Part shown: one piece after another, positions 1 through 64,000 of the stretch
How the letters are laid out: each line of letters begins with the position of its first letter
How positions within the stretch are numbered: position 1 is the stretch's first letter
IMG/VR virus record: IMGVR_UViG_2545824693_000007
Location: 925-64,924 of that record
Direction: 5' to 3' (one strand)
Length of the DNA stretch: 64,000 bases
Source of the DNA: a virus
Notes under the pieces: model-generated
Told to the model about the DNA's origin: nothing
The model's input: only the letters and a program-made list of their open reading frames with translations
Databases searched by the model: none
Program-made: the position numbers and the translations under genes

Positions 1-1159
1 TTAGCAACTTCTTAAACCATTTCCAGAATACATCATCCACAATGTCAACTCGCCAATTCTTACCTTGACATTGCAACACTTTCTTCCCATTTTGATAGCC
101 TTTCGCATTTTTTCTTCTACACGCATAATACTTATATACACCTGATTTTGATCTTGAAACACTTCCTGATCCACATGAGCTTCCGCAACGGCCACATTTA
201 GCTTTATTTTTCAATAAATAGTCCCTCGGTGATCGACGTCCACCTTTTCTGTTCGCCTTTAAGTGTTTTATAATCTGATCTCTTGTCTCATGATCCCACA
301 TTGGAGGAATTTTAATTAAAACCCATTCCTCTTCAGGTGTTGGGACTTGTTTTTTCTCTCCGTTTATTTGAACCACCTTGGACTTTCCATAATAAAAATC
401 CCCTGTGTAGTCCTCATTTTGAAGAATTCTACTTACTGTTGCTTGATACCAGATGTCGCCATCAGGTGCAGGTAATCCTCTTCGTGAAAGTTCTTTGGCT
501 ATTTCATTTGAAGACATTCCTTGTATTAAGAGCATGTTTTTCATTTCAAGTAATATTGCTCGTTCTTCTTCGTTATATTCTGGAATGTCAGTTTCTTTAT
601 TGAATGTATATCCATATAGCCTTTTAAACGATGGGAACTCGCCTTTTTTTGCCTTAGCGAACCTGCCCCTTTTAGAATTTGCACTGATTTTTGCTTTATT
701 GTATTGGGCAATAGATCCTTGGATATTGTACATAAGCATGGATTCTGGATTTGTTGGATCTACTTCAAATTCAATGAATTCAATATCAACACCCATTGAC
801 CAAATTTTTCGAGAAACAATACCTTGTAATGTATTATCTCTTGTTAATCGATCTGGATGTAGGACAATAAATTTCTTTCCCAATCCTTTTTCCATTAAAT
901 ACAAAGCATGATTAAGAGCAGGTCTATTGGGGTCATCCCCCATTTTACCTGGCTCGATCAGAGCGATTAATTCACTGTCCTTATATCCGAATTTTGTTAT
1001 TGCTCTTTCTTTGCATCTATCAATCTGCGATTCTAATGAATAACCTTTTTTAGCTTGATCGGCTGTGGACACCCTTACATAAATAATTGCATTTATTCTT
1101 CCGATCAGCCCCATTATTTGCTCTGTGTTTAGTCTTTCTTCTCCTTTGAGTATAAGCAA
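1..1159 (-). CDS. Large serine recombinase (integrase), 3' end runs off the window
   Basis: Manual translation from TTG at 1159 (GGAGG 8 nt upstream): ...NAIIYVRVSTADQAKKGYSLESQI...LHPDRLTR...YGY...KCGRCGS Zn-ribbon...CQGKNWRVDIVDD. Frame stays open to base 1. Absent from the ORF track. Confidence 0.92.
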   Translation of the reverse strand, partial: MLILKGEERLNTEQIMGLIGRINAIIYVRVSTADQAKKGYSLESQIDRCKERAITKFGYKDSELIALIEPGKMGDDPNRPALNHALYLMEKGLGKKFIVLHPDRLTRDNTLQGIVSRKIWSMGVDIEFIEFEVDPTNPESMLMYNIQGSIAQYNKAKISANSKRGRFAKAKKGEFPSFKRLYGYTFNKETDIPEYNEEERAILLEMKNMLLIQGMSSNEIAKELSRRGLPAPDGDIWYQATVSRILQNEDYTGDFYYGKSKVVQINGEKKQVPTPEEEWVLIKIPPMWDHETRDQIIKHLKANRKGGRRSPRDYLLKNKAKCGRCGSSCGSGSVSRSKSGVYKYYACRRKNAKGYQNGKKVLQCQGKNWRVDIVDDVFWKWFKKLL

Positions 1160-1204
1160 TTCATCTACCTCCAATTGCTTTATCCTTTATGCTATATAAA
1201 TTAA

Positions 1205-1234
1205 CAAGTATATCACCCGAAGGTGATACACTTG
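1205..1234. terminator. Inverted repeat between the small ORF and the recombinase (terminator or att-like arm)
   Basis: CAAGT-A-TATCACC-CGAA-GGTGATA-C-ACTTG. Confidence 0.5.
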
Positions 1235-1239
1235 AATGC

Positions 1240-1386
1240 CTATATCTTTTTATACTTGTACATTAAGGATACAGCAAAATCATAAAATTTTTTACTTCGC
1301 ATCACCTCCTTAATCCATTCTTGAGCTTCCTCAGTTATTTCTGTTGTTACTTTATAATTTTCTGGGCATTCTATCCGTCTACTCAT
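1240..1386 (-). CDS. 48-aa protein, candidate recombination directionality factor (sprB/yotN position)
   Basis: MSRRIECPENYKVTTEITEEAQEWIKEVMRSKKFYDFAVSLMYKYKKI. ATGA-coupled to the yotM stop and directly upstream of the recombinase. Confidence 0.55.
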   Translation of the reverse strand: MSRRIECPENYKVTTEITEEAQEWIKEVMRSKKFYDFAVSLMYKYKKI

Positions 1387-1985
1387 TGATGTACCACCCC
1401 TAATGATGACTTGGTGCAATCAATGTATGTTGATGTAGGATTGTCCAATGACATATGTTTATGTATAAGCTCATTGCAGAGCTTGTTCAGATAATATGTA
1501 TAATTGATTTTTTTCTTCATCCATCTGACTTCAGTCCCGATCTCCTCACAGATCTTGATCGGTATACTTGATTTATTAATTTTATTCTTATATGTATGTC
1601 CTAACTGATTTTCAGCTATATGTTTATATGTAAGGAAATCATCAATATGTACGAAATATACTTTGTTTTCCGGTTCCCTGAATTGAAACAGGAATCCAGG
1701 AATTATGTATGGATATTTAGCTGCTTCCGCGAGATATTTGATTTGTTGAGGCTTTATAATTTTCTCGCTGAATGAGAAGGACTTATTCTTCGTCGATTTC
1801 ATCTCAACAGGGAACAAGTATCCTTTATAATGAATGAAACAATCATATTTGTTTTTGGATACTGCAGCCCCTCTTCTCAAAAACATGGGATTGACATCTT
1901 TTATTCTGTAAAAGAAAATGTTTTGATCTTTTGCTGATTTTTCAACATTTGCTTCAAATACTTTACCTTGATTACTTGCTGCCAA
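1383..1985 (-). CDS. yotM: RecU-like Holliday junction resolvase
   Basis: GKVFE...YDCF...VEMKST PD-(D/E)xK motifs; position as in SPbeta. Confidence 0.8.
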   Translation of the reverse strand: MAASNQGKVFEANVEKSAKDQNIFFYRIKDVNPMFLRRGAAVSKNKYDCFIHYKGYLFPVEMKSTKNKSFSFSEKIIKPQQIKYLAEAAKYPYIIPGFLFQFREPENKVYFVHIDDFLTYKHIAENQLGHTYKNKINKSSIPIKICEEIGTEVRWMKKKINYTYYLNKLCNELIHKHMSLDNPTSTYIDCTKSSLGVVHQ

Positions 1986-2033
1986 TAAACCACTCTCCCG
2001 TTCTAATTTTTAATTTATTTTCTCTTTAAGACT

Positions 2034-2210
2034 TCATTCCTTTTTCATCATCACCCGACACTGATACATAAGCTCCTCATTATCGTTTGAAAGATTAATA
2101 AGGTTTCGGTGAGCTCTTGAATAATCATTTCCCTTTAAGGCCTCTGTTGCGGTATCTAGTTTTCTCTGAATCTTGTTTAAAATCGATTCAAATTGATTAC
2201 TCTGTTCCAT
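2034..2210 (-). CDS. Hypothetical phage protein
   Basis: ORF, likely start MEQSNQF, overlapping the NADAR stop. Confidence 0.55.
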   Translation of the reverse strand: MEQSNQFESILNKIQRKLDTATEALKGNDYSRAHRNLINLSNDNEELMYQCRVMMKKE

Positions 2211-2637
2211 TCGAAGCCTCCTTAAGTTCATTTCTCACCTTCATTAGAATTTTCCCCAGTTTGTTTTCTCCGACTCCATTACAAACTCCCCAAATCTTGT
2301 CTCCCCAAGTATTACCTTCGATTAAAATTGATTCTCCAGTTTGTAAAAGCTTATTTATGAGGTGATCATTCTGTTCAAATTTAGCTTTCACGATTTCGTA
2401 CATAAACGTTTCTTTAAGTTCTTCCCAATCTTGTCTCAGTTTAACTCTTCGTCCTTTCCTTTTGGCCAAATTAGGGGGAAGGTCTGAAAACTCCGAGTGA
2501 ATCGATTTGTCTGTTACTTTCATTGCTTGAAAGGCAGCTTCATTATTTTGATATGTGATTCCTTGATACATTACTGGGGCTGAATAAAAATTACTTAAGA
2601 AATAATACTTGCCTTTAAATTCATCAATTACATCCAA
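2197..2637 (-). CDS. NADAR (YbiA-like) family protein
   Basis: FLSNFY...EAAFQAMK...KAKFEQN...LLQTG...LIEGNTWGDKIWG...GENKLGKILMKVR signature. Confidence 0.9.
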   Translation of the reverse strand: MDVIDEFKGKYYFLSNFYSAPVMYQGITYQNNEAAFQAMKVTDKSIHSEFSDLPPNLAKRKGRRVKLRQDWEELKETFMYEIVKAKFEQNDHLINKLLQTGESILIEGNTWGDKIWGVCNGVGENKLGKILMKVRNELKEASNGTE

Positions 2638-2875
2638 TCCACATCATTCCTTTTAATTAGTTTATTTAAAAGACCGATTTTATTTTAATCAAAATAAACC
2701 ACCAAATATATACCCCCAAACACCAAAATTTCATAAATGTAAAGTTATAACCATACAGGATACCATTGAGGAGTAGCATTAAATGATTCTTCAGATTCTG
2801 TACTAAAAATAAATTTTTCGAATCGTTTGTCTCCATTGCTCTCCTCAAAAGCCCCTGATCTAATGATTCTTTCAT

Positions 2876-3238
2876 TTATTTGTCTTCATCTTTTATATGT
2901 TGTAACCCCCATTCAAGAGAAAATTTTGCATCATATAACTCATTGAGCCAATTTTGCGATGGATTAGAATTAGTTCTAATCGTCATATTGGCAGATACAT
3001 CATGTAGCGCTCTTGAATAGTTATTAAAATCATAATCATCTGCAATAGCAGTTTTTTCATATTGGTTGGCATTTTTAAGAGTATCTTTTAAGTTTTTCTT
3101 GAACACAGTTAACATTCTTTGTGCTTCTTGTTTTACTTCTTCATTCATTGGCTTATTTTTTCTTATCAATTCTGTAATCTCATCAATTGACTCGATAAAA
3201 AACTGTAAGTTCTGTTTATAAATTTGCTTATTGCTCAT
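2876..3238 (-). CDS. Hypothetical protein (yotI-like size and position)
   Basis: 120-aa ORF with RBS. Confidence 0.6.
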   Translation of the reverse strand: MSNKQIYKQNLQFFIESIDEITELIRKNKPMNEEVKQEAQRMLTVFKKNLKDTLKNANQYEKTAIADDYDFNNYSRALHDVSANMTIRTNSNPSQNWLNELYDAKFSLEWGLQHIKDEDK

Positions 3239-3336
3239 GATAATTCATCCCTCTATTCTTCTATTATATACAATTAAAATTATATCACGATTGACTCGTT
3301 TCTAAATCCTAACCCTTTCTAAATGAAATCAACACT

Positions 3337-3528
3337 TTATATAGTATGATGAAAATAAATCGATTCATTTTTGTATACAAATCCAATATCGCCATCATCT
3401 TCATGAAACATATTACACGTCAATTTATTCCCATTTTCCTCGTTTACTTCGACTGTCATGTTTTCAAAATTTTGCTTACCAATTTGGACTGACACAATAC
3501 CATGTTGTGTATGATATTTAAACATCAC
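3337..3528 (-). CDS. Hypothetical protein (yotC-like)
   Basis: 63-aa ORF directly downstream of yotB, as in SPbeta. Confidence 0.6.
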   Translation of the reverse strand: MMFKYHTQHGIVSVQIGKQNFENMTVEVNEENGNKLTCNMFHEDDGDIGFVYKNESIYFHHTI

Positions 3529-3563
3529 TCTTCCTCACTTCTGAATAAAATTAGAATTTCATT

Positions 3564-4391
3564 TCAAATCTCAAAGGTTTTGACCTCAAACTTTTTATAG
3601 GTATCTACTTCATTACCTGGTATCTCGTTTACACTCGGATACTTATCGTAGTCGTATGGATACCCAATACAGTTCATGTGAAAGCTTGTCCCCTCATGAT
3701 TAAACTCAGTTTGCAAATGTTCATGCCCACAAATCCAATGTTTAGCATTAATGAATGGTACATCGACCATATAGCAGCTATTAGGTTCAAATGGAGAAAA
3801 AGGATTATGAACAGGAGGGACATGAGAAACAAACACATCGATGTGAGTTTTTTCGAGCGTTTCATACCAATCCATCGAACCTTTCCACATTGCTCTTACT
3901 CCATCTTCCTTACTGTAACCATTAATGCTAATGTAATTTGAGTCATTAGAGACTCCTTTGAAGAAATCCCATCCTTCAATTCCTTTTGGCAAATACCACA
4001 TAGCATCTCCTGCAAAGACTTTCCCTTTGAAAGTATCCATTGACTTGATCAACGGAGTCACATTCTTTATGTCATCAGCCTTTTTGACTAAATCATTCAC
4101 CCTGCCTAATGAATCAGAGTATTTTCTTTTTTGACTTTTACTGAGTAAATAAAGATCATGATTTCCATATGTGAAATAAACCTTCTCGTACTGTTTTGCT
4201 ACTTCATCTAAAACCCAAATGGCTTGTTGATTCCATTCAGTAAAATCACCAGCAATGATTAGTACCTCTCCATTGCCGTTTGAAATTAGCCTCTTAACAA
4301 TCTCCCTCGTTCGCTTCTCCCATTTGAGCTGGTTATTACTCCAAGGAATCCAATGATTGATATGGAGATCTGATACATAGTCAATTTTCAT
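3564..4391 (-). CDS. yotB: Calcineurin-like metallophosphoesterase
   Basis: SDLH, IAGD, GNHD, SHVPP, GHEH motifs; 275 aa. Confidence 0.9.
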
Positions 4392-4410
4392 TTTATCCTC
4401 CTTTCTTTGC

Positions 4411-4935
4411 TTAAACTGTCTCCTTCTTCTTCGCTAAGTTTAACCTCATTTCATAGTAATCAGCTTCAGTGGTTTCATGTAAGTAATCTAAGTGCTGCTC
4501 TTCATGAGACTCAATCCAGAATTCTTCATTATAATAATTGATTTCAATTCGTCCTCTAAAATTATGAAAGAATCTGACCACCATGGTTAAATTTTGACGA
4601 GTGATCACATTGTTCAAATCATGATCTTTAACAAATTTCAAGAATGCTTTATAAGGCTTTGACCTTTTCTTGAACTCATAATATGTTTTGTCTCCTGAGC
4701 ATACTGGATGCTTTTTTAAATCACTTCCTTCGACTTCATTTTTGAATTTGCTCTCGACAAACAGAACAGGTTCAGAACTCCTACTATAACCAACCTTATT
4801 GCAGGCGTCTTCTATTCCAAGAGCTTGACTTATTTCATCGTTCATCTCCTTAAGAAAATTACCTTTGATGTAAAAAACGTATTCTAAATCCCTATGTAAG
4901 TCAGAATTTTTGTCAACCTTATAATATTTAGTCAT
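4411..4935 (-). CDS. Hypothetical phage protein
   Basis: 174-aa ORF with RBS. Confidence 0.6.
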
Positions 4936-4958
4936 TAGATCCCTTCTTTCATATAGAG

Positions 4959-4988
4959 TGAATAAAACAGTTTTAAATTGAAATAATA
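4959..4988 (+). promoter_or_regulatory. Putative sigma-G (forespore) promoter of sspC
   Basis: TGAATA-17 nt-AATAATA upstream of the SASP gene. Confidence 0.5.
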
Positions 4989-5031
4989 AATGTGCAATAC
5001 CATTTCATATTCAAAACAGGAGATGATTTGT

Positions 5032-5232
5032 ATGGTACGCAACAATAATAATGAATTACTTATTCCAAATGCTCAGTCAGCTATTGAACAAATGAAGTTT
5101 GAAATAGCTCAAGAGTTTGGTGTTCAATTAGGTGCTGAGACTACTTCAAGAGCAAATGGTTCAGTTGGTGGAGAAATCACTAAACGCCTTGTTCAAATGG
5201 CTCAACAGCAAATGGGTGGCCAATTTCATTAA
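5032..5232 (+). CDS. sspC: Alpha/beta-type small acid-soluble spore protein
   Basis: [34 protein letters not shown] signature; ATG at 5032 after GGAG. Confidence 0.93.
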
Positions 5233-5238
5233 TTCTTT

Positions 5239-5254
5239 GAGGGGCAATCCCCTC
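5239..5254. terminator. Hairpin after sspC
   Basis: GAGGGG-CAAT-CCCCTC. Confidence 0.55.
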
Positions 5255-5593
5255 TGCATTCTTTTAATTGATTCAGGGTAGTAATACCAGTCATAAAAGC
5301 ACATTGCCTTGATCTCTAAAGAAATCTTCAAGTCTATAAGCTGCAAATTAATTTGTGGACGCTTTGCATCCGGTAGCCAGGACGCAGTTTCTTTCGTTAG
5401 TCATAGTCGCGAATCTCCTTACGATCAATTCGTTTTCGTATAGTGCGCTCGTGCTTCGATCGCATCCGTTTGTCAGCGCCTTTAACTCTCGGTTCGGAAT
5501 ACATACCGTCGTATGTCCAATCATATCCGCTGTATTTCTTAAACACCGTTGTCTTTAGGCGTCTGTGAGACGTCACTCTCGCTCCTCCTTTCG

Positions 5594-5797
5594 TTAGATC
5601 AATTCCGCAAGCATATGCGTTATTAATTCGACTCTTCTGCGTTGCTTATAAGAACCGATGTAATAGTCGCTGGAACGAAGCTCTTCCGTCAAAGCTTCGA
5701 TCTTATCGATTAACTCATCCGTATGACCTTGTCTTTCGGCCAACTTCGTAACCTCTACGTATTCCGGAGTGCCAAACGTCAAATGTCCGATTTTCAT
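5594..5797 (-). CDS. Hypothetical phage protein
   Basis: Likely start MKIGHL after GAGGTG. Confidence 0.55.
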   Translation of the reverse strand: MKIGHLTFGTPEYVEVTKLAERQGHTDELIDKIEALTEELRSSDYYIGSYKQRRRVELITHMLAELI

Positions 5798-5960
5798 TCG
5801 CCCACCTCTTCGCACAAGTATTTTCGATAACACCCTTCGCAGTAAACGTATTTAGGTACTTCGCCTTTCGGAAATCTCTCTTTGCTTCCGCAATAAGGGC
5901 ACTCGACGCCCTTAGTTTGCCGCAAATATTTTCCGAGGTTATCCCACTTTCTTGCGTCAA

Positions 5961-6971
5961 TCACTCGCCCACCTCCGTCCGGCTGTCGTCGATGATTCGT
6001 CTAAGATGGCGCGTGACTGCGATAGACGAGATAGCGGCTTTATCTAGTCCAGTACCGATGTATTCACCGTCCGCAACAACTTTCACATGTCTTACATCTT
6101 TAAGAGATCCACATTCCACAACATCCCCCACACGAACCTCAGTCGGCTGCGGTGCGTTAAGATATTCGTCAGGTACTTCGAGTCCAAGTGCACGATGAAG
6201 AGCGATGGCTTCTCCGATATGGACGTTGAAGCAATCGTCCGGTGCGGCCTTGGCGATTCCTCTGCGGACTATGTTCGTACATCCTCTCAGTTTTCTCAAA
6301 ACCACGACGGTTCTTTTTTCGGTGTTTACGATGAATTCGTGATCATGTCCGATGTCTCTTTTGAGTAAACCCGATACATCCGCCTTCGCCTGCTCGACGA
6401 TTTCATCCCGGCGTTCTTGCGCGGTCTTTTCTGGCTTCCGCATATAAGTCGCTTCCATGTCCGCATCGAATTTTCCTTGCTTATATCCTTCGCCATAAGA
6501 ACGTAGGCTGATCGCCCTCATAACCGCTTCTCCATGCTCGATTAATTCATCGTAACCCATTGCGTCCAAATCGATCTCCACTTCGTCATCCTCCTCGTTT
6601 TTAACTTCGTTATTTACGATGACTTCGTATTCTGAAGTCCAGAATACAAACCCTGCGTCAGTTACAATGTGTTCGTTATTATCGCTCGACGCACTTACGC
6701 ATTTATGAACCTTGTGAATTTGTCCGTTGTTATACGTACCCAATTCATCATCAACAATCAGAATTCGCTCGCCAACTTTGGCCGGACGCTTTTCTGTGAC
6801 GATAAGCTCGGCGTCTTCGACATTAACAAGACGGCCAACTCCCGGAACCCTAACGTCGTAGAACGAGACTGTCTCTCCAGTCAATTCGAACACCTCCCCG
6901 ATCTTATCCGCATACCAACTCGACTCATATCTCGCCTTCAAAATCCGCACATACTTTTTCGTTTTAGTCAT
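5961..6971 (-). CDS. Hypothetical phage protein (336 aa)
   Basis: Start MTKTKKY after GGAGG; the longer ORF-track start overlaps the upstream gene. Confidence 0.7.
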   Translation of the reverse strand: MTKTKKYVRILKARYESSWYADKIGEVFELTGETVSFYDVRVPGVGRLVNVEDAELIVTEKRPAKVGERILIVDDELGTYNNGQIHKVHKCVSASSDNNEHIVTDAGFVFWTSEYEVIVNNEVKNEEDDEVEIDLDAMGYDELIEHGEAVMRAISLRSYGEGYKQGKFDADMEATYMRKPEKTAQERRDEIVEQAKADVSGLLKRDIGHDHEFIVNTEKRTVVVLRKLRGCTNIVRRGIAKAAPDDCFNVHIGEAIALHRALGLEVPDEYLNAPQPTEVRVGDVVECGSLKDVRHVKVVADGEYIGTGLDKAAISSIAVTRHLRRIIDDSRTEVGE

Positions 6972-6985
6972 CGCAATCCCTCCGT

Positions 6986-7369
6986 TTAATAAAAGTCGTC
7001 GCCGATTTCCGCCTGCTGCTCCCGCCTTTGTTGCGCTGCTGCTTCGGCCTTGATTTCCGCCACTGCCCGCTGCAAATTCCGTCCCATATACGTCTGCATA
7101 AATCCGAAGCTGATGCCCGGCCATTCTGCCGTCGGCCTGTATTCTGCAAAGCACAGGTCGATGAAGCGCTTCGTTACTTCCGGCCCGTATTCGCCTGGCT
7201 TCCGTTTCGTTCCGACCCAGCGCCCGAGCATTCCCGCTTCGGCCTTCCATGGTTCGCGAGTAGGCATCGGAACGTAAGGGACGCCGTACAGCCGCTCATG
7301 CTCCGCTTTTAAATACGATTGAAAGTCGCGCACATTCCACTTGGATACCGGCTTATCTGTCGTCGGCAT
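6986..7369 (-). CDS. Hypothetical phage protein
   Basis: Start MPTTDKP, coupled to the upstream stop. Confidence 0.65.
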   Translation of the reverse strand: MPTTDKPVSKWNVRDFQSYLKAEHERLYGVPYVPMPTREPWKAEAGMLGRWVGTKRKPGEYGPEVTKRFIDLCFAEYRPTAEWPGISFGFMQTYMGRNLQRAVAEIKAEAAAQQRREQQAEIGDDFY

Positions 7370-7781
7370 TTTCGTCACCCATTTCGTTAAGAATCGCATA
7401 ATAATCGTATTCTTGCGCATAGGATTCGTAGAGGTCGATTTTACGCCGCAAGTCCGAAATTTCCTCCGCCATGTGATCCTTTTCCGCTAATAACGATTCA
7501 ATAATGGGTCGGTCGGCAATCGGACACATTCTCGCTATATCCGACGCAAGTTCCGCAATGTGATCGAGTAAAGCCGGAATATCTTGCCGGGCGTGCGCGA
7601 TGAACTCTGCGTCTTCTTTCGTTACTGCCGCCGCAACGCCGTCCCAATGTGTGTTTACCCAATACCGAAGATTTTCGTTTCCCGGCCACTCACTATCATC
7701 TGCGGCCCAATAGCTCTCCGTTGCCGCTTCCACACGCTGACGGATCGTTTCGAGTTGGTCTTTCGTTAGTTTAGAAGTCAT
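7353..7781 (-). CDS. Hypothetical phage protein (Ead/Ea22-like AEFIAHAR motif)
   Basis: DAEFIAHARQDIPALLD motif common in small phage proteins. Confidence 0.6.
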   Translation of the reverse strand: MTSKLTKDQLETIRQRVEAATESYWAADDSEWPGNENLRYWVNTHWDGVAAAVTKEDAEFIAHARQDIPALLDHIAELASDIARMCPIADRPIIESLLAEKDHMAEEISDLRRKIDLYESYAQEYDYYAILNEMGDENADDR

Positions 7782-7806
7782 ATTTTTCGTCACCTTCTTC
7801 GTATAT

Positions 7807-8055
7807 TTAATCGTTATCAATTGGTTCAGCCACTACGGACACGCCGTCAACACGCCATTCGGAAAACTCATGATCTATTCCCATAATATCCACGCTACCT
7901 CTGTATGTGTAATAGCTGTAGTCAATCGATTTGACGCGTTGACCATACTTCGCCAAATCAGCGTTGACAATCCGCCTGAATTCGGAAAGATCATAAGACT
8001 TTAAATTAGCGTTGTTAATTCGGCTTAATTCGGAAAACTCATAAATCATTCTCAT
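7807..8055 (-). CDS. Hypothetical phage protein
   Basis: 82-aa ORF, TAATG coupling. Confidence 0.55.
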   Translation of the reverse strand: MRMIYEFSELSRINNANLKSYDLSEFRRIVNADLAKYGQRVKSIDYSYYTYRGSVDIMGIDHEFSEWRVDGVSVVAEPIDND

Positions 8056-8387
8056 TACGCATTCACCCCTTCGATTTTAATTCCTAGTAGGTCGAGCGTA
8101 TCTTGAACGGCTTCTTTCCGTTCCATTGCGCTAGGTGAACCCCCGTAAGATTCGTAATACTCCCGCACCTTCTCCTCCGGCGTCTTTTCGACTTCATATC
8201 CGTTGATTAATGCGGCTAAAAAGTCCGTAAACCCAAGGTCGTACAAACAAGCGCAACCAGAATCGAATAAATCTAGTTCACTTTCGATGTACTTAATAAC
8301 AATCTCTTCGTCAGTGTACTGTTCTCGTAACTTTTCGAATGCCTCCGCCTGCTCCTTCGTAATTACCGGCTTTTTAATTTCGCTCAT
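8055..8387 (-). CDS. DUF1642-like phage protein
   Basis: KPVITKEQAE...FLAALINGYEVEK pattern. Confidence 0.6.
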   Translation of the reverse strand: MSEIKKPVITKEQAEAFEKLREQYTDEEIVIKYIESELDLFDSGCACLYDLGFTDFLAALINGYEVEKTPEEKVREYYESYGGSPSAMERKEAVQDTLDLLGIKIEGVNA

Positions 8388-8400
8388 CTATTCGCCCTCC

Positions 8401-8784
8401 TTATACTGAGAATGCCTCGTATATCTCCCGGATCTCTTTTGATAATTCCGTATAGTCCGTCTTACTTTCGTCCAAAGCTGGCAAGCAATCCGCGAGCATT
8501 TTAATAAGTTTAACGCTGTATTCGTCGCATTCTTCGTACAGATATTTGTGGAATTCATCGGAAGCCTTCATCCGCTCGACCGTTTGCTTTACGAGGTCTC
8601 TTACGCCCTCCGGATAAGCTACCGCATATTCGAGTGTGCCTTCCTCGAATCCGTAATCTTTAGGTAGCATATCGCGAATAACCGCGAGTTCCCGTGCCCA
8701 ACGCTCGTTTTCTTCCTTCAGCCGCTCGTTTTCCGCAATCAATTCGGCTACAGTGCAGCGTAGGTCTGCGATTTCGTCCGTCAT
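8401..8784 (-). CDS. Hypothetical coiled-coil phage protein
   Basis: Start MTDEIAD after GGAGG. Confidence 0.6.
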   Translation of the reverse strand: MTDEIADLRCTVAELIAENERLKEENERWARELAVIRDMLPKDYGFEEGTLEYAVAYPEGVRDLVKQTVERMKASDEFHKYLYEECDEYSVKLIKMLADCLPALDESKTDYTELSKEIREIYEAFSV

Positions 8785-8952
8785 TTTAACGCCTCCACTC
8801 ATCGTCTTTTTTGATAACCGTCAAACCTTCCTCGCTTCGTTTGGTGTTTTCCTCCGCAATCTCGGCTAATTTCAAACGCTGTTTGTCGGTGAGCTCCGAG
8901 ATTCGTCTCGTACCATCCGCCACATTATCACCGCCTCTCCGTCGTTTTATCG

Positions 8953-9525
8953 TCAGCCCTTACGATTACCCTCGACCGTCAGCAAAGCCGCTAATTCCCC
9001 GCGAAATTCCCGTATAATTCGTGCGAGCTCTTCCAGCGTCGTGGCGTCCGATAATTTAATCCGCCGATCCATGACGAACTCGATTGCGCGATCAACCGAT
9101 GAGAAGTACGCGATCTCTCGCCAACGTGCGATTGGCGACGGGTCAAGGTCGGGATTTTCGGCGAGCCGCTTCGGCCAGTTCGGCGCTTTCGTTGGATCCG
9201 TGAAATAGCGTTCCTTGACGATGATATTGCGTTCGTCTGACGTGAGTTTGTAGTCGGGGGAAATCGGGATTTCAATCGTCATGGTTTTCGTCATCTCCTT
9301 CGTTAATTGATTCGCTTGAATTTCTTTATAAAATGCCTCATCACACCCGCATTCAGGACAAACCTGTATGTCTGTATCGAAACCGTCGTAGTCCATAACA
9401 GTTTTTGTTTGAGGACTTTTAAATACATGCCCTTCATGACACCTATAAACCTTTTCAGAATCATCTTCTGTGACAGAGATGAATATCAATGTTAAAGAAA
9501 TAAGAATTAGAAAAAAATAAACCAT
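8953..9525 (-). CDS. Apparent read-through fusion of an AT-rich Zn-ribbon protein with a GC-rich phage protein (own start at 9282)
   Basis: N-terminal half CHEGH/CPECGC; internal AAGGAGATGA RBS before MTIEIP; GC shift at the junction. Confidence 0.55.
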   Translation of the reverse strand: MVYFFLILISLTLIFISVTEDDSEKVYRCHEGHVFKSPQTKTVMDYDGFDTDIQVCPECGCDEAFYKEIQANQLTKEMTKTMTIEIPISPDYKLTSDERNIIVKERYFTDPTKAPNWPKRLAENPDLDPSPIARWREIAYFSSVDRAIEFVMDRRIKLSDATTLEELARIIREFRGELAALLTVEGNRKG

Positions 9526-9560
9526 CTCTCGACCCCTTATATATTTTTAATTAGTTTATA

Positions 9561-9926
9561 TCACTTAATTTCATTCAACTCACCTTTCAATATGAAAAAC
9601 TCATGATCCAATTCTTTCAATCTTTTATTTATTATGTATGCTTTACCGTTTTTCATTTCAAATAGATCAGAGTACTTCCCTGGATTAGTTCTAATAATCT
9701 TAAAAGCTATTGTTGCACTTACCCATTCCTTATTTTCAATTTGCTGAAGAACTTTGCTCATTTCAAACAATAAATCAAGCTGCTCTTTATCTTGTTCAGT
9801 TTCCAGTTTTAATATGTCACGCTCCTTTTCAAGTATCTTCCCTCGAAGAACCTGGCTCTCCTTTTCCAATTGAGCTTGCTTTGTTTCTAAATCGTCATTG
9901 TGTAAATCATTCACTTCAGAATTCAA
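9561..9926 (-). CDS. Hypothetical coiled-coil protein (yosX-like)
   Basis: ORF with GGGGGTG RBS; position. Confidence 0.55.
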   Translation of the reverse strand: MNSEVNDLHNDDLETKQAQLEKESQVLRGKILEKERDILKLETEQDKEQLDLLFEMSKVLQQIENKEWVSATIAFKIIRTNPGKYSDLFEMKNGKAYIINKRLKELDHEFFILKGELNEIK

Positions 9927-10114
9927 TTGATCACCCCCTTGAATCAAAATAAAATATTAGTTTCATTCAGTTTTTACTTTTAATTTGTTTAAAATGGATA
10001 AAAATAATCATCTCCTCGTGAAATACTAGATGGCAAGTCCTCTTATTAATAATCATTATATCCTTTTAATTTGTTTAAGTCTATTATTTTTAAAAATTTT
10101 TTGCCTCATAATTC

Positions 10115-10954
10115 CTATATTGCCACTTCTAATTTGACCTGATCATGAGGATTATACCCATCCAACATAAAATGTTCAGGCTTGAAATCATAAAAATTCT
10201 TTATTGAATCATCCATAATAAGTATAGGTGCAGCTAACGGTTCACGCTTAACAATTTCTTTTGCTTGATCAATATGGCGATCATAAATATGTAAATTGTT
10301 TATGTAATGATGAAACTTTCCTGGCTTATATCCGCACACTTGAGCAATCATATGCTGCAACAAAGCATACTGAGTAACATTTATGTTTCCCGCAACAAGA
10401 TAATCGGATGAACGCTGAATGAGAGTCATGTTTAAATACTCGCCATCAAAGTCCCACATTGTCAGAAAAGCGCATGGATACAGCGTCATTCCATGAAGAT
10501 CTTGATGATTGTACAAATTGGTGATCATTCGTCTGCTATATGGGTTGTTTTTCAGATCCCAAATTAACCTGTCAATCTGATTGAAGTAACCTTCTTTGTA
10601 TTGATGTTCATACTTCATTTGTCTTCCATAAGCTAAACCAAGATTTCCATCTTTATTAGCCCAGCTACTCCAATACTTAACTCCGTATTTCTCTTCTAGC
10701 AACTGTACATCGTTAGATTGATCTTGATAAATCCAAAGAATTTCTTTCAGTCCCGATTTAAAAGCTGTTGGCCGTAAAGTAGCAATAGGAAATTCTTTTT
10801 GCAAATCATATTCATTCAACACTCCAAAGCACTTCAACGTATAAGCAGGTGTTTCATCAGACCACTTGGGACGAATTTTTTGTCCTTTATCAGATTTCCC
10901 TTCGGATAATACTTTGTTTAAATTTGATTCTAAAACTGTATCCGCAAAACTCAT
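10115..10954 (-). CDS. thyA: Thymidylate synthase (ThyA/ThyP3 type)
   Basis: EILWIY, PYSRR, LYPCAF, QRSSD, NLHIYDRH motifs; 279 aa. Confidence 0.96.
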   Translation of the reverse strand: MSFADTVLESNLNKVLSEGKSDKGQKIRPKWSDETPAYTLKCFGVLNEYDLQKEFPIATLRPTAFKSGLKEILWIYQDQSNDVQLLEEKYGVKYWSSWANKDGNLGLAYGRQMKYEHQYKEGYFNQIDRLIWDLKNNPYSRRMITNLYNHQDLHGMTLYPCAFLTMWDFDGEYLNMTLIQRSSDYLVAGNINVTQYALLQHMIAQVCGYKPGKFHHYINNLHIYDRHIDQAKEIVKREPLAAPILIMDDSIKNFYDFKPEHFMLDGYNPHDQVKLEVAI

Positions 10955-10966
10955 TAAATCTCTCCC

Positions 10967-12064
10967 TCATAATTGGCTCTTGTTTTTCAAAAATACATCC
11001 CCTATAAGTCCAAGTAAGCAAATAAGCCATAAAATAACTTGAGCAACTGTACTTAGCTCTACATGAAGATAATTGAAATCCTTAAATTGTTTTCTTTCAA
11101 ATTTCTCATCAACCAGTTTCCCCACACCTTCGACTACCGTTGTAAAATCAGTGATTTTCTTTTGATTTGCTATGTAATCTTTAACCTCTAAGTTAAGCTC
11201 ATCCACTTCCGACCAAGTGAACGGATACACCCAATTAACAGTACCATCCTTCTTCATGCTTAAAGTAATTATGTAATCATTCTTATGTCCATTCTGCCAC
11301 TTATCTTGTAGAGCAAATCCATAATTTATGTCTGATACATCCCCCAGATTAACAAATACAATATTCACTTGTTTTCTGGAGATCTTTTGGCCTTTATGTT
11401 TTGGATCAGGAATTTGCTCATTTAAATATGTATTGACTTCTGAAAGCTTGTGACTAGCTTCTTCTTTGTTTGGAACGGTTCCAACAATTCTGTTTATGTC
11501 TAAGTTTTTATCAACTTTATTAGGATACGAAGGCAAATTCGGATAATCATCTAAATCAATATTTTTATGTTTGAATAAAGAATAGCTTGCTTTAACCTTA
11601 TTGGTATAATAGTGAACTGAAGCAGTTGGAGCTCCAGGTTTCCAATATTGTTTGAGTTCCTCAGTTGTATTTGGATATCTGTCATCCATTACTTTACCAT
11701 TAGGCAATCTATTCACTGATACCCATCCATCATCTGTAGTTTTGATCTTATTTTCAGCATCATGGTGTTTCCAGTGACCAGGAGTTGTGGTGCATGATTG
11801 ACCATGCTTTGTCTTATGGCAAGTAGTATGAGGAGGAATCCATTCATCCCATTCTTCTTTATGCTGCCAATCCACAACTTTACCAGACCAAATTTCTTCA
11901 TCTGTTGTCTGAGCCATAAAGTCTATTGCATAAGTGGCGACAAAAAGTAAACAGACAACTCCCAAAACAATTACGCTCGTTCTGATTTTTGTCCACTTAT
12001 AATAGACCTCTATTCCCACAAGACCAAATAGAAAGAGGGACAGGGGAATAATCCACCCTGCCAT
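10967..12064 (-). CDS. Membrane protein with a large extracellular domain (TPM-like)
   Basis: Two N-terminal and one C-terminal hydrophobic helices; follows the LemA-like gene by 1 nt. Confidence 0.7.
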   Translation of the reverse strand: MAGWIIPLSLFLFGLVGIEVYYKWTKIRTSVIVLGVVCLLFVATYAIDFMAQTTDEEIWSGKVVDWQHKEEWDEWIPPHTTCHKTKHGQSCTTTPGHWKHHDAENKIKTTDDGWVSVNRLPNGKVMDDRYPNTTEELKQYWKPGAPTASVHYYTNKVKASYSLFKHKNIDLDDYPNLPSYPNKVDKNLDINRIVGTVPNKEEASHKLSEVNTYLNEQIPDPKHKGQKISRKQVNIVFVNLGDVSDINYGFALQDKWQNGHKNDYIITLSMKKDGTVNWVYPFTWSEVDELNLEVKDYIANQKKITDFTTVVEGVGKLVDEKFERKQFKDFNYLHVELSTVAQVILWLICLLGLIGDVFLKNKSQL

Positions 12065-12065
12065 T

Positions 12066-12623
12066 TTATTTATCCCCTTTTAAATCAATGGTATTTGCTT
12101 TTCCAGAGTCGAATGCTTTTTGGGTATTATCAGAAGTCACAATATATTTGTCAGTGTCTAAAGGCTTTCTCCCTGTCAGCATTGCCATAAGGATTCCTCT
12201 GTGTTGGACTAATCGATTATATTCTGCGATCATGTCAGTAATTTTCTTTTGATTTCGATCAAATTCAGTTCGACCAGCAGAAATTTCATTTTGAAGTTTA
12301 GTATATACTTCTCCATTTAAGTTTGGGTTTTGCTCTTGAACTGCTTTAAATAAGAGTTTGCTATCTTCATATCTACCAGAGATCAAATCGGCATAAACAT
12401 CTTTAAATTGTTCAGCTTGTAAATCGGTTACTTGAGTCATTTCCTTAAACTTTTTCCACATAGCATCATAATTGCTTTCGTTTGACTTCAACTGAGCCTC
12501 AATTTGTGTTTCAAGACTAACAGCTTCTCCTCTTTGATTCCAAATGACTACAGCGGCAATCACAATAATTAGAATAAAAACACCTAAAACTCCTAAGCAT
12601 CCTAAAACAAATTTATTTTTCAT
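12066..12623 (-). CDS. LemA-like membrane-anchored helical protein
   Basis: N-terminal TM followed by a helical bundle: LQNEISAGRTEF...IAEYNRLVQ. Confidence 0.6.
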   Translation of the reverse strand: MKNKFVLGCLGVLGVFILIIVIAAVVIWNQRGEAVSLETQIEAQLKSNESNYDAMWKKFKEMTQVTDLQAEQFKDVYADLISGRYEDSKLLFKAVQEQNPNLNGEVYTKLQNEISAGRTEFDRNQKKITDMIAEYNRLVQHRGILMAMLTGRKPLDTDKYIVTSDNTQKAFDSGKANTIDLKGDK

Positions 12624-12921
12624 ATGTATTATCTCCTTTTAATTCATCTTTAAGTTCCTCAATTTGTTCTTTAACTGCCTCATTAACCATCTTTGGTATT
12701 TTTTCAATTCTCTTTTTAATTGATGAAGAACCTGTTTCCCTAATTCGATCAGTTAATTCAAGACAAACAGCCAAAGATAAGTCGCTAATTTCATCAAACT
12801 CCCCCTGGATTTTATGAAGCACGTCAAGGTACAGCTCATCTGATTCTTCAAAAACAGGCAATGTTTGTTCCAATTTCTCGATCTTTTCTAAATGCTGCTT
12901 TATTTCCATCACTTTATCCAT
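12613..12921 (-). CDS. Hypothetical protein
   Basis: 102-aa ORF overlapping its neighbours. Confidence 0.55.
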   Translation of the reverse strand: MDKVMEIKQHLEKIEKLEQTLPVFEESDELYLDVLHKIQGEFDEISDLSLAVCLELTDRIRETGSSSIKKRIEKIPKMVNEAVKEQIEELKDELKGDNTYEK

Positions 12922-13102
12922 TGTTCCTCAGCTCCATAAGCGCGTCTTTGATTTCTTCTTTGGCTACTTTTTTCTCAAGAACCCTTCGGTGTCTTTTAAT
13001 TAATTTCTTTTCAAATTTTTTTGCTCTCCCTTCTGTGAGTTCGGCTAACGTCCAACAATTCACGGCGTTTATTGACCTTACTTTGGAACCTCTTGCCTGC
13101 AC
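12914..13102 (-). CDS. Hypothetical basic protein
   Basis: 62-aa ORF with GGAG RBS. Confidence 0.45.
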   Translation of the reverse strand: MQARGSKVRSINAVNCWTLAELTEGRAKKFEKKLIKRHRRVLEKKVAKEEIKDALMELRNNG

Positions 13103-13419
13103 ATTAACATCTCCTCAATAATTGCGATAAAAGTCTTCTTTTATTTAAACTTTAAACCTATATAAATCCCCTTTTCGATCAAGGTGATAATTGCCTTTCG
13201 GATAGGTTAAATATCCGTCAGAATTCAGCTTTTCAACCAGATTAAACATAAACGTTCCATATTTTGTTTTGCCTTTCTTCCACATCTTTTTTCTCAACAG
13301 TTTTTTCATTAAAATCTCCCTTGAATTAAATGAGTTATAACTGAATATATTATAAAGTGGCCTTGGCTGCACTCCACATCAGCATGCTTTACATCATGAA
13401 GACAGCCAAGGTTCTTTAT

Positions 13420-13854
13420 TTACCTAGTGCCAGTTGATCCATGTCCTCCGCGGTTTTCGTTGCCTAAATGATCGACCTCGACCAATTCAACTGCAGGCAT
13501 CTTCTTCATAATTCTGAATTGGCAAATTCGATCTCCCTTTTTAATTTCAGTATCTCGCAACGCATAAGCCGGGAAAAACCAAAAATCATCGTCCCCTTTG
13601 TATGACTCATCAATCACGCCCATTGAATTGGTCTGAATGATACCGAAATTTTTATATGTACTTGAACGAGGAACGACATGAGCTTCATACCCTTCAGGCA
13701 ATTCCATTGCCACTCCGAGAGGAATCAATTTAAACTCATCCTTTAGAATGGAGACATCCTCCGCAGCTCTCAGATCAATCCAATCTCCCTGTTCGATTTT
13801 TGAAATGCGCGATTGTGTTTCGTCTGCATATTTGATTTTGATTTGTAGTGTCAT
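13420..13854 (-). CDS. yosS: dUTPase, YosS/YncF type
   Basis: [32 protein letters not shown]. Confidence 0.95.
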
Positions 13855-13893
13855 TTTTCAAACTCCTTTTGATTTATTAATAAATTTTAGCCG

Positions 13894-14328
13894 TTATAAT
13901 ACTTTTGATAACCATTTAGCGGCTTCTAAAATTGCATCCTTATCGTAGTTATCAAAAATAAAGCCCTCTAATGAAACTCCGCTTGAATATTCACCGCCTC
14001 CGTAGTATTCATCTTCAGTTTGAACCCATAAACTAATACCATTTTCAAGTTCAATTACCCAATCACACGTTTCTTCAGCAAATGGCATATGTATGTCATA
14101 AGGTTTTTCATCAAAAACGCAGTTTAAATCACTTATAGCATTCTCTGCGTCATCGTAATCTCTTATATTGAAATTTGAATTAGACATTTTTGAAATCTCT
14201 TTTCTTAATTCAAACTCTCCTTCAAACTCAGGATCTCCTGAATGCCTTATTGGATATCTTAATAACTTACCCTCTTTAGCTTTTTTATTTATATAAACCC
14301 AATTATTTTTGGTAAGCTTAGATTTCAT
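13894..14328 (-). CDS. Hypothetical protein
   Basis: 144-aa ORF with RBS. Confidence 0.6.
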   Translation of the reverse strand: MKSKLTKNNWVYINKKAKEGKLLRYPIRHSGDPEFEGEFELRKEISKMSNSNFNIRDYDDAENAISDLNCVFDEKPYDIHMPFAEETCDWVIELENGISLWVQTEDEYYGGGEYSSGVSLEGFIFDNYDKDAILEAAKWLSKVL

Positions 14329-14346
14329 CTATTTTCTCCTCTCCTT

Positions 14347-14646
14347 TTAATTTAATAATTCTTCAATTTCTTTAACTGAGATGACCCCTTCCGTGGCCAT
14401 TTCTTTAATGTCATCTAATAAAAGATCTTTACGTATGTATTTTGCATTTATTTCATCGATGATAAATTGAGAATCCGTCAGTGGTTTTGAATATTGTGTA
14501 AAGAAAGAATAAACTTGAGACGCATTTTTTAAAAGGTTTTTATAATCGTATAATTCTTTTTTTACCTGCTCGGTGTTTAAAGTTCCATCGCTATTCTCCA
14601 CAATTCCTTTCCAAAACAATTCATAAATCTCCTCATAATTTTCCAT
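14347..14646 (-). CDS. Hypothetical protein
   Basis: Start MENYEE after GGGGTG. Confidence 0.55.
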   Translation of the reverse strand: MENYEEIYELFWKGIVENSDGTLNTEQVKKELYDYKNLLKNASQVYSFFTQYSKPLTDSQFIIDEINAKYIRKDLLLDDIKEMATEGVISVKEIEELLN

Positions 14647-14693
14647 ACCATCACCCCTTTTAATTCGCATTAAAATTACCATTTTATTTAAAT

Positions 14694-15059
14694 TTAGGTG
14701 TACAGTTTCAATTCCTTAACCCAATCAGGGAGCTCTTCAGGAGTATGAATGCCAAAGTTGACACAAGTTAAGGTGTTAGGCTCAAGCTGTGTATATCCTT
14801 TATCTCGAATCACAAAATAGCCCCCTTCGTGTTCAAGCTCTTCAAGTTTCCGCTGTGGACATTTTAGAATAATTTTCTTTTGTTCAGCCATGTATTCATC
14901 CAAACTTTCATATTCTTTTCTTTCTTGTATCGGTTTGATTATTCGATGATACACATAACTCATGACTGCATGTCCAACTTGACCAGCCAGTTTCCCTTTA
15001 CTGATCTTAATATCTTCGTTGACCAAGATATACATCCGGTAATCTCTCATGTGTATCAC
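14694..15059 (-). CDS. Peptidyl-tRNA hydrolase, Pth2 family
   Basis: ISKGKLAGQVGHA (catalytic Lys motif), QKKIILK, IRDKGYTQLEPNTLT. Confidence 0.85.
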   Translation of the reverse strand: MIHMRDYRMYILVNEDIKISKGKLAGQVGHAVMSYVYHRIIKPIQERKEYESLDEYMAEQKKIILKCPQRKLEELEHEGGYFVIRDKGYTQLEPNTLTCVNFGIHTPEELPDWVKELKLYT

Positions 15060-15122
15060 TCCTTCAAATTTTTAATTAGTTCATCTAATTCATCTAGCTT
15101 AAAACCAATGCTACGTTTCAAT

Positions 15123-15692
15123 TCATTTCCTTCTCCATCGAGCAGGATAGTGACGGGAACTCCCGAAACCGCCCGCACCCCGATCGCTATCGCCCAACTC
15201 GGCCACTTCCGTAAAAACCGCCTGCTCGACCGGCTTAATTACGGCCTGGGCGATGCGATCTCCTTTGCGGATGATGTACGTCTGATACGCAACTTCATCC
15301 TGTTCGACGTAATCACCATACCGACTACAGTACCGTGCATGCTTTGCTGTTTCCGTAGTAGTTCCGTCAATATGTTCGTACTTTAGCGAATTGAACGGTG
15401 TTATTCTCTCTGCGATATTATCGACAATCACTCCGACCTCGCCCCGATAGCCTGCATCCACCGTCCCGAGCTGAACGCGTAAAGGCGTCTTCAACGTAAT
15501 GCCCGAACGCGGTCGGATCTGCATTTCGTATCCTTCCGGAATCTCGAACGCTAGCCCCGTTTTGACTAGCGCGGTTTCTTCCGGCTCGATAATAACGTCT
15601 TCTGCCGCAACAAGGTCGAAGCAGGCGTCGGAGGCGTGGGCATATTTCGGAATCTGTGCATCGGGTGACAAGCGTTTGATATTTACGTTCAT
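15123..15692 (-). CDS. dut: Second trimeric dUTPase, with an internal insertion
   Basis: ACFDLVA, IRPRSG, GTVDAGYRGE, RIAQ, DRGAGGFGSS. Confidence 0.93.
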   Translation of the reverse strand: MNVNIKRLSPDAQIPKYAHASDACFDLVAAEDVIIEPEETALVKTGLAFEIPEGYEMQIRPRSGITLKTPLRVQLGTVDAGYRGEVGVIVDNIAERITPFNSLKYEHIDGTTTETAKHARYCSRYGDYVEQDEVAYQTYIIRKGDRIAQAVIKPVEQAVFTEVAELGDSDRGAGGFGSSRHYPARWRRK

Positions 15693-15746
15693 ACGAAAAC
15701 CTCCTCGTTAATAGTTGCGTATCTACTTTCGATACTGGACGCGTAA

Positions 15747-16499
15747 TTAAGCACTCTTACGCCTCCAATTCGATTCTTTTACCAGTTCGAAAGTCCAGCC
15801 GTTATAGTCCGACCGTTCACCGCGCAGACATTTGTTTATGATAGGGCGGTGCAGTCCGTATTTCTTCGCGAACGGTCGTAGACCTTCGACCTTGAAAACT
15901 TCGCCCTCTGGGGATTTAGCGATAAAGTGGACGCGAGCATTCGTCATATTTCTATTCGCATTGTTGACGGCTTTCGTAACAAAGCAACAAGTCTCTAATG
16001 AATAGACCATTTTGTTTTTTGGTGTATCCTTCTGTTTTAAATCTTTGTCGAGGTAGATACTGCGTTCTTTGAATTTAAATTCGTCATAGCCTTCAATATT
16101 ATTCAAATCTCTTAGGAATGTTTCAAAGCAATGCCAGCGGTCGCAGACTCTAACGCCTGCACCGCCATAATCGGAATATCTATCGCAATTACGGTCATAA
16201 CAACGTTCTAACATTCCGCTCCAGACACTATAAGCGACTTTGTTATCGACCATTTTCGTGTTACCGAGAAATCCAACTCCGAATACAGATCTCTCGAAAC
16301 GATCCTTTACTGTTCCTCGTTTTATCTGAACCTTTTCGGCATCAGTTTCATAACCAGTCGCATCAAATCTTATTTTGTATCTATTCGCTTTTCCTTTTTC
16401 GGTAATTACTTTCTCTATGACGACGAATGACTGTCCTCGCTTGTTCGTAAATCTACGATCAATGAAGTCGTCTTTAATTTTCAAAGATAAAGTCCTCAT
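15747..16499 (-). CDS. HNH-type homing endonuclease, free-standing
   Basis: WSGMLERCY...[18 protein letters not shown]...DKD...[10 protein letters not shown] plus a C-terminal HTH-like segment; overlaps the nrdF 3' end by 26 nt. Confidence 0.8.
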
Positions 16500-17445
16500 C
16501 TCTTATAGCCTCAACAGTGGCCTTTTTATATCCATTTCCTTGCAACGAAAAGAAGTCATGTGACTTAGTTTTCGTACTCAAACCGTTAAGCACTACCGGA
16601 TTAACTTTCTCGTCGTCGAAGTAAGGATCAAATCCGAGGTTCATTAGCGCTTTGTTTCCGTTATATCTAATAAACTTCTTGACATCGTGAGTCAGTCCGA
16701 CCGGATCATAAATATCTTCGGTGTATGCGATCTCGTTTTCGTAGAGTTCCGCAAGCAATTCGATAGCAAAGTCGCGTAGTTTGAGCTGTACGTCCGGCTC
16801 TTGTCGATTGTAAATTTCCTGCGCGAGTAAGCCGACATAGACGCCGTGGATCGCCTCGTCACGGATAATCAAGTTGATAATCTCGCCACATTGCATCAGT
16901 TTTCCTTGACCGTAGAAATATAACGGATAATAAAAGCCGCTATAGAACAGGAAGCTTTCGAGATAGACAGAAGCGACCATCGCCTTGTAAAGCGAAATGT
17001 CATCGCCTGGTTTAATCGCGTTGTATAGCCCACCAATGACTTCGGCTTTTCGCTGCAAGTAGCGATTCGTCTTTACCCATTCGAACAGTTCCGTAATTTT
17101 CTCCGTCGGCGCAAGCGTCATGAAGATGTTCGAATACGACTTCGCATGGACTGCGTTTTCCATCATCGCCATAAAGTTCAGGACGGCTTTGCGCTGATGA
17201 CCGGATACCTGGGCGGCAATTAACGGCATTCCCGTGTTTCCCTGCTCCGTATCCAGAAGCGTCAGCCCCGCGAGAACTTTCATATACGTATCTTGTTCGT
17301 TGGCTCCGAGATACTTCCACGTTAGAAGGTCGCCATTCAGCGAAATCTCTTCCGGAAGCCAAAACTGCTTAACGTTCTGTTCGTAAAACATCTGTGTGAA
17401 TCCGTCTTCGTGTTGCGACCAGTTGGCCGCTGTATATTGCGTCAA
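16474..17445 (-). CDS. nrdF: Class Ib ribonucleotide reductase beta subunit, uninterrupted
   Basis: [39 protein letters not shown]. Confidence 0.96.
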
Positions 17446-17483
17446 TTATTCGTCCTCCTTCTTTTTGTTATTGTTCGGATTTA

Positions 17484-17828
17484 CTAGCTGCGTCTGCTTA
17501 AATATTCGTTCAATATGTCTTCATATTTATCTCGCATGAACTTAAACCTGTCTTGATGCAAGTTCTCGCTCCACCCGGTTAATTCATCAAGCTCCTTCAT
17601 TTGCTGAAATCCTTTTTGGATTTCCTCGTAGTAAAATTCAATGTCTCCCACCGCTCGCCAATGCCTCGCTGTTCTGACTTGTTGCCCTGTTTCGGCTGTT
17701 TTCATAGCTATATTTAAGGCTTTTGTTTTCTTGTTTTGATTAGAGAGTATGTTCGATGCGATTTTCTTCAAAATGAGATCGCAGTAAACCTTAACGAAAT
17801 TAGTTGGTTCGCTCACTATCAATACCAC
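17484..17828 (-). CDS. Hypothetical protein between nrdE and nrdF
   Basis: 114-aa ORF with GGAGGTG RBS. Confidence 0.6.
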   Translation of the reverse strand: MVLIVSEPTNFVKVYCDLILKKIASNILSNQNKKTKALNIAMKTAETGQQVRTARHWRAVGDIEFYYEEIQKGFQQMKELDELTGWSENLHQDRFKFMRDKYEDILNEYLSRRS

Positions 17829-17847
17829 CTCCTATCAATCTGATAAT

Positions 17848-19227
17848 TTAAACCACGCATGACAGGCAACCTTCCTGCCCCGTATCTTTAGTCCGCGCAT
17901 AATACAGCGTCTTGATCCCTTTGTGATGGGCATAAAGATCGATCCGGTTCAGATCGCGTGTCGTCATGGTATCTTTCAGGAACAATGTAAATGAAATGCC
18001 TTGATCGACATGCTGCTGAATTGTCGCAATCATATCGACGACTTTAAACATATCCATGTCGTACGCTTCCTTGTAGAAGAACCAATTCTTCGCACTTAGC
18101 CCCGGCATCGGATAATACGTCTTGGAGTTTCCGTATGTCCGTTCCTCAATACGCTCCATAATCGGCATGACACCCGCTGTTGAAGATTGAACATATGAGA
18201 TGCTTCCTGTAGGAGCTATTGCTTGTCTATAAGAATGATATAAGCCATACTTCATCACAGCTTGTTTAAGCTGCTTCCAATCTTCAATTGTTGGAATATG
18301 CTGTTGTCCAAACAGTTTTTTTACCTTTTCAAACTTTGGACTAAAGCTTTGTTCTTCGTATTTCTTGAAATACTCACCTGATTTGTATGTAGAGCCTTCA
18401 AACTGGTAATATGTTTCCCCGGTTTCTTTGGCGATTTCCATTGAACGCTCAAGGGAATAATAGTTCATCATCATAAAGAAAGTGTTGGCAAAATCCCTTG
18501 CTTCCTCACTTTCGTAAGCAATACCATTTTGAGCTAAAAACCCATGCAGATTCATTGCGCCGAGTCCAACAGATCTCATAAGCTTATTTGCCTTAGCAAC
18601 TGCTGGAGCATTTGTAATATTGGTTTTATTCGATACATGAGTCAATGCATCAATAGCTAATTTGACTGTATTCTTAATTGACCCATTCTTCATTACGTTG
18701 AAGATATTAATCGAGCCTAGATTACATGAAATGTCCAAGCCAATTTCGTCCTCTTCGCCATAGTCTGTATACGTTGATACTTTGGAGGATTGTAGAACCT
18801 CGCTACAAAGGTTGGAAAATTTAACCATCGAAATATGACTATTAGCGTGGAATCGGTTTACATTGTCGGCAAACATCAGGTAAGGATAACCCGATTCTGA
18901 TCGTAAGATTGCAAGCTTTTCTAATAGTTTACGAGCATTCGCTTTTTTCTTCCTGACATTTGGGTTTTCGACCAGTTCATCATACATTTTTGCAATATTC
19001 ATTTCGTCTAAATGTTGCCCGTATGCCTTATAAACTGAATAAGGATAGAACATATAGAAGTCCTTATCTTCCCTAGCAAGCTCAATAAATTTATCTGGGA
19101 TAACTACACCAATTGATAATGTTTTTGCCCTGACATCCTCATCTGCTGAAATTTTTTTGGTATCAAGGAAGTCATTAATGTCTGGATGAAAAACATTAAG
19201 ATAAGCAGCTCCTGATCCTTGTCTTTG
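17848..19227 (-). CDS. nrdE: Class Ib RNR alpha subunit, exon 2
   Basis: Frame resumes QRQGSGAAYLNVFHPDI at 19227; SNLCSE, CNLGS, APTGSISY, KTLYYART, C-terminal CLSCVV. Confidence 0.95.
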   Translation of the reverse strand, partial: QRQGSGAAYLNVFHPDINDFLDTKKISADEDVRAKTLSIGVVIPDKFIELAREDKDFYMFYPYSVYKAYGQHLDEMNIAKMYDELVENPNVRKKKANARKLLEKLAILRSESGYPYLMFADNVNRFHANSHISMVKFSNLCSEVLQSSKVSTYTDYGEEDEIGLDISCNLGSINIFNVMKNGSIKNTVKLAIDALTHVSNKTNITNAPAVAKANKLMRSVGLGAMNLHGFLAQNGIAYESEEARDFANTFFMMMNYYSLERSMEIAKETGETYYQFEGSTYKSGEYFKKYEEQSFSPKFEKVKKLFGQQHIPTIEDWKQLKQAVMKYGLYHSYRQAIAPTGSISYVQSSTAGVMPIMERIEERTYGNSKTYYPMPGLSAKNWFFYKEAYDMDMFKVVDMIATIQQHVDQGISFTLFLKDTMTTRDLNRIDLYAHHKGIKTLYYARTKDTGQEGCLSCVV

Positions 19228-19476
19228 CAGACTATTCGGACGTGTTCGCTACACACGCCCCGCCTTTCGGCCGCTCCATGTTACCACGAAGATTAGACTA
19301 TATCTTCATCCCATTGGGATGCCTCCAGTTTCGACTACCAATCGCTTGTAGCCTACGGCTTTTGCCTAGTCGTTGAACGTTCCTCGAAAGAGGCTTCGCT
19401 GCTGATTGTCCTATAAGGAGTTCCCAGCAATTAAAGAGGTTTTCGATCGCCATTACTGACGAAAGGGGCCAAATTA
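19228..19476 (-). ncRNA. Group I self-splicing intron (249 nt, no ORF) in nrdE
   Basis: Exon ends GGU, intron ends G. P AATTGCTGGGAA, Q AATCAGCAG, R TTCAACGACTA, S AAGATATAGTCT. Removal gives a 701-aa NrdE. Confidence 0.93.
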
Positions 19477-20202
19477 ACCCATTTGATCTGCATAGCGGAA
19501 CGCGTTGTCAAGCAACTTCATTACACCTACAACGCCTTTAGTGGCATTTTCGACGTCTTTAATTGGTTCTCCCTTTGCTCTAATCTTGCTTAAATTAAGC
19601 GCGACTCCGCCTCCGAGTTTAGAAAGCTGCATTGAGATATCTATAGCTCTTGAAATATCATTCAATGAATCGTTGACTTCAAGTAAGAAACAACTGACCA
19701 TCTCGCCTCTTCTTTTACGCCCAGCGTTAAGAAATGTAGGTGTTGATGGTTGATATTCCTGTTTCATCATAAGTGATGTATATTCTTTAGCTTTTTCAAA
19801 ATCTCCATTCCCTAGATACAAAGCAACAATGCTCACTCGATCTTCATAACGCTCAAGAATTTTAGTTTTATCGTTTGTCTTCAAGGCATAGTCATTGTAA
19901 AACTTGAATGCACTCATGAATGAAGGGAATCTGAATTTAAAGCTATACGCTAATTTGAACACTTCTTTGATCTGCTCAAAGGTGTATAGACTCAAAAATT
20001 GTTCTTCGTAATAGTCATTTTCCAAAAGATAATCAAGCTTTTCTTTAAGATCGTGAAAGAAGACAGTGTTTTGATTAACGTAATCTACAAAGTAACTATG
20101 TACGGCTTCCTTATCCTTTTCAAATTGAAACTTTCCGCCTTTTTGAAGCATAATCTCATTGTTTAACTGAACCCACTTTGGTACTTGATTGATTACTGTC
20201 AA
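19477..20202 (-). CDS. nrdE: Class Ib RNR alpha subunit, exon 1
   Basis: QPSTPTFLNAG, VSCFLL, GGGVALNLS; ends RYADQMG. Confidence 0.95.
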
Positions 20203-20560
20203 TAAACTTAACCTCCTGTATTAACTTGTCCAAGTCGGAATCTGATCCACTTAATTCAAACTTAAGGATAACTGGGACATTATATTGCTGTGAGATTTTA
20301 TCTGCTGCCGCAGCAAAATAGTTCCCCCAATTTCGATTCCCACTTGAACAAACACCCAACAATAATTCTTTATTTTTATGTATGAACTTGTGAGTCTTTT
20401 CAGGAATTTGCCCGAATTTAATTGTGTATGTAATATGTATGAATGGCTCATTAACCCTTAAATCCTCAGTGATCTCCTTCGTTTTAATTTGTGTTTGTTT
20501 CTCTAGCTTTTTAATAAATCTTCTTACATTACCTGTCATGCTTTCATATGTAACAAGCAT
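20156..20560 (-). CDS. nrdI: RNR flavodoxin NrdI
   Basis: YESMTGNVRRF, SSGNRNWG, FELSG. Confidence 0.95.
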   Translation of the reverse strand: MLVTYESMTGNVRRFIKKLEKQTQIKTKEITEDLRVNEPFIHITYTIKFGQIPEKTHKFIHKNKELLLGVCSSGNRNWGNYFAAAADKISQQYNVPVILKFELSGSDSDLDKLIQEVKFIDSNQSSTKVGSVKQ

Positions 20561-20907
20561 TATTCATTCATACTTCCTGAAACAAATTTCTCAGTGATTT
20601 CCTCAGCTTGATTGTCTGCAGCAACTCCGGCATTTGCTTCTTCTAAATTAATTGCGGCCATTTCATGATAGCCTTTTGCCATTGATTCATAAAACGAAGC
20701 ATCCTTGAACTGATTGACTTCGACATATTTGTTTCTGTAGCTTTCAGGTACTACATATTGTTCACCATACGGATTTGTGGCAATATACTCTCCCCTTCTT
20801 ACGGAAACGGAAACCCCTTCAGTATGTATAACTGTGTTGTTTTTTGCTTGTTCAATGCTTACAAGATGATCTTTTTTTACATATAGTTTCTTAGCTGCCC
20901 CCATCAT
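20560..20907 (-). CDS. yosL: YosL-like protein with a MazE/AimX-like C-terminal helix
   Basis: Directly upstream of nrdI; MAKGYHEMAAINL...AEEITEKFVSG resembles the B. subtilis MazE (NdoAI) C-terminus. Confidence 0.8.
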   Translation of the reverse strand: MMGAAKKLYVKKDHLVSIEQAKNNTVIHTEGVSVSVRRGEYIATNPYGEQYVVPESYRNKYVEVNQFKDASFYESMAKGYHEMAAINLEEANAGVAADNQAEEITEKFVSGSMNE

Positions 20908-20971
20908 TCATCCTCCTCATTTTCCGTTGTTTATATTAATGCTTTTAATTTGTTTAAAACTATGATTTTAT

Positions 20972-21237
20972 TCAGTTTTGGGATGCTCTATTTGCTTCTA
21001 ATGTAGCTACAAAGCTATCGTCAAACACTCTTTTAGTGTTCACATGATTATCAAATGGCTCAACTGTAGCTTGCATTTCCCTCCCTTCTCCTTCAATCTT
21101 CGTAGCAAATTTTTCTGCCGCTTCTAAATCAGTAAATGTGACATCTTCTCCTGTAACAAAATTGTTGTATAATTCTCCCTTAGCTGTTTCTCCATCAAGT
21201 TTAACTACGACTACCCATTTTTCGTCATATCCATCAT
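20972..21237 (-). pseudogene. Frameshifted hypothetical gene (about 88 codons)
   Basis: MMDMTK then a shift in the A5 run (21218-21222) into the open frame KWVVVVKLDG...RASQN. Confidence 0.55.
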
Positions 21238-21250
21238 CCTTTTAATTATT

Positions 21251-21604
21251 TTAGATTAAAATCCAATCACCATTCTTGATATACTCGTCAACGTTAGACT
21301 TTGTATAAATAAAAGCTTCGTCATACATGTTATTAGTCACATCATACAAGTCAGCGTTACCCCTTCTTTTTGCCTCGAACACAACTCTACTGAAGTCGGC
21401 GTCAGATTTTGATTGTATTTTTTCAGAGAGTTTAAATTTGAAATGGTTTAAATTCGTTGTTTCTTTAATTTCTTTTACTTCATGTGGTACTCCACTTTCT
21501 TCTTGAGCAAACACAGCGTCATTATGAGCCTCGATAGCATCATCATAAGTGTTAACAAGTGATCCCAGACAATAAAGTCCATATTTTTTATCCATTATCA
21601 TCAT
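21251..21604 (-). CDS. Hypothetical protein
   Basis: 117-aa ORF. Confidence 0.6.
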   Translation of the reverse strand: MMIMDKKYGLYCLGSLVNTYDDAIEAHNDAVFAQEESGVPHEVKEIKETTNLNHFKFKLSEKIQSKSDADFSRVVFEAKRRGNADLYDVTNNMYDEAFIYTKSNVDEYIKNGDWILI

Positions 21605-21626
21605 CCTTTGAATTTATTTTTATCTT

Positions 21627-21893
21627 TTAAAGTAAACTTCCGTCCATGATCAAAACTCTTTCCTCATCACTTTGAAGCTCTTCGAGAACATCCGATATTG
21701 GAGATAGCTCTTGATCTTCTGTTACTGTACGACTGTGTTTAACTGCAGCATATAGCATGCCCACTTCTTTAATCGCATCACTTAAGTGTCCATCATCATC
21801 TGCAACTGCTTCTGTGTAAAGCTTCAATGCCCTTTCTTTTGTATTTGCTTTAATTAATGCGTAGTATGGGTCACACACCTCAAAGAATTTCAT
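21627..21893 (-). CDS. Hypothetical protein
   Basis: 88-aa ORF with GGAG RBS. Confidence 0.6.
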   Translation of the reverse strand: MKFFEVCDPYYALIKANTKERALKLYTEAVADDDGHLSDAIKEVGMLYAAVKHSRTVTEDQELSPISDVLEELQSDEERVLIMDGSLL

Positions 21894-21909
21894 CTTATTG
21901 CATCATCTC

Positions 21910-22122
21910 CTAATTTATTTTTGTGAACCTATTTATCTCTTTTCCATCAACAACAACTTTTCCAAAGAACATGTCCTTAGGCCTTGCCCACAGAATGCCA
22001 TCCATGTCTTCATATGTAACAAGCTTCTCTTCTGTCTCAGTATGAATGACCTCTCCAATAACCTTATATAGACCACCTTTATAGTGTTTAAACCGACAAC
22101 CGATTACATTATATGTGTCTAT
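21910..22122 (-). CDS. DUF1653-domain protein with an ATA first codon
   Basis: RFKHYKGGLYKVIGEVIHTETEEKLVTY...LWARPKDMF; GGGGTG RBS, in-frame stop, then ATA. Confidence 0.65.
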   Translation of the reverse strand: MDTYNVIGCRFKHYKGGLYKVIGEVIHTETEEKLVTYEDMDGILWARPKDMFFGKVVVDGKEINRFTKIN

Positions 22123-22137
22123 TTACTTCACCCCTTT

Positions 22138-22329
22138 TTAAGCTTCCACTAAATGAAACAATAAAACATTTTTATAAAAGTCAACCTGGATCGCATTCTC
22201 TGCATCTTCTCCATTAATTGTGCATCTAAAAGGAGTGTCCCCATAAAATTCGAGCTGTTCTTGTAGCACCTTAATAACATCGCTAATTTTAGGATTAATT
22301 AATTTGCCATTGCTCTCATCGTAAGCCAT
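22138..22329 (-). CDS. Hypothetical protein
   Basis: 63-aa ORF with RBS. Confidence 0.55.
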   Translation of the reverse strand: MAYDESNGKLINPKISDVIKVLQEQLEFYGDTPFRCTINGEDAENAIQVDFYKNVLLFHLVEA

Positions 22330-22372
22330 TCCTTCTTCCTCCTTCCCCTTAAAATCATCCTTTTATCTAAAA

Positions 22373-22720
22373 TTACCCCAAGATAACACTCTTAACATGT
22401 GGGCTCGTTTCTTTTAAATAACCAAGAACGTGTTGTTTAATTCTTTCTTTCAATAATGAGTTTTCCTCCCCCAGAAATTCTGCTAACTCCTCGATATTTA
22501 TAGAAAGTAGATCGTGGTTGATTTTACTTATTATATCTGTAAGCTGAATAGACCTTTTTTGAATCTTTTTAAAATCTTCAATATTCATTTCGTGGATATT
22601 ATTCATAAAACGCTTCATCATAAAATCAAGTTGAAATGAAATTGAATCTATCAACATTTTCTTTAGTGACTGAAATCTTTCATCTTTTCTTACTTCAGCA
22701 ATATATTCCCCAATCGTCAC
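22373..22720 (-). CDS. Hypothetical protein
   Basis: 115-aa ORF. Confidence 0.55.
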   Translation of the reverse strand: MTIGEYIAEVRKDERFQSLKKMLIDSISFQLDFMMKRFMNNIHEMNIEDFKKIQKRSIQLTDIISKINHDLLSINIEELAEFLGEENSLLKERIKQHVLGYLKETSPHVKSVILG

Positions 22721-22764
22721 GCTTATCTCCTCATTTCTGTGTTCAAATAAATTAAAACTTTTAT

Positions 22765-22971
22765 TTAGACTTCAATCAACTGATTCGTACCTTTAATCTT
22801 TGGATAGGTTGTTTTCTTATGAACTCTTTTCCTACACAATGGGCACTGAAACGGATATTGTGGTGGGTTTGATGTGAGCATCATATTTACAAACACAAGC
22901 TCTGGAGCTTCTTCGCATTCATCACAATGTAACGTCTCTCTAAAAACTTTAACTTGCTGCGATTTAATCAT
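22765..22971 (-). CDS. Small Zn-ribbon protein
   Basis: CDEC...CPLC. Confidence 0.55.
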   Translation of the reverse strand: MIKSQQVKVFRETLHCDECEEAPELVFVNMMLTSNPPQYPFQCPLCRKRVHKKTTYPKIKGTNQLIEV

Positions 22972-22989
22972 ATTCAGATTCCTCCTTCG

Positions 22990-23337
22990 TTAAATAAACA
23001 ATGTACTGACATACAGAACAATCAATGCAAAAGCTGAATGAAGTAAAGACTTGCCGGCTTTCTTGAAAATGTTCTCATCTTTTTCCTGATCTGACCGTTT
23101 TACACCTTTGACAAATACGTTGAGTAAAACACCAATAACAAATGCATGAGGTAAAGTGACATGGACATTCTGAATGTTGTATGTATCAATAAGCAAAGGA
23201 TTTAACACGTGATTCAATCCATAATAGACAACTAGTGACATAGTCAATGCTTCAACAAAAATGAGTAACCCAACTACAATCATTGAACCTGATCCGATAA
23301 AGAAACCGTTCCAAATATCTTTTGTATCCTTATTCAA
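22990..23337 (-). CDS. Membrane protein (yosE-like)
   Basis: 115 aa, three hydrophobic segments, downstream of the yosD-like gene. Confidence 0.65.
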   Translation of the reverse strand: MNKDTKDIWNGFFIGSGSMIVVGLLIFVEALTMSLVVYYGLNHVLNPLLIDTYNIQNVHVTLPHAFVIGVLLNVFVKGVKRSDQEKDENIFKKAGKSLLHSAFALIVLYVSTLFI

Positions 23338-23351
23338 TAAATATCTCTCCT

Positions 23352-23747
23352 TTAGTCTTTTTTAGTTAGCCTCTTCCACCAAGAAGTTTTTATCAATCTT
23401 TTATTTCTTCCATCATTGCTTTTTGCTTGCTCCTCATTGAGTTCTTCGCATTCCTTCAGGCTTTTTTCATCTACAATTGTCTTAATCAATCTGTCAGTTT
23501 GATATGTCCATTCGTTATGTATGTTTCTCTGCCTGTCAGTCACTATGACATATTCTTTAAGTCCGGGGATATAAACCTTGCCTCCAATTTCTATAGATTC
23601 AATATCTATATAACCCTCGAAGATTGCTTCAGTACGAGCTACCACACACACTGGCTGAGTAATCCACCTCTCTGTACCTGGTGCACGGTGTGCGTAATAA
23701 CTTTCTTTCATAACCAATCCTTCAAATGTTGCTTTATGCCGTCCCAC
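23352..23747 (-). CDS. Hypothetical protein (yosD-like)
   Basis: 131 aa, position. Confidence 0.65.
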   Translation of the reverse strand: MGRHKATFEGLVMKESYYAHRAPGTERWITQPVCVVARTEAIFEGYIDIESIEIGGKVYIPGLKEYVIVTDRQRNIHNEWTYQTDRLIKTIVDEKSLKECEELNEEQAKSNDGRNKRLIKTSWWKRLTKKD

Positions 23748-23780
23748 TTATTCACCTCCTTACAAGGGATGTCTTTAACG

Positions 23781-23960
23781 TTACATTTCATTAAATGCCT
23801 TTATTGCCACCAATAGTTGTTTGGCCTCAACTTCTGCCATTTGATCTCCAATTTGCACCTTTACCCATGTATCTGGATAATCAATACTCTTAGTTGCCAG
23901 GAGTTTCATAGTTTTTCTGTTTACTCCTCTTAATGTGAATTCGGATGTAATGTCTCTCAT
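23781..23960 (-). CDS. Hypothetical protein (yosB-like)
   Basis: Manual translation MRDITSEFTLRGVNRK...AFNEM, 59 aa, GGAG RBS. Confidence 0.6.
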   Translation of the reverse strand: MRDITSEFTLRGVNRKTMKLLATKSIDYPDTWVKVQIGDQMAEVEAKQLLVAIKAFNEM

Positions 23961-24084
23961 GATTTTCTCCTTTCTTTATAAAATTTGAATTTCATTCAAA
24001 ACTTTGTTTGGATTTGTCGTTATATGCGCTTGCCTGGGAAATTACAAGAGGAATACCCCCCACGATCTATTACAAATTATCCTT

Positions 24085-24306
24085 TTAATTAGTTTTATGA
24101 GGATAATTAAGACCTATATGATTTAATGTTTTCTTAATACTCATCCCCTTACATTCGTTACTAACCCTTGAGAATAATTCATTACCACACTTTTTACAGC
24201 AGTTAATTTCAATTCTGTCTTCTGTTGTTCTAACTTTTTCTTCGGATATCCTTACACATAATGGTTGTGCGGTGTATCCTTTGCAGATATCACATATGTA
24301 GTTCAT
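24085..24306 (-). CDS. Small Cys-rich protein
   Basis: CDIC...CCKKC. Confidence 0.55.
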   Translation of the reverse strand: MNYICDICKGYTAQPLCVRISEEKVRTTEDRIEINCCKKCGNELFSRVSNECKGMSIKKTLNHIGLNYPHKTN

Positions 24307-24368
24307 TATTCAACCTCTAAAATTATGTTTTAATTATATCCTTTTAATTTGTTTAAGTAAATAAGAAT

Positions 24369-24542
24369 TCACCAAATTTCATTTTTTATTTCTTTGATTT
24401 TCATAAGAGAAAAAATCAAATCATTGTCTACACGTTTCCAGGCTTCATCAGAAATTGTATCTTCTAAATATGTATGTAAATTATCAAGGCGATCTTCGAT
24501 CAAATCTAAGTGATATACTATGAATCTATAAGGATTGCTAAT
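24369..24542 (-). CDS. 57-aa protein with an ATT first codon
   Basis: GGAGG RBS, then ATT-SNPYRFIVY...EIW; no upstream in-frame ATG. Confidence 0.4.
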   Translation of the reverse strand: MSNPYRFIVYHLDLIEDRLDNLHTYLEDTISDEAWKRVDNDLIFSLMKIKEIKNEIW

Positions 24543-24557
24543 GTTTCTTCCCTCCGT

Positions 24558-24731
24558 TCAGTATGTATGGATAATCCAACTATTCACCAGCTTGTGATCA
24601 TATGTGCGCTCTTGGATCTCACAATTGAACGCTCTTCGTTTGTTTATGTACGCAATTGCCTTCTTTTTAGTCGGGAACTTAAGATTAACCCTTGTCCCGT
24701 TCCACAATACTCTAAAATAATTCTCCCCCAA
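24558..24731 (-). CDS. 57-aa hypothetical protein
   Basis: TTG start, MGENYFRVLWNG...IIHTY. Confidence 0.45.
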   Translation of the reverse strand: MGENYFRVLWNGTRVNLKFPTKKKAIAYINKRRAFNCEIQERTYDHKLVNSWIIHTY

Positions 24732-24769
24732 ATTCACTTACCTTTCTCTGTTTAAATTTGATATTTTAT

Positions 24770-25581
24770 TTAGATTTTTATGTAACTGCTCAGGCGTTTA
24801 TTTGCAATTTCACAATACTCTTTACTAATCTCAGTGCCTATGTATTTGCGATTATTTAAAGCAGCCATCTTGGCCGTTGTTCCACTACCCATAAAAGGGT
24901 CAAAAACAATGTCTCCTTCCTTAGACCCGATAAGATATGGTCTTCGGCTAACTTCTCTGGAAATATTGCCGGATGTTGAAAAGCTATTTTGTCACTAGTG
25001 CTCTTATGCATACCAACTAAATAACTCCAAATATTCCCCTTAGTCTTTTCATCCTTTGTAACTAAGCATACTGATTTTCTTCTTACCGCGGGATTGCATT
25101 CCTCAATAGAAGCTACTCCACCTCTTTTAGAATAATCATATTTCATTCCCGCGGTTCGACAAGGTTCTTTTTTTGGATTAAACACGTTTGGTTTTCCTTT
25201 AGAAAAAACGAACATATATTCAAACTCTTGTTCATACCTGTTATGGTTTTGAGGCAGCGGATTTTCTTTTCGATAAATCATTGTATCGTGCAGATTAAAG
25301 CCAATTTCTTTAAAGAATAGAGCCTGTTTAAAACTTGTCCCTGACTCCGACCCTTTGTGTGTTTTGTCTCCAACAACCCAAACGACCACTCCGCCCTTTT
25401 TTGTGATTCTGTACAACTCTTCAGCAGTTTTTTCGAAATTAAATGAATAGCCATTGTAATTTCTTAAATCATCATAAGGAGGAGAAGTAACTGTTAGATC
25501 AATGGAGCAGCTATCTATGTACTCTTTCATAAACTGAATGCAATCATAGTTATGTATCTTGTTTAGAATCTTGTAATCTAT
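24770..25581 (-). pseudogene. N4C/N6A DNA methyltransferase (beta class), frameshifted
   Basis: TSPPY and HPAIFP are in frame; a 1-nt deletion near 24927 puts DPFMGSGTT (SAM-binding) out of frame. Confidence 0.85.
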
Positions 25582-25695
25582 TTCTCTTCACGTCCTTTTT
25601 CTCTTTAAAAGAGATATTTTATACAATTGTTTTCTCAAAAGTAAGGCTGTCTCTTTTCATTTCTAAAATTAGAAGCTGCTTTTTCTCCTCCTGAC

Positions 25696-26295
25696 TCACC
25701 ATAGTCCTTCTGAAACGTTTTGAATTTGTCTAAAAACGAAATCAACAACCTCGTCTTGATTCATATGAGCAGTATCAATTCCAATCAACTTCAAACTTCC
25801 CTTGCAGTCCCAATCAATATATCTTTTTAATTCATCTATGTATTTATAATAAGAATCCTGCTGTTTTAATGATTCCTCCACACTTTCCTCCACTTGAGCA
25901 AACGGAACCTTATCTCTTTTCAATCTTTCTTTAAGCACATCCTTATCGGATACCGTAAAAAAGAAAATGTAGATTTCATCATCAAGCGTTGGTAGCAGCT
26001 TACACAGACTCTTAAATTTTTGATGAAAATCATATTCTTTATATAGGGATGAGAACACCATTTCTGTTGGGAAGAAACGATCTAATATCGTTGTGTAGCC
26101 ACTCATCTTTGACTTCCATTTGTGAAAGAGCTCAAACATGCCATCATAATAATTAGATATTTTCTTAAGCCCAACTTCACCATCTTCGTGGAAACCTGTT
26201 GGATTAATCAATGTACTATGCTTCAGCCGCTGCCTAAGTTTATAAGCTACTGAAGATTTTCCAGTCCCTCTTGCTCCCTCTAAAATTATCAGCAT
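25696..26295 (-). CDS. P-loop nucleotide monophosphate kinase (dTMP-kinase-like, yorR position)
   Basis: LEGARGTGKS Walker A, ILDRF. Confidence 0.8.
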   Translation of the reverse strand: MLIILEGARGTGKSSVAYKLRQRLKHSTLINPTGFHEDGEVGLKKISNYYDGMFELFHKWKSKMSGYTTILDRFFPTEMVFSSLYKEYDFHQKFKSLCKLLPTLDDEIYIFFFTVSDKDVLKERLKRDKVPFAQVEESVEESLKQQDSYYKYIDELKRYIDWDCKGSLKLIGIDTAHMNQDEVVDFVFRQIQNVSEGLW

Positions 26296-26456
26296 TAATC
26301 CACCTCCTTTCGAACTTTATGGAATCCCAATACCTCTACCTCATAAGATCCATCTTCATATTGAACTTCTACTTGATGATATCGTTCATCCACTGTTTTT
26401 ACAGTAGCTCTTTCGCCGGAATGGTTAACAATGACTTTCTCATCAACCTTGTACAC
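26295..26456 (-). CDS. 53-aa hypothetical protein (yorQ-like)
   Basis: GTG start; TAATG-coupled to the kinase. Confidence 0.5.
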   Translation of the reverse strand: MYKVDEKVIVNHSGERATVKTVDERYHQVEVQYEDGSYEVEVLGFHKVRKEVD

Positions 26457-26615
26457 TAAACACACATCCTTTTAATTAGTACAAAATAATTTCATCAAAG
26501 TCATATTCCTCATACCCAATTCCATCAAAATCAATTCCAGCTATTTTGTTTTCATGATCTATGTATGAAATAACCCCAGTTCCCATTTCATCTACGTATG
26601 CCTTTTGGTTAAGCT

Positions 26616-26834
26616 TCAATATGTATCACTCGCTTTATGTATTAAATTCAGTTCCGACTCTTTGTATCTTCCAACCTCTCCATTAGTGAAATGAAGAACA
26701 TCGTAATCATATTGCCAACTGTTTATTCGATCAATAATAATACCTTTAAGCCCAACATACGATGGCATTCCATATTTGGCGTTACTGTTGACCTCAACTT
26801 CATCATTAATGTCATAAGACCAGTACTTCGGCAA
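26616..26834 (-). CDS. yorP: YorP family protein
   Basis: MPKYWSY...NAKYG...VGLKG...YDY...KESEL. Confidence 0.75.
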   Translation of the reverse strand: MPKYWSYDINDEVEVNSNAKYGMPSYVGLKGIIIDRINSWQYDYDVLHFTNGEVGRYKESELNLIHKASDTY

Positions 26835-26838
26835 TAAA

Positions 26839-27552
26839 TCATCTCCCTTTTTTAAGAACTGTTACTTTAACATTTTTCCGGCCAAAATCTTTTGCAATTG
26901 ATTCAGATCCAACAAGAACATCAATCCTATTTCCTTTAATATCACCTCCTGTGTCTATTGCGTAGGCTTCAAATGAATTGCTGCCGTATGAAACTCTTAC
27001 TAATGAATTTAAAGGGATTAAAGAGGGATCAACAGCAATGACCCTCTTCCCCCTGTAGTAAATCGTATTTGACACGTCGTAGCCTGTTTTTGTTGTTCCT
27101 ATGCAGCCAGTGTCACAAAATGAAATGTAGGCTGTGGCAACCATACTAAAGACTTGAGCTTGTTCTTCAGGCTTCTTTTTAGTTTTCTGATCATAGCTCT
27201 TCCCCTTACTCTCGCGTTTCACTTTTAATTTGTTTTTATGTTTTTTCTTTTTCATTTCTTCTACTTTTATATGTAAATACTTATCTTGTGCTTCTTGAAT
27301 GATCTCTTGACTTGTCTTTAAATGCGGCAGCACCTCACTTTCAAATTCGAAATCCCAAATGTTGAGTTTCTTATAAAATGGCTCTTTTATTGAGTCTTTG
27401 TTTGACTGCAACAATTGATCATTCATTGATTTGTATGTTAATGTTGATCCCACCCCCAGTAAGAAGATAACAGAATATATCTTCATTTCTTTATAGATAT
27501 TATATACTTTTAATTTGTTTAAGTCTATCAGTTTTTTGAAAATTTCCATCAA
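26839..27552 (-). CDS. yorM: 3D-domain cell-wall hydrolase / lytic transglycosylase
   Basis: ATAY...IAVDPSLIPL...AIDTGGDIKGNRIDV; N-terminal TM. Confidence 0.85.
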   Translation of the reverse strand: MMEIFKKLIDLNKLKVYNIYKEMKIYSVIFLLGVGSTLTYKSMNDQLLQSNKDSIKEPFYKKLNIWDFEFESEVLPHLKTSQEIIQEAQDKYLHIKVEEMKKKKHKNKLKVKRESKGKSYDQKTKKKPEEQAQVFSMVATAYISFCDTGCIGTTKTGYDVSNTIYYRGKRVIAVDPSLIPLNSLVRVSYGSNSFEAYAIDTGGDIKGNRIDVLVGSESIAKDFGRKNVKVTVLKKGR

Positions 27553-29267
27553 TCCTTTTTCTTGCCTTTTTTCGGTGTTTTAAGGAAATCATCGATCCTT
27601 TTCTTTGCTACAGAGATGTAATATTCCTTATCCAAATAGCTTGGAATTTCTTTTATTTTGACATCATCATTATCAATAAAACATTTTTCAGGCGTGTTTG
27701 CTATTTTTTCAATTCTTTCTTCATTTTTCACCTTGAAAACCCCTTCAGCGTCTTCGTTTTTAGAAGCAAAAACTCTTAAGACTTTTTCAGGTAGCTTCTC
27801 TTCTCCATGAAAAGCATACTTATACTTATTTGAAACCTTAACGATTTTCTGAAATTCTCTCAACTGGTTACAGTTATTTATCGTTTCTTCGACAGGAATA
27901 TTTTTTGTGAAATATTCGATCATTGCTTTATTCACAATTGGAAGATCATAATCAAGGTTGTTGAGCTTTTTAACATAAGCACCCTTTGATTTGTAATTTT
28001 GATTTCCATCAATGATTATGTAATTGTTAACATCCTTTTGATAAATCTTTTCATATACATCCCATTCAAGTGTAAGACGCGTTCGATTCTCCCATTCGTT
28101 TGCAACTTCTTTAATTATGTCAATATCTGCTTCCTTTTCAACCTTCATAAAAAGTCCATCTGTGTTTGATTGAATGAGTTTGCAATAAGGTTCAATTTTT
28201 TCGATAAGATCTAATAACAATAATTGACCAGCAAGACATACGTTATTTGCCATTAAGGGGTCATATAGCGGATTGTATTGATCTTTCATTGCTCCATATG
28301 TTGAGTTAAGAACGATCTTGTATGGAGCCTGTTTAGGATCTTTTTTTCGTTTAAGTTCAAGGCGTGTATCCCTAATCTCATTATACTTTAAAGGATCTCT
28401 AACGTTTCTACTGATATAACCATATTCAATCATAATGGATGGGTATAGAGATGCAACGTCACAACATAGAATAATCCCTTCATCCTTATACTTAGGAATA
28501 GCCCCATGAAGCCCACCCCAGGCAAATATATGAGGAACACCTGCCACATCAACTTTTAATTTTTTTGAGTAGTCAAGGTTTTCAGGATCTTTATACCACT
28601 CCACAATATGCTTGTATTTTTCAACTTTCAATGTCTTAGGGAACTGAAGATCAAATTCATCTCCCCTATTTTCATGCTTTTCCGCTCCTAATATAAAGGC
28701 TGACAATTGGGCTTTTGTTTTTGTAAACATCGACATGTTCAAGTTAAAGGCTTCGATTAATGCTAACTGACTTTCGAATTCCTCTTGTTTATTATCAAAA
28801 ACCTCAATTGTTTGTTTAACATCATGAATACAGTAGTCAATTACTACTTTGATTTCCTCTGGATTTAAAGGTCTGTCGATATCAAACGGAACTGATGACT
28901 CTTTAATTCTAGATCCCATGAAACCCTCTAGCTGCTTCAGACTATGGAATCCTGTTGTTATATCAAAATTGTTTAGGGGCATTTTATATCCTTCTCTAAC
29001 AACATTAAATCCCTTTACATTATCCTCAATGATTCTTTTACTAATGAAATGAGGGTTCATTCCTAGTAAGATTCCCTTTAGTATGTATTGATCGTACATT
29101 CTTGAGTTATATCCTATCCAAATATCATCTTTAAAGAGCTTATAGAACCTTTTTAACTCATCAATGTTGTCTACAATAACTTTTCCCTTTTTTGAATCAT
29201 AATCAATTAAAACAACCATCCAGTTGTGCTTGAAAACTTCAAAGTCATAGAATATTTTCCTCATCAT
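27549..29267 (-). CDS. Family B DNA polymerase
   Basis: Exo I YDFE; motif A DVASLYPS; motif B KIVLNSTYG; motif C NTDG. Confidence 0.88.
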   Translation of the reverse strand: MMRKIFYDFEVFKHNWMVVLIDYDSKKGKVIVDNIDELKRFYKLFKDDIWIGYNSRMYDQYILKGILLGMNPHFISKRIIEDNVKGFNVVREGYKMPLNNFDITTGFHSLKQLEGFMGSRIKESSVPFDIDRPLNPEEIKVVIDYCIHDVKQTIEVFDNKQEEFESQLALIEAFNLNMSMFTKTKAQLSAFILGAEKHENRGDEFDLQFPKTLKVEKYKHIVEWYKDPENLDYSKKLKVDVAGVPHIFAWGGLHGAIPKYKDEGIILCCDVASLYPSIMIEYGYISRNVRDPLKYNEIRDTRLELKRKKDPKQAPYKIVLNSTYGAMKDQYNPLYDPLMANNVCLAGQLLLLDLIEKIEPYCKLIQSNTDGLFMKVEKEADIDIIKEVANEWENRTRLTLEWDVYEKIYQKDVNNYIIIDGNQNYKSKGAYVKKLNNLDYDLPIVNKAMIEYFTKNIPVEETINNCNQLREFQKIVKVSNKYKYAFHGEEKLPEKVLRVFASKNEDAEGVFKVKNEERIEKIANTPEKCFIDNDDVKIKEIPSYLDKEYYISVAKKRIDDFLKTPKKGKKKD

Positions 29268-29273
29268 TACCCC

Positions 29274-30341
29274 CTAAGAAAATAAATTATCGAATACATC
29301 AACCTTATCCTTTTTCTTAAACTGTTTTGACGATTTATCCAAGAACTCTTTATAAAACTTACATGTTTTTCGATGTCCACATAGTACGCTGCAGTAAAAA
29401 GAATTGTATTTGTTAATTTCAACAGGTTTCCATACAGCTTCGTTACTTGCATCTTTAGATTCAATTTCATTTACTGTATTGACAACATAATCTTTTAATT
29501 CATTTATCCTTTCTTCAGTAATTTCATATTCAACGATACAATCTTCTAACCAATATTTATTTTTTATTTCATCAGGTAAACACTCTAAAGTGTTTTGTTT
29601 TACGGCATTGTCCAGTAGTAATTCGATTTCAAAATCATCCATTCCATTGTTTTTCAGATCTTTCTCAAGTTGATTTCGAATCTCCTTAACCCACTTGCCG
29701 CGATTGCACATTTTCTTTTTAATTTTTTTCTTTCCTTGGGAACATACATAAACATATTTGATCATAAACCACATGATCTTATCTACTTTTAGGTTTGTAG
29801 TGTTTTCAATAGCCAATTTATACATTAACAGTTGTCGACCAGCTTCGTTCAACTTCTTCCCGGTAAACTTACTTGATGTTTTCCAGTCGTATATATTTAC
29901 ATATGGTTTGCCTTTTTCACTTGGCAGAATAGCGTCAACGTACCCTTGAAAATAAACTCCATCTGTAATTTCAAATACAAGCAGCTTTTCTAAAATCATT
30001 TTGCTGTCAATTTTATTAAAGTTGTTTATAAAATGACCGACATCTGCTTTCCAACTGTCCCCGATAGTTTCACTTGGAAAACTGATCCCATTCATTTCTA
30101 ATTCAAGTAATCTATTTTCAAAGTCTTTTTTGAATTTCTCTATGTCCAGTTTATTACGATAAATCTGTTCAATACCATCGTGTAATTCAGATCCCATGAT
30201 GGTATAAATATTCTCAATGCCTTTCTTTTTTAAAATGTATGTATTGTAATATTCATATTCACAGTTATTAAAGGTTCCTAGTTTGGAAAATGAATAAATG
30301 TTCTTCCCTTGCTCCTTCAATTCATTTAATTTATCTTCCAA
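29274..30341 (-). CDS. PD-(D/E)xK nuclease (AddB/Cas4-like fold)
   Basis: YSFSKL...C...GSELH; GYVD; YDWKTS; QLLMY; C-terminal Cys cluster. Confidence 0.8.
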   Translation of the reverse strand: MEDKLNELKEQGKNIYSFSKLGTFNNCEYEYYNTYILKKKGIENIYTIMGSELHDGIEQIYRNKLDIEKFKKDFENRLLELEMNGISFPSETIGDSWKADVGHFINNFNKIDSKMILEKLLVFEITDGVYFQGYVDAILPSEKGKPYVNIYDWKTSSKFTGKKLNEAGRQLLMYKLAIENTTNLKVDKIMWFMIKYVYVCSQGKKKIKKKMCNRGKWVKEIRNQLEKDLKNNGMDDFEIELLLDNAVKQNTLECLPDEIKNKYWLEDCIVEYEITEERINELKDYVVNTVNEIESKDASNEAVWKPVEINKYNSFYCSVLCGHRKTCKFYKEFLDKSSKQFKKKDKVDVFDNLFS

Positions 30342-30356
30342 TTAACCATCTCCTTT

Positions 30357-31379
30357 TCATACCCAGATCGTACAATTTCTAATCAATCTGTGAAGAGTAT
30401 CTTTATCAAGATCTGCAGGTGCAAGTTTTGAACCTTTCGGCAAATACATGTTTTCTTTATCAAAAACATACCCAACATCATTTTGAAAGAAATTCTCGAA
30501 TTTTAAGTTCTTGGCAATTTCTACACTATGCTCTTCTTCTAGTCCTTCATCAAGCATCACTAATATTTTTTTTGGGAACATTGATTTGATATTGTTTGCT
30601 TGAACCTCACTTAAAAAACTTCCTCCTAAAGAAATACCAACGTTTATTCCTTTGCTAGTCAATGACATAGTGTGTTTTTCTGATTCACCAATCATCACTA
30701 TCCCTTTTTCTCGAATTGCATCATAATTTTCAACAAAACCATACAATGTTTTAGATTTAGGGAAAGGAATTATAGGCAGCCATTTTGTTTCCCCCTCATT
30801 AATTTGTTTTTTGTTCAATCTACCCATCACTCCACATAACTCCCCACTAAAGGTTTTCCACGGAACAGTTATTCTTCCAGTTACACAATCGTATCCCACA
30901 TTGAAAACCCGCTGAGCAAATAAAGAGATTCCATCTTGATAAAAGAGAAGATTCGGCTTTGATTCATACCTATCTAGAATTTCATCATTATACGTTTCTA
31001 TGTCCAAATTTTGAGGATTGCTAAATTTCTTTAGCTTTTTGTAAAACCCTCCAAACGGTGTTTTAGGAGCTTCTATTTCAACAAAATCATCTTCTCTAAA
31101 ACCGATTATTTTTGCTATTCTTTGAATTGTTTTAGGAAATGAGAGCCCTAGCTTGTCACGTATAAGAGTTATGAGATCCCCATTTAAGTTTGTTGAAAAA
31201 CAAAAAGCACTTAGTGTTTGCTTATTGACTTTAACTGACGTTGGGTTTCTTCCTGCTTCCCTTGCACATCTGTATTCATCACCGCGGTCATAAACCTTAA
31301 AAAAACCCGTCTCTTCTAGAATTTGTTTTATGTATTCTGGTTTTTCAATTATGTAATTTTTAAGAGCATATACGTCCAT
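30357..31379 (-). CDS. yorJ: Phage DNA primase (TOPRIM)
   Basis: MIGESEK, MLDEG; adjacent to the helicase. Confidence 0.75.
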   Translation of the reverse strand: MDVYALKNYIIEKPEYIKQILEETGFFKVYDRGDEYRCAREAGRNPTSVKVNKQTLSAFCFSTNLNGDLITLIRDKLGLSFPKTIQRIAKIIGFREDDFVEIEAPKTPFGGFYKKLKKFSNPQNLDIETYNDEILDRYESKPNLLFYQDGISLFAQRVFNVGYDCVTGRITVPWKTFSGELCGVMGRLNKKQINEGETKWLPIIPFPKSKTLYGFVENYDAIREKGIVMIGESEKHTMSLTSKGINVGISLGGSFLSEVQANNIKSMFPKKILVMLDEGLEEEHSVEIAKNLKFENFFQNDVGYVFDKENMYLPKGSKLAPADLDKDTLHRLIRNCTIWV

Positions 31380-31401
31380 GAATTCACCTACCCTTCGGCA
31401 A

Positions 31402-32874
31402 TCATGTACGCTGATGTTTTGGAGTACAATACCCTAGCTCTGTCCACTTATTCCAGGCTCCATCGAACTGAAAAAGAATTACTGTTTCACCCTCGTCATT
31501 TCTTGTCTTATCTAAAAAGACTAATCTATATTTTTTATTTGGATCTAATTCTAAATACTCTTTTGTTTTTGTATATTTTCCCTTGGAATCTTTCTTAAAT
31601 CGATATGGTTTTACATCATATTTTTTACCAGGAAACTCATCTTCCCATAATGGCCGAGTTAAAACCAATTCTGAAACGATTTCTTTTACCCCTTTTGCAT
31701 TAGATAGGCAAGCTGCAGTTAAATATCTTGTGTTTTCCATGTATATAGCTAATTGCATTGTAATAATGATGCCGATGTTTTCTTTTTCTGCTACCTGAAG
31801 AAGTTGTTTTGATGCTTCGACCAACTCCCCTGTTACTGTTGCAGATGATGCATCTTCAGCTTTAAAAGTATCGTAAAGCATATATCCAAAACCTTGCTTT
31901 GCCATTTTTCTCATAATTCTTTTAACATCATTGATACTGTAATCATAAATTTTTGCAAATTTAATTCTTCCCTTATAATGATCTTCATAATATTTTTTGG
32001 CTTCTTTCAATTTGTTAAATTGTTCTTCATTTAAATTCCCCATTTTTTGTTTCTTTCTCGGAAGACCATAATAACCGATTTTGGAAGATAGAATTGTCGC
32101 CATAAACATATGCTGCCATGCTCGTTTGTTCATTTCGTTTGCGATTATTGTTATTTTTTCACCTTGATCTAAAATTGGCATCACATGTGTCCTTATGCAA
32201 AAACTTGTTTTTCCCGTACCACTAAATCCACCGAAAACTTGAACATTTGATTTGTGAAGACCTAATGTGTGATAATTCAAAAGTGGAGCTGCTTCAGCAT
32301 AACTCAATCCCATTTCTTCCCCATTCTTGATGGAATCAATAAAATCATCCCCCAAATCTAAATCCTCAATCTTTATTCCAGCACCTCGCCCTAAAAATAC
32401 ATTGTCTAATTGATATTCAAAGTAACTATACAACTGAGAACTGGTCATTTTCTTAAACTTATCAAGCTCTTTTGCTACATTAAATCCTTTATCATACAAC
32501 TGCAATAACATATTGCTTTTAATTAGTTCATCAAAGTATGTATCAATATTTTCTTCATTTAAAACACTCTTGATTTCATCAACAGTCTTGATTCCGCCTC
32601 TTCTTATAAATCCATTTTTAATTGCATCCTTGCCTTCTATATAACTGAATATGCTCGCGTCATCAAAACTTCTATAATTCATGTTGCACATTTCAAGACC
32701 AAGAGTATAATAAAACTTTCCATCCTCAGTTAACAAGTCTCTGTCTGCACGAATTTCTTTTTTATAATCATCATACAAGTCTGGATTCTTCCATAAACAA
32801 AAGATAAAACTTGCTTCAATTTGTTCTCTGTTTTCAGTAAGCTCACTAGGATAGCTGTCAAGGGAATTCATCAT
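31402..32874 (-). CDS. yorI: DnaB-like replicative helicase
   Basis: GGFSGTGKT Walker A, ANEM, LYDTFK, TMQL, DKTRN. Confidence 0.88.
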   Translation of the reverse strand: MMNSLDSYPSELTENREQIEASFIFCLWKNPDLYDDYKKEIRADRDLLTEDGKFYYTLGLEMCNMNYRSFDDASIFSYIEGKDAIKNGFIRRGGIKTVDEIKSVLNEENIDTYFDELIKSNMLLQLYDKGFNVAKELDKFKKMTSSQLYSYFEYQLDNVFLGRGAGIKIEDLDLGDDFIDSIKNGEEMGLSYAEAAPLLNYHTLGLHKSNVQVFGGFSGTGKTSFCIRTHVMPILDQGEKITIIANEMNKRAWQHMFMATILSSKIGYYGLPRKKQKMGNLNEEQFNKLKEAKKYYEDHYKGRIKFAKIYDYSINDVKRIMRKMAKQGFGYMLYDTFKAEDASSATVTGELVEASKQLLQVAEKENIGIIITMQLAIYMENTRYLTAACLSNAKGVKEIVSELVLTRPLWEDEFPGKKYDVKPYRFKKDSKGKYTKTKEYLELDPNKKYRLVFLDKTRNDEGETVILFQFDGAWNKWTELGYCTPKHQRT

Positions 32875-33413
32875 ATGTCCTCCTCATCCAAAAAATCAAG
32901 TATGTTTCCCTTGTTATTAGAATTTGAATTAGGAGTTACCTTTTCCATTTCATTAATAATGCCGAAGTCCAAAACATTGTTCTCTTCTTCAATTTTTTGT
33001 TTCTGTTTATACCTCCATTTCTTATACACGTCATTTATGTTGCTCTCTATGATCTTCATAACATATCTAACCATATGATATTCGCTGCAAAAATTTTTAG
33101 CATTGAGCCAATATTTAATGTCTGATTGACATACATTAAAACATTCTTGAATTACTTCGTAGTCATAAAATGTATGTAGATCGTTTATACTCTTTACCAT
33201 GACAGGAGGTATGATTTGTCCAGGATCATATTCAAAAACTTCCTCGGAAATGAATTTGAATAGGTTATCTCTTTTTAATTTCTCTTTTATAAAACGTTCA
33301 TACTCTTCCATGTTACAATAATATTTATTTTTTCCATTTTGATCTGTGACTTTATAAAAAGTATCGGTGTTCCCTTTCGCTTTACATATCTGACAAACAC
33401 ATCTTCTAGCCAA
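32871..33413 (-). CDS. yorH: Replication-associated protein
   Basis: CQIC...YYCN; ATGA-coupled to the helicase. Confidence 0.65.
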   Translation of the reverse strand: MARRCVCQICKAKGNTDTFYKVTDQNGKNKYYCNMEEYERFIKEKLKRDNLFKFISEEVFEYDPGQIIPPVMVKSINDLHTFYDYEVIQECFNVCQSDIKYWLNAKNFCSEYHMVRYVMKIIESNINDVYKKWRYKQKQKIEEENNVLDFGIINEMEKVTPNSNSNNKGNILDFLDEEDI

Positions 33414-33469
33414 GAAAACTCTCCCCTCATATAAATCATAGGGGAGGATATACTCCCCTATTTGTTTAT

Positions 33470-34588
33470 TTAGTTACTTAAAACATTAACAATTTTCTTG
33501 AATGCTTCAGTTGGTGTGGTATCAATTCCTTTGAAATCCTTAATACCATACTCCTCCATGATTTTTTTCATTTTTTCTTTTGCTTCCTCTGTTGCAGTAG
33601 CGAATAACGTTTTAATTTTTTCTGTTAATTCTTCATTCTTGGTGGCATCAATTTTATTAGATACATCCTCAACTGCAATTTTAATTTCTTCTTCTTTCTG
33701 TTTCTCTTGTACTTCTTTTTCCTCTTGAATATTACGGGATTTGTTTTTTTGTTTTTCAAAAGCTGCTTTAATTGCTCCTTGAATTGCTTTAATAAACTCG
33801 TCTTTATCTAAAGGGATTGCAGGAACAATATCTGAAAACCTGGATTTAGAATCAATATTAAAATTATCATCTCTAAACGTAATGATTCTTGATTCATCAA
33901 CAACAGTCCCAATCGTTTTGTCTGGGCCAATTTTTTGCTTAACAGTTTTCTTTTCAATTGAGCGATTGATGGATGCAACCCCTAAAACATGAAGCTTAGT
34001 CTTAATTGCATTAAAGTATTTGTGCGTCATGTTAGTTGTCAACATGTCATATTCTAACCCTGTAACCACGTCTGTCATTGTTCTCTTCTTCGTATGTCCC
34101 AAAATAAACATACTGATACCGACATTCTTTAATTCCCACATTTTTTCGAGAATCAATTCAATAGCTTTATCCTCACCTGCCTGGAATCCACCAAATGCTG
34201 CTTTAATTGTATTTACTCTTTTCTCAGGATTAGCTTTATTATGTAATCGAATAACTTCAGGTTCTGTTATTTTAATCAATTCATCAAAAGTATCGTAGAC
34301 TAATACTTTCAAATCTTTATAATCTGTCGTTCTATTCTCAATGATATCCTCAATAATCTTTTTAAAAGTATCCCAGTCTGGAATATCTTCATAAGAAGCG
34401 TCTGGAATTGCGTCAATTCCATCTTCCTTACCAATATTCAAAATCATATAACCATCTTCACCAACTAGGCTCTCACATACCTCTTTTGCCAAAGTAGTTT
34501 TCCCAATTCCAGATTCTCCAATAACTCCAATGTTATAATCAAGTGGATCAAGTTTAATTTTGTTTTTCTTGCCAAAACGTCTCGCCAT
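33470..34588 (-). CDS. yorG: AAA_24/Sak4-like ATPase
   Basis: GESGIGKT, YDTFDE, LGHTK. Confidence 0.8.
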   Translation of the reverse strand: MARRFGKKNKIKLDPLDYNIGVIGESGIGKTTLAKEVCESLVGEDGYMILNIGKEDGIDAIPDASYEDIPDWDTFKKIIEDIIENRTTDYKDLKVLVYDTFDELIKITEPEVIRLHNKANPEKRVNTIKAAFGGFQAGEDKAIELILEKMWELKNVGISMFILGHTKKRTMTDVVTGLEYDMLTTNMTHKYFNAIKTKLHVLGVASINRSIEKKTVKQKIGPDKTIGTVVDESRIITFRDDNFNIDSKSRFSDIVPAIPLDKDEFIKAIQGAIKAAFEKQKNKSRNIQEEKEVQEKQKEEEIKIAVEDVSNKIDATKNEELTEKIKTLFATATEEAKEKMKKIMEEYGIKDFKGIDTTPTEAFKKIVNVLSN

Positions 34589-34639
34589 GTTTTTATACCT
34601 CTCCTTTTAATTAGTGTTATTCTTTATATCATTCAACAA

Positions 34640-35878
34640 TTATGAAAACAAGTCATCAAATGCAGCCTCTTTTTCTTCCTCAGTAGGCTTTGTTTCTTCT
34701 TTTTCCTGTTTTTCTTTATTTTTTGGTTCCTCTGAAACATAAACTAAGTCTTCAACTTCATATGTAGACTCAATTGCTCCCTCAGTGAAATTATTAGCAT
34801 CATTTTTTTTCTTCAAAATCGGTTTAATCAGTCTATTTTCTTCTCGACTTTCACCTAATAACCCCCCCTTAGGTTTAAAGTCATCAAGAGTATTTAAACC
34901 TAATGCAATCATTTCTTTTTGGCTAGCAGTTAAATTTTCTTCAGTAAATTCAATCTCATCTGCACCTCTGAAAATGTTCACTTCCCATTGTAAATGGTAA
35001 ACACCTTTCCCCTTTACTTTAAAGAAGCTTTTTAATAACTCTAAACGTTTCATGTGCATTTCATTATCAAAGTCTAATTTTTGAGCATTGATAATTAATT
35101 GCTGAGGAAAAAATCTATCCTTTTTGATTTGGTTATCATAACTGAGAACATATCCATCTATGTATAATTTCTTTTCTTCCTTGAAATCTTTTTCATCTAA
35201 TGAATCTTTAGTAAAGAAAATATCCATTGTGGCTCTCAACTGAGATGGAGTTTCATTACTTACAATTTCCATGCTGCGAATGGAGAATTTCCTAAAGACT
35301 CTTCCTTGCCATGAGTTATATTGAATATCTCCTTTGATCTTGAATTTTCTGTCCTTATACTTTTCAAGGTTTTCTGACAAGAATTGAATTGCATCATATT
35401 CATGAATAAATTCGAATCCATTTGTATTTAATTCTTTGTATTCTTGTTTCAGTTTAGATAATTTCTCTTTGTCATCATCGGTCAAATCATCTTTTATTTC
35501 TAACCCTCTAATTTTGTATCTCAATTCTTTTAATTTGTCTTTATTAGACTCCTCATTTAAATCAATAATGATTTTTGAGAAATCAGCCACCATGTCTACT
35601 GTTTCTTCATTCAAACGATCTTCCCACGGAATTTCTAATTTGGAACCTTTATTATTTTCAGTCCCTTTACTGAAAGAGAATACTTTATTTGGTTTGCTTT
35701 TAGAATACCCGCCTTCAATTTCAACAAAGACGCTATTTGTCTTAGACTCCTGAATTGCAAAATTTAGACGATGTTTAACCCACCCTGAATCAAATTCAGT
35801 GATATCATGGAATTTCTCTTTGTTGTTTGGGATAAATAAGGTTCCAATGAATTCAAATGTATTGTATAATCTGCTCAA
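34640..35878 (-). CDS. Putative ssDNA-binding protein (yorF-like)
   Basis: Position; beta-rich; acidic tail ending AAFDDLFS. Confidence 0.55.
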   Translation of the reverse strand: MSRLYNTFEFIGTLFIPNNKEKFHDITEFDSGWVKHRLNFAIQESKTNSVFVEIEGGYSKSKPNKVFSFSKGTENNKGSKLEIPWEDRLNEETVDMVADFSKIIIDLNEESNKDKLKELRYKIRGLEIKDDLTDDDKEKLSKLKQEYKELNTNGFEFIHEYDAIQFLSENLEKYKDRKFKIKGDIQYNSWQGRVFRKFSIRSMEIVSNETPSQLRATMDIFFTKDSLDEKDFKEEKKLYIDGYVLSYDNQIKKDRFFPQQLIINAQKLDFDNEMHMKRLELLKSFFKVKGKGVYHLQWEVNIFRGADEIEFTEENLTASQKEMIALGLNTLDDFKPKGGLLGESREENRLIKPILKKKNDANNFTEGAIESTYEVEDLVYVSEEPKNKEKQEKEETKPTEEEKEAAFDDLFS

Positions 35879-35952
35879 AAATCATTCCTCCATATTATTA
35901 TAATTATACTTTTAATTGATTTAAAATAATGACTCAAAGTTGTTTATGTACG

Positions 35953-36285
35953 CTACCTGGCTGTGCAATGCTTTCTGTAATACTTTATGTCTTTGATGCC
36001 TAAAGCTTTCGATAATTCTATGTATCTTTTCTTCGAAAATCTTGGTCTCTTATGGTTTACTATTTTAATAACCTTCCCATTTCTCACGGTTATGTGGAGA
36101 TCATGGTACATATAAACCTTAGAAAAGAGCCCACTTCTTAGAATACGCTCCGGCGCTTCATCTTGAACCAGTTTTACATTTCGTGTAAGCTTCGCTCTTG
36201 CCTGTTCTTCCGTTATGTTTTTATTCCCCTTGACGCTTTCCCTGTAGTAATTTAAAGCGTCGTCTGTAACGTTTAACATCTTCAT
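35953..36285 (-). CDS. Hypothetical protein (yorE-like), first gene of the replication operon
   Basis: ORF following a motif-containing promoter. Confidence 0.6.
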   Translation of the reverse strand: MKMLNVTDDALNYYRESVKGNKNITEEQARAKLTRNVKLVQDEAPERILRSGLFSKVYMYHDLHITVRNGKVIKIVNHKRPRFSKKRYIELSKALGIKDIKYYRKHCTAR

Positions 36286-36316
36286 TTTCTCACCTCTCTC
36301 TCAACGGGATGATTAC

Positions 36317-36345
36317 ATTATATCCTTTTAATTTGTTTATGTAAA
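36317..36345 (-). promoter_or_regulatory. Sigma-A promoter with the phage repeated motif as its spacer
   Basis: TTTACA-taaacaaattaaaagga-TATAAT. Confidence 0.75.
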
Positions 36346-36435
36346 CACTAATTAAAAATTTTTTAAAATTAACAGGTTAACATAACACTTTGTAACATTC
36401 TATTTATATTTAATTTTTCTAAAATTAAGAATTAT

Positions 36436-36475
36436 ATATTCCCATCTTTACTTGTAAATGGGAATATTGTATTAT
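36436..36475 (+). promoter_or_regulatory. Promoter of the toxin operon, overlapped by a 10-bp inverted repeat
   Basis: TTTACT-17-TATTAT; ATATTCCCAT-12-ATGGGAATAT. Confidence 0.45.
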
Positions 36476-36529
36476 TTTATTTGCATTGATTAAATTATGG
36501 TGAAAAAGGTAATTGAAAGAGGTTGTTAG

Positions 36530-37420
36530 ATGAAAAAAGTTTTTTTTACTTTTATTTTGTTAATATTACTAGCTAGTTGCACTAATAACAGCTCCCAAAT
36601 TTCTTTTTCAAAAAGCGACTGCGAAAAAAATTGGGCACTTTGCGCTGTTTTCCCAAATGAAAAAGTCAAATTCTATTCACCTAAAGAACCTATAAAGGTA
36701 GCATTATTGGATAGTGGAGTAAGTAGTTCTCTATCAATTTTTAAGAATAGTTCAATAATTTCATATGATGCTATAAACAATAAGCCTACTACCATAGATT
36801 CTTTAGGTCATGGTACAGCCATAGCCAGTATCTTATTGGCTCCTGCTAATAAGAAAACAGTTCATGGCGTATCACCTAAAGTGAAATTATTTGATGTAAA
36901 GGTACTAAACGATAAAGGAGGTGGTGACGTTGATAATGTAATTAACGGAATCGATTGGAGTATCAAGCAGGATGTTGACATCATTAATCTTAGCTTTGGT
37001 TTTCAAAAAGATGACAAAAAGTTAAAACATGCAATTGATAAAGCAATCGAGAAAAATATTATAGTTATCGCTTCTGCCGGCAATACATTAGGTCTTTCAA
37101 CAGATTATCCAGCAAAGTATCAAAATGTGATATCTGTTTCTTCTGTTGATAAAAACCTAAGAAGAGATAAATTTGCAGCTAAAGGTAAGGTTGACTTTGT
37201 TGCACCTGGCGTTCAAGTTCCTGTTTTAACTCCTTCCGGTAAATTAGAAACTGTTGATGGCACATCATTTGCAACGGCTTTTGTCACAGGTATAGTATCC
37301 AATATCCTATCTAAAAATCCAGAGTTTGAAAGGGAAGATGTCTTGAATTTTTTAAAGAGCACAGCAAAAGATTTGGGGAAGAAAGAAGATTATGGTTACG
37401 GGTTAATACAATATAACTAA
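36530..37420 (+). CDS. S8 subtilisin-like serine protease, lipoprotein
   Basis: Lipobox LASC17; D61 (LLDSG), H94 (GHGT), N185 (SAGN), S246 (GTSFA); no propeptide. Confidence 0.93.
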   Translation: MKKVFFTFILLILLASCTNNSSQISFSKSDCEKNWALCAVFPNEKVKFYSPKEPIKVALLDSGVSSSLSIFKNSSIISYDAINNKPTTIDSLGHGTAIASILLAPANKKTVHGVSPKVKLFDVKVLNDKGGGDVDNVINGIDWSIKQDVDIINLSFGFQKDDKKLKHAIDKAIEKNIIVIASAGNTLGLSTDYPAKYQNVISVSSVDKNLRRDKFAAKGKVDFVAPGVQVPVLTPSGKLETVDGTSFATAFVTGIVSNILSKNPEFEREDVLNFLKSTAKDLGKKEDYGYGLIQYN

Positions 37421-37431
37421 GAAAAAGGAGA

Positions 37432-38328
37432 ATGAAATTGAAATATTTTATTAGCTTTTTGTTAGCTGTTTTTGTATTTTATAACGTAGGGACAAGTTTT
37501 TCCTTTGCAACAACAAATCAAACACAAAACAATTATCAAGATGTAATTAATAAGGAGCAAATAGAATCTGAAACAGAAGATTTCTTTGGTGAGTCTGTCA
37601 ATGGTAATGATGTTGCATTAGAAAGCCAAGTCGATGGTAATGAAGCAACTATTCAAACAAAGATTGAAACAGATGATTTATCGGTTGATGGTGAATTAGA
37701 ATTAAATCTAGAAACTAGTGACATGATTGTTTCCGCAGAAGCAACAGATGATAATGGTACACTTTTTCAAGGCGATTTTGATGTAGAATTACAAGATGTA
37801 AATGATGATGGGGATTTTATTGCAACTTTAACTGATATTGAAACAGGAGAACAATTTAAAGTAAATACTGCTGAAGTTAAAGCCTCATGGTATCCTTTAG
37901 TTGTAATTGCTATTACTGTTGCACGTATTGGTATTAAACAAGCTATTAAGAAATTTGGAAAATCAAGTGTTAAAAAAGCAACTAAAAAGTATGGTAAAAA
38001 AACCTCAGCGTCAAAAGCTGTACGAAAAGTAAATATGTCGAAATTAGATTCTCATTACAAAAAGCACAAAAAAGAGTTCGGTAATATCTCCAAATCTCAA
38101 TATTTGAATAAAGCACGAACCTTTTTAGGGAAAGCTACTAGCAAAACAGTTCTCCAAAAAAGAAGCAAGAAAAAATTCAATGGTAAATATCGTTACTATA
38201 AGTATAATAAAAAGACCAATGAATTTTTAGCAGTAGAACGACAAAAGGATAAGGATGTGATTATTACATATTTCAAGCCAAAACATCCAAATAAAAAAGC
38301 TGGTTATGAATATTATAAACGGCAATAA
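37432..38328 (+). CDS. Secreted polymorphic pro-toxin (SAR2788-like N-terminus, RNase-like C-terminal domain)
   Basis: Signal peptide; acidic beta-rich prodomain; amphipathic cationic helix; HYKKHKKEFG...YL..A..F...YNKKTNEF...IITYFKP. Confidence 0.75.
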   Translation: MKLKYFISFLLAVFVFYNVGTSFSFATTNQTQNNYQDVINKEQIESETEDFFGESVNGNDVALESQVDGNEATIQTKIETDDLSVDGELELNLETSDMIVSAEATDDNGTLFQGDFDVELQDVNDDGDFIATLTDIETGEQFKVNTAEVKASWYPLVVIAITVARIGIKQAIKKFGKSSVKKATKKYGKKTSASKAVRKVNMSKLDSHYKKHKKEFGNISKSQYLNKARTFLGKATSKTVLQKRSKKKFNGKYRYYKYNKKTNEFLAVERQKDKDVIITYFKPKHPNKKAGYEYYKRQ

Positions 38329-38358
38329 TTAAATAAAATAATAAATGGGGGATCAATA

Positions 38359-38718
38359 TTGGAAAAAGAATTATATTCCTGTCTAGTATGCGGATATAAA
38401 GGATTAAATGAAAAACTTTTAGATAATGGCGAGTATCAAAAAACATTTGAAATTTGTCCATGTTGCAATTTTGAATTTGGCTACAGTGAAGATCATGATG
38501 TGAGTTTAGGCTTTATTGTAACTCCAGATCATTTAATTGAGGCTGCATTTCAATTGTATCGAAAACAATGGATCGAGGCTGGGATGAAAATTGCTCATCC
38601 TGAAGAAATTCCAGAAGATTTAAAAAATGGGGAGTGCTTAAAATTTGAAGTTTTAATGAAACAATTGAAAGCCCTAAATCTTGACATGGAAAATCTCGAT
38701 ATTGATGGCATTAATTAA
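38359..38718 (+). CDS. Cys-rich CPCC-type immunity protein
   Basis: CLVCGY...EICPCCNFEFGY...YRKQWI; acidic; directly after the toxin. Confidence 0.7.
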   Translation: MEKELYSCLVCGYKGLNEKLLDNGEYQKTFEICPCCNFEFGYSEDHDVSLGFIVTPDHLIEAAFQLYRKQWIEAGMKIAHPEEIPEDLKNGECLKFEVLMKQLKALNLDMENLDIDGIN

Positions 38719-38730
38719 TATCCCAACCTT

Positions 38731-38756
38731 AGAAAAAGCCCTTATGGGCTTTTTCT
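38731..38756 (+). terminator. Rho-independent terminator
   Basis: AGAAAAAGCCC-TTAT-GGGCTTTTTCT. Confidence 0.8.
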
Positions 38757-39010
38757 TATCTACTCACTAAAATACACATATACAGGGATACTCTTGCTAT
38801 CACTCCCCCACCGTTAATTAACTTCCCGTTAAAATGACAGTTTTATTGAATCTTCTTCACGGTAATGAAATGGGTATCCCCAATGAGACTTTAGGTTCTT
38901 TTTGAAATAAGTTATGTCTCGTATAATAACAAAATAGTGGACTATATGTTTTTAGATCAAATTCAATTTTTGTCCTTTCTTTTATAACCAAAAATTTCTT
39001 AGGGAATATA

Positions 39011-39039
39011 TTGATTTTTATCCAAATATTTAATATAGT
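39011..39039 (+). promoter_or_regulatory. Putative sigma-A promoter
   Basis: TTGATT-17-TATAGT. Confidence 0.45.
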
Positions 39040-39083
39040 TAGCAATATATTAAATTAATGGTTATTAAAGGAGGAGTAAAGAA

Positions 39084-39569
39084 ATGAAGAAAAAACTTAT
39101 TTCATTTATCATGGTGTTCACGTTAGCTGTGCTGGCTGTATCAGTTGTTTCTCCTGGCTATGCAAGTGCAGCGGAAAGTAAAAAAGTACCTGTAGTTCAA
39201 AATAGCATACAGGCTCCTTTAGCTTCAAATATGAAAACCGATATTGCTAAAATCCAGTCAAAGCTTGAGACTCCTGTAGCTGCAAATTCTAAAGTACATA
39301 CACAGGGTATTCCTTTCGCTAAACAAATATTAGTAAAAGCACTTAGGGTTGGTGGTCCCGCTTTAGGAACCCTTATTAAAAAGATCCCATATAAATGGGC
39401 TCAAAAAGCTGGAGATGCTTGTTCTAAGTGGGGACACAAAGCCGCGGACGTTATAGATGAACTTACAAATTTCGGAGAAACAGCCGTTACTGTGGCATTA
39501 GTGAAAGCTGGAATTCCATTAGCTGATGCACAGTTAATTGCGAAGGTTGTTGTGTTCTTTTTGCTATAA
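39084..39569 (+). CDS. Secreted pre-pro bacteriocin-like protein
   Basis: Signal peptide ending ASA; pro-region; amphipathic helical C-terminal region starting GIPFAKQILVKAL. Confidence 0.6.
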   Translation: MKKKLISFIMVFTLAVLAVSVVSPGYASAAESKKVPVVQNSIQAPLASNMKTDIAKIQSKLETPVAANSKVHTQGIPFAKQILVKALRVGGPALGTLIKKIPYKWAQKAGDACSKWGHKAADVIDELTNFGETAVTVALVKAGIPLADAQLIAKVVVFFLL

Positions 39570-39578
39570 CTATACATT

Positions 39579-39620
39579 AAAACAAAAGAGTGAGGCTTAT
39601 AACCTTCACTCTTTTGTTTT
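39579..39620 (+). terminator. Terminator hairpin between the secreted protein and the membrane protein
   Basis: AAAACAAAAGAGTGA...TCACTCTTTTGTTTT. Confidence 0.7.
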
Positions 39621-39642
39621 AATTAGGTAAGGAGAGATCACC

Positions 39643-40164
39643 ATGAATCTGCTTGTTATGACGTTATCAATTTATCTTTTGTTTCTCATCGTCTTTTTTA
39701 TTTTTATGTACAGAGGAGAAAAGAAAGAAGCTGCAGAAAAAAACACAAATGAAAAATTTTTATTATCTACAGTAATAGGAGCTTTGGTTTTATCACTAAT
39801 TCCTACTGCAGTCATAATGGGGATAATCTTATTTGCAACAGGATCAGCAAATGTACTTGTAAGCTTCTTTGAATTAGAAATAGGATTCAATCAGATTGTT
39901 ATTATGAGTGTGTGTATGGTTGTTTATTCTTTTACTTTTGATAATATTTTTGTGGCTGTTGGAAGGCACCTCATTGGAGATAACTTTTTCAAGTTTATAT
40001 TTGCCTCATTGTTTAGGTTTTTATTTATTTATATAGTGGGTATCTTGTGTTCAATTGGGAGTAGCGACAACTTTAAATTATCATTAGGATTAACTTTATT
40101 TTTTCTTTTATTAGAATGTATTTTCCCTAAAAAGCCTGATCGTACTCAGAATATAGAATCTTAA
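39643..40164 (+). CDS. Multi-pass membrane protein, candidate immunity protein
   Basis: About 5 hydrophobic helices in 173 aa. Confidence 0.7.
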   Translation: MNLLVMTLSIYLLFLIVFFIFMYRGEKKEAAEKNTNEKFLLSTVIGALVLSLIPTAVIMGIILFATGSANVLVSFFELEIGFNQIVIMSVCMVVYSFTFDNIFVAVGRHLIGDNFFKFIFASLFRFLFIYIVGILCSIGSSDNFKLSLGLTLFFLLLECIFPKKPDRTQNIES

Positions 40165-40270
40165 GGGCGGACATATCATGACCGACAAAGAAAGAGAAGA
40201 ACTTGCTGCGAATTTAATGCATATGAAAAAAATGAACAAAATGATTAAGAAGGTACTGAAGTAGTAGATA

Positions 40271-40295
40271 TAAAGCAGGCTCTAAGCCTGCTTTA
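40271..40295. terminator. Bidirectional terminator
   Basis: TAAAGCAGGC-TCTAA-GCCTGCTTTA between convergent genes. Confidence 0.75.
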
Positions 40296-40299
40296 TTGT

Positions 40300-40554
40300 T
40301 TAAAACTCCTCTTCATACAATGCTTTCTCCAAGCAGTCCAATTCCTTCAGCTCGCACTGAACCTTTTCTAATTCACATTTAACCTTTTCAAGGCTATCAT
40401 TTTCTAATTGCAGTAAATCTGTCAGACGTCTAATCTTAGCCTCAATATTTGCCAATTGAGTGAGTAAGGCACTTTGCTGCTGCAGTAATTGCCTTCTAAC
40501 CAATTCAATTGTTTCTTCTGTACATTGTCCTCCGCATAGTTGTTCTACTGACAT
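40300..40554 (-). CDS. Coiled-coil hypothetical protein
   Basis: 84 aa, heptad pattern. Confidence 0.55.
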   Translation of the reverse strand: MSVEQLCGGQCTEETIELVRRQLLQQQSALLTQLANIEAKIRRLTDLLQLENDSLEKVKCELEKVQCELKELDCLEKALYEEEF

Positions 40555-40654
40555 TTTACTTCTCCTTTTTATTTTTAATTAGTTTATGAATCCTATAAAA
40601 GATTGTTTTTATTCAGAAGTTATGTAATCATTCCTCCATTGCCCGCTCTGTAAC

Positions 40655-40846
40655 TCATTCCGTCGCCTGCCGAAGCAATGATTTTTCTGGCGGATGGAAT
40701 GTCAATTCCTTATAACCTTCTTCATCTTTATAAGTAAATACTCGTTTTCCGTAGTGGTATCCATCTATTCTTACAATCGGGTGAAATCGCCCGTTAAATT
40801 CAATAGTTCCTAAATCTGCACGAAAAGGAATGTAAATTCCCATCAT
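40655..40846 (-). CDS. Small cassette-like phage protein
   Basis: 63 aa between repeats. Confidence 0.55.
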   Translation of the reverse strand: MMGIYIPFRADLGTIEFNGRFHPIVRIDGYHYGKRVFTYKDEEGYKELTFHPPEKSLLRQATE

Positions 40847-41034
40847 TCCGCCGCCTCCTTATTGATCCGGTTACTCCTTCTATCTGCAAACATCATCATT
40901 TGATACTCCTGCAACTGCTTTTCAACAGTTTCCACAGGCACTAAAGGAAAAGCAGTCTTTTCCCACAAAATAAAATCGCACTGCTTATCATTTGCATCAG
41001 GGAAATACTTTCTCACTAAGTCAATCCACGTCAT
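40843..41034 (-). CDS. Small cassette-like phage protein
   Basis: 63 aa, ends EAAE. Confidence 0.6.
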   Translation of the reverse strand: MTWIDLVRKYFPDANDKQCDFILWEKTAFPLVPVETVEKQLQEYQMMMFADRRSNRINKEAAE

Positions 41035-41293
41035 TCCGCCGCCTCCCTTGTATTGGCGTTAGCCCATCTGGTAGCTGATCAACCCGTTTCATACGTCCGG
41101 GATCACCTTCCCGTTTTTTAAGATATTTTCTTGCTGTTTTATAACTTCGGAAGACGCCATATTTTAACCATTCTTCACTTTTCTTTGAATCTCTGAAAGC
41201 ATAGAAATAATAGTGTTCTCCATAGTCTTTAAACCATTGATTGAATACACAAAACTCGCCTTTATCCGTTTTGTTGTACCAGATTTCTTTCAT
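41021..41293 (-). CDS. Small cassette-like phage protein
   Basis: 90 aa, starts in the repeat. Confidence 0.6.
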   Translation of the reverse strand: MKEIWYNKTDKGEFCVFNQWFKDYGEHYYFYAFRDSKKSEEWLKYGVFRSYKTARKYLKKREGDPGRMKRVDQLPDGLTPIQGRRRNDVD

Positions 41294-41505
41294 TCCGCCG
41301 CCTCCAATGCTTCTATCGCGATCACTTCAGCCTTTTCCAAGGTATCCACCGAAATATCCTCCGCTATCCTGATAAGTGCTTTTTTGTACCGTTCATTTTC
41401 CGCATATAGTCGCGAAACATTCCTGATTAACCAAGTAAAATCACCGGGACTAACATCCCCCTCTATGTCATAACGATGTTCGATCAGGTCTAATCTTTTA
41501 TTCAT
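41290..41505 (-). CDS. Small cassette-like phage protein
   Basis: Start MNKRLD in the repeat, ends EAAE. Confidence 0.6.
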   Translation of the reverse strand: MNKRLDLIEHRYDIEGDVSPGDFTWLIRNVSRLYAENERYKKALIRIAEDISVDTLEKAEVIAIEALEAAE

Positions 41506-41690
41506 TCCGCCGCCTCCACTTCGCATTTGGCACCTTTGAAAACAGTTTCGTAATGTTCGTTTGTATAATGCCCTCTCAATTCCCGGTCGACTTCAAGTGT
41601 GACCTCGCCGACATTACCAAACTTCTTTTCTAAATGGTTTTTAATTATTTGTTTCACTTCTCCAGGTGATAAAGTCACTTGCATTTTCAT
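41502..41690 (-). CDS. Small cassette-like phage protein
   Basis: 62 aa, ends EAAE. Confidence 0.6.
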   Translation of the reverse strand: MKMQVTLSPGEVKQIIKNHLEKKFGNVGEVTLEVDRELRGHYTNEHYETVFKGAKCEVEAAE

Positions 41691-42067
41691 TCTTCCGCCG
41701 CCTCCAATAGATCAGGATTTTCGTAGATATTGCCGATTATGTCCCCTTCATAAGGTTGATAAACTTCATCAGCGCAACAACCGCAACCTCCATCATTAGC
41801 AAAGGGGAAATACCCGCACCGATCTTCCTCAAATTCAACTTGAAACCTTCTGCCAATATCCCAAATATCCCTATCGTAGATCATGCGGCCGTTTTTGTCC
41901 TTCAATCCAGTGAATAAATCCCGGCTGATTAGTTCATATTCATCTGAAAATACCGGGGACAGTTTGGCGGCTGCCCTTTCTTCCAATTGCCCGATGCTGT
42001 ACCATTTCATTTCAATGTTGCCGCTGCCTTTATGTCTGAATGTGTAACGAATCTTGATAATTTCCAT
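41687..42067 (-). CDS. YopX family protein
   Basis: FTGLKDKNGRMIYDRDI...IIGNIYENPDLL. Confidence 0.85.
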   Translation of the reverse strand: MEIIKIRYTFRHKGSGNIEMKWYSIGQLEERAAAKLSPVFSDEYELISRDLFTGLKDKNGRMIYDRDIWDIGRRFQVEFEEDRCGYFPFANDGGCGCCADEVYQPYEGDIIGNIYENPDLLEAAEE

Positions 42068-42072
42068 TTCTC

Positions 42073-42321
42073 TTACCTCCCGTCATCTTGTAACCATTGT
42101 TCAATCTATTTTTTATTTGCATTGTGATAATCTTCATCATAGGAGACAACTCCGCATTCTTTGATTACTACCTTTTGTTCCCCGCCCAACTCAATCATTT
42201 CCTTTTCCCATTTAGCCGTTTGTTCATCTCCGCATATAGACATTAATTCGTTATTAGCCATAACAACATAGACTCGCATTTCCCCCTTACCTCCCGTCAT
42301 CCTCAATCCATTGTTCAATCT
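42073..42321. repeat. Imperfect 35-bp direct repeat flanking a small gene
   Basis: TTACCTCCCGTCATC...CCATTGTTCAATCT at 42073-42107 and 42287-42321. Confidence 0.8.
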
Positions 42322-42398
42322 GTTTTTCCCTGTATCCGACTGCTGTATCCTCTGTCCCGCCTTGTTTACTTACTTTTAATTTGTATAAAATTTCTGTT

Positions 42399-42761
42399 TT
42401 ATCTAATTTTCAGTGCTTTTAATGCCGCTAAGCATGTTGCTTTCTCTGGTTTTTCTGCCCAAGCTTCATACTCGTCAAAAGCAGCACACCAATCTTCCAG
42501 ACCGATAAAATCGTGTTCTCTTGATAAATAAAAATTTAGTCCATAACCTTTTTGTAGCTTCTCAACTACCTGCAATGCTAAACTCATTTCTCCCGCAAAG
42601 TTTTTAAGATTAACCACTTTCCCATCATTATCAAAAGCCAATTCATCGGCCACAATATCCCCTAAAAGCTCAAAGCATTCATCTGGAGTGATTTTCCTCT
42701 TCTTGTAACCGTTGAATAATCGGTCTTGAATCAATTCATTAATTTCAACATTACTTCTCAT
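42399..42761 (-). CDS. Phage protein (ABA-sandwich/BC1872-like)
   Basis: [13 protein letters not shown]...WCAAF...[14 protein letters not shown]. Confidence 0.55.
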
Positions 42762-42982
42762 CTAATCCCTCTTCTCAATTTGTTTTTATCCATCACATCA
42801 ACAACAAAAGCTTCAAATTCCTTATCCCAATATGGTTTTGTTCTTGCTATGTACTTTTTTAAAACTCCATCTTCCTCGATCATAAACGTCTCGCCACGTT
42901 CTATTTCAGTGAATTTCTTCTTTGTCCAGATTCCCCTAATCAATACTTTCACATCTTTAAGCTGCACTGATGTTTGGTACAT
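42758..42982 (-). CDS. Hypothetical protein (yoqX-like)
   Basis: 74 aa, divergent from ligB. Confidence 0.55.
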
Positions 42983-43074
42983 TACATCCCTCCTTTTAAT
43001 CCATTAAGTACCATCAGCATTTTGCTTTAAATAACATCTCTCCTTAGATAAGATGTTTAAATGGAGGTGGTTTT

Positions 43075-43887
43075 TTGTTTATAGCTCCAATGCTGCTTGA
43101 TTCAGCCAAAGAGCCATTTGATGATGAAAACTATATTGCTGAGCTTAAATTTGATGGAATACGAATCATTCTATCTAAGCAAGATGGTAAGATTAAGCTC
43201 TACACGCGCCATAATAATGAAGTCACCAATAAATTCCCTGAGCTGCATGATATTGATATTCCCGAAGGGACAGTCTTAGATGGGGAAATTATCGTTACCA
43301 ATTCTGATGGGTTGCCCGATTTTGAATCTGTTATGGAACGTTTTCAATCAAGCAAATCTTCTCATCAAATTGTTTATTGCGTGTTCGATGTCATAAGATT
43401 AAATGAAATATCAATAGCTTCAAATCCACTTTTTAAACGCAAGGAATTCCTTAGATCACTAAATCTTAACCATCCAAATATCTTTGTGATTGAAGGAGTA
43501 CAAGGCAAAGGAAAAGCCTATTTTGAAATGGCTAAAGAAAAGAACCTTGAAGGAATCGTGCTTAAGAAAGCAAACTCCCCTTACGAGATCAACAAGAGAT
43601 CGGAAAACTGGATCAAGGTTATAAATTATCAGTACACTGACGTGCTCATTACTGGATACACTAAGGAAGATATCAAGTTTCTTCTCAGTTACCCTGACGG
43701 TTTATCTGCCGGGTTCATGGAATTTATGCCATTCGATGAACGCAAATACTTCCACTCTATCAAACAAATAGAATATGAAAATGACGATTATGTATTCATT
43801 AAGCCTTTATTATGTAATGTGAAGCACCGTTTTAAGACTAAAAATGGCAAACTTCGTATCCCCTCATTTAATTCCTGGAGAGATTAA
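43075..43887 (+). CDS. ligB: ATP-dependent DNA ligase
   Basis: ELKFDGIR, LDGEI, FDVI, EGIVLK, WIKV; 270 aa. Confidence 0.93.
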   Translation: MFIAPMLLDSAKEPFDDENYIAELKFDGIRIILSKQDGKIKLYTRHNNEVTNKFPELHDIDIPEGTVLDGEIIVTNSDGLPDFESVMERFQSSKSSHQIVYCVFDVIRLNEISIASNPLFKRKEFLRSLNLNHPNIFVIEGVQGKGKAYFEMAKEKNLEGIVLKKANSPYEINKRSENWIKVINYQYTDVLITGYTKEDIKFLLSYPDGLSAGFMEFMPFDERKYFHSIKQIEYENDDYVFIKPLLCNVKHRFKTKNGKLRIPSFNSWRD

Positions 43888-43896
43888 TACTCTCCG

Positions 43897-44145
43897 TTAC
43901 ATAGCTTCTTCTAAAACAAATTCAAAAATTTTATTCTTCACATACGATTTACCTTCGTATACATCGATAATTCTCCATTTTTTAAACATATCGCAATACC
44001 ATGTAACTGCATATTTTGCGTGTTTCAATGAACTGAAAGCTTCTGCATCTCCCGGACAGGCCACTTCGATATAGGGGTGTTCTAATGACTCGCTCCCATT
44101 ATGTTTCAAATAGAATTCCGTTTCGATGTTTTGAATGATAAACAC
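43897..44145 (-). CDS. Hypothetical protein
   Basis: 82-aa ORF with RBS. Confidence 0.5.
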   Translation of the reverse strand: MFIIQNIETEFYLKHNGSESLEHPYIEVACPGDAEAFSSLKHAKYAVTWYCDMFKKWRIIDVYEGKSYVKNKIFEFVLEEAM

Positions 44146-44171
44146 ACAATTCCTCCTTCATAATAAAATAA

Positions 44172-44687
44172 CTATTTGATCTTAATTGAATCCCAATCAA
44201 ATGTTTCTAATATCTTCAATAGTCGTTCCACTTTAGGCGCTCTCCAAGCTGTCATAGCATAAGTATGAGCTTTTGAAGTGTAATGATGCTTATTCGATTT
44301 GATGTGACTCTTTGCTTCTTTTTTGGTTAAAAACATTGTATTTGGTTGTATAATGTGAACCTTTCTTTCTGGAATTAGCTCTGCTTCTTCGTCAATGTAT
44401 TTTCGAATCCACTCAATAGTTTCGTCATAGTCGCCCCCAATTTTTTTCAGCTCAGTTAGGCATTCTTTAGACAGCCCACTATCTTTTTTTATTTCTTCTA
44501 GATAATCATCTAAAACATATGATTCTGCAACATTTGGCAGGTATACAGAATAGCGCTCTGCGTTCTCCTCCCGAGCTTCGACCCATTCATAATCACCGAC
44601 TGTCCAAAATCGTGGTGCAGCTTGACCGTCGTTTTCTTGCGTCCTCAATTCTTCTTGCAACTCTTTTAAAAACTGGATATCTCCCAC
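44172..44687 (-). CDS. Hypothetical phage protein
   Basis: 171 aa, GGAGG RBS. Confidence 0.65.
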   Translation of the reverse strand: MGDIQFLKELQEELRTQENDGQAAPRFWTVGDYEWVEAREENAERYSVYLPNVAESYVLDDYLEEIKKDSGLSKECLTELKKIGGDYDETIEWIRKYIDEEAELIPERKVHIIQPNTMFLTKKEAKSHIKSNKHHYTSKAHTYAMTAWRAPKVERLLKILETFDWDSIKIK

Positions 44688-44719
44688 ATAATACCTCCCA
44701 CCTCGTTAAAAACATGCTT

Positions 44720-45121
44720 TTATCTAAACTCTAATGGTTCATTTAATTCATGTGCTAGTCTGCAGCCAGCAATAAACTGTTTTGTGCACTCTATGTATCC
44801 ACAATCACGTAATATATGACCATGAGACATTTCTTTTTTGCCAACTCTTCTACATATGGCAAGATGGCTTCTAATTCATCCGCAACAATTTTACACATTT
44901 CAGGACTAATTTCACCATCACAATCTGAATGACCGAAAAACTCAGTTAGCCCCTTATGCGTTTTTGGAATAACCTTTACCAAAATACCAATAGCCATCCT
45001 TAAATTTTTTATTGTCATGAGGCGGCCAACTACCTCCAATTGACCTTAATAAAAACCTTCTAAGATTATTAAACGCCGAGTGTGCTCCAATAAAGGCGCC
45101 ATGTGTTACATTTAATCCCAT
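44720..45121 (-). pseudogene. Hypothetical gene with two frameshifts in A-runs
   Basis: MGLNVTHGAF...KGYS / THKGLTEFFGHSDCDG...ELAK / EMSHGHILRD...LEFR lie in different frames, shifting near 44962 and 44835. Confidence 0.6.
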
Positions 45122-45177
45122 ATAATCCTCCTTCCATTTGATGAAAACTATCTTTTAATTTGTTTAAAATGACGATT

Positions 45178-45987
45178 TTATTGACTTTTCAGCTCCACAC
45201 TTATGTTCAGGTTATTTGCAATTCGTTTGCCTACCTCATTTGATACTGTTTGAGACACTCTTTCTTTAAAGCCGTAGAGCAACCTTCCCTCATCTCCAAA
45301 TCCCTCTTCTATAAGTGAGTCAATTTTTGAACTTATAAATGACTGAAATTCCCCTGACTCTGCTGCTTTTTTAACTTCATTTGATACTGCAATGCGAATC
45401 ATTTCTTGAATGTCCTCTTTCGTTATACCTAATTCATTATGTATAAAGTTTTTTACTTCTTTGTATCCCCTTTTCTTATTTTTGAATTCTTGGTATTTAT
45501 TTTCTTTAGACAATGGAACAAGGACACGGTAACATCCATGGGAAAATCCGCACGTGATGTCTCCGTCTGGACGTTCGTATTCGATTACATCGATCGTGCC
45601 AACGCCCACATTAGTAACCTCCCTTACCCTTCCTCCCGATTTACCGTTGTTCATATGAATAACCTTCTCGCATACTTCCGCCTTGCGGTCGACCATTTCG
45701 TAGCGCTCCCCGTCAATGTGGACGACGTTGGTCGGTTCGAGTGTACGGTATTCGTTATTACCAACAAGATGACCGCATTCTGTTGCTACGCCACTACCAT
45801 AACCCGTGTAGAGCTCGACCGTAAATATATCCTCATTTGAATAATGATCTCCATAACCTGGGTCTGCATCGACAATTACGATCTTCTCACCCAGTTTCGC
45901 CTTCCTATTGACCTCTACATACTCGCGTTTGATTCCGCCAAGTGATTCGTCAGCCAATACGTGAATTTTTTCGTTAGTTTTTGTCAT
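45178..45987 (-). CDS. Hypothetical phage protein
   Basis: 269 aa; repeated RKAKLGEKI / RKAEVCEKV motif, also seen in the 5961-6971 protein. Confidence 0.65.
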   Translation of the reverse strand: MTKTNEKIHVLADESLGGIKREYVEVNRKAKLGEKIVIVDADPGYGDHYSNEDIFTVELYTGYGSGVATECGHLVGNNEYRTLEPTNVVHIDGERYEMVDRKAEVCEKVIHMNNGKSGGRVREVTNVGVGTIDVIEYERPDGDITCGFSHGCYRVLVPLSKENKYQEFKNKKRGYKEVKNFIHNELGITKEDIQEMIRIAVSNEVKKAAESGEFQSFISSKIDSLIEEGFGDEGRLLYGFKERVSQTVSNEVGKRIANNLNISVELKSQ

Positions 45988-46040
45988 TTATTCCTTCTCC
46001 CAAATATCCTTCATAATTTTGATGTGTTCTTGTGTCAACT

Positions 46041-46253
46041 TCATCTTTTCTCCCCCTCGTCATCTTCATCCACTTCAAACTGTTCCTTATAGCTATCCCA
46101 ACCGCAACGGCATTTGAAAGCGCACCAGACGCCTTCACCAAGTGACCTCCGCAATAACTTGCCTGTCCTCGCAGAGCGTTCATATCGAAAAGTATCCTCT
46201 CCATACTCGATAATCTGCTTATTCCCGCATTCCGGGCATTCTGTGTAATTCAT
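46041..46253 (-). CDS. Small Zn-ribbon protein
   Basis: CPECG...CRCGW. Confidence 0.6.
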   Translation of the reverse strand: MNYTECPECGNKQIIEYGEDTFRYERSARTGKLLRRSLGEGVWCAFKCRCGWDSYKEQFEVDEDDEGEKR

Positions 46254-46288
46254 ATCGCTTCTCCTTCCCGGCTCCGTCCGCGTATTCC

Positions 46289-46588
46289 TTACTGTGTCAC
46301 CTCTTCTTCTAAGATAGAAGAAACGCCTCCCCCTCTATCAGAAGACCAAATTTCAAAGGATTTTCCATTAATTAATTTCACAATGATAGGAAACCAGTCC
46401 TCGGGTAACAACTCACCTTTTTGCCTTTCTTCATTTTTTTTCAATGCATTATAAAGCTCTTCAAATGAATGAGTGGACACATAAGAAGGCTTATTTATAA
46501 ATGCAGACTCCACGACATCACCAAAAATTTCTTTTGCTTTTTCCGTCAAAATAATTTTATCTTTTGTTAGTTTCAAAAGTTCACCCAC
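46289..46588 (-). CDS. Hypothetical protein
   Basis: 99-aa ORF. Confidence 0.5.
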   Translation of the reverse strand: MGELLKLTKDKIILTEKAKEIFGDVVESAFINKPSYVSTHSFEELYNALKKNEERQKGELLPEDWFPIIVKLINGKSFEIWSSDRGGGVSSILEEEVTQ

Positions 46589-46797
46589 TTCTCCTATCTA
46601 AATATTGTAACGTTCCTTCATTTCTTCAATTTGGCAGTTAATTTTTAGTAACAAATCCTGTTCGCTTTTAAAGTCATCATTTGTTATACCTTTACGTTGC
46701 ATATACTCCAATAAAGCGTGTTTTAATGTGTACAGCTGTTTGTATGAAAATTTAGTGTTAATGCCGCTCATTTCCTCATCCTTTCTCAGTCACTACC

Positions 46798-47157
46798 TCA
46801 ATACTTTATATAAACCACTATTGCTTTTTTCCACGCTAGACTCTCTATTTTTTTCTTAGCTTGCTTCTCTACAAAAGCTGATTGATCATTAGTTAGTGGA
46901 AATTCCGTATATAAATCCTCCGCGACACTATCAGCAATCTCCTCAAACAATTCGTCTTTCTCTTCATTAAATAGCCATACTCGATCATTCAATGTAATAT
47001 AAGAATCAATTAAAATTCTAGATGGATAACCAAGCGTGTAAGGGTGGTCAGATCCTTCATTTGGATACATGAAAATAAGTTCTCTTTCTGGATACATGCT
47101 CAATATATTTAATAATTCTGCTGTTTTATCCAGTTTCCTCATCTCCTTATAAACCAT
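46798..47157 (-). CDS. Hypothetical protein
   Basis: 119-aa ORF. Confidence 0.55.
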   Translation of the reverse strand: MVYKEMRKLDKTAELLNILSMYPERELIFMYPNEGSDHPYTLGYPSRILIDSYITLNDRVWLFNEEKDELFEEIADSVAEDLYTEFPLTNDQSAFVEKQAKKKIESLAWKKAIVVYIKY

Positions 47158-47188
47158 TTTAATATTGTTCTTTTAATTAATTTATGTT

Positions 47189-47389
47189 TTATCCAATAGC
47201 ATATTTTGATTTGTGCGGTCTTTTATGTATGAATTCAGGAATATCAATACGCTTATTGACTTTTGTTTTAGTTCTTACAAGGACACGGTTTTCAAGAAAC
47301 TGTACTTCTTCCACTTTCTGACCATGGGACTCAAAATAAAAATCAAAAATCTCTTTAAGGGTCTTATCATTAAGATTGTAATTCATCAT
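47189..47389 (-). CDS. Hypothetical protein (yoqK-like)
   Basis: 66 aa, position. Confidence 0.5.
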   Translation of the reverse strand: MMNYNLNDKTLKEIFDFYFESHGQKVEEVQFLENRVLVRTKTKVNKRIDIPEFIHKRPHKSKYAIG

Positions 47390-47565
47390 TGCCCCTCCTT
47401 TTGGAATCTATATAGTCTTTCCAGCTGCAATTCTCAAACACTTTCATATCTGCCCCCAAATGCCATTTAAACCATACTAAGTTAAACCATGCTGTTTCCA
47501 ATATGTATTTGATGTAACCGATACTTTCATCCCCTCTTTGGATAAAATAATCCTTTTATATAATT

Positions 47566-47829
47566 TTATTGTTTAAAATCAGATCCAAACATTAGCTTGC
47601 ACTCCTCTAAAGTAAACGGCTCTTCCAAAAACAAAACATCCCCTTTGTTAAACGTCACACAAAATTGATTATTACTTAATGGAAGTGGGCATTCGCTGCT
47701 ATCCTCAACTTCAACTACATCACCTACAGCAATCAGACCTTCTTCAATAAGTTCTCTGAAATCCAAAGAGCCATCATAATGCTCTTCCCAATCCAGACCT
47801 CCCAAATTTGCAATTTTATATTTATTCAT
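47566..47829 (-). CDS. Hypothetical protein
   Basis: 87-aa ORF with GGAG RBS. Confidence 0.55.
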   Translation of the reverse strand: MNKYKIANLGGLDWEEHYDGSLDFRELIEEGLIAVGDVVEVEDSSECPLPLSNNQFCVTFNKGDVLFLEEPFTLEECKLMFGSDFKQ

Positions 47830-47870
47830 TTCGTGTCTCCTTTTATTTTAAATTTAATTGTATTTTTCAC

Positions 47871-48542
47871 TTACCCTGCTGTATATGAAATTTCTAACTC
47901 AAAGTCATATTTAGGATGCATCCTCCATATCTGATGCCCTAAATAGCATCTCCTTGCATAATATAAGCAGTTTGCAGTTCCTCCCTTCCTTCCGTCATAG
48001 ACGGCCACTATTGCTTGACTATGATCAACCATATATTCATTACGTTTCTGCATCTTAGCGAGTGAAAATTCACCTGGATTATCGTCATCAGTTTTATACT
48101 TATCGACTTCCTCAACGTTCACAATTTCATCAGCCGACTCAAGCATTCTCTGATACCAATACTTCTGTTCATCTGGCCAAATCTTATCTTGATTCTTGAA
48201 TGGAATCGCGACAATATTTTCAATAACGGGATACTTCTTCTTCAGCATATGTACACACCAGAATGCAGCTATGTCAGTTCCAAGTGCTCCTCCTGAAATG
48301 AATCGGGTTTTATTATCTTTTGTAATCAGTTCTTCAATGACTTCAAGCAGTTTGTCTTTCAATTTCAGCATTGTAGGGTTTTTCATATCATACCCTCCTA
48401 GCTTGTCCGGCCTATGACCAGTGAAGCACACTGTTTTCTCTCTTAAAGCCTCCTTTTCTTGATAGATCCGCTCACGTTCTTTTCTATCAATTTCCATCTG
48501 CTTAATATATTCAGGATCACTAAGTTTTTTGAAATCGACCAT
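47871..48542 (-). CDS. yoqJ: SLOG superfamily (DUF1273/YspA-like) protein
   Basis: CFTGHRP, ISGGALGTD, QKRNEYMVDHS, AVYDGRKGGT. Confidence 0.85.
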   Translation of the reverse strand: MVDFKKLSDPEYIKQMEIDRKERERIYQEKEALREKTVCFTGHRPDKLGGYDMKNPTMLKLKDKLLEVIEELITKDNKTRFISGGALGTDIAAFWCVHMLKKKYPVIENIVAIPFKNQDKIWPDEQKYWYQRMLESADEIVNVEEVDKYKTDDDNPGEFSLAKMQKRNEYMVDHSQAIVAVYDGRKGGTANCLYYARRCYLGHQIWRMHPKYDFELEISYTAG

Positions 48543-48795
48543 CGGTTCTCACCCTTTCCTTTAAAACAGTTTTTTATTGAGTAATCTTTTCATAGTCCTC
48601 AAATTGCAACTGCCTTTCATGTGGATATCCTTTTGGTTTAATAAAAGGGGTCCGTATCTCTCTCCTACCCCGTTTACCTCTACAATGCTGCCCGCTTTCA
48701 AGACGATACCGTCTCTAAATAAAATGTCTTTTTTCAGCAAGATTTTATCTCCTACTCTCATTATCTCTCCCCTTTCTTTTAAAACAGTCTTTTTA

Positions 48796-49047
48796 TCAAA
48801 AATCCCAGTTACCTATCTTCACTTCCATTGAAGGAGAATTTGCAACTATCCTCGCTTCAAGTTCAATCCTTTTGGATTCACCGTCTCTATTCATCAATCC
48901 ATAAACTAGGACTGTTCCCTTGTTTTTTAGAATTATCCCATAATCCTTAATCTCATCTGGACTATCTTTATACCAAACTACTTTGATGGGGTTCCCCACC
49001 TTCGCAATTACAGGATCAAAAACAACAACTTTCTTTTTAGTTAACAT
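48796..49047 (-). CDS. Hypothetical protein
   Basis: 83-aa ORF with GGAG RBS. Confidence 0.5.
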   Translation of the reverse strand: MLTKKKVVVFDPVIAKVGNPIKVVWYKDSPDEIKDYGIILKNKGTVLVYGLMNRDGESKRIELEARIVANSPSMEVKIGNWDF

Positions 49048-49245
49048 AAGCGACTCCTTTTCATTTTAATTTCCCTCTAATGCTTCAATGATTTCTTCCA
49101 ATTGATCTCTGCTTAACCGATAGTACCTAGTTCCATTCGCAGTGTTTGTTCACGGGATTTTGTTTTCGATCATCAATTTTAACTCTTCTATTAAAATTTT
49201 GTGTTTCACTGCAATCCCCCTCATCTTCCCTTTAAAACTTCAATT

Positions 49246-49542
49246 TTATTTAATTTCCCGTTCATGAATTGTATAAAGGACATCTGGACAATCATAAAAG
49301 AGTGAGTCTCCTTCAGGCTCTTGCACTTTAGTCGTCTGATAAAGTTCTTTAAACCTCTTTACTTCCTCATCGTTACGCAATTTAAGTTCAAAGAGAGGCA
49401 TCCCTACAACGCTCACTCTTGTGTTCCCAGACCACCCCTCTTGTTCCAGTCGCTTGATTGTTTCCCACATCTCATCCAAGGAATTATGAAACACTTCTAT
49501 AACCATCTTTTTGGTTTGTTTTTTAATAAACATCCTAACCAT
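49246..49542 (-). CDS. Hypothetical protein
   Basis: 98-aa ORF. Confidence 0.55.
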   Translation of the reverse strand: MVRMFIKKQTKKMVIEVFHNSLDEMWETIKRLEQEGWSGNTRVSVVGMPLFELKLRNDEEVKRFKELYQTTKVQEPEGDSLFYDCPDVLYTIHEREIK

Positions 49543-49561
49543 CCTTTTAATTATTTTGAAA

Positions 49562-49819
49562 CTAATTCTTCATCCACGACTTTATGTTTTCTTTGAGCAG
49601 GACAACAACCACTACACCCCCCAACAAAGTCATGGCCGCGATAAAAGCCTTTTTGTTTCCCAGGAAAAACTCAGCCACATCCGCATCCATCTGATCTAGT
49701 TCTTTTTGAGCTTCCCTTACCAGATCTCTTTCAAGGATTTGATCGACAAAAACCATTTTGACTCCTGCTAAGAATCCAATAGCCAACCAAACGAGTAAAG
49801 CGATCCCCAAATAGAACAC
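49562..49819 (-). CDS. Small membrane protein
   Basis: Two hydrophobic helices. Confidence 0.55.
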   Translation of the reverse strand: MFYLGIALLVWLAIGFLAGVKMVFVDQILERDLVREAQKELDQMDADVAEFFLGNKKAFIAAMTLLGGVVVVVLLKENIKSWMKN

Positions 49820-50061
49820 TTTATCCCCTACTTTTTTATTTTTTAATTTGTATAAAATACATCTTTTATTTAAAACAATGATTTAATCATACTTTTAATT
49901 AGCGTTTCGACTTCTTCATTACCACAAAATATTCGAATCGACTTGAATATGTACGTTTATTGCAGTTATGTAGTACTGTTTCTACACATCTTTTTGAAAT
50001 ACGTTGAGCACACTCCCATCCTACTGCCTCTTTTTCTCTAATTCTTTTTAATAAGCTAATT

Positions 50062-50292
50062 TTATTGTAATCTTTCATAAAAATTTTCGTCGGGTATGCT
50101 GCAATCATTCTCTTCCCTCTCCTCAATGAGTTCATTCAGTATGTATGTTGCTTCCTGGGCGTTTTCGATAACAAAATGCAAGTCCCCGATTGCCCGTCTG
50201 AAATCCCCTTGTTTCATGTCATGTAGTGCTCTACTGTGTGAATCAAGTATCTTCTTCATCTTTTGAAAAACAATCTCTATCTTTAACACCAC
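50062..50292 (-). CDS. Hypothetical protein
   Basis: 76-aa ORF. Confidence 0.5.
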   Translation of the reverse strand: MVLKIEIVFQKMKKILDSHSRALHDMKQGDFRRAIGDLHFVIENAQEATYILNELIEEREENDCSIPDENFYERLQ

Positions 50293-50407
50293 CCTTTTTA
50301 TACTTTTAATTTGTTTAAATTGTATTATACAGAAAATGTTTAGTCAATAGGGATTTGAAAAGTCATTAAATTTATTTACTTTCATCCATCCCTATTGACA
50401 TTGACTG

Positions 50408-50602
50408 TCATCTGATTTTGAAGATGAACTCGTTGATTTCATTTCTTAACTTCACTATATCTTCAGTGGTAATCGTTAATTTCAAATTGCTCTCGGTTTT
50501 GTCATGAAGGACTATCACGGCCGAAAACTTATTAGACGAAAGACTTTTGCTCTTCAATTTGATTTCAATGTTATCTAAGGCAATATCAATTGATATATCC
50601 AT
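50408..50602 (-). CDS. Hypothetical protein
   Basis: 64-aa ORF. Confidence 0.5.
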   Translation of the reverse strand: MDISIDIALDNIEIKLKSKSLSSNKFSAVIVLHDKTESNLKLTITTEDIVKLRNEINEFIFKIR

Positions 50603-50615
50603 TTCAGTTGTCCTT

Positions 50616-50894
50616 TTAAATTTTAATCATTTGATTCAATGCTGCATTTGTATCCTCTATATAGCCGTCTTCCCATTCTTCTGTGTCTTCAACTTCATAC
50701 TCAAGGTTACAGATATCAAACTCTTCAGCTTCCCCGTCTATATTTATAAAAACAATTTTGTAAGCCTCTTGCAATTTCTCAAGTAAAAATTCAGCTTTGT
50801 TTTTTGAAGATTTCACAGAGTCTGCTGAATTCTCAATGAAAGTGTCAATCTGTAGTAAGCAATTGTTTAGATATTTTTGTTGTGCCATTATCAT
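50616..50894 (-). CDS. Acidic protein downstream of an SOS box, candidate induction factor
   Basis: 92 aa, acidic C-terminus; LexA box about 25 nt upstream. Confidence 0.55.
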   Translation of the reverse strand: MIMAQQKYLNNCLLQIDTFIENSADSVKSSKNKAEFLLEKLQEAYKIVFINIDGEAEEFDICNLEYEVEDTEEWEDGYIEDTNAALNQMIKI

Positions 50895-50918
50895 TTCCCC
50901 TATATAATGAATTTCCGG

Positions 50919-50938
50919 AACAGAACACTTGTTCTGTT
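50919..50938. promoter_or_regulatory. LexA (SOS/Cheo) box
   Basis: AACA-GAAC-ACTT-GTTC-TGTT matches GAAC-N4-GTTC; lies downstream of a TAGAAA-17-TATAAT promoter (50953-50981, minus strand). Confidence 0.7.
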
Positions 50939-51275
50939 TTGTTCGTGAGTTTATTATACCTCTTTTTGCTAAACATTTCTAGAGGTATTTTTATATCCTC
51001 AAATCACTAGACTAAAAGACCTTATTTATAATATTCTGAAAGTATATCCTAAATAAAAAGGACTTATGACTCATTATACTCACCAACATCTCTTCGTTCC
51101 GTATGACTATGTTACTATATGTCAATTCTTAAGAGAATAGCTATTTTTGTCTCATTATGTCGAATAGACTCATTTGAATGGATTTCTCCGATAAATTTAC
51201 TCAAAATTTTATTGAATTTTCAAATCTAATTTTTAGTAAAATAAAAAAGCACCCCTACTCTGGGCGCTCATTTCA

Positions 51276-52289
51276 TTAACGCATTTTAATGCCGTCTTTA
51301 ATTCCAAGTTCTTTAGCGTAATACTTTTTAATCTCTTCTTCATTTACATACTGTTTGATGCTATAAATTTTTTTAGATAAGTCATCATACCGTTCACTTC
51401 TTTTGTTGATGATCTGCTCATAATCCTTTTTCTCTAATTTACCCTTTTCCTTATATATTTTATAGCCTTCATACAAAACACCAGATCTATTTATCCTTGT
51501 CGGATTTAAGAAAGGGTAATCATTAACTTCTGGGGCCAATACAGTCCTCATCGTATAAACAACAACATTAAAAGAAGATCTCTCTAAGTCTTTTTGGGTA
51601 CTTGTTTTTTTATTCCGAATAACATATTCATTATCCGCTAATGTAAACATACTCCCTTTTGATGATTCTGAAGCTCCATTCTTGTTATGATATTTATTTT
51701 CATCTGCTGAAAGAATGCATTCATTTAGACATTTATCGCTGACCTTGATTTCCCTTGAGCCATATTTATCATCATGCACAGTTAAGATGTTTCCGTTTTC
51801 TTTGGCTTTTAGAACATCGGCTTTTTTTAAATTACGTATTTCACTACATCTATGCCCCTGAACTCCATCAAACAGCAGCATAAACATAGCTCTATCCCTA
51901 TGATTAACTAAAGTGTCAATAATCCCTTCAAATTCATTAGCAGTAATATAAAGTTTTTTTCCTTCGTCAATACAATTTTTAACATCTTCAATTGTCAGAT
52001 CTCTAGACAAGTTTGTAGTGCCTTTAGTTATTTTTTGATAAATCGCCCAATCAATATACTTTGTAATGTGTGACCAGCAGCTCAATAAAGATGAAGTTGT
52101 AGATCTATTCAAGAGTGTCAAATAATCAAGGATTTCATTAGAGTTAAAATCATAAAGATCTTTCTTTAAAAATTTTTCAACCTCTGCTCCTCTTCTAAAT
52201 ATAGAAAGGATTTGAGGCACCTCTTTCTCATTGACTATTTCTAAAAATTTATTCTTTATATCCTCATTATATAATTTCATTATAAGCAC
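51276..52289 (-). CDS. yopR: Integrase-fold master repressor (YopR/MrpR/SroF-like)
   Basis: SAM-like N-terminus plus a degenerate tyrosine-recombinase core; last gene of the operon after aimP. Confidence 0.8.
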   Translation of the reverse strand: MLIMKLYNEDIKNKFLEIVNEKEVPQILSIFRRGAEVEKFLKKDLYDFNSNEILDYLTLLNRSTTSSLLSCWSHITKYIDWAIYQKITKGTTNLSRDLTIEDVKNCIDEGKKLYITANEFEGIIDTLVNHRDRAMFMLLFDGVQGHRCSEIRNLKKADVLKAKENGNILTVHDDKYGSREIKVSDKCLNECILSADENKYHNKNGASESSKGSMFTLADNEYVIRNKKTSTQKDLERSSFNVVVYTMRTVLAPEVNDYPFLNPTRINRSGVLYEGYKIYKEKGKLEKKDYEQIINKRSERYDDLSKKIYSIKQYVNEEEIKKYYAKELGIKDGIKMR

Positions 52290-52297
52290 CTCTAAAC

Positions 52298-53674
52298 TTA
52301 GACATCTAACTTGGAAAAGTAATCAATCACATGTTTTAAGCCGTACCTAAACTGAACATGCTTTTTATTATTTAATACTTTTAGACTTTTCCATAGATCG
52401 TTATCCATGGAAAAATCCACATTCAAAAGTGCCTTATCGATTTCCTCGGCAGATTTTGATTCCTGTTTCATTTTTACTCCTAATGCTAAAATGCCTATTA
52501 TAATAGGAGACGCGGTGATTAGACTTCTTCTCTCTTTGCCAAATGAATGATTTGTAAAATCATCAATATATGAATTAAAAACAGTGTTGAACACTTCTGT
52601 AAGATACATGCCCAACTTTCTTGCCTCAGCTAAATTATCCACTTTGTAATTTAAAGCATTGAGAACCATTTTTAATCCTGAAACAAACCTTTGGAATGTA
52701 ATGACGAATTTTTCATTTCTAAAAATTTCATCACTATTTACTTTAATGTACTCACCTATATCACTGTTATCTCTAATAAAATTAATAATAGTTGACAGAT
52801 AATCATTCTCACTCATTTCTGCAACTTTAGATTTTGCTACAGGGTTGATGGTGTTTTGTTGTCCAAAATGTTTTCTCGCTTTTTTCATTGTATAGTTATA
52901 CAAATCAACTTTCAAATAAAAATCGTTAACGCTTGGATTCCTTCTGAATGCTCTATTTATACCGTTCAATCTGTGCCATCCATCAATCACATCTAATTGC
53001 GTCCCTTTAGTGACAGTTAATTTTCTCTCTTCCGGATCAAATAACAGTTCAATTCCCTCTTCTGAGCTGCCTAATAAGGCATTGAAAGTCAATACTGATT
53101 TATTTAAATCATTTTGTTCCACTAATTTTGCAATTGCTTCAACCGAAGCCTCAACAAGATCGGGAACTGGTATTTCATCTTCAATCTCTTCGATATAAAG
53201 TGTTTTATCTGTTCTCTGAGCTTTTGGATTATAGCGCAATAACTGTGATTCATATAGTTTATGCAGTTCACTTGCCTTAACAAGAAAAATAAAATTATCT
53301 TCTGAAACCTTTGTTACATCTGTGAATGTATAAGGAAATGAAACCTCTTCACTCTCATAACCCTCCCAATTTAATTCCATCTCCTTAATGCGGTTAGGGG
53401 GAAAATAATTTTCCGGTGAAATTGTTTCATCTCTTGTTAAAGTATACAAATTTTTTGCAAGAAAATATTTTTCAATTGTTGTAAAAACAGCATTTGGATT
53501 ACTCAATTGTTTAAAAAGCTCCTGCGTTTTACCAGGCTGGAATTTATCTTTAGCCATCAAATTTCTAAAAGAAATCATTAATTTATTATCGTGTTGTATT
53601 TTTAATTTAATATCAAGTAGCCCATCCATTAATTTTTTATCTGCTTCCGCATCAAAAATGATTGGAGAATTCAT
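52298..53674 (-). CDS. yopQ: DndB/ParB-like protein (YopQ/SroE-like)
   Basis: VIDGWHRL; 458 aa; position. Confidence 0.8.
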   Translation of the reverse strand: MNSPIIFDAEADKKLMDGLLDIKLKIQHDNKLMISFRNLMAKDKFQPGKTQELFKQLSNPNAVFTTIEKYFLAKNLYTLTRDETISPENYFPPNRIKEMELNWEGYESEEVSFPYTFTDVTKVSEDNFIFLVKASELHKLYESQLLRYNPKAQRTDKTLYIEEIEDEIPVPDLVEASVEAIAKLVEQNDLNKSVLTFNALLGSSEEGIELLFDPEERKLTVTKGTQLDVIDGWHRLNGINRAFRRNPSVNDFYLKVDLYNYTMKKARKHFGQQNTINPVAKSKVAEMSENDYLSTIINFIRDNSDIGEYIKVNSDEIFRNEKFVITFQRFVSGLKMVLNALNYKVDNLAEARKLGMYLTEVFNTVFNSYIDDFTNHSFGKERRSLITASPIIIGILALGVKMKQESKSAEEIDKALLNVDFSMDNDLWKSLKVLNNKKHVQFRYGLKHVIDYFSKLDV

Positions 53675-53731
53675 TACATCACCTCATTTAATCTAAATTA
53701 AATGTAGCAGATCGCCTTTTTTTAATCAAGA

Positions 53732-54832
53732 TTATAATGGTTTAACCGCGAAAAAATGTAATGCCTTTCTTAAAGTTTGTTTATCACACTGCTCAAAAAA
53801 ACGTAAGAATTCTTCTTTTGTAATGTCTTTCAAAATTGATACATCTAATTCTTCATCCATTATAATACCTGCAGTCTGTGAAATGTCTTTATTATCATTT
53901 AAATAACGTAGTGTTGTGTCGAATCTGCTGTGGTCTGCTTGCTTCATTGCAGCTCTATAATCTTTCCCTGTCGCCTCAAATACTTCAGTTATTCCCACAC
54001 CCCTAAATGAATGAGGCACTATACCTTTTTCTTCTGGTATTCCAAGTCTTTTTAATGCACGCTTTAGAGATTCTCTAAAAGCGTCTTCAGAAAGTCCTTC
54101 AAACACTCTGTCAGTGTCTTTTGTTTCTTCGCTCCTTAATGCAAGTAACTGTTCATAGAACACTCTGTGTATACCTGTAGTACGCAATTTCGCCCCCTTG
54201 TCAATGACAGTGACTCTAAACCAATCTGGGTTTTCAGCAGAAACCTCAAAATCACACCATCTAACGTACAGGGCAGCCGATATTCTGAAAGATGATCTAA
54301 GCAAAAAACCTCCGAACAATTTTTTTAAAAGTGGTTTTTGCTTTTCATAAATGAACATATTTTCACAGATCATCTCTGCTTGAATTTGGGAAGTGTTTGC
54401 CCTAGTTCTCTTTATTTCAGGACTTCTTTTAATTTTATAGAAAGCATCATCGTCTACAAATTCAGGATATAGTCTCTTGAGCTCCGAGTGAAGCGATTTC
54501 AATGCCGCGATCTTTCGATTAATTGTTGTGTTAGCTAATCCCTTTTGTGCAAGATGGTGTTTAAATGCCAAAACATCTGACCTTTTAAAAGACAGATGCT
54601 CCTCTTTTAAAAATTCAATTTCAGTTTTACAATAAAATCTAAAGAACTGCTTTATATCACCTAAATAATTTATTGCTGTGTTAGATTGAAGTCCATACTT
54701 GGATTTTTTCTTTTGTTTTCTGTCAAATCCCTTAACATTCCCGGCCAAGCTTTCGGTGTCTTTCTCTCTTAAATAGGTTAAAATATCATTAAAGACCGAG
54801 TATTCCCGGATAGGCTTAACTTCAGCACCCAT
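53732..54832 (-). CDS. yopP: Tyrosine-recombinase-fold protein (YopP/SroD-like)
   Basis: SFRISA, PHSFR, ADHS...TTLRY; position. Confidence 0.82.
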   Translation of the reverse strand: MGAEVKPIREYSVFNDILTYLREKDTESLAGNVKGFDRKQKKKSKYGLQSNTAINYLGDIKQFFRFYCKTEIEFLKEEHLSFKRSDVLAFKHHLAQKGLANTTINRKIAALKSLHSELKRLYPEFVDDDAFYKIKRSPEIKRTRANTSQIQAEMICENMFIYEKQKPLLKKLFGGFLLRSSFRISAALYVRWCDFEVSAENPDWFRVTVIDKGAKLRTTGIHRVFYEQLLALRSEETKDTDRVFEGLSEDAFRESLKRALKRLGIPEEKGIVPHSFRGVGITEVFEATGKDYRAAMKQADHSRFDTTLRYLNDNKDISQTAGIIMDEELDVSILKDITKEEFLRFFEQCDKQTLRKALHFFAVKPL

Positions 54833-54892
54833 TATCCGTGCCCCCTTTTCACAAGATATATTATGTATTCAATTTATACTTTTAATTTGTGT

Positions 54893-55195
54893 TTATTTAG
54901 ATAAAAAAACTCTAAATTCGTTTAATGCGTCCTCTTTTATGTCTAATAAAAATTTTAGAGCTTCTTTATTTTTTTCTTTCTTTTCAAATAGATCACTACA
55001 AGTTATTCTAATAATTTTAATCGATTCGTTTATTTGCTTAAAAAATTCATCTATTCTTAATTTCGCTCTAAACAACTCCATTGAGCTGTTGGATTGTAAT
55101 AATTGATGTCTAATATGTAGCCTTTCGTCTTGAAACGTTTTTAAAACCTCTTCATAATCATTATCTACTTTTAATTTATTTTTTATATTCCTCAT
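54893..55195 (-). CDS. YopN/SroB-like protein
   Basis: 100 aa, second gene after aimP. Confidence 0.55.
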   Translation of the reverse strand: MRNIKNKLKVDNDYEEVLKTFQDERLHIRHQLLQSNSSMELFRAKLRIDEFFKQINESIKIIRITCSDLFEKKEKNKEALKFLLDIKEDALNEFRVFLSK

Positions 55196-55401
55196 TTATT
55201 TTCTCCTATTTGTGCACTTAGTAGCGCCATATAACCTTTAGTGAGTTCTTTTCTAATATTTTTTCTCTTTTCTTTATCTAGCTGCTCTTTTTCATGTTCA
55301 ACATCAAAAATCCATTTATCTCCATACTTTCTCAATTTATTTTCATATGCTTGTTTAAAGTACTCAATTGTGTTATTGCTTTGTTGCCCACATGGAATCA
55401 T
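55192..55401 (-). CDS. YopM/SroA-like protein
   Basis: 69 aa, first gene after aimP. Confidence 0.55.
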   Translation of the reverse strand: MIPCGQQSNNTIEYFKQAYENKLRKYGDKWIFDVEHEKEQLDKEKRKNIRKELTKGYMALLSAQIGENK

Positions 55402-55445
55402 AATCTAAACCCCTCTCTAACTAAACTATTTATTAATATATTATC

Positions 55446-55474
55446 ATTTTAATTGATATAAGAAGCTTTGTAAA
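55446..55474 (-). promoter_or_regulatory. Sigma-A promoter downstream of aimP
   Basis: TTTACA-17-TAAAAT. Confidence 0.6.
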
Positions 55475-55502
55475 CCCTTTTAGATTATTTTTCCACGACA
55501 AA

Positions 55503-55537
55503 TAGCACATTCTTTTTGGCTCTTTTTGAATGTGCTA
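55503..55537. promoter_or_regulatory. Candidate AimR operator
   Basis: Perfect 10-bp arms TAGCACATTC-15-GAATGTGCTA, upstream of the -35 box. Confidence 0.55.
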
Positions 55538-55664
55538 CATGATTTATGATTTTACTGAAATGCAGAATTTGAATTTTAATAAAATTTCTAAGAAAATGGA
55601 AAAGACGCTTGACTAAAGTGTCAAACGTCCAGTTATGTACTCAATATTCCACTTTTAATTTACA

Positions 55665-55790
55665 TTAAGCTCCCCGTGGAAATCCTGCAATATAATATCC
55701 ACCTTCAGCTTGATGTGTTGATTCTGCAACTGCAACACCAGTAATTAATAATGCTGCCACAACTGCAATACTAAATAGCCACTTCTTCAT
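55665..55790 (-). CDS. aimP: Arbitrium pre-pro-peptide, mature peptide GFPRGA
   Basis: MKKWLFSIAVVAALLITGVAVAESTHQAEGGYYIAGFPRGA; AAAGGAGGTG RBS; directly after aimR. Confidence 0.92.
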   Translation of the reverse strand: MKKWLFSIAVVAALLITGVAVAESTHQAEGGYYIAGFPRGA

Positions 55791-55820
55791 AAATTATCAC
55801 CTCCTTTCAAGTTCAGATAA

Positions 55821-56990
55821 CTATAGTGTTAAAACATCTAAGATAGCCTTGTCTAAACCTAATTTTTCTAATTCTATAATGGGCAAAGTAGTCGAAAATT
55901 TATCTCCACTAATCTTAAAGTGCTTGATTGATCTCAAAAAATGACTTTGAGAGTTATCAATTAACCCTTTTAAATAAAAATGCATTCCCAATTCATAATC
56001 ATCATGATGTAATTTTTCAATTTGCTCTAGCATTCTTTTAGCCTCATCAATGTTTCCTTTTCTAATAAGATAGTGAATAACTTCTTGCTTATCCATAATT
56101 TCATTGGACTCTATGTTCAAATATTGGTTTTCTTTATTCCACACGTTTTCTAGAAAACAAAGGCTTCTCTTTATTTGCTGTTCATAAAAATCATTTCCTT
56201 TTGCAATTTCCATACCCTTTAAAAAGATTTCCTTAGCAGAAGAGTAATCGCTAAACATTAAAGTGGTTCCATATGTAAGGTAGGAGAAAAAAATGATTCT
56301 TTTAACGTTCGAATTGTTTATGCCGTACTTGGCATACTCCCTAGCTTTTTTCAAATCATTACTACCAAAACAACAGTTTGCCAACAAAAGCATATACCTG
56401 CTTTTGTACGAATAATAAACATAATTTTGTGTTGTAATTCTATTTAAAATTACATCTTCACTCATGGCCATCAACCTAGTGAATTGATTTAATGATAATG
56501 CGGCGTACATAGGAATTAACCTTGAATAAACCTTCATTTCAGGTGATTTAGGATTAATTTCTCCTAGAATCCTTATACACTCTTCGATGCTTATCTTTCC
56601 GCAGTCGAGTTCCCTTTGGAGAGAGTATACCTTTCCCCATTCCTTACTGATTGTATTTTTAGCAGCTCTTAAGTTCTCGATATGAGTATCTAAAGTATCG
56701 TATAACTGATTTACACTTAAATATTCTAAACCTTGTCTTGCTGCAGACTTATTAGGATCTAAAGTTAGTATGTATTCACTCATTAATTCAAATTCATTAT
56801 CAGGGGATACTCTTTGAACAACATTTATTAAGCCCTGGATGTTATCCATTTCTTTTTTATCATTAAAAATAAACTGATGAAACCCAGATGAATTAGAATA
56901 TCCAGCTATTTTAGCGAGTTCTTTTTCGAGTCCTCGTTCTTCTTCACATTTGTTCTTTAATAAACTTTTCAACTCCAATTCTTTCACCAC
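55821..56990 (-). CDS. aimR: Arbitrium receptor (RRNPP/TPR)
   Basis: Resembles phi3T/SPbeta AimR (LDPNK.AARQ.LEY, EWGKVY, FFSYLT.G, CFL.NVW.KEN); GTG start inferred from RBS. Confidence 0.92.
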   Translation of the reverse strand: MVKELELKSLLKNKCEEERGLEKELAKIAGYSNSSGFHQFIFNDKKEMDNIQGLINVVQRVSPDNEFELMSEYILTLDPNKSAARQGLEYLSVNQLYDTLDTHIENLRAAKNTISKEWGKVYSLQRELDCGKISIEECIRILGEINPKSPEMKVYSRLIPMYAALSLNQFTRLMAMSEDVILNRITTQNYVYYSYKSRYMLLLANCCFGSNDLKKAREYAKYGINNSNVKRIIFFSYLTYGTTLMFSDYSSAKEIFLKGMEIAKGNDFYEQQIKRSLCFLENVWNKENQYLNIESNEIMDKQEVIHYLIRKGNIDEAKRMLEQIEKLHHDDYELGMHFYLKGLIDNSQSHFLRSIKHFKISGDKFSTTLPIIELEKLGLDKAILDVLTL

Positions 56991-57123
56991 GTTTCCCCTT
57001 TTAATATACATTCATAATATCATGGTACACATTTCTGGTCAATTATTATTTTTAATTTGTTTATAAAATTTTAAATGCACAGAAGATCGCTCTCCCCTGC
57101 GCATCACAGGTTATATAATATTT

Positions 57124-57351
57124 TCAATTTTCTTTTTTCATTAAGATATTTAAGTGCTCTCTAAGAAACTTTTCGAACTCTTCATCATTATTAAGGTCAT
57201 TGAGATCCGTTTCTTTCTTTAATATAGTTTGCTGACTGTTATACTCACTTTTCAAAGTCTCAATAAGCTGCAGAAAGCTTTTGTCGTGCTGTCGCTCCCA
57301 GATTTGAGTAATCAACCCTGCTATTCTATTAATTCGTTCACCGTCTCTCAT
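57124..57351 (-). CDS. Hypothetical protein
   Basis: 75 aa, GGAGG RBS. Confidence 0.55.
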   Translation of the reverse strand: MRDGERINRIAGLITQIWERQHDKSFLQLIETLKSEYNSQQTILKKETDLNDLNNDEEFEKFLREHLNILMKKEN

Positions 57352-57384
57352 GAAACACCTCCAAATGACTTTAAAACAATTATT

Positions 57385-57981
57385 TTATTTAAATGTTCGT
57401 AAAAATATTGAGTTCATCCATGTGAATCCATAACATTTTATATCGTGATCTATCGTAGCTATTTTTTTCTTTAAAACAAACCTGAAATCGTTTGGTTTAA
57501 ACTTCCCTTGATTATACAGATAACATGCTTCGATTATTTGCTTTAGCTCTTCCTTATCTTTTTGTCTGAAAGAAATACCATCATCCGATATATATTTTTT
57601 GTCTCGTTCCAACAATTCATCTGGAATGATTTTTTCAAATTCAGCATGAATCATATATTTTTCAATCCTAGTTCTCAAAGCTGTAAGAGAATCTAATACA
57701 AGTGAGTCATGCATTCTGAAGGTGAAATATAACAAGCCATTATAAACCGTAAAACAAAATACATAATTTCTAAATATCTCAAAGAAATTCAGTTTTTCTT
57801 CTGATACCCCAAATAAATATATAAGAATTGTTGTAGCGATTACTGCCTCCATTAAGTACAACGTAGTATGTACAACTGTATGCTTATTTAAAGTTGGTTT
57901 TTTATTTTTAAGGAACACAGTAATTGTTAATAAGCCGATTAGAGAAATTAAAAGAGTGACTGATATCCAAATATAATTCAT
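57385..57981 (-). CDS. Membrane protein
   Basis: Three N-terminal TM segments; yopI-like position. Confidence 0.6.
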   Translation of the reverse strand: MNYIWISVTLLISLIGLLTITVFLKNKKPTLNKHTVVHTTLYLMEAVIATTILIYLFGVSEEKLNFFEIFRNYVFCFTVYNGLLYFTFRMHDSLVLDSLTALRTRIEKYMIHAEFEKIIPDELLERDKKYISDDGISFRQKDKEELKQIIEACYLYNQGKFKPNDFRFVLKKKIATIDHDIKCYGFTWMNSIFLRTFK

Positions 57982-57995
57982 ACTGCTTACCTTCT

Positions 57996-58535
57996 TTATA
58001 ATTTATACTTTTTTAAATCCTCTAAGACTCTATAATGATATTCAGAATCCTCTTCCAATACGTCATATACTATTTTTGTTTTTGCGTATTCATCTGCCCA
58101 AGACATATCGAATGTATCTTGTGAGCTTACTAACAATATCTTTTTAACATTTTTAAAGAAAGTAAGATCCTTCATTAATTCTTCTCTAAGAGACTGTTTT
58201 GTTAAAGGCATAAGAGGATATACAATTACAAAATCAAAATCATTTGGCGTCTTATCCCATGTTCTTTTATTGACAGTATCAATATAAATGGTACTTCCAT
58301 TCAAATTATAAGGAACTCCTGTTTTTAAAGCTCCCGTTGCTTTCATGAACACTTTAGCATTATCTAAGCTGCTAGTTCTAAGTAAAATTCTTGATCCAGC
58401 GAAATTCTCAGTTATTGTTTTAAATACTAACTCATGTTTTTTAAACATGTTTGTCCCAGTCATCAAAGCGGTTTTCTCCTCTGACTCAATAAAAGAAAGA
58501 ATTTTTTCAATTGCTTGATCCTTATTATTGTTCAT
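57996..58535 (-). CDS. Hypothetical protein (yopH-like size and position)
   Basis: 179 aa. Confidence 0.6.
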   Translation of the reverse strand: MNNNKDQAIEKILSFIESEEKTALMTGTNMFKKHELVFKTITENFAGSRILLRTSSLDNAKVFMKATGALKTGVPYNLNGSTIYIDTVNKRTWDKTPNDFDFVIVYPLMPLTKQSLREELMKDLTFFKNVKKILLVSSQDTFDMSWADEYAKTKIVYDVLEEDSEYHYRVLEDLKKYKL

Positions 58536-58560
58536 TTGTTTCGCCCATCCTCTTCCGCCC

Positions 58561-58839
58561 TTATTTTACCAATACTTTTATTTCCGTGCCTTTTGCTTTA
58601 ATCTTTTCTAAGATTGATTTCATTTCCTTTTCATCTCTTGAGAGACGATCAAGACTCAATAAATATACTGTATCCCCACTCTTTAAATCAGTGATTAATT
58701 CATTGAGTGCTTGTTGTTCGTGTCTTCCGGGAACATCGTAATAGACCTTTTCGGCGCCTGCTTTATTGAGTTCATCAATATGTTTAAGCAGCATAGGTTT
58801 CTGTATCTCCATGCTCATTCGAGTGTATCCATAAATCAT
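58561..58839 (-). CDS. Stand-alone resolvase (serine recombinase) catalytic domain
   Basis: MIYGYTRMS...GAEKVY...LKSGDTVYLLSLDRLSRD; only 92 aa. Confidence 0.75.
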   Translation of the reverse strand: MIYGYTRMSMEIQKPMLLKHIDELNKAGAEKVYYDVPGRHEQQALNELITDLKSGDTVYLLSLDRLSRDEKEMKSILEKIKAKGTEIKVLVK

Positions 58840-58860
58840 AATTTGTTCCCCCTCATCGTT

Positions 58861-59097
58861 TTAAATCTTTGTCACCGTTTCTTCTATTTCTAGCCCAGAG
58901 TTTAAGCAATGAACTGTTTCTGTAATTGCAGTAACACCCTCAATAGATTTCATATACAACTCAGTGAGTTCTCTAATTTTCGTCATAGTCTCATCCTGAT
59001 TTTTAATATTCAGTTCCATTTGACACAAGACGCTATTGTCTTGATCTTTCAGTGCAACATTAAACCTTTCTAATTCAGCTTTCAGATTTTTAACCAT
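58861..59097 (-). CDS. Hypothetical protein
   Basis: 78-aa ORF with RBS. Confidence 0.5.
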   Translation of the reverse strand: MVKNLKAELERFNVALKDQDNSVLCQMELNIKNQDETMTKIRELTELYMKSIEGVTAITETVHCLNSGLEIEETVTKI

Positions 59098-59177
59098 TTG
59101 ATTCCTCTTCCTTTAATCAATAATACAAACACAATCTATGTATTCTCATTATTAACATTATACAACATAGGAAAGGA

Positions 59178-59276
59178 TTAGTGCCCAAAATGTGTGAGAG
59201 ATAATACAAACGCTGTTAGTCCTAGACTTAAAACACCAATAAAGATCAAATTGTCTTTCCAATTTTCAATAGTCAA
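59178..59276 (-). CDS. 32-aa hydrophobic peptide
   Basis: GGAGTG RBS, TTG start, MTIENWKDNLIFIGVLSLGLTAFVLSLTHFGH. Confidence 0.35.
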   Translation of the reverse strand: MTIENWKDNLIFIGVLSLGLTAFVLSLTHFGH

Positions 59277-59407
59277 TCTTAATCACTCCATGTTATTATT
59301 TTTAATTTGTTTTAATTCGATTAAATTGGACGTAATCATTGTCGGCTGCTGTTATGTCTGATTTTTGTTTTGTTTATACTTTTAATTAGCATTTAAACGG
59401 TAATGCT

Positions 59408-59857
59408 TTATTCTTCATCGATGTAATCGTACCAAGAATATCCGAAAGGATCATAGCCGTGAACATTTAATTTTACACCAGCTTTTTCAAAATCATCTAT
59501 TGTCCAAACAGGTTTATCTTTTAATAAATTGTTCAATTTATCAAGCATATCTCCATTATAGTCGCCGCGAAAGCGTAGTTCATTGATTAGCTTTACATTG
59601 TCCGCTTTTTTGATAATAATTGCTGTTTCAGTTTGAAAAACTCTTCCGATGCCACTTTCAATATCTTCTTCCTCAAGGTCATACCCTGAAACATTCACAA
59701 ACACTACAGCATTTTCATCTTCATGCAATTCAAAAAAGTAGCTGAAATCATTGTTGTTTAATTTGTTTGCTTCCATTAAATCTTCGATGTCTTCAATTCT
59801 TTTATCACTGTTAAATTCATTCCATTCGATATCAATTTTGACTTTGGGTAGTTTCAT
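59408..59857 (-). CDS. Hypothetical acidic protein
   Basis: 149 aa, GAGGAG RBS. Confidence 0.6.
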   Translation of the reverse strand: MKLPKVKIDIEWNEFNSDKRIEDIEDLMEANKLNNNDFSYFFELHEDENAVVFVNVSGYDLEEEDIESGIGRVFQTETAIIIKKADNVKLINELRFRGDYNGDMLDKLNNLLKDKPVWTIDDFEKAGVKLNVHGYDPFGYSWYDYIDEE

Positions 59858-59949
59858 TTTGTCTCCTCATTTCTTTAAAATAGGTCTGTATTTGAGTATC
59901 AAGGTTTGTTATTCTTATAAAGTTGATTTTATTATGAAGGTGATTTTTC

Positions 59950-60129
59950 ATGGAGAAAGAGTTTGAAACAAAGGGCTATGATGCTTCAATTGTCTATGAC
60001 TACAAAGAGTATCCAGATGCTCATCATGGACGTTGCGATAATTGTAACAATACCTTGTTTAAAAGCTCGGTTAAAGACGGCATATTCTTGCGTGAATGTC
60101 GCCGCTGCGGGATGAAGAAGAGCATTTAA
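59950..60129 (+). CDS. 59-aa Zn-ribbon protein
   Basis: GAAGGTG RBS; MEKEFETKGY...CDNC...CRRCGMKKSI. Confidence 0.65.
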   Translation: MEKEFETKGYDASIVYDYKEYPDAHHGRCDNCNNTLFKSSVKDGIFLRECRRCGMKKSI

Positions 60130-61172
60130 ACGCTCTTCTTTAGATTCTTTTCAAAACTGCTCATCATGTAGTCTCTTCGTCCAAGAACCTTTACTTTAGC
60201 AGTGGAACCATGTCCACAGTATTTTTTATAACCAGTATCTATTGGAAAATCTGGATTAAGCTGATCATTCATCTCCGTAAACAGCCATTCTGCAAAATGT
60301 CTTGCTGTAACATTATTTTCTAATGCAAATATCGCTGTATAAATGATCATAGGAAGATGAGCCTTTCTTAGTATCCTTGTTAATTCCTTAGAAAAAACAA
60401 ATTTTTGTTTAGCTATATCTAAAACCTCTATTAAATAATCTATTGCTTCCGAAATTTTTTGAAGACAATCTACTCTATCTTCACGTCTAATCACTTCAGA
60501 GTAATTCAAAACATCCCTAGAATTTAATTTGTTCCAGTCATTTTCATAAAACAGCATATGAGTCTGTATGATAACTGCCTCATCTTCATGTCGATCAATG
60601 GCTTTAGGAGTCAATTTTGTTTGTTCGAAGAATTTCTTTTTAGCAATTTCTTTGAGCGTTTTTGAAAGATCCTTCCCTAATACCCCTCTGATTTTTTGTG
60701 AATTAGTCATGGGAGACCCATTGTTTAATTTTCTTATTACTCGCTCAATATCTTCATATGTAGCATTTTCTAAGATGTAGACATTTAGCTTTTCATTAAG
60801 AATTTTGTTTTGAGCAGCCTCATCTAGTTGGCTGAAGTCTTTATTTGAGAGCTCAATATTCATATTATATAAATCCATTTTGGCATTTGGAGTGTTCGGG
60901 TGACATTTGTATTCATTATCTATGTAAGAAAAGACACTTGTTAGTCTTTGGCTCCCATCAATGATATAGATTATTCCATCCTTCTGTACTGCGTACATAT
61001 CAGGAATAGGATCATCACAAACAAAAGAATGTATCAGTTCTGATTGTTTAAACAAGTTCCATTGCCCAGGCTTTCTTTGAATTGGGTAATCAAATGAAAG
61101 ATTCCCGCTCTCGAACATTCTCTTCAATTCGTTTGGGCTTAAATCTGTTCTTACTTTTCTCATCCCCATCAC
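60126..61172 (-). CDS. DUF262 (ParB/GmrS-like) domain protein
   Basis: YPIQRKPGQW...SELIHS...PIP...IIDGSQRLTS...LNNGSPMT. Confidence 0.85.
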   Translation of the reverse strand: MMGMRKVRTDLSPNELKRMFESGNLSFDYPIQRKPGQWNLFKQSELIHSFVCDDPIPDMYAVQKDGIIYIIDGSQRLTSVFSYIDNEYKCHPNTPNAKMDLYNMNIELSNKDFSQLDEAAQNKILNEKLNVYILENATYEDIERVIRKLNNGSPMTNSQKIRGVLGKDLSKTLKEIAKKKFFEQTKLTPKAIDRHEDEAVIIQTHMLFYENDWNKLNSRDVLNYSEVIRREDRVDCLQKISEAIDYLIEVLDIAKQKFVFSKELTRILRKAHLPMIIYTAIFALENNVTARHFAEWLFTEMNDQLNPDFPIDTGYKKYCGHGSTAKVKVLGRRDYMMSSFEKNLKKSV

Positions 61173-61263
61173 TCCCCTGTTATTGTAATATTTAGATTAT
61201 ATCACAAATATTAGGGTGTTGTACCGGGCATAAGTTTTTATAAAATGCTTCTTTTATTTAAAG

Positions 61264-61485
61264 TTACTTAACGGGAAACATGTAGCTAACATAAACGTCA
61301 ATATCCCCATTCTTAAATACTGCAACTTTATCAACATCAGGCTCAATTTTGTTTATAATCTCTTTAGCATCCTTGTTTTTCTTCGGTGTATTTGCAGTAA
61401 CAATCCAATTCCAGTAATTCCATTCAGAAATACATGCCTTGATCTCTTCAGGGATTCTATGTCCGACTGTATAAGCCTTAATCAT
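61264..61485 (-). CDS. Hypothetical protein
   Basis: 73 aa, ATGA coupling. Confidence 0.5.
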   Translation of the reverse strand: MIKAYTVGHRIPEEIKACISEWNYWNWIVTANTPKKNKDAKEIINKIEPDVDKVAVFKNGDIDVYVSYMFPVK

Positions 61486-61994
61486 CCTGCAGCCTCCAAT
61501 TCGTTCAACATATTCTTAACCCTTGCAATCTCTTCTTCTGAATGAACAGTACCGCCTGTGTTCAATTCAATATACCACTTAAGAACATCTTTCTTTGTAG
61601 GAAGATCGTTTATAACAAACTCTAATGCAATCAAATTACTCAAACTATCTTCGTATTCACCTAAAAAGTGCCCAAATACAGGGATTTCATTATTGAGGAA
61701 TCTTAAACATGCTGTTATTCTTTGTAAACCATCAACACATACAAATTCACCTTCAGGCTTTTTCATCCAACCTTTTTGATTCAGATAGACTGGAGTTGTT
61801 TTACCACCCCTCAATAAATGTTCAACGAATTTAACTTGCTGCTCTTCAGTCCATACATGACCGCGCTGAAAGTCTGGGTTAAGCTGCAACCCTTCTTCAA
61901 TATACGTTTCTATGGTGCTTTTTAAATATTTTAAAGGATGATGTACCCTATAGTTACCATCTTTCGTATAAGGTTTGATATCCGAAAATTTCAT
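61482..61994 (-). CDS. Stand-alone DUF262 domain protein
   Basis: PDFQRGHVW...VDGLQRITA...ELNTGG. Confidence 0.85.
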   Translation of the reverse strand: MKFSDIKPYTKDGNYRVHHPLKYLKSTIETYIEEGLQLNPDFQRGHVWTEEQQVKFVEHLLRGGKTTPVYLNQKGWMKKPEGEFVCVDGLQRITACLRFLNNEIPVFGHFLGEYEDSLSNLIALEFVINDLPTKKDVLKWYIELNTGGTVHSEEEIARVKNMLNELEAAG

Positions 61995-62043
61995 AAGTGA
62001 TCTCCTCTCTATGTATTAAAATCAAATGAAAGAGTTGTTTTAT

Positions 62044-62229
62044 TTAAACTTTTTGCAGTGTTTTAATATCATTAGCAGAAAGGCACTGCCATCCGTTTTC
62101 CTTTGTATACAAATCATACCGCCCTGTATCATTTAGAGTTTCTTTAATAGCGTCTATTGAGTTGAGATTCCATCCAATTGAAGGATCGTTTAAAAGCGTC
62201 TGACCATCATTCAAAATTATTCGCAACAT
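62044..62229 (-). CDS. Hypothetical protein
   Basis: 61-aa ORF. Confidence 0.45.
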   Translation of the reverse strand: MLRIILNDGQTLLNDPSIGWNLNSIDAIKETLNDTGRYDLYTKENGWQCLSANDIKTLQKV

Positions 62230-62260
62230 ATACAGCGCCCTTCCTTATAAAATCGTAATT

Positions 62261-63502
62261 TTATATAAACTCTAACAATACAGTTGTAAAAATACCGATC
62301 AATGATGCAATGAGTGATAAAGTTGCTATTAGTATAACTAAATTTTCCTTCTGAATAGAATAAGCCATTTTAATATGATCAAAGCATTCCTCATAGATAG
62401 TATTATATTTCTTTGTATATTGCCCATTTTCAAAACTAATTGAATCTTCTTCTTCCCCCCCATAAAAAGGTGTCCAGTTTTCTAATAATTCTTTAGAATC
62501 GCGATAGCCCTGATGTAGTTTATTATCATTTAATGAACGTATTTTGTTAATCAACCATTTATAATCGTTTAGGGAGACCCTCTTTTTTGAACCTGAAAAA
62601 TATTTGTTAATCCTTGAGTCAATTTCAAAACTTTCTATTTTTTCGAATAGAAAATAATAAAAATCCATCCTATAATTAGAAAGTAGTTGCAAAAAATTCA
62701 TTGCTGAATATGCACCAGAAAAGTACAAATTCATTTTTAATCCTTCTTCGCTCGTTAAATCAACAACCAGATATTTATTTTCAATTTCATAAGTTCTACA
62801 GAGAAAGACATCGTTAAAATACTCGTTTTTAAAATGTTCTTGAGGAACATAAACTGCGTTATATTGTGGCAAAATATATTCGCTTCCAAAATTCAATCTA
62901 AACGTATTTAATAGCTTTGCTTGCAGGGCTGCATCTCTAACCTTAGAAATAGAATTATAAATCAAGGAATAATGCTCTGATCTAATTATTTTATCAATAT
63001 CGTAACATCCAAAAAACTTTTTCTTGTAAAGCAGCTCTTTATTTTCTTTTATGAAATCAATCCAGAGCTCATGAGTCATAGATTTTTTAAATGAGATTCT
63101 AAATTCAACTACTGCTTGATTATTATTTATTTGTGTAAAACCTGCTTCCACATCATCTATAAATAAATCATCTAAAAAAGTTACTTTGCATAACGACCGC
63201 GTACTAGAACGATCGTATTGGATATTCAAATACATTAAATTCTTATATTTTTTAGGAATTAATGAAAGTTCAATTCTGTATTTTTTATTATTTAAATTAT
63301 GTATTCCCTTTATTAAATTGTTCAATTGTTTATTATTAAAAACATCAAAAAATGTAACTTCCCAAACACCTATATTATAGTTAGATAAAAGCTCTTCTTT
63401 ATGAGTATTAATGAATTCTAAATAGCTTTCATTACGCTCTATGGTTTCAAGAAATTTATTAATAAATTTTTCTCGGTATTTATGTATCTCTCTTTTTCGC
63501 AA
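62261..63502 (-). CDS. 413-aa protein of unknown function with a C-terminal TM
   Basis: Long AT-rich ORF; ENLVILIATLSLIASLIGIFTTV. Confidence 0.7.
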   Translation of the reverse strand: MRKREIHKYREKFINKFLETIERNESYLEFINTHKEELLSNYNIGVWEVTFFDVFNNKQLNNLIKGIHNLNNKKYRIELSLIPKKYKNLMYLNIQYDRSSTRSLCKVTFLDDLFIDDVEAGFTQINNNQAVVEFRISFKKSMTHELWIDFIKENKELLYKKKFFGCYDIDKIIRSEHYSLIYNSISKVRDAALQAKLLNTFRLNFGSEYILPQYNAVYVPQEHFKNEYFNDVFLCRTYEIENKYLVVDLTSEEGLKMNLYFSGAYSAMNFLQLLSNYRMDFYYFLFEKIESFEIDSRINKYFSGSKKRVSLNDYKWLINKIRSLNDNKLHQGYRDSKELLENWTPFYGGEEEDSISFENGQYTKKYNTIYEECFDHIKMAYSIQKENLVILIATLSLIASLIGIFTTVLLEFI

Positions 63503-63554
63503 AAAGCATCACCCTTATTCCAATTACTATTACTATATAAAAGACTGGTTTTAT

Positions 63555-63860
63555 TCAATCCTTGTTGCTTTCCTTGATCTTATGTAGCAGCTCATTCATT
63601 TCTTTAAGATTGGCTTTAGGAAGCAAATCAGCCTCTAAGAGAAATTCGTTCGCTTCCTTAACAGCATACGCGGTCATTTCCATACACTCTAAATGGATCT
63701 TGGACAATTCGCGGAGTTCTTCTTTTGTAATTGATCCAACATGCAGTTTAAACAGCAACTTTTTCAATCTCTCGACATGCGTGCTAAAAATTAAAGACCT
63801 GACTGAAATTGAGCTGTTATCCATTTGATTTGTCACCCTCTTTACAGATACAAAGATCAA
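63555..63860 (-). CDS. Hypothetical protein
   Basis: 101-aa ORF. Confidence 0.45.
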   Translation of the reverse strand: MIFVSVKRVTNQMDNSSISVRSLIFSTHVERLKKLLFKLHVGSITKEELRELSKIHLECMEMTAYAVKEANEFLLEADLLPKANLKEMNELLHKIKESNKD

Positions 63861-63934
63861 ACATCTCGAAAATTTCCATCATCTCTCCTTTTCATTAAAA
63901 GTATGATTTCATTCAAACTTACTTTGAGATAAAC

Positions 63935-64000
63935 TCACTCATCTTTTTCGAATTTTATTAAATCACCTGGTTCACAGTTGAAATGCTTACAAAGCTTATC
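63935..64000 (-). CDS. 3' end of an XRE/Cro-type HTH regulator (partial)
   Basis: DKLCKHFNCEPGDLIKFEKDE-stop, typical HTH_26 C-terminus. Confidence 0.65.
   Translation of the reverse strand, partial: DKLCKHFNCEPGDLIKFEKDE

Follow-up and report, generated by a model that had tools for sequence, protein, structure and literature searches.

Organization of the locus

Three co-oriented plus-strand genes occupy positions 36530-38718 of the window (the whole 64,000-nucleotide stretch that was analysed). Their orientation is opposite to that of the neighbouring minus-strand phage genes, and the sign of the GC skew flips over exactly this three-gene stretch. We refer to them as abpP, abpT and abpI (genes 1, 2 and 3), after the components of ABP systems, and list their features in Table 1. 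A first-pass annotation, made from the sequence, had described an operon that runs against the phage direction with its own promoter and terminator. This description was borne out by the open reading frames, by a promoter kept in six loci and by a terminal hairpin of -16.7 kcal/mol (z -6.06) that was equalled by none of 200 shuffled sequences.

The candidate sigma-A promoter matches the consensus in only 9 of 12 positions, and its TTTACTT element and -10 element are invariant in six homologous loci, both prophage and non-prophage. An inverted repeat overlaps the promoter; it is kept in the homologous loci L020, L003 and L004, is weaker in L005 and L006, and may act as an operator. A role as a general phage-repressor site was rejected because its half-site showed no enrichment beyond chance elsewhere in the window.

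Table 1 Features of the abpP-abpT-abpI cassette (positions in the window).
Feature	Position	Strand	Details
Inverted repeat ATATTCCCAT-N12-ATGGGAATAT	36436..36467		Overlaps a divergent minus-strand promoter as well as the -35 of the cassette's own promoter
Candidate sigma-A promoter of the cassette	36447..36475	+	TTTACT, 17 nt, TATTAT
abpP ribosome-binding site GAAAGAGG	36516..36523	+	AAAGAGGTT invariant in six loci
abpP, S8 (subtilase) processing protease	36530..37420	+	ORF, 296 aa; Pfam Peptidase_S8 PF00082, E 2.6e-47
abpT	37432..38328	+	ORF, 298 aa
abpT Sec signal peptide, aa 1-26	37432..37509	+	...FSFA↓TT, read from the sequence; within NF038340
abpT BetaH beta-sheet part, aa 27-150	37510..37881	+	Acidic, putative inhibitory 'cage'
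abpT loop A146-W153 (AEVKASWY), predicted AbpP cleavage region	37867..37890	+	Between last strand and helix in the model
abpT central hydrophobic-then-cationic helix, aa 153-188, predicted membrane-entry element	37888..37995	+	AF2 model and charge
abpT toxin domain, aa 199-298, BECR-fold RNase, CdiA-CT(O32:H37)/colicin D-like	38026..38325	+	Profile and fold match
abpI, acidic five-cysteine (CxxC...CPCC) immunity protein	38359..38718	+	ORF, 119 aa, TTG start; pI 4.5
Intrinsic terminator, operon end	38731..38756	+	Hairpin with 11-bp stem

The protease, the pro-toxin and the immunity protein

AbpP has an intact catalytic triad, D61/H94/S246, embedded in LLDSG, GHGT and GTSFA motifs. Both AbpP and AbpT have hydrophobic N-termini that read as Sec signals, with FSFA↓TT in AbpT and the lipobox LASC in AbpP. 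The lipobox, L-A-S-C17, scores below the cut-off of LPAM_1 (E 0.02), and its cysteine is kept by the proteases of nine related loci. Judged from its sequence, AbpP is probably a lipoprotein anchored at Cys17. Thus, of the earlier description of gene 1 as a lipid-anchored subtilisin, the S8 family, the triad and the lipobox cysteine are all in place, and the anchoring itself we infer. The lipobox turns the site of pro-toxin activation into a testable point.

Residues 4-185 of AbpT match NCBIfam NF038340 (E 4e-58; 'SAR2788 family putative toxin', comprising a signal peptide and a BetaH domain), a family that takes its name from the S. aureus protein SAR2788. The order read at first pass, from signal peptide through acidic prodomain and cationic helix to a very basic domain, agrees with the charge distribution: residues 27-150 have a pI of 4.05 and a net charge of -29.5, and residues 151-298 a pI of 10.42 and a net charge of +36. 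In the AF2 model, BetaH forms seven strands at 61-145, at low confidence (pLDDT 45-58), and helices follow at 154-175 and 177-188. The central helix (WYPLVV...KKYG), with a charge of +8.8 and a hydrophobic moment of 0.30-0.45, is the most conserved block in the family, and A151, S152, W153, Y154 and P155 around its start are invariant or nearly so among homologues. In ABP homologues the protease cuts in the loop before the helix, with a mapped site at Gln159↓Ala160; by analogy with that site, K150↓A151 would be at least as likely a scissile bond in AbpT as S152↓W153.

The basic C-terminal domain is modelled with higher confidence (pLDDT 77-91). Profile and structure searches of this region, as suggested at first pass, found the CdiA-CT toxin of E. 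coli O32:H37 (8ey4_A) with a profile E of 2.7e-21 and a fold Z of 12.3 (rmsd 2.2 over 85 aa, 31% identity), in line with the earlier view that its residue pattern resembles the BECR-fold RNase tips of CdiA-type toxins. The domain superposes on solved members through a core of alpha plus four-stranded antiparallel sheet. Similarity to colicin D is borderline by profile (E 0.017), with fold Z scores of 7.9-8.2. The pattern H..KH..EFG...YL..A...YN..TNEF...T.FKP is present and, together with the central helix, makes up the best-conserved columns among homologues. The same domain terminates RHS and haemagglutinin-repeat (Fil_haemagg) proteins. In a Pfam search, the toxin tip matched no family; a sub-threshold 'Mesothelin' match was rejected as a low-complexity artefact. 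Because Colicin_D is absent among the Pfam matches of AbpT and of 20 homologues of the domain, the tip is ColD-like and outside Pfam Colicin_D.

Within the pattern, H212 never varies among homologues and H208 hardly does, and H212 aligns with the histidine of the colicin D KH motif. The catalytic histidine of colicin D is reportedly His611, to which AbpT H212 presumably corresponds. H212, H208 and K211 are named here as candidate catalytic residues of AbpT.

Hydrophobic residues predominate in the first 16 positions of the central helix (mean hydrophobicity 0.43) and the strongly positive stretch that comes next would satisfy the positive-inside rule, so that WYPLVVIAITVARIGI could be taken for the stop-transfer anchor of a type I membrane protein. 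Gene 2 would then export its acidic domain, hold its basic domain in the cytoplasm of the producer and form, with gene 3, a prophage module of the toxin-antitoxin or abortive-infection kind, for which a cytoplasmic immunity protein and a prophage location, where exclusion systems are common, would be fitting. We rejected this reading as highly improbable, because homologues with the BetaH domain turn up in supernatants, are processed by the protease and kill from the outside, because secreted RHS and CdiA-like proteins end in this toxin domain, and because the strictly linked, exported S8 protease would be left without a role.

AbpI has five cysteines (C8, C11, C33, C35 and C36) that do not vary among 12 homologues, in keeping with two predicted zinc knuckles, and by this pattern the protein fits the published '4Cys-Imm' family. 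The first-pass description of gene 3 as an acidic CxxC/CPCC protein stands for its acidity and its cysteines; as for the CPCC Pfam family, PF14206 (Cys_rich_CPCC) matches only below threshold, at 11.8 bits against a gathering cut-off of 24.5 for AbpI itself and likewise in 8 of the 12 homologues (best E 5.4e-4). The predicted model is mediocre (pLDDT 66), and a fold search with it returned nothing significant, the only look-alikes being zinc-ribbon fragments. The immunity chain of 8EY4 is a Cys_rich_CPCC protein, and the link of AbpI to CPCC/CdiI lies under every threshold. The AbpI family always comes after this toxin tip, and another gene takes that position when the tip differs.

Toxin polymorphism and prophage setting

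The S8-toxin-immunity gene order was found in 17 genome loci in a genome scan. Three toxin tips occur behind NF038340, namely that of the window, Ntox35 (E 8.9e-26) and a third without a name, each paired with its own downstream gene. Tips and immunity genes are thus swapped behind a conserved N-terminus, as had been predicted, and the orphan modules of L005 and L006 described below are in line with this. The other tips were revealed by the genome scan; a word-index homologue search with the N-terminal region alone gave just 9 close relatives and showed no other tips.

The cassette lies among genes with an SPbeta-like order. Its upstream neighbour, a 110-aa gene, encodes a YorE homologue, and YoqX and LigB homologues lie downstream. 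On the SPbeta map, yorD-yorA and yoqZ-yoqX sit between yorE and yoqW/yoqV; the cassette replaces the yorD-yoqY interval, with SPbeta-syntenic genes on both sides. The 'SPbeta yorA-D slot' proposed earlier is therefore approximately right; we refer to it as the yorE-yoqX variable slot. The same slot is occupied in L003, L004, L020 and L002/L021 (the last two being one B. glycinifermentans contig), which places the cassette there in SPbeta-like prophages of at least four Bacillus lineages. Neither the cassette nor its toxin had a match by blastn and tblastn among 50,697 sequenced phage records, and the same was true of an 84-aa gene downstream of the cassette. Outside prophages, a SAR2788-family protein is encoded on plasmids of Priestia megaterium; it shares 49-51% identity with the full length of gene 2 and has a tip of the same family.

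Contigs from the RNA libraries of two food-metagenome transcriptomes span a GO-13-like variant of the cassette, and short near-identical contigs in one metatranscriptome fall on all three genes. We do not take these contigs as a sign of expression in a lysogen, because their depth on the cassette is similar to that on the phage genes beside it, and DNA may have been carried over.

This ambiguity of the RNA evidence would suit a cassette that is a decayed or silent passenger, intact in sequence but unexpressed or inactive in its host and carried along as a variable prophage region recombines. According to a 2026 review, the organisms examined do not express their ABP genes under standard laboratory conditions, and related loci contain orphan and truncated modules: L006 has an orphan toxin tip and L005 a BetaH remnant, each with an extra immunity gene. 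Against this, none of the three ORFs is broken, the catalytic and other conserved residues are present, and promoter, ribosome-binding site and terminator alike are kept across species. The proteins are also 92-99% identical in two further proviruses, which suggests purifying selection. We consider a silent passenger improbable.

An ABP cassette carried by a prophage

Collectively, these results indicate, with a probability of roughly 0.88, that the locus is a complete ABP/S8-PTS interbacterial toxin cassette, which an SPbeta-like prophage of Bacillus carries as an accessory module in its yorE-yoqX variable slot and which works by the mechanism set out below. The first-pass remark that S8 peptidase-toxin-immunity loci had already been described is correct, as they are known as S8-PTS (PMC9424270) and as ABP (PMC12582261; Mwangi et al. 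2025 bioRxiv). The system type was described in 2022 and studied by experiment in 2025; what is unreported is carriage by an SPbeta-like prophage and the apparent lipid anchor of the protease. Word searches of the main texts of the ABP literature (PMC9424270, PMC12582261, Mwangi et al. 2025 bioRxiv and PMC13460014) found no mention of phage or prophage carriage or of a lipoprotein protease, and a conserved palindrome over the promoter is likewise absent from these papers.

In the published ABP mechanism, an inert pro-toxin is exported by Sec, the cognate S8 protease cuts the loop before the helix, the helix and the cationic toxin domain drive entry, and the immunity protein is cytoplasmic. Each of the steps proposed at first pass (inert pro-toxin, cut by the protease, helix-driven entry and immunity) agrees with this mechanism and would, by analogy with that family, apply to this locus. 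Gene content, family, fold, polymorphism and prophage location are established here; cleavage, the entry route and killing by RNase are taken from published homologues, and we infer the operator, the lipid anchor of AbpP and whatever advantage the phage may gain.

The host is close to B. glycinifermentans. In the lysogen, abpP-abpT-abpI would be transcribed from the cassette's own promoter, and Sec would export AbpP and AbpT, the former probably remaining lipid-anchored at Cys17. AbpT would leave the cell inert, its hydrophobic/cationic helix packed on the acidic beta-sheet of BetaH, until AbpP cuts the loop A146-W153 and frees the helix and toxin (pI about 10.4). The freed fragment would insert into the membranes of nearby Gram-positive cells and be pulled in by the membrane potential, and its colicin D-like BECR domain would degrade RNA inside the target, putatively through H212, H208 and K211. 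Toxin that enters lysogens would be neutralized in the cytoplasm by AbpI, a predicted zinc-knuckle protein.

As the mechanism is known already, the value of the locus lies in its context. Tentatively, and at slightly less than even odds, we suggest that SPbeta-family phages spread complete ABP cassettes via the yorE-yoqX hot spot, each with a terminator and a palindrome-controlled promoter of its own, and that lysogeny would thereby equip a Bacillus strain both to make a broad-spectrum protein antibiotic and to withstand it. In this Bacillaceae branch the protease would be lipid-anchored and arm the pro-toxin at the surface of the producer, not as a freely co-secreted enzyme. If this is true, phage transfer would help to account for the patchy occurrence of ABP systems. 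Carriage by phages and plasmids would fit this distribution and would be a case of lysogenic conversion, after which the cell makes the antibiotic and is immune to it. With its SPbeta lysogens, B. subtilis would then offer a tractable genetic setting in which to ask when ABP genes switch on, and the conserved promoter palindrome provides a concrete handle on their regulation. The toxin tip and the CPCC-like immunity protein also connect a Gram-positive diffusible toxin with a solved Gram-negative CDI pair (8EY4).

Comparison with known systems

Sublancin (sunA/sunT/sunI) of SPbeta is likewise encoded by a prophage, secreted and antibacterial; it comes with an immunity gene and arms the lysogen against non-lysogens. 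The likeness is ecological only, and homology was rejected: sublancin, a glycosylated peptide, leaves the cell through an ABC transporter and targets the glucose PTS, and it differs in phage position and in mechanism. The colicin D tRNase and ImmD (PDB 1V74, 1TFO) have in common with the cassette the BECR fold and an aligned Y-KH..FG motif; however, ImmD is unrelated to AbpI, and uptake of colicin D requires FepA/TonB.

The toxin domain is homologous to that of the CdiA-CT/CdiI pair of E. coli O32:H37 (PDB 8EY4), although delivery there is by Gram-negative, contact-dependent CdiB/CdiA, whereas here it would rely on a diffusible protein that a protease activates. The immunity protein of 8EY4 has 70 aa and AbpI has 119 aa, and their homology is unproven, the CPCC resemblance being sub-threshold. 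Among ABP toxins, AbpT-Pm of Priestia megaterium has the colicin D fold and is a promiscuous RNase (PMC12582261). The P. megaterium plasmid protein of the SAR2788 family that shares the toxin-tip family of gene 2 may or may not be AbpT-Pm; its locus is plasmid-borne, whereas the one described here is prophage-borne.

The closest match is to the S8-PTS/ABP systems themselves (Li, Tan and Zhang 2022, PMC9424270; AbpP/AbpT/AbpI, Colautti, Garrett and Whitney 2025, PMC12582261; Mwangi et al. 2025 bioRxiv; review PMC13460014). Common to both are the order of S8 protease, signal peptide-BetaH-toxin and immunity gene, the acidic sheet, the cationic helix-plus-toxin, the polymorphic tips with matched immunity genes, and NF038340. 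The charge of the two parts is also similar, with a pI of 10.42 for the cationic fragment compared with a published family mean of 10.7, and of 4.05 for the acidic part compared with 4.1. One difference lies in the protease: AbpP is described in this literature as co-secreted, whereas here, and at eight other Bacillaceae loci, it carries a lipobox.

An S8 protease, pro-toxin and immunity operon

The three genes of the cassette, abpP (protease), abpT (pro-toxin) and abpI (immunity), belong to the published S8-PTS, or ABP, kind of toxin system. They are closely packed on the plus strand with minus-strand phage genes on both sides, in a window drawn from a 76-kb IMG/VR provirus record, and the sign change in GC skew coincides exactly with this stretch. 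The candidate promoter and the ribosome-binding site are both kept in six homologous loci. Together with the ORF listing and the terminator hairpin, these features bear out the first-pass annotation, which described a three-gene operon running against the phage direction with its own promoter and terminator. A palindrome at the promoter occurs once only in the window and is kept in prophage copies and B. rugosus. As the upstream minus-strand promoter shares it with the cassette promoter, a single regulator could control both the cassette and the divergent yorE unit.

Positions of the cassette and neighbouring features in the window
Feature	Position	Strand	Remarks
572-aa polymerase and neighbouring nuclease	27549-30341		polymerase matches phage DNA polymerase family phrog_1252
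Two near-consensus promoters	36317-36458	-	TTTACA-16/17-TATAAT (11/12 match), facing yorE replication operon
Palindrome	36436-36467		overlaps -35 of cassette promoter and a divergent promoter
Candidate promoter	36447-36475	+	TTTACT-17-TATTAT, ordinary consensus match
Gene 1 (abpP)	36530-37420	+	296 aa, ORF listing
Gene 2 (abpT)	37432-38328	+	298 aa, ORF listing
Gene 3 (abpI)	38359-38718	+	119 aa, ORF listing
Terminator hairpin	38731-38756	+	-16.7 kcal/mol, z -6.1; closes operon
Second gene pair	39084-40164	+	after terminator
YoqX homologue	42758-42982		downstream of cassette
LigB-like ligase	43075-43887		flanking phage gene

The products also agree with their initial description as a lipobox-bearing S8 protease with an intact triad, a pro-toxin made up of signal peptide, acidic prodomain, helix and basic part, and an acidic CxxC/CPCC protein. 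AbpP is a Peptidase_S8 protein (E 2.6e-47) with D61, H94 and S246 in canonical motifs and a lipobox, L-A-S-C17. The lipobox cysteine is kept in nine Bacillaceae homologues, most other homologues having a hydrophobic N-terminal segment without it; judged from sequence, AbpP is likely to be lipid-anchored.

In AbpT, residues 4-185 match NCBIfam NF038340, 'SAR2788 family putative toxin' (E 4e-58). The signal peptide is followed by an acidic region (aa 27-150; pI 4.05, charge -29.5) and then by a very basic one (aa 151-298; pI 10.42, charge +36) that begins with a WYPLVV... helix. An AlphaFold2 model made from 18 homologues has, at low confidence, seven strands (61-145) and then a helix (154-175), which is the BetaH topology. 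In studied systems, the S8 protease cleaves the loop joining the BetaH sheet to the central amphipathic helix, at a bond mapped between Gln159 and Ala160 in C. casei and predicted between S146 and A147 in S. aureus (ABP literature 2025). Given this Gln-Ala bond and the family's loop consensus, EVQAS-WYP, the candidate scissile bond between K150 and A151 appears at least as likely as that between S152 and W153.

Three metagenomic phage contigs (L022:4693-5508, L023:1583-2398 and L024:3702-4517) encode, within the virion-structure module, a very basic 271-aa protein that starts with MALPIIAAIARMGITQAIKKFGKGAVKKA, 68% identical to the central helix of AbpT over 28 residues. This likeness could be due to chance or could reflect a membrane-entry helix that ABP toxins have in common with an ejection protein of phages.

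A shuffled toxin tip

The C-terminal domain of AbpT (aa 199-298) is modelled confidently (pLDDT 77-91) in a helix-helix-four-strand layout that superposes on 8ey4_A, the CdiA-CT toxin chain of E. coli O32:H37 (Z 12.3, rmsd 2.2, 85 residues), and on the colicin D tRNase (Z about 8). A domain profile of 20 homologues gave E values of 2.7e-21 against 8ey4_A and 0.017 against colicin D, and the invariant H212 fell opposite the KH-motif His of colicin D in the alignment; neither gene 2 nor the domain homologues matched Pfam Colicin_D. The likeness to RNase tips of CdiA-type toxins, first noticed as a residue pattern, is thus upheld. An exhaustive HMMER search found the domain in 112 representative proteins. 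Because it forms the C-terminal end of some RHS-repeat or haemagglutinin-repeat proteins, its distribution identifies it as a true shuffled polymorphic-toxin tip.

HMM and structure searches were less informative for the acidic AbpI (pI 4.5), which stayed below threshold for Pfam Cys_rich_CPCC (11.8 bits; cut-off 24.5) and whose predicted model, of mediocre confidence, had no significant structural match in a fold search. Eight of its 12 homologues match Cys_rich_CPCC, also below threshold (best E 5.4e-4), and all twelve keep C8, C11, C33, C35 and C36, in the CxxC and CPCC motifs. This cysteine pattern fits the '4Cys-Imm' family, described as two TFIIS finger-like zinc knuckles (Li, Tan and Zhang 2022, PMC9424270). 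As the 8EY4 immunity chain carries a Cys_rich_CPCC annotation, the AbpT tip and AbpI may be homologous, as a pair, to this solved CDI complex, a likeness that is suggestive only.

A scan across species-representative genomes yielded 17 loci (L017 being a fragment of only 920 bases). Nearly all have the order S8 gene, toxin gene, small gene; L010 has its nearest S8 gene on the downstream side. All toxins tested from these loci contain NF038340, and behind this front end we found three kinds of tip: the present one, with the cysteine-rich protein encoded next; Ntox35 (E 8.9e-26), seen in Paraliobacillus and Virgibacillus, where the next gene encodes an unrelated 150-aa protein; and an unnamed tip, seen in Rossellomorea and Bacillus sp. 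CH30_1T, where a gene for a 184-aa protein comes next. Tip and immunity genes are therefore exchanged behind a conserved N terminus, a point that the first-pass annotation had proposed to check. Downstream of the main ABP operon, Bacillus sp. WMMC1349 (L006:6697-7403) has an orphan tip of the present type without front end, 77% identical over aa 195-298, then a second immunity gene, and B. changyiensis (L005:6767-7413) has a BetaH remnant and a second immunity gene. Such orphan and displaced modules are hallmarks of polymorphic toxin loci.

Carriage by SPbeta-like prophages and plasmids

PHROG searches identified the flanking minus-strand genes as a phage replication module (DNA polymerase, exonuclease, primase, DnaB-like helicase and Sak4-like ATPase); a ribonucleotide reductase gene is also among them. 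Directly upstream of the cassette, a 110-aa gene is a YorE homologue (47% identity). With the YoqX homologue downstream, this places the cassette in the variable SPbeta interval from yorE to yoqW/yoqV, which contains yorD-yorA and yoqZ-yoqX, in broad agreement with the yorA-D accessory slot suggested earlier. The same slot is occupied in a 173-kb IMG/VR provirus (L020), B. glycinifermentans GO-13 (L002, the same as L021), B. swezeyi (L003), where the cassette adjoins YoqX and a YoqW 96% identical to that of SPbeta, and B. rugosus (L004), where a YorC-like gene lies on one side and YoqX/YoqW/LigB on the other. At the remaining loci, SPbeta genes were not found within 5 kb.

The replication module differs from that of SPbeta proper, which has yorL and the RecJ-like yorK where the window has the 572-aa polymerase and a nuclease of an 'exonuclease' family; relatives of the Sak4-like ATPase are very rare in sequenced phages (4 records). 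The second gene pair encodes a 161-aa secreted basic protein (signal peptide, Gly/Ala/Lys-rich helical C terminus, hydrophobic tail at the end) and a 173-aa multi-pass membrane protein. It matched no Pfam, NCBIfam or PHROG family and, in the Atlas, only unnamed Bacillota clusters. The pair is identical in L020 and replaced by other genes in GO-13, and is therefore a separate swappable module outside the ABP operon.

A plasmid-encoded Priestia megaterium protein is 49-51% identical to AbpT over its full length. Sixteen plasmids (records H30-H39, from P. megaterium, and H40-H44 among them) carry annotated SAR2788-family toxins, with P. megaterium accounting for ten of the plasmids. One record labelled Klebsiella grimontii looks mislabelled or contaminant, as its match equals that on a B. 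thuringiensis plasmid in identity and extent.

Cassette DNA occurs in food-fermentation metagenomes. RNA-library contigs span it, but this coverage does not establish expression, because depth is similar on neighbouring phage genes and the contigs are assemblies from which strand and transcript starts cannot be read.

Relation to published systems

The NF038340 match led to literature in which the whole gene arrangement is already published. As defined by Li, Tan and Zhang 2022 (PMC9424270), S8-PTS combines an S8 peptidase with an immunity protein and a toxin protein built of signal peptide, BetaH domain and toxin domain; 16 families of toxin and 20 of immunity protein were distinguished. The first-pass statement that such loci had been described was correct. 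The AbpP/AbpT/AbpI mechanism was elucidated by Colautti, Garrett and Whitney 2025 (PMC12582261) and Mwangi et al. 2025, and ABP systems are summarised in a 2026 review (PMC13460014). The freed helix and cationic toxin enter diverse Gram-positive cells in a membrane potential-dependent manner, and the producer is protected by an immunity protein in its cytoplasm (ABP literature 2025). The mechanism proposed for the cassette from sequence agrees with this in full and is likewise published. Promiscuous RNase activity was shown for an AbpT of P. megaterium that has a colicin D-like fold and may be the plasmid-encoded relative of gene 2 (PMC12582261). Word searches of the main texts of the 2022-2026 ABP literature returned no mention of phages or lipoproteins. 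Relative to these systems, recurrent carriage in the SPbeta slot, a protease that is probably lipid-anchored and a conserved promoter palindrome are modest new points.

Follow-up and report, generated by a model that had tools for sequence, protein, structure and literature searches.

A Secreted YqxI-like Protein and Its Membrane Partner as a Conserved Mobile Cassette and Candidate Toxin/Immunity Pair in an SPbeta-like Bacillus Prophage

Introduction

The provirus record IMGVR_UViG_2545824693_000007 has a length of 76 kb and an SPbeta-like Bacillus gene content. The stretch of 64,000 nucleotides analyzed here, which forms part of this record (positions 925 to 64,924) and is referred to below as the window, contains two cargo modules on the plus strand, flanked by blocks of phage genes on the minus strand. 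Judging by its gene content, the first module is an S8-PTS/ABP system, in which an S8 protease gene comes first in a tricistron with a BetaH toxin gene and an immunity gene; such systems have been described (PMC9424270; bioRxiv 10.1101/2025.04.13.648598). The SAR2788/BetaH-type toxin of this module is scored by the NCBIfam model NF038340 at 4e-58. The second module is composed of a gene for a small secreted protein, a hairpin, and a gene for a membrane protein. The question is what this second module does and whether it depends on the first. A preliminary description, made from the sequence alone, regarded it as a pore-forming bacteriocin-like toxin with membrane immunity, possibly matured by the neighboring S8 protease.

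Anatomy of the Cassette

The features of the locus are listed in Table 1. Both open reading frames of the preliminary description, 161 and 173 aa in length, were found where it had placed them. The hairpin read between the convergent genes downstream is likely the end of the cassette. Neither DNA nor protein homologues of the cassette were found among 50,697 phage records, and a search of PHROGs and PADLOC revealed no significant match for either protein. These results, together with its strand opposite to that of the flanking phage genes, speak for a cargo status of the cassette. Since Pfam and NCBIfam did not give a significant match either, the earlier statement that no named family can be recognized holds.

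Table 1. Features of the second cargo module and its surroundings (positions in the window).
Feature	Positions	Strand	Basis
First module: S8 lipoprotein protease, SAR2788/BetaH-type secreted toxin, small Cys-rich protein	36530-38718	+	
Second module (studied cassette): secreted-protein gene, hairpin, membrane-protein gene	39084-40164	+	
Sigma-A-like promoter candidate, TTGATT-17 nt-TATAGT	39011..39039	+	Consensus scan, 9/12 positions
Strong Shine-Dalgarno sequence AAAGGAGGAG, 7 nt ahead of the ATG of the secreted-protein gene	39067..39076	+	Direct sequence reading
Gene for the 161-aa secreted pre-pro protein, YqxI-like superfamily	39084..39569	+	ORF, homologues, hhalign to YqxI
Sec signal peptide, aa 1-29, predicted cleavage at ASA↓AE	39084..39170	+	Sequence features
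Variable linker/pro-region, aa 30-74, predicted disordered	39171..39305	+	pLDDT <50, indel, dN/dS
Conserved 87-aa cationic helical C-terminal domain, candidate active part	39306..39566	+	Conservation, dN/dS, AF2 model
Intergenic hairpin, terminator- or attenuator-like	39576..39623	+	Folding, conservation, RNA contig ends
Shine-Dalgarno sequence AGGAGAG of the membrane-protein gene	39630..39636	+	Direct sequence reading
Gene for the 173-aa 5-TM membrane protein, candidate immunity protein	39643..40164	+	ORF, hydropathy, homologues
Hairpin AAAGCAGGC-TCTAA-GCCTGCTTT between convergent genes	40272..40294	.	Read by eye from sequence

The Secreted Protein

The N-terminus of the 161-aa protein starts with MKKK, continues with a hydrophobic core and ends with YASA↓AE, which corresponds to a standard Sec/SPase I signal and bears out the signal peptide of the preliminary description; no lipobox cysteine was found on reading this signal. 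The protein is conserved from T73/G75 through its last residue, the same point at which the boundary between the pro-part and the mature part had been drawn before. An alignment of six homologues with an identity down to 61% contains 42 invariant columns in the C-terminal domain. The linker differs between alleles, including one indel of 19 codons, and its 45 residues are predicted to be disordered (pLDDT below 50). Comparison with four alleles gave dN/dS values of 0.05–0.11 for the C-terminal domain and 0.28–1.17 for the pro-region. This pattern supports the view that the mature domain is the part under selection.

The 87-aa domain has a pI of 9.6, with 11 lysine and arginine residues against 6 aspartate and glutamate residues; the pro-region is also basic (pI 9.7). 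An AF2 model of the domain, constructed from an alignment of 36 sequences, contains 4–5 helices (pLDDT 74, pTM 0.62), so that the helical domain noticed earlier is also predicted by the model. Two of the helices are amphipathic (muH 0.50 and 0.56), the others have values below 0.35, and the last helix is hydrophobic. A glutamine is present at the junction between the linker and the domain in 25 of the 37 family members, with a mild enrichment (0.087 over 0.052). Because this junction motif is weak, a second cleavage at this point can be regarded as a possible but not an established step.

Structure searches with the domain gave no credible match in the PDB (VIA-align, Foldseek, and a sequence profile) or BFVD, and neither a saposin-like fold nor another bacteriocin fold was recognized among the matches, a check that the preliminary description had suggested. 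With two models, VIA-align against the PDB gave Z-scores of at most 6.1 and 5.1, the proteins matched being polymerases and a plastid protein. Saposin D was aligned with the domain model (pLDDT 74) over 60 residues with a Z-score of 3.6 and an rmsd of 3.0; both this value and the top score of 5.1 are in the noise range for helical bundles.

Relationship with YqxI

A word-based search for similar proteins revealed six clusters, represented by B. swezeyi, B. haynesii, B. velezensis, the protein of the window, a plasmid contig of the Logan collection, and Aquibacillus. When a profile of the domain was searched against 1.84 billion representatives (E ≤ 1e-3), 36 matches were obtained, of which 34 are real clusters at 50% identity and two, including an ankyrin-repeat protein, are spurious. 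Among the named sources are Alteribacillus, Laceyella, Paenibacillus, Brevibacillus, and Streptomyces, and 29 of 401 evenly sampled genomes of the class Bacilli contain a match to the domain. All real clusters are built alike: a signal peptide comes first, a variable spacer follows, and the domain lies at the very C-terminus; every full-length member has an N-terminal hydrophobic segment, and in the main family only 0–2 residues follow the domain. No Pfam or NCBIfam model matches any family member. A weak Pfam match of the domain in the window to the TrbC/VirB2 pilin family, at 16 bits where the cut-off is 27.9, was discarded, as was a match to DUF4179. Searches of the AFDB clusters and the ESM Atlas found only uncharacterized proteins with the same terminal domain.

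The only structural match in Swiss-Prot is B. subtilis YqxI (UniProt P24812). In a profile comparison using hhalign, the family was aligned with YqxI over 77 columns with a probability of 96.6% and an E-value of 5e-10. In addition, a remote member at one of the loci examined (L028) falls in the YQXI_BACSU cluster, and the gene downstream of it is YqxJ. On the evidence of these comparisons, YqxI is a remote homologue of the C-terminal domain, and the secreted protein can be placed in an uncurated YqxI-like superfamily, which would be defined by a C-terminal helical domain of about 80–100 aa.

Both YqxI and the secreted protein have a Sec signal, a linker, and a terminal helical domain; both are prophage cargo and are followed by a small partner gene. 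The identity between them is only about 22–32%, the YqxI domain has an insert, and YqxJ is a soluble coiled-coil protein, unlike the 5-TM partner in the window. In the YqxI-like branch, the partner is soluble, apparently cytoplasmic, and about 105–165 aa in length. PMC6527527, citing Antelmann 2003, places YqxI in the extracellular proteome of B. subtilis, where its level is HtrA-dependent after transcription. When yqxI was knocked out, biofilm assays showed no phenotype (bioRxiv 10.64898/2026.06.23.734000). The homology with YqxI carries over no mechanism.

Conservation and Mobility of the Gene Pair

At each of the five close loci, a homologous membrane-protein gene comes next after the secreted-protein gene; the identities of the membrane proteins are 93, 92, 89, 56, and 27%. 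The two genes recur in this way in B. swezeyi, B. haynesii, B. velezensis/siamensis, a rolling-circle plasmid of 4.7 kb, and Aquibacillus. More distant loci (Paenibacillus, Laceyella, Streptomyces, and others) are also arranged in pairs, with a partner of 147–199 aa that has 3–5 TM segments. The two genes, which the preliminary description had regarded as a pair, are consequently conserved and co-inherited in the window, the five close loci, and more distant ones. The membrane partners of the distant loci have diverged too far for proof of common ancestry, and weak all-against-all similarity among them was not accepted as homology due to the composition bias of TM segments.

The plasmid, which belongs to the Rep_1 type, contains little besides the replication gene and the pair. 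The break of its contig falls precisely within the hairpin loop between the genes, which places them next to each other on the circular molecule. Clustering of the neighboring genes at 30 loci revealed no recurring protease, transporter, or regulator, and since no neighbor family recurs at these loci, the cassette is considered self-contained. Judging from these neighborhoods, the pair is a mobile, self-contained unit.

Intergenic Hairpin and Transcription

The stem of the hairpin between the two genes is 20 bp long and contains a G+C core as well as an A-tract and a U-tract. The folding energy of the hairpin is −25.6 kcal/mol (z −5.9), and no equally good fold was obtained in 200 shuffles. 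The Bacillus alleles keep the hairpin with small changes. A strong intergenic stem-loop was found in 12 of the 15 loci examined, including a G+C-rich Streptomyces locus; the sequences of these stem-loops are unrelated, and their stems are 11–25 bp in length. No match for the hairpin was found in Rfam. The strong hairpin of the preliminary description was thus recovered not only in the window but also as an equivalent at most other loci, which supports its interpretation as a conserved design feature of the cassette.

The separate promoter proposed earlier is a candidate by consensus match, with 9 of the 12 positions, upstream of the secreted-protein gene; sigma-A-like sites in the region are no more frequent than in shuffled sequences (12 against 10.2). 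RNA contigs from two libraries start at 39075–39078, which agrees with a transcription start just upstream, though it does not prove one. In two metatranscriptomes of different studies, the contigs over the secreted-protein gene stop within the hairpin, one at 39592 and the other at 39608, and one of them starts at 39078. A contig from a B. velezensis-like transcriptome (library X19) covers both genes from position 39075, which does not by itself prove a single transcript, and in library X16 a separate low-depth contig extends over 39981–40195. Parts of the stretch that are uncovered in the X15 and X16 libraries are not evidence of absence. The ends in the hairpin hint at an abundant monocistronic transcript of the secreted-protein gene with partial read-through; the hint is weak because assemblers also break contigs at palindromes.

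The Membrane Protein and the Possible Function of the Pair

According to its hydropathy, the 173-aa protein has five hydrophobic segments, as the preliminary description had roughly estimated, and the charges of its loops fit a topology with the N-terminus outside and the C-terminus inside. Its dN/dS is 0.10–0.22. Homologues of the membrane-protein gene were also found without the secreted-protein gene. In Bacillus sp. WMMC1349, a membrane-protein gene with 86% identity has no family gene upstream and adjoins an immunity gene of the SUKH-1/SMI1_KNR4 type; about 9 kb away, there is a pair of a different subfamily, located beside another SUKH-like gene and a PT-TG-like fragment. A second lone gene, in Bacillus sp. 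NPDC093026, is 75% identical to the partner gene of the plasmid. Immunity genes of bacteriocin and polymorphic-toxin systems typically also occur as orphans within toxin/immunity islands. The orphan membrane-protein genes and their surroundings, rich in toxin and immunity genes, fit an immunity role, although this is an association and not proof.

The best explanation, which we put forward tentatively and hold to be somewhat short of probable, is that the first gene encodes a Sec-dependent, bacteriocin-like toxin that is trimmed and acts on membranes, the second gene encodes a polytopic membrane immunity protein, and the hairpin sets the ratio between them. In the scheme that we infer, the product of the first gene would leave the cell by the Sec pathway and lose its signal peptide at ASA↓AE. 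The disordered linker would then probably be cut back by general extracellular or quality-control proteases, and apparently no dedicated maturation enzyme would be needed. The freed cationic and partly amphipathic helical domain may be toxic by attacking the membrane of neighboring Gram-positive cells, while the 5-TM protein, with its small outward loops, would shield the producer. The terminator-like hairpin would allow plentiful mRNA for the toxin and, by read-through, less mRNA for the immunity protein. With the same reservation, the two-gene unit can be regarded as cargo of an SPbeta-like Bacillus prophage that serves as its own competition cassette. Caution about a toxin is advisable since the partner in the YqxI branch is soluble and the amphipathicity of the domain is modest; indeed, a membrane-active toxin would not be expected to have a soluble partner of the YqxJ type. 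No antibacterial assay of any family member was found in the literature searched.

An alternative is a non-toxic envelope complex. In this case, the exported domain would dock on the 5-TM protein on the outside of the membrane and alter the surface of the cell, providing superinfection exclusion or another fitness function for the prophage or plasmid, in the manner of other exclusion proteins that have a signal peptide, a spacer, and a small helical domain. The hydrophobic C-terminal helix and the conserved adjacency of the genes suit a physical complex, the domain is not strongly amphipathic, the cassette is cargo of a prophage, a plasmid, or an island, and in the skin prophage, yqxI itself directly follows the lysis genes (bioRxiv 10.64898/2026.06.23.734000). 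On the other hand, the secreted protein has neither a lipobox nor another anchor, and YqxI was recovered from the medium (PMC6527527). The orphan genes in toxin/immunity islands suit immunity better, there are no phage genes among the called neighbors of the Streptomyces and other chromosomal loci, and the lack of PADLOC and PHROG matches also speaks against such a complex. We consider it unlikely.

The Neighboring S8 Protease

The first module raises the possibility that its AbpP-type S8 lipoprotein protease also removes the pro-region of the secreted protein at HTQ↓G, so that one protease would arm two toxins. The S8 gene ends 1.66 kb upstream of the cassette on the same strand. AbpP cut its toxin after Gln159, directly before a cationic amphipathic central helix (bioRxiv 10.1101/2025.04.13.648598), and the HTQ↓G junction, where Q74↓G75 is followed by helix 1, resembles this cut site; the mild enrichment of glutamine at the junction agrees with this. 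At one more locus, G303, an AbpP-type S8 gene (4e-62) follows the family gene at a distance of 1.2 kb, with an IS transposase in between; the membrane-protein gene of this locus is divergent.

Using the S8 protein of the window as a query and flanks of 4–8 kb, an S8 gene was found near the family gene in only two of about 31 loci, namely, in the window and in G303. No S8 gene was detected near the five closest homologues, anywhere on the plasmid, or at the Streptomyces and Laceyella loci and two metagenome contigs. At 21 loci with up to 8 kb available on each side (less at contig ends), only one contained an S8 gene. The co-occurrence of the pair with S8 genes, which the preliminary description had proposed as a check, was therefore not observed as a rule, and maturation by a neighboring S8 protease finds no support as a general mechanism. 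In the window itself, the S8 gene heads a complete tricistron of its own, with a BetaH toxin and an immunity gene, as in the systems described in PMC9424270. AbpP was reported to cut only its cognate toxins bearing the BetaH fold, through which it recognizes AbpT and whose loop was modeled in the active site (bioRxiv 10.1101/2025.04.13.648598), while the secreted protein has no BetaH domain detectable as an NF038340/SAR2788 match. Its pro-region is also basic, unlike the acidic N-fragments of ABP toxins (pI about 4.1). Because there is no BetaH domain, the pro-region is basic, and most family members have no S8 neighbor, S8-dependent maturation is rated as quite improbable. The two modules are more likely independent weapons on one island. 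An alignment of the AbpT central helix with helices 1–2 of the family gave 2.6 bits, which was taken as not significant.

A Possible Signaling Pair

It can also be supposed that the pair serves in signaling: the secreted protein, whole or as a fragment, would be the signal, and the small membrane protein would perceive it or pass it on in the manner of an anti-sigma factor or another regulator. The partner at one distant locus (L023) matches the Pfam family YrvL, annotated as a regulatory protein, with 30 bits against a threshold of 27, and in a feature search of the ESM Atlas, YrvL is the named family nearest to the membrane protein of the window (score 0.80), which can serve only as a lead. 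Rap genes are located near four loci. However, the membrane protein has no match with YrvL (PF14184) in Pfam at E ≤ 1, and the probability given by hhalign for the alignment of its family with the YrvL-type partner is 0.1%, on which ground the link with YrvL was rejected. Nor does it have a cytoplasmic output domain, and no regulator gene is conserved beside the pair. A folded domain of 87 aa under strong purifying selection is also unlike the known peptide signals of Bacillus. Thus, we regard signaling as very unlikely.

Comparison with Known Bacteriocin Systems

The cassette falls outside every curated family, and its logic resembles that of known Sec-dependent pro-bacteriocins. Closticin 574 of Clostridium tyrobutyricum and PAMP of Propionibacterium jensenii, as presented in PMC10888436 and PMC5756557, are Sec-exported pro-proteins, the active C-terminal parts of which (82 aa and 64 aa, respectively) are freed outside the cell by non-dedicated proteases. 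They have in common with the secreted protein a general signal peptide, an N-terminal pro-part, and a C-terminal cationic part, the release of which would be analogous here. A conserved 5-TM partner and an intergenic hairpin are not reported for them, and their activity is proven, whereas the protein of the window is a candidate. Comparison by eye with the 34-aa fragment of closticin 574 published in PMC7690686, which is a part of the protein, indicated no similarity, and a degenerate DNA pattern derived from a published closticin-like primer matched only unrelated genomes. What is new here is the link with YqxI and the conserved arrangement in which a hairpin separates the two genes.

The S8-PTS/ABP systems (AbpP, AbpT, and AbpI) occur in the same kinds of Gram-positive bacteria and in the same prophage, and they also have a Sec-secreted pro-toxin that is cut just before a cationic amphipathic helix. 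Besides the absence of an S8 gene at most loci, the differences are that the secreted protein of the cassette has neither BetaH, an enzymatic toxin domain (Pfam, NCBIfam), nor an acidic N-fragment, and that the candidate immunity protein is a membrane protein.

Leaderless and circular bacteriocins with the saposin fold, such as AS-48, are likewise small, cationic, all-helical domains with turns rich in glycine and alanine, and their producers have small membrane immunity proteins. They differ from the cassette in that the latter combines Sec export with a long linker and has none of their maturation genes. The assumption that the domain is itself a circular bacteriocin, with the leader removed, the ends ligated head-to-tail, and the membrane protein involved in maturation, would account for the exact C-terminal position of the domain, its hydrophobic end residues, and its helical, cationic, Gly/Ala-rich character, and the discarded pilin match (E 0.012, below threshold) is to a family that includes cyclized pilins; nevertheless, a true Sec signal with a long linker is unlike the leaders of circular bacteriocins, the length of 87 aa exceeds the 58–70 aa of known members, and no DUF95/SpoIIM protein, ATPase, or other accessory gene of their clusters was found among the partners and neighbors at any locus (Pfam), which makes this assumption extremely improbable. 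The remaining likelihood belongs to something else.

In its broadest form, the toxin interpretation would make the YqxI-like proteins a large unrecognized class of Sec-secreted, proteolytically released, membrane-active bacteriocins, each with a polytopic immunity gene in a mobile, hairpin-attenuated two-gene cassette whose carriers are prophages, rolling-circle plasmids, and islands in both Bacillota and Actinomycetota; in the window, the AbpP-type protease would, in addition, cut HTQ↓G and arm two unrelated toxins. We give this generalization very little credence. If the more limited interpretation as a toxin/immunity pair is correct, the cassette represents a new sequence family among the few Sec-dependent pro-protein bacteriocins, one for which there is neither a Pfam or NCBIfam model nor a solved structure. 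It would also provide the first functional lead for B. subtilis YqxI, which has been without a function for two decades, and the same lead for about 7% of the sampled Bacilli genomes and the Streptomyces members, and it would mean that antibacterial weapons independent of one another can be accumulated next to each other in SPbeta-like prophages. If the secreted protein is not a toxin, it still forms, with the membrane protein, a widespread and conserved pair. The conserved succession of two genes with a hairpin between them offers a simple signature by which further cassettes can be searched for.

Allelic variation of the cassette

The pro-region of the secreted-protein gene contains an in-frame indel of 57 nt (19 codons) at positions 39226–39282 of the window. 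It divides the alleles into two groups: those of B. swezeyi and B. haynesii fall with the window, and those of B. velezensis and B. siamensis form the other group. Two RNA libraries show the indel as a "skip". Comparison with the window indicated that the region 40175–40269 is missing from B. velezensis-like RNA contigs; thus, the 28-aa ORF that follows the membrane gene is specific to the window's allele.

Coordinates of the features discussed in the text
Feature	Location	Strand	Remark
AbpT-like toxin gene	window 37432–38328		central helix within residues about 150–195
28-aa ORF (MTDKEREELAANLMHMKKMNKMIKKVLK)	window 40179–40265		directly 3' of the membrane gene
Hairpin between convergent genes	window 40272–40294		3' of the 28-aa ORF
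AbpP-type S8 peptidase frame	L056 (G303:C3:1-5500) 596–1459	-	
IS transposase	L056 1528–2445		
Family gene	L056 2696–3424	-	
4-TM gene	L056 3376–3846	+	divergent from the family gene
Toxin/immunity island, Bacillus sp. WMMC1349	L053 5001–5504 and L054 1270–2386		G403:C7, about 2.549–2.566 Mb

Related loci and their gene neighbourhoods

Besides the window, L056 is the only locus with a nearby S8 gene; IS elements appear to have eroded this locus. The island of Bacillus sp. WMMC1349 contains a complete pair of a second subfamily (a 162-aa protein and a 185-aa 5-TM protein), along with an orphan membrane gene copy, SUKH-1/SMI1_KNR4 genes and a PT-TG-like toxin fragment. A truncated family gene (locus L055) is located elsewhere in this genome, apart from the island.

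Several Bacillus loci (the flanks of L003 and L005, and L052) have Rap (RapH_N/TPR) genes no more than a few kb from the cassette, a recurrence that is consistent with cargo regions of mobile elements. Small ORFs occupy the Phr position after some of these Rap genes.

Similarity of the membrane partners and helices

One distant family member, in locus L023, has as its membrane partner (1797–2387) a true Pfam YrvL protein (PF14184, 30 bits). For the window's own membrane partner, the Atlas feature search gave YrvL and SepA-like small membrane proteins as the nearest, which serves as a lead only.

The central helix of the AbpT-like toxin (..SWYPLVVIAITVARIGIKQAIKKFGKSSVKKATKKYG..) loosely resembles helices 1–2 of the family (..IWASITKKAVQKALRYGG..LIKRIPYKWADKAG..). 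The score of this comparison is only 2.6 bits, so the likeness may be explained by convergence of cationic amphipathic helices.
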